Source: a bacterium
GTDB lineage: Bacteria; AUK180
Length of the DNA: 18,942 nucleotides
Assembly: GCA_021162505.1 (NCBI GenBank)
Contig: JAGGYO010000291.1
Coordinates: forward strand, 1 to 18,942
Direction of reading: 5' to 3'
The notes under the pieces: generated by a model
The model's database searches: none
Told to the model about the DNA's origin: nothing
Seen by the model: only the letters and a program-made list of their open reading frames with translations
Position numbers and translations under genes: made by a program
In this document: positions 1-18,942 of the stretch, piece by piece
How positions within the stretch are numbered: position 1 is the first letter of the stretch
How the letters are laid out: each line of letters begins with the position of its first letter

Positions 1-336
1 ATATTTGATCTTATGAAAAATGATGAATTCACAACAGATATTAGCAGAAGAGATGAATTTTTAAAGGGTGCCGATGCATTAATACTTTCCTCTACTACTA
101 TCTTTAACAGCACATTTATGGAAATTATTTCCAAAACAGTGAATTGTAGTATCTTTCTATTAGGACCTTCCACGAACTTAGACAAAAAAATGTTAGAATA
201 CAGGAATATAAAAGCTCTATTCGGAGGTAGATTCGCTCCCAGTGATTCAAGAGTTATGGAAGTAATCGCAAAGAATGGCGGCACGAGGGATTTCCTTCCT
301 TTTATGGAAAAATTCGCTTTACTTAAAAATATTTAA
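1..336 (+). CDS. C-terminal part of a Rossmann-like DUF364-type (putative metal-chelation domain) protein; 5' end lies outside the window
   Basis: Open frame runs from base 1 with no upstream stop and ends at TAA 334-336. The GADALILSSTTIFNST...LLGPST pattern looks like the C-terminal Rossmann-like half of the DUF364/DUF4213 family. The Met at 13 may be internal. Confidence 0.55.
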   Translation: MFDLMKNDEFTTDISRRDEFLKGADALILSSTTIFNSTFMEIISKTVNCSIFLLGPSTNLDKKMLEYRNIKALFGGRFAPSDSRVMEVIAKNGGTRDFLPFMEKFALLKNI

Positions 337-399
337 AAAATACTTGATTTTAAAGTTTAAAATGGTATCATATAAGAAATTTATTCGGAGGTATTGCGT

Positions 400-1716
400 A
401 TGAAAAAAAGAAGCGTGATCATCATGGGAGCTGCCGGAAGGGACTTCCATAATTTCAACACATTTTTTAGGGCAAATGAGGATTTCAATGTTGTATGTTT
501 TACAGCAACTCAAATACCCGACATTGCAGGTAGAAAGTATCCCGTAGAACTTTCAGGCGAATTATATCCAAATGGGATTCCAATATATGATGAAAACGAT
601 CTGGTAAAACTTATCAAAGAACATAATATTGATGAAGTTTACTTTTCTTATTCGGATATTAAACACATAAATCTAATGCATAAGGCATCATTGGTCCAAG
701 CAGCAGGTGCTTCCTTTATGCTTCTTGGGAGAAATGATACTGAGATCAAATGTAATAAACCCTTGATTTCGGTATTGGCAGTTAGGACAGGTTGTGGTAA
801 ATCCCAAACAACAAGAAGGATAGTTGAAATACTGAGTAATGCAGGTAAAAAGGTTGTAGTCATTAGACATCCTATGCCTTATGGCGACTTGGCAAAACAA
901 ATTACACAACGATTTGAAAATTATTCTGATCTTGATAAACATGAATGTACTATTGAAGAAAGAGAAGAATACGAACCACATATAGACAAGGGAGTTATTG
1001 TTTATGCAGGTGTTGATTATGAGAAAATAATCAGACAAGCAGAGCAAGAAGCTGATATAGTTCTATGGGATGGCGGTAATAACGATTTTAGTTTTTATAA
1101 ATCCGATATTACCTTTACCGTAGCAGATCCACTAAGACCGGGTCATGAAATGCTTTATTATCCTGGCGAAACGAATTTCAGATTAGCCGACTATATTATT
1201 ATCAATAAAGAAGATTCTGCAAGACAGGAAGATATTGACCTTATAGTTGAACATGCAAAGGAAGTGAATCCGAAAGCAGGCATCATTCATGCTAATTCAC
1301 CTGTTAAAGTTGATGATCCCGAAGCAATTAAAGGTAAAAAAGTCCTTGTTGTTGAAGATGGTCCTACACTCACTCATGGAGAGATGAAATATGGTGCCGG
1401 GTATGTTGCAGCTGAGAAATACGGTGCCGGCGAAATTATTGATCCGAGACTATATGCTGTCGAATCAATTAAAGCAACTTATGAAAAATATAATCACCTT
1501 GAAAAAATATTACCTGCAATGGGATATGGCGAGAAACAGATGAAAGATCTTGAAAAGACCATTGATAATGCAGAATGTGATATTGTTTTAGGTGCTACAC
1601 CAATTGATCTTAAAAGAGTTGTAGATATAAAGAAGCCTTATATTCGAGTATATTATGACTTGGAAGAAAAAGGAACATCTTTAGAAGATATTTTGAAAGA
1701 TAAGTTTAATTTATAA
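400..1716 (+). CDS. P-loop protein, cyclic 2,3-diphosphoglycerate synthetase-like (cpgS/DUF1611-type)
   Basis: ATG at 400 is preceded by GGAGG (387-391), 8 nt upstream. The 439 aa product carries a Walker-A-like AVRTGCGKSQTT motif. Overall architecture resembles the archaeal/bacterial cpgS family. The ORF track's TTG at 394 is less likely than the SD-supported ATG. Confidence 0.6.
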   Translation: MKKRSVIIMGAAGRDFHNFNTFFRANEDFNVVCFTATQIPDIAGRKYPVELSGELYPNGIPIYDENDLVKLIKEHNIDEVYFSYSDIKHINLMHKASLVQAAGASFMLLGRNDTEIKCNKPLISVLAVRTGCGKSQTTRRIVEILSNAGKKVVVIRHPMPYGDLAKQITQRFENYSDLDKHECTIEEREEYEPHIDKGVIVYAGVDYEKIIRQAEQEADIVLWDGGNNDFSFYKSDITFTVADPLRPGHEMLYYPGETNFRLADYIIINKEDSARQEDIDLIVEHAKEVNPKAGIIHANSPVKVDDPEAIKGKKVLVVEDGPTLTHGEMKYGAGYVAAEKYGAGEIIDPRLYAVESIKATYEKYNHLEKILPAMGYGEKQMKDLEKTIDNAECDIVLGATPIDLKRVVDIKKPYIRVYYDLEEKGTSLEDILKDKFNL

Positions 1717-1727
1717 TGGAGGCAATA

Positions 1728-1901
1728 ATGATCAAACTCGACAAAGAAGCTTGTATTGGTTGTGCAGTTTGCGCAAGTATGTGTCCTGATGTATTTGAAA
1801 TTCAGGATGATGGCAAAGCCGGTCTTATCTCACAAGAAAATATTGATTGTGCAAAAGAAGCCGCTGAAGCCTGCCCAGTTAGTTGTATTACTGTAGACTA
1901 A
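1728..1901 (+). CDS. small 4Fe-4S ferredoxin
   Basis: 57 aa. Its CIGCAVCASMCP...CP pattern is typical of a mono-cluster Fd, as in Desulfovibrio/Pyrococcus ferredoxins. GGAGG at 1718-1722 sits 5 nt before ATG 1728, so this internal ATG is preferred over the 1716 ATG. A terminator follows immediately. Confidence 0.8.
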   Translation: MIKLDKEACIGCAVCASMCPDVFEIQDDGKAGLISQENIDCAKEAAEACPVSCITVD

Positions 1902-1913
1902 TTTTATTCGGTC

Positions 1914-1942
1914 AAAAGCCGGGCGTTTTGTCCGGCTTTTTT
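1914..1942 (+). terminator. rho-independent terminator for the ferredoxin operon
   Basis: Stem aaaaGCCGGG (1914-1923) pairs with TCCGGCttt (1931-1939) around a 7-nt loop. A T6 run follows (1937-1942). Confidence 0.7.
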
Positions 1943-1952
1943 ATTCCAACCT

Positions 1953-1981
1953 TGATTATTTTTAAAAAAATTATATAATAA
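1953..1981 (+). promoter_or_regulatory. putative sigma70 promoter for the tRNA pair
   Basis: TTGATT at 1953-1958 and TATAAT at 1974-1979 are separated by a 15-nt spacer. Alternatively TAATAA with a 17-nt spacer. Either lies about 14 nt upstream of the tRNA-Pro 5' end. Confidence 0.35.
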
Positions 1982-1993
1982 AGTTTCATAGAA

Positions 1994-2069
1994 CGGGGAG
2001 TGGCGCAGATGGCAGCGCGCATGGTTTGGGACCATGAGGCCGCGGGTTCGAGTCCCGCTTCCCCGACCA
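1994..2069 (+). tRNA. tRNA-Pro (anticodon TGG), CCA encoded
   Basis: A full cloverleaf was folded by hand. Acceptor CGGGGAG pairs with CTTCCCCG. D-stem is GCGC/GCGC. Anticodon stem is CATGG/CCATG with loop TTTGGGA, giving anticodon TGG. T-arm is GCGGG-TTCGAGT-CCCGC. Discriminator A precedes CCA at 2067-2069. Confidence 0.85.
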
Positions 2070-2082
2070 TTATTAAAAATAT

Positions 2083-2155
2083 GCATCCTTAGCTCAACGG
2101 ATAGAGCGTCGGACTTCGAATCCGCAGGTTGCAGGTTCGAATCCTGCAGGGTGCG
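2083..2155 (+). tRNA. tRNA-Arg (anticodon TCG), no encoded CCA
   Basis: Acceptor GCATCCT pairs with AGGGTGC. D-stem is GCTC/GAGC. The anticodon stem has 4 bp plus a T.C mismatch at the top. Loop CTTCGAA gives anticodon TCG. T-arm is GCAGG-TTCGAAT-CCTGC, followed by a T8 run. Confidence 0.7.
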
Positions 2156-2163
2156 TTTTTTTT

Positions 2164-2180
2164 AAGTCAAAGGTCGAAGT
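2164..2180. repeat. copy 1 of the dispersed 'TTAGTCAAAGGTCGAAAG'-like motif (other copies at 13398-13413 and 13525-13540)
   Basis: AGTCAAAGGTCGAAGTA sits directly after the tRNA-Arg T-run. Near-identical cores AGTCAAAGTTCGAAAG and AGTCAAAAGTCGAAAG occur in the gap that follows the 12740 gene. Confidence 0.5.
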
Positions 2181-2193
2181 AAAGAAAATATAA

Positions 2194-2217
2194 AAAAATG
2201 GAATAACCACTGAGCAC
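2194..2217. repeat. 24-bp dispersed repeat AAAATGGAATAACCAC[T/G]GAGCACT (second copy at 12392-12415)
   Basis: The two copies match at 23 of 24 positions. Both are preceded by an A-rich ATATAAAAAAAT stretch. The core GAGCAC recurs as inverted copies at 2461-2468 and 2500-2507, and as degenerate copies at 12547-12559 and 12576-12589. Confidence 0.6.
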
Positions 2218-2246
2218 TCTGAGCATAGACAGGTTAAAGAGAAATT

Positions 2247-2270
2247 AATTCTTCATTTGTCTTCCGTCAT
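2247..2270. repeat. 24-bp direct repeat ATTCTTCATTTGTCTTCCGTCATC (second copy at 2542-2565)
   Basis: Exact duplicate about 295 bp apart. The second copy is preceded by a 7-bp tandem (TTCATTC x3, 2530-2550). Both copies are followed by a CTTGAC-containing hairpin-like segment. Confidence 0.6.
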
Positions 2271-2310
2271 CCAGAGTCACAAAGTGGCGTAGGGATCTCA
2301 TTTTTTCCCT

Positions 2311-2430
2311 GTCATTCCGTGCTTGACACGGAATCTATCTTTTGGCGTTTAACCCCGTATTTACAGGTCATTCCTGCGAAGGCAGGAATCCATTCATCCT
2401 TGTCATTATGAGCTTTTACAAAGTAAAAGC
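2311..2430. repeat. tandem array of three GTCATT-initiated hairpin units (REP-like)
   Basis: GTCATT occurs at 2311, 2367 and 2402, each followed by a perfect 8-bp stem. The three hairpins are ATTCCGTG-cttga-CACGGAAT (2314-2334), ATTCCTGC-gaag-GCAGGAAT (2370-2389) and GCTTTTAC-aaa-GTAAAAGC (2412-2430). Confidence 0.55.
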
Positions 2431-2458
2431 GTAATAATCTCATTATTCTTTATTCTCA

Positions 2459-2510
2459 GTGTGCTCCGCCTGCCTGTGCGTGTCCGCACGCAAACAGGTG
2501 TGCTCCGTGG
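2459..2510. repeat. hairpin flanked by 10-bp direct repeats GTGTGCTCCG
   Basis: GTGTGCTCCG occurs at 2459-2468 and 2498-2507. Between them, CCTGTGCGTG-tccg-CACGCA(aa)CAGG forms a roughly 10-bp stem with a 2-nt bulge (2472-2498). The reverse complement of GTGCTCCG is CGGAGCAC, which links this element to the 2194/12392 repeat core. Confidence 0.5.
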
Positions 2511-2640
2511 TAATTCAATTCTCTTTAATTCTTCATTCTTCATTCTTCATTTGTCTTCCGTCATCTTCGGACTTGACCCGGGAATTTGGATACAATCGTA
2601 TTAAGTATAAAAAAAATAGAACAAATATACCTCAAAAAAT

Positions 2641-2669
2641 TTGACTTTTTAGGTCTTTTCAATTATAAA
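2641..2669 (+). promoter_or_regulatory. putative sigma70 promoter for the Type III R-M operon
   Basis: TTGACT (2641-2646), a 17-nt spacer, then TATAAA (2664-2669). An AAGGAG RBS at 2714-2719 precedes ATG 2728. Confidence 0.45.
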
Positions 2670-2727
2670 AAAATAATATTACGAGGCATGCGATTTGAAT
2701 GTATAAGATATTAAAGGAGTACGGATA

Positions 2728-4659
2728 ATGGACGGCAAATCATTGAGTATCAGTGAAGACAAATTAAATCAATTAAAGAATATTTTGCCAGAAGCATTTA
2801 CCGAAGATAAAATTGATTGGGAAAAATTGAAAGCAGCTCTCGGAGATAATATTGAATTTAAGAATGAAAGATATGTATTGAATTGGGCAGGCAAATCAGA
2901 TGCGTTCAGAGTCCTACAAGAACAGACGACGGCAACTCTTATTCCCAATAAAGAGGAATCAATTGATTTTGATGATACGGAAAATATCTTCATTGAAGGT
3001 GAAAATCTTGAAGTGTTGAAGGTTCTTCAAAAATCATATTACGGTAAGATAAAGATGATATATATTGATCCGCCGTATAATACGGGAAATGATTTCGTGT
3101 ATTCGGATAAATTTCAGGAAGACAGACGGGACTATGAAAAAAGAGCAGGCATTAAGGATGAGAATGGGTACCTAAAAAGAGAAGGATTGATAAAAAATAC
3201 AAAAGATAAAGGACATTATCACAGTAATTGGCTTTCAATGATTTATCCGAGATTATTTCTTGCAAGAAATTTACTTAGAGATGATGGCGTGATTTTTGTC
3301 TCAATTGGTCAAAACGAGATTGGTAATCTGCTTATATTATGTAATGAAATTTTTGGTGAAGAAAATAAAATTGGTATAATTACACGATTAATGAAAAAAG
3401 GTGGTAGTAAAGGGAAATACTTTTCTCCTAATACTGAATATATTTTGGTTTATTCTCGAAACATTGAGCAAGTAAAAGATTTTAGATTGTCACTTGAACG
3501 GGATTTTATAGATAAAATTTATACACAGATTGAAAAAGACGGAAATAATAAAGGCGAACGTTTTAGAGAAATGGGTTTATACCAAGCCGGTCTTGATATC
3601 CGTGCCAACCAACGATATTGGATTAAATGCCCAGATGGTACATATGTAATACCTCCAGGTCGTACTATTCCTCAAAAAGTATCAGAAGGCGAGCAAATAA
3701 AACCGGAAAAAGGAGATGGCGTTTGGCGTTGGACTTATGATCGTTACAAACAAGAATTTCTATTAAACAATATATCTTTTAAAGAAACAAAGACTTCTTC
3801 ATTACAGAACGGAAATAGCAAACAATCGAAGTGGAATATTTATACAAAAATATGGCTTAAAAATCGTATAAAGGAAGGTCGTGTTCCTGTTGATTATATT
3901 GATAAATTTGAAAATAGGATTAGCTCGAGAGAACTTAAAAAAATAAATATCCCTTTTGATTTTGCCAAACCATCAGAATTAATCAAGCATTTAATAAAAA
4001 TTAGTCAAATTAATGAAAATAACATCATTCTCGATTTTTTCGCAGGTTCCGGCACAACTGCCCACGCCGTTCTTGATTTGAACAAGGAAGACAGCGGGAA
4101 TCGTAAATTTATACTTGTTCAAATGCCGGAAAAAACTGACGAAATGAGTGAAGCTTACAAAGCAGGCTATAAAACCATTGCTGAGATTGGCAAAGAACGA
4201 ATTCGAAGAGTTATAAAGAAAATAAGAGAAGAAACTCCAAAGAAAGAACTAAAGAATTCGGATCTTGGCTTTAAGGTATTCAAGTTACGAGAATCCAATT
4301 TTAAGATATGGCGTTCAAATAATGTAAATGATGAAGAGACTCTCATCAAACTTATGGAAGATCATATTGATCCGGTAAAAGACGGTTCAAAAATAGAAAA
4401 TATACTTTACGAACTTTTATTGAAATCAGGCATTGAATTGACAACGAAAATTGAGAAAAAGAGCGGTTATTATTCGGCAAATAATAAGAAAATAATTTTT
4501 ATTTTGGAAAAAATTGATGAAAATATTATTCAGGATATTCTTTTGCAAAAACCGAAAAAGGTAATAACGCTTGACCGATTATTTAAAAATAATGACCAAT
4601 TAAAAACAAATACCGCATTGCAAATGAAAGATGCGGAAATAGATTTCGAGGTGGTGTAA
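2728..4659 (+). CDS. mod: Type III restriction-modification system, Mod subunit (N6-adenine DNA methyltransferase, beta class)
   Basis: 643 aa, the same size class as EcoP15I Mod. Motif IV DPPYNTGNDF lies near aa 115 and SAM-binding motif I FFAGSGTTAHAV near aa 430, the IV-TRD-I order typical of Type III Mod. AAGGAG RBS precedes the ATG and the stop is TAA. Confidence 0.9.
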   Translation: MDGKSLSISEDKLNQLKNILPEAFTEDKIDWEKLKAALGDNIEFKNERYVLNWAGKSDAFRVLQEQTTATLIPNKEESIDFDDTENIFIEGENLEVLKVLQKSYYGKIKMIYIDPPYNTGNDFVYSDKFQEDRRDYEKRAGIKDENGYLKREGLIKNTKDKGHYHSNWLSMIYPRLFLARNLLRDDGVIFVSIGQNEIGNLLILCNEIFGEENKIGIITRLMKKGGSKGKYFSPNTEYILVYSRNIEQVKDFRLSLERDFIDKIYTQIEKDGNNKGERFREMGLYQAGLDIRANQRYWIKCPDGTYVIPPGRTIPQKVSEGEQIKPEKGDGVWRWTYDRYKQEFLLNNISFKETKTSSLQNGNSKQSKWNIYTKIWLKNRIKEGRVPVDYIDKFENRISSRELKKINIPFDFAKPSELIKHLIKISQINENNIILDFFAGSGTTAHAVLDLNKEDSGNRKFILVQMPEKTDEMSEAYKAGYKTIAEIGKERIRRVIKKIREETPKKELKNSDLGFKVFKLRESNFKIWRSNNVNDEETLIKLMEDHIDPVKDGSKIENILYELLLKSGIELTTKIEKKSGYYSANNKKIIFILEKIDENIIQDILLQKPKKVITLDRLFKNNDQLKTNTALQMKDAEIDFEVV

Positions 4660-4663
4660 TTAT

Positions 4664-5749
4664 ATGGAACCATTTATACCGGATAAATTACCTTTAAAAA
4701 ATATTGATTGGGAGAAATTCATTTCTTTGATTAGCGAAGCTAATCGGGAACTTGTAAAATTTGATTCATTGTTAAATAGTATTCCAGACCCAAATATATT
4801 GCTTTCTCCATTAATTACAAATGAAGCTGTTCTTTCTTCGAGAATAGAAGGAACACAAGCAACTCTTGAAGATATTTATAAATTTGAAGCTAATTCGAAA
4901 AATAAAGTAGAAAAATATGATGATATAATTGAAATTATTAATTATAGAAAAGCTATTATTACTGCAAGTAAAGAGCTAAAAAAAACTCCGTTAAGTGGTC
5001 GAATTGTCCGTAAAATTCATAAAATATTACTTTCGGGCGCGCGTGGGAAAAATAAAACTCCGGGTGAATTCAGGACCGGTATTGTTTATATCGGTAGGCT
5101 TGGAGCTGATATTGGAAACGCTAATTTTATCCCCCCAGAACCGCAATATATTAATGATCATTTTAGTAATTTAGAAAAGTATATTCATTTTAAAGAGAAA
5201 GATACTATTACGCAGTTAGGGATTGTTCATGCTCAGTTTGAGATTATTCATCCGTTTTGGGATGGTAATGGCAGGACCGGACGAATTCTTTTACCTCTTT
5301 TTCTTTATTATAAAAAAATTATTAATTCTCCTAATTTTTATCTGAGTGAATATTTTGAAAAAAACAGAGAAGCGTATAATGCAAACTTAAATAGTATATC
5401 TGAAACAGGTAAATGGGAAAATTGGATAGAGTTTTTTCTAAAAGCCGTAATAACACAATCTTCAAAAAATAGAAAAAAAGTTGAGGAAATTTTAACTCTA
5501 CATAGAAAAGTACTTGATGAAGTTCAAAATATAATACATTCGCAATATACGCATAAAGTGGTAGAGTTTATATTTTCAAATCCTTGGTTTGATACAGCAA
5601 AGTTCAAAAAGCAAACGGGAATACCTAAATCAAATGCAGCAAGAATTTTACGATTATTAGAAAAAGATATTTTGAAATTGGTTGAAAAAGGTAAAGGCCA
5701 GCGACCTTCATTATATGATTTTCCAGAATTAATAGAAATTATTAAATGA
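4664..5749 (+). CDS. fic: Fic-family protein (class II, intramolecular inhibitory helix), embedded in the R-M operon
   Basis: Canonical Fic motif HPFWDGNGRTGR near aa 196-207 (HPFx[DE]GNGR). An N-terminal inhibitory-helix motif SSRIEG ([ST]xxxE[GN]) lies near aa 59-64. The ATG sits 4 nt after the mod stop. The basic C-terminal tail is possibly wHTH-like. Confidence 0.9.
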   Translation: MEPFIPDKLPLKNIDWEKFISLISEANRELVKFDSLLNSIPDPNILLSPLITNEAVLSSRIEGTQATLEDIYKFEANSKNKVEKYDDIIEIINYRKAIITASKELKKTPLSGRIVRKIHKILLSGARGKNKTPGEFRTGIVYIGRLGADIGNANFIPPEPQYINDHFSNLEKYIHFKEKDTITQLGIVHAQFEIIHPFWDGNGRTGRILLPLFLYYKKIINSPNFYLSEYFEKNREAYNANLNSISETGKWENWIEFFLKAVITQSSKNRKKVEEILTLHRKVLDEVQNIIHSQYTHKVVEFIFSNPWFDTAKFKKQTGIPKSNAARILRLLEKDILKLVEKGKGQRPSLYDFPELIEIIK

Positions 5750-5945
5750 ATATTTTTTTTGTGTTCAATATATTACCCGCAAAACTATTTGCGTCCCATA
5801 TTACTCGTTATATTGTACGCAGAATATTTAGCTTCCCACGGAATGAACAGAAAAAAACATATTACCTCAGGTTTATTCATTTCACGATTTGCTCAAAGCA
5901 TTTTATTGCTAGTAGGGTTTACAAGTTGTTATCGGGAGTTTACAA

Positions 5946-8570
5946 TTGAAACTGCATTTTGACCCGAACCAAAAATTTCAGCTTGATGCAATAAATTCCA
6001 TTGTAAATATTTTTGAAGGGCAAATTTTAAGAAAAGGAATTTTTACACTATCAAATGAAAATGATCCCGAACTTTTTATTATAGAGTATATAAGTAATCG
6101 TCTAAATTTGGGTAAAGAACAAATATTGGAAAATGTTCAAAAAATTCAAAAGGAAAACGAATTACCCGCAATAAAAGAACTTGACGGAATGAATTTTTCC
6201 GTGGAAATGGAAACCGGAACGGGTAAAACCTATGTATATCTCAGAACAATTTATGAATTGAATAAAAAATACGGGTTTAAAAAATTTGTTATTGTTGTTC
6301 CATCAATTGCAATTAAAGAAGGAGTTCTTAAAAATCTGGAAATTACCTATGACCATTTTCAAAATCTCTATGACAATGAACCGGTAAATTATTATGTTTA
6401 TGATTCAAAAAAAGTTTCAATATTAAGGCAATTTGCTTCTGCAAACACAATTCAAATCCTTGTTATCAATATTGATTCATTTGCAAAAGATGAAAATATC
6501 ATAAATCGTTACAACGATAAACTTACAGGGAGAAAACCGCGAGAATTCGTAATCAATACACATCCTATTGTTATTGTGGATGAACCGCAAAATATGGAAA
6601 CGGAAAAACGAAAAAAGGCAATTAATAATTTGAATCCTCTTTGTACTTTGCGATATTCCGCCACTCATACCAATAAATATAATATGGTTTATTCTCTTAA
6701 TCCCGTGAGGGCTTATGATCTCGGATTAGTAAAACAAATTGAAGTGGACTCTATTATGACTGAAAATGACTTTAACGATGCTTATGTGGCACTTAAAAAT
6801 GTGAAAGCAACCCAAAGCCATATCTATGCAAATGTTTTTATTGATATAAAAACGGAAAATGGGATAAAGCGGAAGCTTGTTTCGGTTAAATCGGGTGATG
6901 ATCTTTATAAAAAATCTAATAAAAGGGAGATATATAAAAATGGTTATATTGTAAACGAAATTGATTCTGAAAATAAATATCTTGAATTTTCAAACGGGAA
7001 AAACCTAACATTGGGCAGCAATCTCGGTTCAAAAATCGATGATATAATGAAGGTTCAGATATACAAAACAGTTGAAGAGCACCTCTGGAAAGAAAAAAAA
7101 TATAGAGAGAAAGGTATTAAAATTTTGTCTCTTTTCTTTATAGACAAGGTTTCAAATTATCGTGATTATGATTCAACCGGAAATCCTGTGAAAGGAAAAA
7201 TTGCCCTATGGTTTGAAGAAATATTTACCGAACTTATCTCTCAAGAAAGATTTAAAAATATGAATTCTTTTGATGTAGAAAAAATACATAACGGTTATTT
7301 TTCACAGGACAAGAAAGGTGTATGGAAAGATACCATGGGAAACTCAAAGGCAGATGATAACACCTATAAATTAATAATGAAAGATAAAGAAAAGCTGTTG
7401 GATATTAATGAGCCGCTACAATTTATTTTCAGCCATTCCGCACTTCGTGAAGGCTGGGATAATCCCAATGTATTTCAAATATGTAATTTAAGGGAAATGT
7501 CAAGTGAAAGGGAAAAAAGACAAACCATAGGAAGAGGACTACGACTTCCCGTAAATCAAGATGGAATAAGAATTCAGGATAAAAATATTAATCGTCTTAC
7601 GGTAATTGCCAATGAATCCTACGAGGATTTCGCCAAACAATTACAAACACAAATAGAAGAAGAATGCGGTGTTTCATTTGGGGGCAGAATAAAAAATAAA
7701 CAAAATAGGGCAGTTGTTAAATATCGTAAAGGGTTTAAATTAGATGAAAATTTTCAGAGTATTTGGAATAGAATAAAGTATAAAATCAATTACAAAGTTA
7801 CATATAATACTGAAGATTTAATTGAAAAAGCGGCGAAAGCCGTCAAGGAAATGGGAAATGTGGAAAAAGCAAAAATATCAATTACAAGAGTTGGGATAAA
7901 TATTGAAGAAAACGGTGTGTCAACTGAAATAAAGTCATCGGGAACTAAAGAAATAGATGACAAACCAATTTTACCCGACATACTATTTTATATTGAGGAA
8001 AAAACAGAATTGACGCGTTCTACTATTATGAAAATATTAAAAAAAACGGGGAGAATTTCGGATATATTAATTAACCCGCAGGTATTTCTTGATAAAACCG
8101 TGGATGCGATAAAAAATGTTTTATATGATCTTATGATCGACGGTATAAAATATGAGAAAATTGGAAAAAAGGAATACGAAATGCGATTGTTTGAGGAGTA
8201 TGAAATACATGTAAATGATCTGACATTTAAAATAAATAAGAAGGATAAAACCATTTACGAAAATCTTGTTCCACTCGACTCTAATGTTGAATATGATTTT
8301 GCAAAGGAATGTGAAAGCAGAGATGATATAAAATTTTATTTTAAACTTCCTTTCTGGTTCAAAATTAGAACACCCATAGGAAATTATAATCCGGACTGGG
8401 CATTGATTAAGAAAAATGAAGAAACTATTTATTTTATTGCGGAAACAAAATCAGAGGGTGAGGAATTGAGGCAGAGTGAACAACAGAAAATCAAATGTGG
8501 GAAAGCTCATTTCAAAGAATTTAAAGATGTTAAATATAAAAGGATTGCTTCTGTAAAGGAACTTGATTAG
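5946..8570 (+). CDS. res: Type III restriction-modification system, Res subunit (SF2 helicase/ATPase plus C-terminal PD-ExK nuclease)
   Basis: 874 aa. Walker A is METGTGKT, motif II is IVIVDEPQN, and a C-terminal PD...E.K motif is NPDWALI...FIAETK. The only in-frame start after the frame stop at 5913 is TTG 5946, preceded by GGGAG (5934-5938). The first in-frame ATG would delete the conserved N-terminus. Confidence 0.85.
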   Translation: MKLHFDPNQKFQLDAINSIVNIFEGQILRKGIFTLSNENDPELFIIEYISNRLNLGKEQILENVQKIQKENELPAIKELDGMNFSVEMETGTGKTYVYLRTIYELNKKYGFKKFVIVVPSIAIKEGVLKNLEITYDHFQNLYDNEPVNYYVYDSKKVSILRQFASANTIQILVINIDSFAKDENIINRYNDKLTGRKPREFVINTHPIVIVDEPQNMETEKRKKAINNLNPLCTLRYSATHTNKYNMVYSLNPVRAYDLGLVKQIEVDSIMTENDFNDAYVALKNVKATQSHIYANVFIDIKTENGIKRKLVSVKSGDDLYKKSNKREIYKNGYIVNEIDSENKYLEFSNGKNLTLGSNLGSKIDDIMKVQIYKTVEEHLWKEKKYREKGIKILSLFFIDKVSNYRDYDSTGNPVKGKIALWFEEIFTELISQERFKNMNSFDVEKIHNGYFSQDKKGVWKDTMGNSKADDNTYKLIMKDKEKLLDINEPLQFIFSHSALREGWDNPNVFQICNLREMSSEREKRQTIGRGLRLPVNQDGIRIQDKNINRLTVIANESYEDFAKQLQTQIEEECGVSFGGRIKNKQNRAVVKYRKGFKLDENFQSIWNRIKYKINYKVTYNTEDLIEKAAKAVKEMGNVEKAKISITRVGINIEENGVSTEIKSSGTKEIDDKPILPDILFYIEEKTELTRSTIMKILKKTGRISDILINPQVFLDKTVDAIKNVLYDLMIDGIKYEKIGKKEYEMRLFEEYEIHVNDLTFKINKKDKTIYENLVPLDSNVEYDFAKECESRDDIKFYFKLPFWFKIRTPIGNYNPDWALIKKNEETIYFIAETKSEGEELRQSEQQKIKCGKAHFKEFKDVKYKRIASVKELD

Positions 8571-8607
8571 AAAATTAATTCTAAAAGATATATATTCCCG
8601 AAAATAA

Positions 8608-8636
8608 TTGACAGTAATTAGTAATTTTGTTATAAT
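8608..8636 (+). promoter_or_regulatory. consensus sigma70 promoter for the hydrolase/MdcA-like operon
   Basis: Exact TTGACA (8608-8613), a 17-nt spacer, then exact TATAAT (8631-8636). This leaves a roughly 65-nt leader before ATG 8710. Confidence 0.6.
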
Positions 8637-8709
8637 CTATCATGCAATTCAAATTATTTCAAATATTCACTTTCCAATCCAAGATCAAAAAAGTAGAGGA
8701 GTATTGCTT

Positions 8710-9606
8710 ATGAAAGAAGTTACCGTTGCCGGCGTACAAATTTCCGTTTATCCCAATAATATTGATAAAAATATAGAAAAAATTGTTCATTGGTATAAAA
8801 AATCGGTAAAAGAAACGAAAGCGAAATTAGTGGTCTTTCCGGAAACAGTAACTACCGGATTTTCGCCCGGGATGCCGTTAGAGAAATTCTATGAGGTTTT
8901 ACCTATGGATATTAAGAAAAAATTGAAACCAATAATGGAGATTAGTAAAAAAACAAAAACAAGTGTTATCATTCCAACTTACGAAAAAACAAATAAGAAA
9001 AATGTTATTTATAATAGTGCTTTTTTCATACGAAATGGTGAAATTGTGGGAAAGTATAGGAAAACGCATCTATTCCCCACAGAGAGAATTACAAGAGAAG
9101 GTGGCTGGTCAACATATGGAAATGATTATCCCGTATTTGATACGGATTTCGGTAAAGTCGGAATTATGATCTGTTATGATGGTGATTTTCCTGAAATCGC
9201 AAGAATATTAGCAATAAAAGGAGCCGAGATCATTGCAAGACCTTCTGCATTATTAAGAAGTTATGATATTTGGGAAATGACGAATAAGGCTCGTGCCTAT
9301 GATAATCATACTTATATTATTGCAGTAAATTCAGTAGGTCCCGATAATGAAAGCAATTATTTTTTCGGACATAGTATGATCGTGTCTCCAATTGCCAGAA
9401 AATTAGCATTAGCAAGGGGAAGTGAAGAGATCATTTATGCGAAACTCGATCCCAAGCCAATAAAAAAAGTCACTTACGGGTCAGATGCTCCTATGCTTTT
9501 TGACCACCTGGAAGATAGAAATATTGAATCCTACAAAAACTATCTTACAAAAAAGGCAAGATCGAATTTCGAACCGCATAAGCGGATAAAGGGAAAGAAA
9601 AAATGA
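8710..9606 (+). CDS. carbon-nitrogen hydrolase (nitrilase superfamily) family protein
   Basis: 298 aa. VAGVQISVYPNNIDKN...VVFPE is a typical N-terminus with the catalytic Glu region. The MICYDGDFPE segment carries the catalytic Cys of the CN_hydrolase fold. GAGGAG at 8696-8701 sits 8 nt before ATG 8710. The ORF track's 8608 start lies inside the promoter. Confidence 0.8.
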   Translation: MKEVTVAGVQISVYPNNIDKNIEKIVHWYKKSVKETKAKLVVFPETVTTGFSPGMPLEKFYEVLPMDIKKKLKPIMEISKKTKTSVIIPTYEKTNKKNVIYNSAFFIRNGEIVGKYRKTHLFPTERITREGGWSTYGNDYPVFDTDFGKVGIMICYDGDFPEIARILAIKGAEIIARPSALLRSYDIWEMTNKARAYDNHTYIIAVNSVGPDNESNYFFGHSMIVSPIARKLALARGSEEIIYAKLDPKPIKKVTYGSDAPMLFDHLEDRNIESYKNYLTKKARSNFEPHKRIKGKKK

Positions 9607-11228
9607 GATATGACAAAAAGAAAAATGAGTATTTAAAGCGTATTTCTCGGGGTAAAAAATTTACTATTAATGGAAGTAAATTTATTAAAAAAAGTGAAAC
9701 GGTAAAGTTCTTGGAAAGCGTTATTAAGTCGAAGGATAGGGTATGTTTAGAAGGAAATAACCAAAAACAGGCGGATTATCTTGCCAAAAAATTTGTAAAA
9801 ATAGATCCTAATAAGATCCATGATCTTCATATGGTTCAGTCATCACTAGTTTTGCCCGAACATATTGAATTATTTGAAAAAGGCATTGCCAAAAAATTGG
9901 ATTTTGCTTTTTCCGGACCTCAATCCAAAGCACTTTATAAGATCGTCAAAGAAAAAAAAGTTGAGATCGGAGCTATTCATACATACTTGGAACTCTTCGG
10001 AAGATATTTTATTGATCTTTATCCCAATGTTAGTTTAATTGCTGCTGATTATGCAGATGAGAAGGGAAACCTTTATACCGGCTTCAATACAGAAGAAACA
10101 CCAATTATAACAGAAGCCACAAAGTTCAATCAAGGTATTGTTATAGCACAGGTAAAAAAGAAAGTCAATAAATTACAAAGAGTGGACATTCCCGGTGATT
10201 GGGTCGATTTCATTATTGAAACAGGAAAAGATTGTTATGTGAAACCTCTTTTTACAAGGGATCCTGCTAATATAACCAATAAGCAAGTTTTAATGGCGAT
10301 GATGGTATTAAAGGGTATATATAAAAAATATGGTGTAAAGACCTTAAATCATGGCATAGGATATCCCACTGCTGCAATAGAATTAATTCTCCCTACTTAT
10401 GGCCAAGAAATCGGTATCAAGGGAAAGTGCTGTACACACTGGGCTTTGAACCCTCATCCTACAATGATCCCTGCGATTGAAGCGGGCTTTGTTGAACATA
10501 TCTATTCATTCGGAAACGAACCCGGTATGGAAGAATATATAAAAGCAAGAGGTGATATTTTCAGTATGGGTCCTGATGGTACAATGCGTTCAAGTAGAAG
10601 CAATGCTCATACTGCTGGATTATATGCCATTGATCTTTTTATCGGTGCAACCTTACAGATAGATAGATATGGAAATAGTTCCACAGCAATAAAAGGCATG
10701 ATCGCGGGCTTTGGCGGAGCACCTAATTTAGGTTCAACCCCCCCCGGAAGAAGACATTATACCAAGACCTTTAAAATGGCAGGTCATAAAGAAAATGATA
10801 TTATCTATGGTCGTAAACTTGTAGTCCAAATAACTCCAACCGTTAGTGAGAAGAAGGGAATTCCCGTATTTAAGAAAGAATTGGATGCAATGGAACTTTA
10901 TAAAGAGGGTTTTTTTAATGCCCCTCCTATTATGATCTCAGGTGACCAGGTCACACATATTGTAACAGAGAAGGGTATTGCTTATTTGGATAAATGCCGT
11001 GACATTGAAAGTAGAATGGCTGCTGTAGCTGCTATTGCAGGTGACACAGATGTTGGAAGATCAATTTCTAAAAAAGAGATTGCTAAACTGAGAGAAGAAA
11101 AGAAAGTACAAACACCCGAGGATCTTGGAATTGACAAGAAAAGAGCAAATAACAAATTACTGGCTGCGCGGTCCATAAAAGAACTCGAAAAATTATCCGG
11201 CGGATTGTACAAATGCCCAATATTGTAA
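9603..11228 (+). CDS. malonate decarboxylase alpha-subunit (MdcA)-like acyl-transferase, stand-alone
   Basis: 541 aa. From memory of MdcA sequences it resembles the MdcA family in size and in several motifs: RVCLEGNNQKQADYL, HTYLELFGRY, GFGGAPNLG, GRRH, KLVVQIT. ATG 9603 overlaps the hydrolase stop as ATGA. No mdcC/D/E genes are present in the window. Confidence 0.65.
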   Translation: MRYDKKKNEYLKRISRGKKFTINGSKFIKKSETVKFLESVIKSKDRVCLEGNNQKQADYLAKKFVKIDPNKIHDLHMVQSSLVLPEHIELFEKGIAKKLDFAFSGPQSKALYKIVKEKKVEIGAIHTYLELFGRYFIDLYPNVSLIAADYADEKGNLYTGFNTEETPIITEATKFNQGIVIAQVKKKVNKLQRVDIPGDWVDFIIETGKDCYVKPLFTRDPANITNKQVLMAMMVLKGIYKKYGVKTLNHGIGYPTAAIELILPTYGQEIGIKGKCCTHWALNPHPTMIPAIEAGFVEHIYSFGNEPGMEEYIKARGDIFSMGPDGTMRSSRSNAHTAGLYAIDLFIGATLQIDRYGNSSTAIKGMIAGFGGAPNLGSTPPGRRHYTKTFKMAGHKENDIIYGRKLVVQITPTVSEKKGIPVFKKELDAMELYKEGFFNAPPIMISGDQVTHIVTEKGIAYLDKCRDIESRMAAVAAIAGDTDVGRSISKKEIAKLREEKKVQTPEDLGIDKKRANNKLLAARSIKELEKLSGGLYKCPIL

Positions 11229-11229
11229 T

Positions 11230-11688
11230 ATGAACAATATTAATATAAAATGGTACTTAAATATTCCTCTCCTTGCGGCTCTGGCTTCTTGGACAATGGC
11301 TCAGACCATCAAACTTATAATGCTCATTTTCAAAAAGGGAAAATTTGATTTTAGTATATACTTTAGCACCGGAGGAATGCCTTCTGCTCATTCAGCAGTT
11401 GCAACCGGTCTTGCCACATCAATTGGATTATACTATGGTTTTGGTAGCGGACTTTTTGCACTTTCTACGATCTTTGCCTTTATTGTAATGTTCGATGCAC
11501 AAAGTGTCAGAAAATCAGTTGGAATGCAGGCAAAGATACTTAACCAGATAAGGGATGAAATTTTTGAGAAAAAGGAGTTCCACTTTGAGAAATTAAAAGA
11601 ATTATTGGGACATACCCGATTGGAAGTTTTTGCTGGGATGTTAGTGGGCATTACCGTGGGGTATATTTTTTATCTGTTCTTCAAATAG
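11230..11688 (+). CDS. divergent PAP2-family membrane protein (YuiD/DUF212-like)
   Basis: 152 aa and hydrophobic. GGMPSAHSAVATGLATSIG matches the divergent-PAP2 signature. The start is 1 nt after the MdcA-like stop. Confidence 0.75.
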   Translation: MNNINIKWYLNIPLLAALASWTMAQTIKLIMLIFKKGKFDFSIYFSTGGMPSAHSAVATGLATSIGLYYGFGSGLFALSTIFAFIVMFDAQSVRKSVGMQAKILNQIRDEIFEKKEFHFEKLKELLGHTRLEVFAGMLVGITVGYIFYLFFK

Positions 11689-11728
11689 CTCAAAGCCAAG
11701 ATCTAACAAAAAAAATACTTGCAATAAA

Positions 11729-12349
11729 TTGAATTTTTTAGTACAATTAGATATGGATAAATTTGGAAAATTTCTCTTTAAGTTAAGAAGTTATACACCG
11801 CTTCCGTTTATTTTGATATTACCTTTTATTTTTAATAGGAATTTAATCACTTTGACAATTGGTATATTATTAATACTCTTAGGCGAATGGATAAGAATAA
11901 TATCCGTGTCATTCATCGGTTCAATTTCCAGAACAAGAGGTAATTCAACGGGTAAAATGATTGATTCGGGACCATATAGATTAACTAGAAATCCCTTATA
12001 TTTGGGAAATTTTTTCATATTTTTAGGTTTTGTGTTAACATCTACTAATTGGATATTTATTGGAGCTGGAGTAATTTTATTTTTCTTTCAATATTTTTTT
12101 ATCGTAAAGTACGAAGAGACCATTCTACTAAAAAAATTTGGTAATGAGTATAAAAATTATAAAAATTCTACTCCGGCAATAATCCCAAATATGTCAAAAA
12201 TAAAAAGGGACGATTTTGAGGTGATGGAATTGAAAAAAGGAAAAAGATCCGAAAAAAGGACTGTCGTTGCAGTTATATTCTTTATAATCATACCAATTAT
12301 TTTATTCAGTTTTCCCATAAAAGAATTTCTTTTGGGATTGTTTAAATAA
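11729..12349 (+). CDS. isoprenylcysteine carboxyl methyltransferase / phospholipid methyltransferase (ICMT/PEMT) family membrane protein
   Basis: Multi-TM protein with an RLTRNPLYLG motif (the RHPxY class) and a C-terminal EE...G segment. The start is uncertain between ATG 11729 and ATG 11753, and no clear SD was found for either. Confidence 0.65.
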   Translation: MNFLVQLDMDKFGKFLFKLRSYTPLPFILILPFIFNRNLITLTIGILLILLGEWIRIISVSFIGSISRTRGNSTGKMIDSGPYRLTRNPLYLGNFFIFLGFVLTSTNWIFIGAGVILFFFQYFFIVKYEETILLKKFGNEYKNYKNSTPAIIPNMSKIKRDDFEVMELKKGKRSEKRTVVAVIFFIIIPIILFSFPIKEFLLGLFK

Positions 12350-12391
12350 TCTATTCAAAAATTCCAGGTTCAAGGTACAAATAAAAAAATA

Positions 12392-12415
12392 TAAAATGGA
12401 ATAACCACGGAGCAC
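12392..12415. repeat. second copy of the 24-bp dispersed repeat AAAATGGAATAACCACGGAGCACT
   Basis: See 2194-2217. Two degenerate ACCACAG(A)GCAC copies follow at 12547-12559 and 12576-12589. The first of these sits inside a 7-bp hairpin, CAGCACC-aagaa-GGTGCTG. Confidence 0.6.
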
Positions 12416-12609
12416 TGAAGGAAATTGACAATGGACAATTGAAAATTGACAGTTAGAAAAAAGCACAAAATTACTTTTAACTTTTGAACATTTCACCCCG
12501 CACCAGTTTTATGGTGCTGGGTAAACCTTTGAACCAAAAATTTATTAACCACAGCACCAAGAAGGTGCTGGATATACCACAGAGCACTGAGGGTATATTA
12601 TCTTACCTA

Positions 12610-12638
12610 TTGACTTTTGAGGTATTTTTTCACATAAT
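12610..12638 (+). promoter_or_regulatory. putative sigma70 promoter for the TonB-like gene
   Basis: TTGACT (12610-12615), a 17-nt spacer, then CATAAT (12633-12638). A roughly 95-nt leader follows, with hairpin ATAGGGA-n12-TCCCTAT (about 12650-12675) and AGGAGG at 12678-12683. Confidence 0.45.
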
Positions 12639-12739
12639 ATATAAGATAGATAGGGAGGTTGTATTAATTCCCTATATAGGAGGTTATTGCAAGCGTATTT
12701 AAAAAACTTAGGAAAGACCTTGCCCAGAGCAATGCTCAT

Positions 12740-13378
12740 TTGAACAAGGTTCGTGTTATTTCTGCTGTTTTGACAGTCCTTACACTTCTGTCGATTCTGT
12801 TTGCTTCTTCTTTATTTAAAGGCAAGATAATTTATCTTGACCCACCGCTGGTGAATACCGAAACTGGAACTATCATAAATATTCAAACGGATATCAAAAT
12901 TATCCCACCAAGACCTGATGAAACTACCACTACCGAAATAACAATAGATAGAAGGGGGCACAATCCCGTTCCTGTAGAGACCCTTCTTCCGCCCGAACAA
13001 ATAGAAGGTGGAAGCAATCATCCTGAACTTCCAACTGATATTACAAGTAACAGTGGAGACACGACTGAGGGTATATTTGTAGACATGAGCAACCCTTATT
13101 TGGTGAAAAAGATTATACCCGATTATCCAAATATTGCAACTGTAATGGGTCAAGAAGGAAGTGTGGAAATTGTTTGTACTGTAGAAAAGGATGGTAATGT
13201 TTCCCATGTACGGATAAGTAAGAGTTCAGGATATGATTCTCTTGATGCTGCTGCCAGAAATGCTGCAAGAGTAAGTAAATTTATTCCTGCAATGCAAAGC
13301 GGTAATCCTACTGTAGTTGAAGTGATCCTGACATTTAAATTTGAATTATCCGGAAATATACAGGTTACAGACGAATAA
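12740..13378 (+). CDS. TonB C-terminal domain (energy transducer TonB family) protein
   Basis: An N-terminal TM anchor is followed by a Pro/Thr/Glu-rich spacer. The C-terminal domain reads YPNIATVMGQEGSVEIVCTVEKDGNV...SSGYDSLDAAARNAA...FIPA, a classic TonB_C pattern. The start is TTG with a weak SD, so the start codon is uncertain. Confidence 0.7.
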   Translation: MNKVRVISAVLTVLTLLSILFASSLFKGKIIYLDPPLVNTETGTIINIQTDIKIIPPRPDETTTTEITIDRRGHNPVPVETLLPPEQIEGGSNHPELPTDITSNSGDTTEGIFVDMSNPYLVKKIIPDYPNIATVMGQEGSVEIVCTVEKDGNVSHVRISKSSGYDSLDAAARNAARVSKFIPAMQSGNPTVVEVILTFKFELSGNIQVTDE

Positions 13379-13397
13379 GGTCCAATAATTAGTCCAA

Positions 13398-13413
13398 AGT
13401 CAAAGTTCGAAAG
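13398..13413. repeat. copy 2 of the AGTCAAAG(T)TCGAAAG motif
   Basis: AGTCAAAGTTCGAAAG lies 20 nt after the TAA of the TonB-like gene. Compare 2164-2180 and 13525-13540. Confidence 0.45.
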
Positions 13414-13524
13414 TGACGAAGACAGGGACAAAGTCCCACATTAGGGACGATATTTTGAACGAAGTAAAAGATGCGTCCTGATACTTTATGATTTGAGAAT
13501 GTTCCCATAGGGATTTCCAGAATT

Positions 13525-13540
13525 AGTCAAAAGTCGAAAG
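13525..13540. repeat. copy 3 of the AGTCAAA(A)GTCGAAAG motif
   Basis: AGTCAAAAGTCGAAAG is seen directly in the sequence. Confidence 0.45.
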
Positions 13541-13757
13541 AGGTATTAAGTATTTCGTGCTAAGTAGTAGGTTTAATAAGTTAAAATTCCATTTATTTTT
13601 CACCGAATACTAAATACTGAATACTGTTTTTTAACTCTCAACCCTCAACTGTATTAATGACTCTCAATTGTTTATCCAGCCTCTTTATAAGGGGTTGGGG
13701 TCCATTGTTAATTGCTTTTAGAATAGAGAAGAGAACAAAAAATGAATATGTTCTGAA

Positions 13758-13797
13758 CAAAAAAAATGGTGCTGAAAAACAAATTTCAACACCATTA
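13758..13797 (-). terminator. rho-independent terminator for the minus-strand RRM gene
   Basis: On the minus strand, a 13-bp stem with one mismatch (AATGGTGTTGAAA / TTTCAGCACCATT, plus coordinates 13766-13797) around a 6-nt loop. A T8 run follows, the complement of A8 at 13758-13765. Confidence 0.65.
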
Positions 13798-13887
13798 AAT
13801 TGCATGCCTATAACCTCTGACTACTTATAGCAGTCGCGAAGTTAAAGATAACTAAGTTTTAAATATATCAAATATTAAAACGAAAAA

Positions 13888-14127
13888 TTAATCTCTTCTT
13901 GGCCTTGCTTCGTCAATTCTCAAAGCTCTTCCCTGAAAATCTTTGCCGTTCAACTCGTCTTTAGCTTTTTCAGCTTCTTCTGGAGTTGACATTTCAACAA
14001 ATCCGAACCCTTTTCTTGGTATGACAACTACATCTTTGACAGTACCAAATTGTGCGAAAAGTTCACTCAAATCATCTTGAGTTGCATCGTAGTTCAAGTT
14101 TCCAACATAAAGTTTGCTTCCTTGCAT
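13888..14127 (-). CDS. RNA-binding protein with a single RRM domain (bacterial Rbp-type)
   Basis: 79 aa. RNP-2 is LYVGNL and RNP-1 is KGFGFVEM. The ATG (reverse complement of 14125-14127) is preceded by AGGAGG with 5-nt spacing. The ORF track's 106-aa version starts upstream of this SD-supported ATG. Confidence 0.85.
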   Translation of the reverse strand: MQGSKLYVGNLNYDATQDDLSELFAQFGTVKDVVVIPRKGFGFVEMSTPEEAEKAKDELNGKDFQGRALRIDEARPRRD

Positions 14128-14416
14128 TAAATCCTCCTTTAAACCTGTGTTTCTGAGAACAAAAAAAGTAAATTTTTCTAAGTTCCTTAAACACAAGAAA
14201 GCTTTCAATTAAATAACAAAGCATTATAACATAAAAATAGAATTAAATCAAGTAAAAATAAATTGTATGACATATTCATATTTCCTTTTATTAAAAATCC
14301 CCCTGATAGCTTGATCAAATTAAGGGAAATTAAATATAATAATATACAAAATATTTGGGAATATAGTGGAAAAAGGATCACAGTAAAATATTTTTAAAAA
14401 TATTTGCAAAAAACTA

Positions 14417-14444
14417 TTGACTTTTTTTATATTATTGTTAGAAT
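14417..14444 (+). promoter_or_regulatory. putative sigma70 promoter for the nfeD-SPFH operon
   Basis: TTGACT (14417-14422), a 16-nt spacer, then TAGAAT (14439-14444). Confidence 0.45.
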
Positions 14445-14463
14445 GTAAATATAGGAGTTGTTT

Positions 14464-14904
14464 ATGAAACTTGAATATTGGTTGGTGTGGACAATTTTAG
14501 CCGTAGTATTTTTACTGTTTGAAATGTTAACAGCAGGATTTTTTGCATTTTGGTTTGGTATAGGTGCTTTAATAGCTTTAATAACCTATTTCTTACATGT
14601 TCCAATTATGTGGCAATGGGTGACTTTTATTGTATTTTCATCCGTTGGAGCAATATTCTCCAGAAAATTTGCAAATAAAATATCAAAAAAAGTCCCGGAA
14701 TTTCTTGCTAATGAGGATGTATTGAACCATGAAGGTAAAGTCGTTGACGAATTGAAAGAGAAAGAAAATACTGTTATGGGCAAATTCAAAGGAGAACTAT
14801 GGAGATGTGTGCCTGAAGATGATATTGAACTGAAACTTGGTGATAGAATAAAACCGATCAAAATAGATGGAACTCATCTGATCGTAAAAAGAATAGAGAA
14901 CTAA
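14464..14904 (+). CDS. NfeD-family membrane protein (short form, OB-fold C-terminus)
   Basis: 146 aa. An N-terminal double-TM segment is followed by a soluble beta-rich tail. AGGAG at 14453-14457 sits 6 nt before ATG 14464. Its position immediately upstream of an SPFH gene is the conserved NfeD-SPFH pairing. Confidence 0.75.
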   Translation: MKLEYWLVWTILAVVFLLFEMLTAGFFAFWFGIGALIALITYFLHVPIMWQWVTFIVFSSVGAIFSRKFANKISKKVPEFLANEDVLNHEGKVVDELKEKENTVMGKFKGELWRCVPEDDIELKLGDRIKPIKIDGTHLIVKRIEN

Positions 14905-14916
14905 AGGAGGTTTTTT

Positions 14917-15834
14917 ATGAATGTAGTACTCTTGGTAGTTATTGTTGTTTTTGTATTAATCCTATTTGGCAATATGGTCAAAATAGTCAGACCTTATCAA
15001 AAGGGAGTATTAGAGCGCTTGGGAAAATACCAGGTAACATTGAATAGCGGAATAAATCTGGTCATTCCCTTTTTTGATAAACTTCGCTATGTTGATATTC
15101 GCGAAAGGGTTGTAGATGTTCCCCCGCAAGATGTTATTACAAAGGATAATGTTGTTGTGACCGTTGACGCGGTTATTTTTTATCAGGTAATGGATCCTCC
15201 GAAATCCATTTACAATATTAGAAATTTTAATTATGCAATTTCGAAATTGGCACAAACAAATCTTAGAAATCTCATAGGAACCTTGGCATTGGATGAATCT
15301 CTGACTTCAAGGGAAACCATTAATACTGATCTTAGAATGATACTTGATGAAGCCACAGATATATGGGGTGTTAAGGTAAAAAGGGTTGAACTGCAAAGGA
15401 TTGAACCGCCCGCTGATGTTACCGAGGCGATGCATAGGCAAATGAAAGCAGAAAGAGATAGAAGAGCGATAATTTTAGAGGCAGAAGGCCAAAGGCAAGC
15501 AGCTATTGAAAAAGCCACAGGTGAAAGACAGGCAGATATTTTACAAGCAGAAGGTCAAGGCAAGGCCATCCAAATTGTAGCAGATGCAAATAAATACCAG
15601 AAGATCGCGTTGGCAACAGGTGAATCCGAGGCGGTTGAAAGAGTATATAAAGCCATTCACAACGGTAATCCTACAAAGGACCTTATAGCCATAAAATATT
15701 TGGAAACATTAGAAAAACTTGCTGATGGTAAAGCAACAAAAATGATCGTACCGTTTGAATCATCAGGTATTTTGGGAAGTTTGGCACAAATAAAGGAAAT
15801 ATTTGAGAAAGATACTAAAACTGATATTGAATAA
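14917..15834 (+). CDS. SPFH/band-7 (stomatin/prohibitin-like) membrane protein
   Basis: 305 aa. An N-terminal TM is followed by the SPFH core QKGVLERLGKYQVTLNSGINLVIPFFD...VVTVDAVIFYQV and a coiled-coil, Ala/Glu-rich C-terminus. AGGAGG at 14905-14910 sits 6 nt before the ATG. Confidence 0.85.
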   Translation: MNVVLLVVIVVFVLILFGNMVKIVRPYQKGVLERLGKYQVTLNSGINLVIPFFDKLRYVDIRERVVDVPPQDVITKDNVVVTVDAVIFYQVMDPPKSIYNIRNFNYAISKLAQTNLRNLIGTLALDESLTSRETINTDLRMILDEATDIWGVKVKRVELQRIEPPADVTEAMHRQMKAERDRRAIILEAEGQRQAAIEKATGERQADILQAEGQGKAIQIVADANKYQKIALATGESEAVERVYKAIHNGNPTKDLIAIKYLETLEKLADGKATKMIVPFESSGILGSLAQIKEIFEKDTKTDIE

Positions 15835-15900
15835 ATGATTTAGTTCAATTTTTATTGCGAATTAAACATATTAGACGAAATTCAAGATTTTTAATGATAT

Positions 15901-16593
15901 TTAGTTATTAATTGAAAACTCGAAGATGGCATTGCAATGGGCTATTATTGGATCAATTAATGGCAGATCAATATTGGCATTCTTTAATAAAATAGGCAAT
16001 TCAGTACAGCCCAATAATATCTTTTCTGCTTTATTGTAAAGCATCCTTTGTATTATTTTAATAAGTTTTTCTTCATCATTTTTTTTAATTATTCCTTTTA
16101 TTAGTTTTTTAAATATAAGTTCATTTACAAGGTTTATATCAATGGGTGAAGGCTTAATTGTATGAATTTCATATTTTAAGAGGTGTTTTGCTATGAAATC
16201 CTCTTCCATTGTGATCTTTGTTCCCAATATTCCCAGAGTTTTAGTATTATCTCTTAAAAGCACATTCAAAAGAACATCCAAAAAGCTTAGAAAAGGAAGT
16301 TCTATCTCGGACAATATTTTATTATGAAGTTTATGTAATGTAATGGAAGGAATTACAAAAAAATCTGCTCCTGCATCTTTTAATTTCTCGCTGCTGATTT
16401 TTATTATTTTAAATATTTCATCCCATTTATTATCATTTTGTAAGTGGAATATCTCCTCAAAATTCAAGTTATAGATTATGCAGGGGCAGGATGTCTTGTC
16501 ATTAAAATGCTCATTGTATAAAATGTTTAGTTGTTCATAATATTTTATAGTTGAATAATAACTTACCCCACCTAATATCCCAATAGTTCTCAT
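15901..16593 (-). CDS. Asp/Glu/hydantoin racemase family protein (aspartate racemase-like)
   Basis: 230 aa. The N-terminus TIGILGGVSYYSTIKYY matches the (I/L)G(I/L)(L/I)GGM motif region of Asp/Glu racemases. The stop is TAA. Confidence 0.7.
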   Translation of the reverse strand: MRTIGILGGVSYYSTIKYYEQLNILYNEHFNDKTSCPCIIYNLNFEEIFHLQNDNKWDEIFKIIKISSEKLKDAGADFFVIPSITLHKLHNKILSEIELPFLSFLDVLLNVLLRDNTKTLGILGTKITMEEDFIAKHLLKYEIHTIKPSPIDINLVNELIFKKLIKGIIKKNDEEKLIKIIQRMLYNKAEKILLGCTELPILLKNANIDLPLIDPIIAHCNAIFEFSINN

Positions 16594-16677
16594 ACATCAT
16601 TATAACATATTTTATATTTTTAAAAAACTTTATTTTTATTCAATATTTTGATAAAATATAAGAAATATGGAGGTTAT

Positions 16678-18003
16678 ATGAAAAAGGAAGATATTCTAAA
16701 ACTCATTAAAAGTAAAAAGATCAAGTTCATCAGAATGCTTTTCACAGACATTACAGGTGCACCGAAGAATGTGGAGATACCAGTATCTCAGATAAATAAA
16801 GCATTGAATGGGGAAATTGCTTTTGACGGTTCGTCAATAGAGGGTTTTGCCAGAATTGAGGAATCGGATATGCTTCTTTGTCCTGATCTTGATACATTTG
16901 CCATAGTACCTTGGAACAAAAACAGTGATGTTGCCCAATTTATATGTGATGTGAAAAAAATGGATAGAACGCCCTTTGAGGGCTCACCAAGATACTTATT
17001 AAAAAGAATAATGGATAATGTAAAAAAAACCCATAAATATATTATGAAAGCCGGTCCAGAGGTGGAATTTTTTCTTTTTAAAAAAAATGGAAATAATGAG
17101 GAGAATACTACCGTATTACATGATAAAGCGGGTTATTTTGATCTGTTACAAGTTGACAAAGGGGAAAAAGTTCGAGAGGATATTGTTCTTAATCTCGAAC
17201 AATTGGGATTCGAAGTGGAAGCTGCTCATCATGAGGTCGCTCCGGGGCAACACGAGATCGATTTTAAATTTGATAATATTTTAAAGACAGCAGATAATGT
17301 AATTACTTTTAAGATCGCTACAAAGACCATTGCTTTGTTTTACGATCTTCATGCATCATTTTTACCAAAGCCCGTGAAAGGAATAAACGGTTCGGGGATG
17401 CACTGTAACCTTTCTCTTTTTAGCGGTAAAAAGAATATCTTCTATTCACCCAAGAATAAATATGAACTTTCCAAGGAAGCTCTTTATTTTATCGGAGGTA
17501 TATTAAAACATGCCAGAGCCATTTCATTCATTACTAATCCTATAATTAATTCATATAAAAGATTGGTCCCAGGTTATGAAGCACCTGTTTATCTTAGCTG
17601 GGCAACGAGAAATAGATCCACACTAATCAGGATCCCTGCTACAAGGGGACTTGGTACCAGAGTAGAGTTCAGATCTCCTGATCCTTCTGCAAATCCATAT
17701 CTTGCTTTTACCGTATTACTTGCCGCCGGAATGGACGGTATAAAGAACAAGATCGATCCCGGTGATCCAATAAATGAAAATATATACGAACTTACCGAAA
17801 AAGAAAGGAAAAGAAGAAAGGTAAAGACATTGCCGGGGGATTTAAAGGAAGCAATGAGCGAATTCAATAAAGATAAAATATTAAAAGATGCTCTGGGACC
17901 ATTTATGGTTGAAAAATTAAACGAAATAAAGAGAAAAGAGCTTGAAGAATTCTCCATTCATGTCACAGATTGGGAAATAGAAAAGTATTTTGATATTTAT
18001 TAA
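16678..18003 (+). CDS. glnA: glutamine synthetase, type I
   Basis: 441 aa, carrying GS beta-grasp and catalytic-domain signatures: FTDITG, DGSSIEGF, EVAPGQHEI, GSGMHCNLSLF, NSYKRLVPGYEAP, RIPA. GGAGG at 16669-16673 precedes ATG 16678. The ORF track's TTG at 16648 is rejected. Confidence 0.9.
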   Translation: MKKEDILKLIKSKKIKFIRMLFTDITGAPKNVEIPVSQINKALNGEIAFDGSSIEGFARIEESDMLLCPDLDTFAIVPWNKNSDVAQFICDVKKMDRTPFEGSPRYLLKRIMDNVKKTHKYIMKAGPEVEFFLFKKNGNNEENTTVLHDKAGYFDLLQVDKGEKVREDIVLNLEQLGFEVEAAHHEVAPGQHEIDFKFDNILKTADNVITFKIATKTIALFYDLHASFLPKPVKGINGSGMHCNLSLFSGKKNIFYSPKNKYELSKEALYFIGGILKHARAISFITNPIINSYKRLVPGYEAPVYLSWATRNRSTLIRIPATRGLGTRVEFRSPDPSANPYLAFTVLLAAGMDGIKNKIDPGDPINENIYELTEKERKRRKVKTLPGDLKEAMSEFNKDKILKDALGPFMVEKLNEIKRKELEEFSIHVTDWEIEKYFDIY

Positions 18004-18092
18004 TGGTGTCAGGTTGCGACTTTGAGACTTTCAGCTAATAATAAGGAGTGAAATCTGCCGAGACCTAGAAGAATTGAAGTAAAGACCGCTTC

Positions 18093-18407
18093 TTGTCTCT
18101 AACGGGGGATAGAGGTTGTGTAACAGGCGTAAACGAATTATATTATTACCTAAATAGTTGTTTGGGAATAAATGTTACTGTGAGCACACAAAAATTTTGT
18201 AGCACAATAGATAAAGGAGATATCATACAAGTAAATTTTTTAAATAGTAATGAAAATGAATATGGTCATTCAGTTTTTGTTGATAGTGTATTAACCAATG
18301 ATTATTTTGTTAGGTATCATTCAGAAAATAAAAAGGGAAATTTTTCTATACTATTTGATAATCCTGGTTTTCATAATAGATTCATCTATCTTCCTGATTC
18401 ACCATAA
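18093..18407 (+). pseudogene. ATG-less ORF resembling the C-terminal half of an NlpC/P60- or CHAP-type (papain-fold) amidase; possible gene remnant
   Basis: 104 codons with no in-frame ATG and no SD before the TTG at 18093. The motif order GDIIQV ... EYGHSVFV ... YHSEN resembles the His-containing half of papain-fold peptidoglycan amidases. Confidence 0.25.
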
Positions 18408-18471
18408 AATATATTAACTTTTGTTATATTTTCAACAAAAAGGCGAAAAAGGCGAGGAGTGTCCCTAAAAT

Positions 18472-18500
18472 TTGACAAAAAATGAAAAATATATTATAAT
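18472..18500 (+). promoter_or_regulatory. consensus sigma70 promoter for the AbiEi-like gene, with an upstream tandem repeat
   Basis: Exact TTGACA (18472-18477), a 17-nt spacer, then exact TATAAT (18495-18500). A tandem AAAAGGCGA x2 lies at 18438-18455, just upstream of the -35. Confidence 0.55.
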
Positions 18501-18530
18501 CAGGTAGAAATATGAGTAAGTGGACAAAAA

Positions 18531-18942
18531 ATGTCTACTTACCAGTATAGATATATTATGAAAAAAGTATTAGATGAACTTCAATCACAAGGAATTTACA
18601 CCTTTTCAAGGGAGTATATTAAAGATAAACTCAATATTTCAGAAATTGCTTTGAAAAAAGCATTGCAAAGATATGAGAGAAAAGGTCGAATATTGAGAAT
18701 AAGAAGAAAATTTTACATTATTATTCCCCTTGAGTATAAGAGTGCTGGAATATTACCGCCATTTTGGTTCATTAACGATTTAATGAAGTATCTTAATGTT
18801 CAATATTATGTAGGACTTGTAAGTGCTGCTGGTATAAATGGAGCTTCTCATCAGCAACCTCAAAAGTTACAGGTCATAGTTAATAAACAATTAAGTTCTA
18901 TTAAAATAAAGCAATTACAAATTGATTTCATCACAAAAAAAG
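18531..18942 (+). CDS. AbiEi-like (type IV toxin-antitoxin antitoxin / wHTH transcriptional regulator) protein, 3' end outside the window
   Basis: Open frame from ATG 18531 to the window edge; it is absent from the ORF track because it has no stop. The N-terminal wHTH-like segment reads ...LKKALQRYERKGRILRIRRKFYIII. A YYVGLVSAAGINGASHQ segment resembles the conserved AbiEi YxGLxSAxxxxG core. Confidence 0.45.
   Translation, partial: MSTYQYRYIMKKVLDELQSQGIYTFSREYIKDKLNISEIALKKALQRYERKGRILRIRRKFYIIIPLEYKSAGILPPFWFINDLMKYLNVQYYVGLVSAAGINGASHQQPQKLQVIVNKQLSSIKIKQLQIDFITKK

What the first reader, a model, noticed from the sequence alone, without database searches (positions are those of the whole stretch)
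2728..8570. Type III R-M operon with a Fic (AMPylase-type) gene inserted between mod and res
mod (2728-4659), fic (4664-5749) and res (5946-8570) are co-directional. mod and fic are separated by only 4 nt. Canonical Type III systems are a two-gene mod-res unit, so a third enzymatic gene inside the operon is unusual.

The Fic protein carries a catalytically intact HPFWDGNGRTGR motif, its own inhibitory-helix motif SSRIEG, and a basic C-terminal tail. It may be a toxin or abortive-infection effector wired to restriction. Alternatively it may modify Mod or Res, or act as a regulator. Fic/Doc genes embedded in Type I hsd loci are an established precedent; a Type III mod-fic-res arrangement is, to my knowledge, not a described architecture.
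Basis: partly seen in the sequence, partly recalled or inferred. Interest (0 to 1): 0.8.

Follow-up and report, generated by a model that had tools for sequence, protein, structure and literature searches.

The report
SoFic defence gene inside Type III restriction operon
A known anti-phage toxin gene (a SoFic-type Fic enzyme) sits between the two genes of a Type III restriction-modification system; this spot often carries extra defence genes in related systems, and the Fic gene brings along a previously undescribed DNA repeat array that is probably its own binding site.

Summary

The Fic is a full-length member of the SoFic family, a described single-gene anti-phage system (PADLOC E 7e-110; fold TM 0.85 to SoFic 3EQX). 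It has an intact catalytic motif, an inhibitory helix in cis and a C-terminal winged helix.

The arrangement recurs but is modular:
- All six members of the closest Fic clade (70-100% identity) sit directly after a Type III mod, and a distant Pigmentiphaga locus is also mod-fic-res.
- Other relatives sit in Type I or ISP R-M operons, or alone.
- Close mod-res relatives lack fic.
- In 31 of 67 related mod-res pairs the junction carries other cargo, including Old, SIR2-HerA, a CBASS cyclase, RhuM and Schlafen-like proteins.

This is "defence embedded in defence", published for Type I R-M, BREX, DISARM and Hma, and extended here to Type III.

One feature is new. A ~96-nt dyad-symmetric array of six helically phased half-sites (5758-5853) lies just 3' of fic. 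It travels with fic in every context and never with res. It is most likely the operator of the Fic winged-helix dimer.

No functional coupling between Fic and restriction is shown.

The parts
2641..2669 (+). Candidate sigma70-type promoter of the operon: TTGACT (2641-2646), 17-nt spacer, TATAAA (2664-2669), about 60 nt upstream of the mod start.
   Evidence: Read directly from the sequence. The consensus scan did not list it because that scan requires T at the last position of the -10 hexamer. This is an inference only.
2728..4659 (+). mod: Type III DNA methyltransferase, 643 aa, with DPPY and FAGSGTT motifs.
   Evidence: ORF. Pfam N6_N4_Mtase 6e-33. PADLOC MTase_III 1.4e-182 over residues 3-639. 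Relatives at 35-71% identity lie upstream of Res relatives in 67 loci.
4664..5749 (+). fic: SoFic-family class II Fic AMP-transferase, 361 aa. Features are an N-terminal dimerisation helix, the inhibitory motif SSRIEG (58-63), the Fic motif HPFWDGNGRTGR (196-207) and a C-terminal winged helix (~296-360).
   Evidence: PADLOC SoFic 6.8e-110 over residues 2-360 of 361. Pfam Fic_N plus Fic. PDB sequence hits to EcSofic 9VJC (1e-31) and SoFic (1e-29). AlphaFold2 pLDDT 88 and pTM 0.89. Foldseek best match is SoFic 3EQX, TM 0.85.
5758..5853 (.). Fic-linked dyad-symmetric repeat array of six 11-nt half-sites: R1 5758-5768, L1 5773-5783, R2 5788-5798, L2 5813-5823, R3 5828-5838, L3 5843-5853. R is about TTTGYGxxTCA and L is its reverse complement. 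The layout is R-N4-L-N4-R-N14-L-N4-R-N4-L. T/A-rich extensions reach 5754-5857. It is a candidate operator for the Fic winged-helix dimer.
   Evidence: Repeats. Iterative nhmmer found it at 41 places in 2.9 Mb of related loci. Of these, 36 lie within 300 nt 3' of a fic stop and 4 lie just 5' of a fic start. None is in the 80 Res-centred loci. Anatomy comes from 26 distinct copies. There is no register-specific covariation, and G-U versus A-C mismatches are balanced at 55:47. No Rfam match.
5946..8570 (+). res: Type III restriction subunit, 874 aa. It is an SF2 helicase (ETGTGKT, VDEPQ) with a C-terminal PD-(D/E)xK endonuclease (NPDW...AETK).
   Evidence: ORF. Pfam ResIII 4e-17 and RE_endonuc 7e-35. 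PADLOC REase_III 4e-302. The N-terminus MKLHFDPN is conserved in relatives, which confirms the TTG start.

Best explanation
The window carries a complete Type III R-M system whose mod-res junction holds an embedded, self-contained SoFic-type defence module. That module is the fic gene plus a ~96-nt array of binding-site-like repeats that always accompanies this Fic subclade.

Shown:
- The identity and intactness of all three proteins.
- Recurrence of mod-fic(-x)-res in independent genomes.
- Use of the mod-res junction as a general cargo slot in this Type III subfamily.
- Co-migration of the array with fic.

Inferred:
- fic has no room for a promoter of its own (4-nt gap), so it is co-transcribed with mod and probably translationally coupled to it.
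- Its product is a dimeric, auto-inhibited AMP-transferase. By analogy with characterised SoFic proteins, it AMPylates a core host protein when phage infection relieves inhibition. SoFic modifies EF-Tu switch I and reduces protein synthesis; EcSofic is toxic and is described as causing abortive infection.
- Restriction would then be the first layer of defence and Fic a second, abortive layer, inherited and expressed as one unit.
- The C-terminal winged helices of the Fic dimer bind the adjacent array. Related Fic-wHTH proteins bind palindromes in this way: CccR is an autorepressor, SoFic binds its own upstream DNA, and in Coxiella Fic2 DNA binding switches the enzyme's activity.
- Because the array lies between fic and res, Fic occupancy could also modulate read-through into res. 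This last step is speculative.
For: Identity:
- Searches support the SoFic HMM match at full length, intact motifs, and TM 0.85 to 3EQX including the wHTH.

Recurrence:
- All six members of the 70-100% identity Fic clade lie 2-4 nt after a Type III mod: the window, P0003, P0005, P0007, P0008 and P0010.
- P0007 is exactly mod-fic-res.
- Pigmentiphaga L018 (Fic 43% identical) is mod-fic-res, and L042 is mod-fic.

Modularity:
- Relatives sit in Type I loci (L006, L011, L014, L015, L016, L179), an ISP locus (L008), or alone.
- An R-M gene lies within two genes of fic in 9/10 loci at >=55% identity, 7/19 at 42-55%, and 6/57 below 42%.

Cargo slot:
- Of 67 related mod-res pairs, 28 have gaps under 100 nt and 31 have inserts of 0.9-4.9 kb. 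The inserted genes are almost all co-directional.
- The inserts match Old, SIR2 plus HerA, a CBASS cyclase, NsnA, Type IIG, Ppl, PDC-S05/RhuM, Schlafen-like proteins and ABC ATPases.
- The insert boundaries coincide with the mod stop and the res start.

Fic without R-M:
- In L004/L005 fic and its array are intact, while only ~50 aa of Mod and ~30-aa ends of Res remain.

Literature:
- Payne et al. 10.1101/2024.01.29.577857, PMC12249575, bioRxiv 10.64898/2026.07.09.737422, PMC9755527, PMC10628234.
Against: - No experiment or expression data exist for this locus. Anti-phage activity, the AMPylation target and DNA binding are all transferred from homologues only 24-30% identical (SoFic, EcSofic).
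- The tight and consistent placement of this Fic subclade directly after a methylase-side gene (mod, hsdM, hsdS) and before the translocase/nuclease gene hints at more than random hitch-hiking.
- The array is 3' of fic in most loci. The characterised Fic-wHTH operators are 5' in their promoters, so an autoregulatory role is not straightforward.
- None of the 67 Res-centred loci had a SoFic-type Fic in the slot, so mod-fic-res is a minority state.
Confidence: 0.65

Rival explanations
1. Guard coupling, as in PrrC-EcoprrI. Fic would be held inactive by, or would monitor, the Mod/Res complex. It would fire when a phage anti-restriction protein disables the R-M enzyme, so the embedding would be functional, not merely genetic.
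For: - This Fic subclade is embedded in three different R-M types, nearly always next to the methylase-side gene with a -4 to +9 nt junction.
- The precedent of PrrC in the hsd locus is cited for embedded systems in general.
Against: - The same slot carries many unrelated effectors.
- Fic persists intact after mod and res have decayed (L004/L005).
- Close relatives stand alone (P0016; L022, L023 and L025).
- SoFic homologues are reported to defend as single genes (PMC11514479).
- No interaction data exist.
Confidence: 0.15
2. Fic as a controller of restriction. The Fic winged-helix dimer would bind the array between fic and res and set the level or timing of res expression, analogous to C proteins of Type II systems. 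The AMPylase activity would be secondary.
For: - The array lies 45-97 nt upstream of res in the window and L172, and 32-142 nt upstream of hsdR in L011, L014 and L179.
- CccR is a Fic-wHTH repressor and SoFic binds DNA specifically.
- The helical phasing of the half-site cores fits protein binding.
Against: - The array stays attached to fic when the next gene is convergent or unrelated (L004, L022, L025, L032) and when there is no R-M system at all.
- It is absent from all 80 Res-centred loci without fic, so res does not need it.
- No convincing promoter for res lies in or after the array.
Confidence: 0.1
3. The conserved fic-res element acts as RNA, not as a DNA binding site. It could be a 3' stabiliser or attenuator made of three tandem hairpins, or a type III-antitoxin-like repeat RNA that neutralises Fic.
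For: - The + strand RNA folds better than shuffled sequence (z = -3.2), while the - strand gives z = -1.4.
- RNAalifold draws two 7-13 bp stems, with double changes at 13 of 22 pairs.
- The repeat period is ~40 nt, next to a toxin gene.
- EcSofic is neutralised by a downstream element whose protein product could not be purified.
Against: - No pairing register is favoured. Any R half-site is 55-78% complementary to any L half-site at lineage-specific positions.
- G-U and A-C mismatches are balanced, 55 versus 47.
- The cores are conserved in sequence across phyla and spaced at multiples of ~10 bp.
- The element scores equally on both strands.
- In EcSofic-like loci the inverted repeats are upstream of fic, not downstream.
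- There is no Rfam match.
Confidence: 0.05
4. The Fic is a housekeeping regulator or an addiction (toxin-antitoxin-like) module that only stabilises the R-M island and has no role in phage defence.
For: - EcSofic behaves as a toxin with a neutralising partner.
- SoFic-like genes also sit in non-defence operons, for example the virB operon of Salmonella IncF plasmids.
Against: - No antitoxin candidate is conserved here. The 67-codon ORF 5746-5949 has no homologue in any related locus.
- The inhibitory helix is in cis.
- The gene's neighbours in this subclade are overwhelmingly defence genes.
Confidence: 0.05

Closest known systems
SoFic / EcSofic single-gene anti-phage system (PADLOC and DefenseFinder 'SoFic'; structures 3EQX, 3ZCN, 9VJC)
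   Same: It shares the full-length architecture: dimerisation helix, cis inhibitory helix (S/T)xxxE(G/N), Fic motif and C-terminal winged helix. The HMM match is 6.8e-110 and the fold TM is 0.85.
   Different: - It is only ~24% identical to SoFic itself.
- It is not stand-alone. It is embedded 4 nt after a Type III mod with no promoter region of its own.
- Its repeat array lies 3' of the gene, whereas SoFic and EcSofic-like loci have their binding region or inverted repeats 5'.
- No AS1-like small gene is conserved.
Defence systems embedded in other defence systems ('guilt-by-embedding', Payne et al., bioRxiv 10.1101/2024.01.29.577857)
   Same: The cargo is nested between the genes of a DNA-modification-based system and has the same orientation. 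It varies between homologous host systems, and its homologues also occur outside them.
   Different: That study analysed Hma, BREX, DISARM and Type I R-M. Type III R-M was not among the hosts. Here the slot is a single, sharply defined junction, from the mod stop to the res start.
PrrC anticodon nuclease in the EcoprrI Type I hsd locus
   Same: An abortive-infection effector gene sits inside an R-M operon.
   Different: PrrC is physically masked by the R-M enzyme and unleashed by the T4 Stp peptide. No such dependence is shown here, and Fic survives loss of mod and res in L004/L005.
CccR of Yersinia pseudotuberculosis and Fic2 of Coxiella burnetii (Fic-wHTH proteins that bind DNA)
   Same: They are class II Fic proteins with a C-terminal winged helix, are dimeric, and recognise inverted repeats whose spacing matches the distance between the two wHTH domains. 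In the array found here, the cores of an R-N4-L unit lie ~20 bp (~68 A) apart.
   Different: CccR binds one palindrome pair in its own promoter and is a secreted T6SS effector. Here there are six half-sites, placed 3' of the gene in an R-M operon, and binding is untested.
Canonical Type III R-M systems (EcoP1I, EcoP15I)
   Same: Mod and Res carry all the signature motifs, and mod lies upstream of res on the same strand.
   Different: 1,286 bp are inserted between the two genes, where related systems have 3-16 nt.

Membership tests
SoFic family (class II Fic defence protein) | Fic catalytic motif HxFx(D/E)GNGRxxR | tested here: met
   HPFWDGNGRTGR at residues 196-207. H196, P197, F198, D200, G201, N202, G203, R204, G206 and R207 are invariant in 34 homologues.
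SoFic family (class II Fic defence protein) | Inhibitory helix motif (S/T)xxxE(G/N) on the same chain, N-terminal to the Fic motif (class II) | tested here: met
   SSRIEG at residues 58-63, inside predicted helix 48-61. S58, S59, I61, E62 and G63 are invariant.
SoFic family (class II Fic defence protein) | Full-length match to the family profile and fold, including the C-terminal winged helix | tested here: met
   PADLOC SoFic 6.8e-110, residues 2-360 against profile positions 7-358 of 361. Foldseek to 3EQX gives TM 0.85 over ~365 columns. The wHTH secondary-structure pattern spans residues 296-360.
SoFic family (class II Fic defence protein) | Protects against phage; AMPylates a host target | not testable with these tools
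   Known only for homologues (PMC12249575; bioRxiv 10.64898/2026.07.09.737422; PMC11514479 citing Millman 2022).
SoFic family (class II Fic defence protein) | Stand-alone single-gene locus | tested here: not met
   The gene lies 4 nt after mod, inside an R-M operon. This concerns how the system is catalogued, not the protein family.
Type III restriction-modification | Mod: N6/N4 methyltransferase with DPPY and FxGxG motifs, Type III profile | tested here: met
   PADLOC MTase_III 1.4e-182 and Pfam N6_N4_Mtase. The motifs IDPPYNTG and DFFAGSGTT are in the translation.
Type III restriction-modification | Res: SF2 helicase motifs plus a C-terminal PD-(D/E)xK nuclease | tested here: met
   PADLOC REase_III 4e-302, Pfam ResIII plus RE_endonuc. 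ETGTGKT, VDEPQ and NPDW...AETK are in the translation.
Type III restriction-modification | Two-gene unit with mod immediately followed by res | tested here: not met
   There are 1,286 bp between the mod stop and the res start. Related systems have 3-33 nt in 28 of 67 cases.
Embedded defence cargo (guilt-by-embedding) | Nested between genes of one multigene defence system, in the same orientation | tested here: met
   The cargo ORFs called in 31 related loci are almost all on the same strand as mod and res.
Embedded defence cargo (guilt-by-embedding) | Homologous host systems exist without the cargo or with different cargo | tested here: met
   28 tight junctions and 31 junctions with other cargo among 67 relatives.
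Embedded defence cargo (guilt-by-embedding) | Cargo homologues also occur outside the host system | tested here: met
   Type I, ISP and stand-alone contexts, and a plasmid T4SS operon.
PrrC-type R-M-guarded effector | Effector is inhibited by physical association with the R-M enzyme and released by an anti-restriction factor | not testable with these tools
   Only the genetic embedding is seen. The decayed locus L004/L005 keeps fic without mod or res, which argues against obligate dependence.
Class I Fic toxin-antitoxin (FicT/FicA, VbhT/VbhA) or Sofic-AS1 pair | A separate small antitoxin gene next to fic, conserved with it | tested here: not met
   The only candidate, the 67-codon ORF 5746-5949, has no homologue in any of the related loci (best tblastn E 0.2), and the inhibitory helix is in cis.
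Structured RNA / type III antitoxin repeats (for the 5758-5853 element) | Register-specific compensatory changes and an excess of G-U over A-C on the transcribed strand | tested here: not met
   All R:L combinations are similarly complementary, and G-U versus A-C is 55 versus 47. No Rfam family matches.
Operator array for a dimeric wHTH protein (for the 5758-5853 element) | Sequence-conserved half-sites in inverted orientation, helically phased, co-inherited with the binding protein | tested here: met
   The cores TTTGYG/CRCAAA are conserved across phyla and centred ~10, 20 or 30 bp apart. 40 of 41 copies lie next to fic and none lies elsewhere in the Res-centred loci. Actual binding is not testable here.

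The most novel reading that the evidence does not exclude
The Fic subclade and its cis array could form a DNA-tethered sensor-effector that is functionally integrated with restriction enzymes. Fic dimers would sit on the six-site array between the methylase-side gene and the nuclease/translocase gene (res or hsdR).

Occupancy would do two things. It would hold the enzyme in its harmless state, as in Coxiella Fic2, where DNA binding switches AMPylation to deAMPylation. It would also throttle transcription into res.

Events that displace Fic would then release the AMPylase and de-repress restriction at the same moment. Such events include phage takeover, DNA damage around the locus, or entry of the operon into a naive host.

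This would be a new kind of controller logic for Type I and Type III R-M systems, and a new activation mechanism for SoFic.
Probability: 0.12. Interest if true: 0.8.

Novelty: new variant of a known kind. Interest (0 to 1): 0.5.

Why it matters
1. Type III R-M operons, like Type I, BREX, DISARM and Hma, have a defined slot (mod stop to res start) that frequently carries other immune genes. In this sample about 46% of relatives carry cargo. Several cargo proteins have no recognisable family, so the slot is a cheap hunting ground for new defence genes. Annotation pipelines that expect adjacent mod-res may also miss or split such systems.

2. SoFic is one of the most prevalent defence genes in surveys, and its activation mechanism is unknown. 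A conserved six-half-site array that always accompanies one large subclade gives a concrete, testable DNA ligand for its winged-helix domain.

3. The locus is a natural test case for a basic question: are embedded defences merely co-inherited, or are they regulated together with their host system?

Tried and rejected
1. **Small antitoxin gene.** The 67-codon ORF 5746-5949 overlaps the fic stop (ATGA) and the res start (TTGA), which looked like an AS1-type antitoxin. It has no homologue in any related locus. A second frame is open over the same stretch, and the stretch is conserved as a palindromic DNA repeat with a 40-nt period. It is rejected as a gene.

2. **Structured RNA or type III antitoxin.** The + strand fold z-score (-3.2) and the RNAalifold stems were suggestive. 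The register test and the G-U/A-C test gave no RNA signal, and Rfam has no match.

3. **'AS1 of EcSofic is really such an array.'** EcSofic-like plasmid loci have their inverted repeats upstream of fic and none downstream. Not supported.

4. **'The array is 5' when fic has its own promoter region and 3' only when embedded.'** This holds only partly. The array is 3' in all 23 abutting cases, but also 3' in five loci with upstream gaps.

5. **Array as a res control element.** It is absent from all 80 Res-centred loci.

6. **REP/MITE or integron attC.** The element is specific to fic across phyla, has no R''/R' core sites, and consists of six equivalent half-sites. Rejected on anatomy.

7. **tRNA-targeted genomic island.** There is no repeat of the tRNA-Arg 3' end and no integrase in the window.

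8. **Detectors that were too strict.** A fixed-sequence motif and a generic palindrome-pair detector missed clear cases. A profile search replaced them.

Full report
**1. Observation**

The window holds three intact co-directional ORFs at exactly the stated coordinates:
- mod, 2728-4659
- fic, 4664-5749
- res, 5946-8570, with a TTG start preceded by GGGAG

mod and fic are 4 nt apart, and fic and res are 196 nt apart.

Family assignments:
- Mod matches the Type III methyltransferase profile end to end (PADLOC 1.4e-182).
- Res matches the Type III restriction profile (4e-302) and carries ResIII helicase and RE_endonuc domains.
- Fic carries Fic_N plus Fic.

They are almost entirely invariant among 34 homologues.

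**2. What the Fic is**

The protein matches PADLOC's SoFic model over its whole length (6.8e-110). Its best sequence matches among solved structures are EcSofic 9VJC and Shewanella SoFic.

An AlphaFold2 model (pLDDT 88, pTM 0.89) superposes on SoFic 3EQX with TM 0.85 over the full chain. The 'basic C-terminal tail' is a winged-helix domain, residues ~296-360.

SoFic is a catalogued single-gene anti-phage system. The literature reports the following:
- EcSofic is toxic, needs dimerisation and its C-terminal domain, and is described as causing abortive infection through AMPylation (PMC12249575).
- SoFic AMPylates EF-Tu switch I, which reduces protein synthesis. It needs to be a dimer to AMPylate, and it binds DNA specifically within the 100 bp upstream of its own gene (bioRxiv 10.64898/2026.07.09.737422).
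- Related Fic-wHTH proteins bind palindromes (CccR, PMC9755527) or are switched by DNA binding (Coxiella Fic2, PMC10628234).

**3. Is mod-fic-res a real, recurrent architecture?**

Yes, but it is a modular one. The family is very large: more than 6,800 hits among the candidates scored.

In the closest clade (70-100% identity), every member I could place sits 2-4 nt after a Type III mod:
- the window itself
- P0007, which is exactly mod-fic-res
- P0003, which is mod-fic-yhcG-res in a different chromosomal neighbourhood
- P0008, which is mod-fic-AAA ATPase, with the contig ending soon after
- P0010, which is mod-fic, with the contig ending just after fic
- P0005

In P0005, fic is intact but only the last ~50 residues of Mod and ~30-residue ends of Res survive. 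That is a decayed mod-fic-res locus in which fic alone was kept.

A distant relative in Pigmentiphaga daeguensis (43% identical) is again mod-fic-res, and L042 is mod-fic.

Other relatives sit in other contexts:
- Type I operons: hsdS-fic-hsdR in L011 and L014, hsdM-fic in L006 and L015, and fic-hsdR on a viral contig, L179
- an ISP-type system, L008
- alone, as in P0016
- a plasmid type IV secretion operon, for a close relative of EcSofic, which is itself only a distant homologue of the window's Fic

An R-M gene lies within two genes of fic in 9/10 loci at >=55% identity, 7/19 at 42-55%, and 6/57 below that. The window's Fic therefore belongs to an R-M-embedded subclade of SoFic, and that subclade is not tied to one R-M type.

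**4. The reciprocal view: the mod-res junction is a cargo slot**

I fetched 80 metagenomic loci encoding relatives of this Res (37-68% identical). In 67 of them a Mod relative lies upstream on the same strand.

The mod-res gap is distributed as follows:

| Gap | Loci |
|---|---|
| under 100 nt | 28 |
| 100-700 nt | 8 |
| 0.9-4.9 kb | 31 |

One of the tight junctions is L096, with Mod 71% and Res 60% identical and a 12-nt gap.

The long gaps are filled with tightly packed genes, almost all on the same strand. They include:
- RhuM, which PADLOC lists as PDC-S05, in 7 loci
- Schlafen/AlbA_2 proteins, in 6 loci
- Old and other ABC-TOPRIM ATPases
- a SIR2 plus HerA pair
- a CBASS oligonucleotide cyclase
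- NsnA (GmrSD-like) with an ATPase
- a Type IIG enzyme
- Ppl
- YhcG
- DUF3644
- a DUF6978 plus DUF1828/1829 pair
- several proteins with no family match

None of these 67 loci had a SoFic-type Fic in the slot.

Junction alignments show that the conserved mod coding sequence runs to the stop codon and the conserved res coding sequence resumes at the start codon, with or without cargo.

This is the 'embedded defence' phenomenon of Payne et al. (bioRxiv 10.1101/2024.01.29.577857). They reported it for Hma, BREX, DISARM and Type I R-M, with 96.7% of embedded genes in the host orientation. Type III was not among their hosts. I found no paper describing SoFic, or cargo in general, between Type III mod and res.

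**5. The unexpected feature: a Fic-linked repeat array**

The 196-nt fic-res gap is not a plain spacer. Aligning it with the equivalent regions of L172, L004 and L018 revealed shared palindromes.

A profile built from 10 loci and iterated with nhmmer found a ~95-nt element at 41 places in 2.9 Mb of fetched loci:
- 36 lie within 300 nt 3' of a fic stop, usually starting 2-9 nt after it.
- 4 lie just 5' of a fic start, in L009, L013 and L025. L025 has copies on both sides of fic.
- 1 lies elsewhere, in L066.
- None lies in the 80 Res-centred loci.

The element is present in Type III, Type I, ISP and non-R-M contexts, including viral contigs. It occurs only with Fic proteins at least 35% identical to the window's, and at least 39% for the copies adjacent to fic. 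It therefore belongs to the fic module, not to res.

Its anatomy, from 26 distinct copies, is six 11-nt half-sites: R, about TTTGYGxxTCA, and its complement L. They are arranged R-N4-L-N4-R-N14-L-N4-R-N4-L, so the whole element is dyad-symmetric. In the window the half-sites are at 5758-5768, 5773-5783, 5788-5798, 5813-5823, 5828-5838 and 5843-5853.

The sequence-conserved cores are centred about 20, 10, 30, 10 and 20 bp apart, which puts them on one face of the helix.

I tested whether the element is an RNA structure:
- The + strand folds better than shuffled sequence (z = -3.2).
- RNAalifold draws stems with double changes.
- However, no pairing register is favoured over any other R:L combination.
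- G-U and A-C mismatches are balanced, 55 versus 47.
- Rfam has no match.

The data fit a double-stranded array of protein recognition sites. Given the CccR and SoFic precedents, the obvious candidate ligand is the Fic winged-helix dimer. Binding itself is inferred, not shown.

The array is 3' of fic in all 23 loci where fic abuts an upstream gene, and in most other loci too. This differs from the 5' operators of CccR, SoFic and EcSofic-like loci, and I cannot explain it.

**6. Other checks**

- **Small ORF.** A 67-codon ORF (5746-5949) exactly bridges fic and res and overlaps both. It has no homologue anywhere in the related loci, and it coincides with the array. I reject it as a gene.
- **Composition.** fic has GC 0.297 and GC3 0.177. 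mod has 0.322 and 0.264, res has 0.307 and 0.254, and the flanking genes have GC3 of mostly 0.24-0.30. This is a modest sign of a separate history.
- **Island markers.** The unit lies between tRNA-Pro/tRNA-Arg and ordinary chromosomal genes. There is no integrase and no tRNA-end repeat.

**7. Mechanism and confidence**

The most likely reading (0.65) is a layered-defence unit. A functional Type III R-M system carries in its cargo slot a self-contained SoFic module, which is co-transcribed with mod. It acts as an auto-inhibited AMPylating abortive-infection effector, and its own operator-like array sits next to it.

Rival readings:
- PrrC-like guarding of the R-M enzyme (0.15)
- Fic as a controller of res through the array (0.10)
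- an RNA role for the array (0.05)
- a non-defence or addiction role (0.05)

The diversity of cargo in the same slot, the survival of fic after loss of mod and res, and the stand-alone relatives all argue for modularity. The consistent placement of this subclade between the methylase-side gene and the nuclease gene of three R-M types keeps a functional link possible.

**8. Novelty and score**

The proteins are new members of known families, and the principle of embedding is published. Two things appear to be new:
- the Type III mod-res junction as a frequent and sharply defined cargo slot
- the conserved six-half-site array that accompanies this SoFic subclade

I rate this a new variant of a known kind, with interest 0.5. 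It is not lower still, because the array gives SoFic biology a concrete and testable handle.

**Caveats**

- Neighbour classification used tblastn probes, clustering and spot Pfam/PADLOC checks.
- Several loci are the same sequence from different assemblies.
- All functional statements are transferred from homologues 24-30% identical.

Noticed in passing
window 5746-5949 (+) and 5759-5962 (+): Two overlapping 67-codon ORFs are open in two frames across the fic-res gap. The first overlaps the fic stop (ATGA) and the res start (TTGA). Neither has a homologue in any related locus. Both coincide with the repeat array, whose composition probably explains the lack of stop codons.
   Followed up: yes
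window 2157-2727: A 570-nt non-coding stretch lies between tRNA-Arg and mod, with higher GC (0.36) than its surroundings. It holds a 27-nt direct repeat (2245-2271, 2525-2551, 2539-2565), a 17-nt inverted repeat (2234-2250 / 2512-2528) and a hairpin at 2314-2334. It may be the remains of a small mobile element. No ORF of 80 aa or more lies in it.
   Followed up: partly
window 1994-2156: tRNA-Pro(TGG) and tRNA-Arg(TCG) lie directly upstream of the R-M unit. No copy of the tRNA-Arg 3' end occurs elsewhere in the window and there is no integrase, so there is no sign of a classical tRNA-targeted island.
   Followed up: yes
window 8608-8740: A perfect extended sigma70-type promoter (TTGACA, 17-nt spacer, TG, TATAAT at 8608-8636) follows res. 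The carbon-nitrogen hydrolase gene listed from TTG 8608 therefore more likely starts at ATG 8711, which is preceded by GGAGG.
   Followed up: partly
L004 3559-5285 and L005 3-1811: This is a decayed mod-fic-res locus. fic (72% identical) and its array are intact. Only the last ~50 residues of Mod, the first ~28 residues of Res (L004) and the last ~34 residues of Res (L005) remain, next to a convergent PEPCK gene. It suggests that fic is kept when restriction is lost.
   Followed up: partly
L025 8489-8729 and 10076-10315: Here fic is flanked on both sides by the same pair of elements: a 49-nt partial copy plus a ~95-nt full copy of the array. This looks like a duplicated boundary and might bear on how the cassette moves. 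The upstream gene is an acyl-CoA dehydrogenase, so the context is not R-M.
   Followed up: partly
L123 2786-3697, L125 6210-6992, L129 4579-5358; L115 6201-7001; L095 5239-6579; L153 5972-6919; L129 3087-4436: These cargo proteins in Type III mod-res slots have no Pfam match. The first three form a family of ~260-300 aa, of which only the L123 member was scanned. They are candidate new defence genes by the guilt-by-embedding logic.
   Followed up: no
L123 3-389, L126 892-1962, L128 1538-1969, L129 362-850: In four Res-centred loci a more distant Fic-like gene (25-31% identical) lies directly upstream of mod, while other cargo fills the mod-res slot. A second position in Type III operons can therefore carry Fic genes.
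   Followed up: no
L169 339-6997: In this close relative, the mod that precedes fic is 783 aa and has a DUF559 (Vsr-like endonuclease) domain. Upstream of it lie a second Fic gene (375 aa) and an AAA_21 ATPase, giving a denser defence cluster.
   Followed up: no
L256 3441-4517 (Salmonella IncF plasmid p96A29192-65): An EcSofic-like Fic (78% identical to EcSofic) is embedded in a virB-type conjugative transfer operon, between virB4 and the next T4SS gene. About 160 Salmonella plasmids carry a match to the EcSofic query. So SoFic-type genes also sit inside non-defence operons.
   Followed up: no
L089 5922-7004: The closest Res relative (68% identical) has no mod within 7 kb upstream. A 360-aa ORF with a partial subtilase (Peptidase_S8) match overlaps the res start by 4 nt, and the genes further upstream are on the opposite strand.
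   Followed up: partly
window 1729-1899: A small ORF encodes a ferredoxin-like protein with two Cys clusters (CIGCAVCASMCP ... CPVSC). It is followed by a terminator-like hairpin at 1907-1923, just before the tRNA genes.
   Followed up: no
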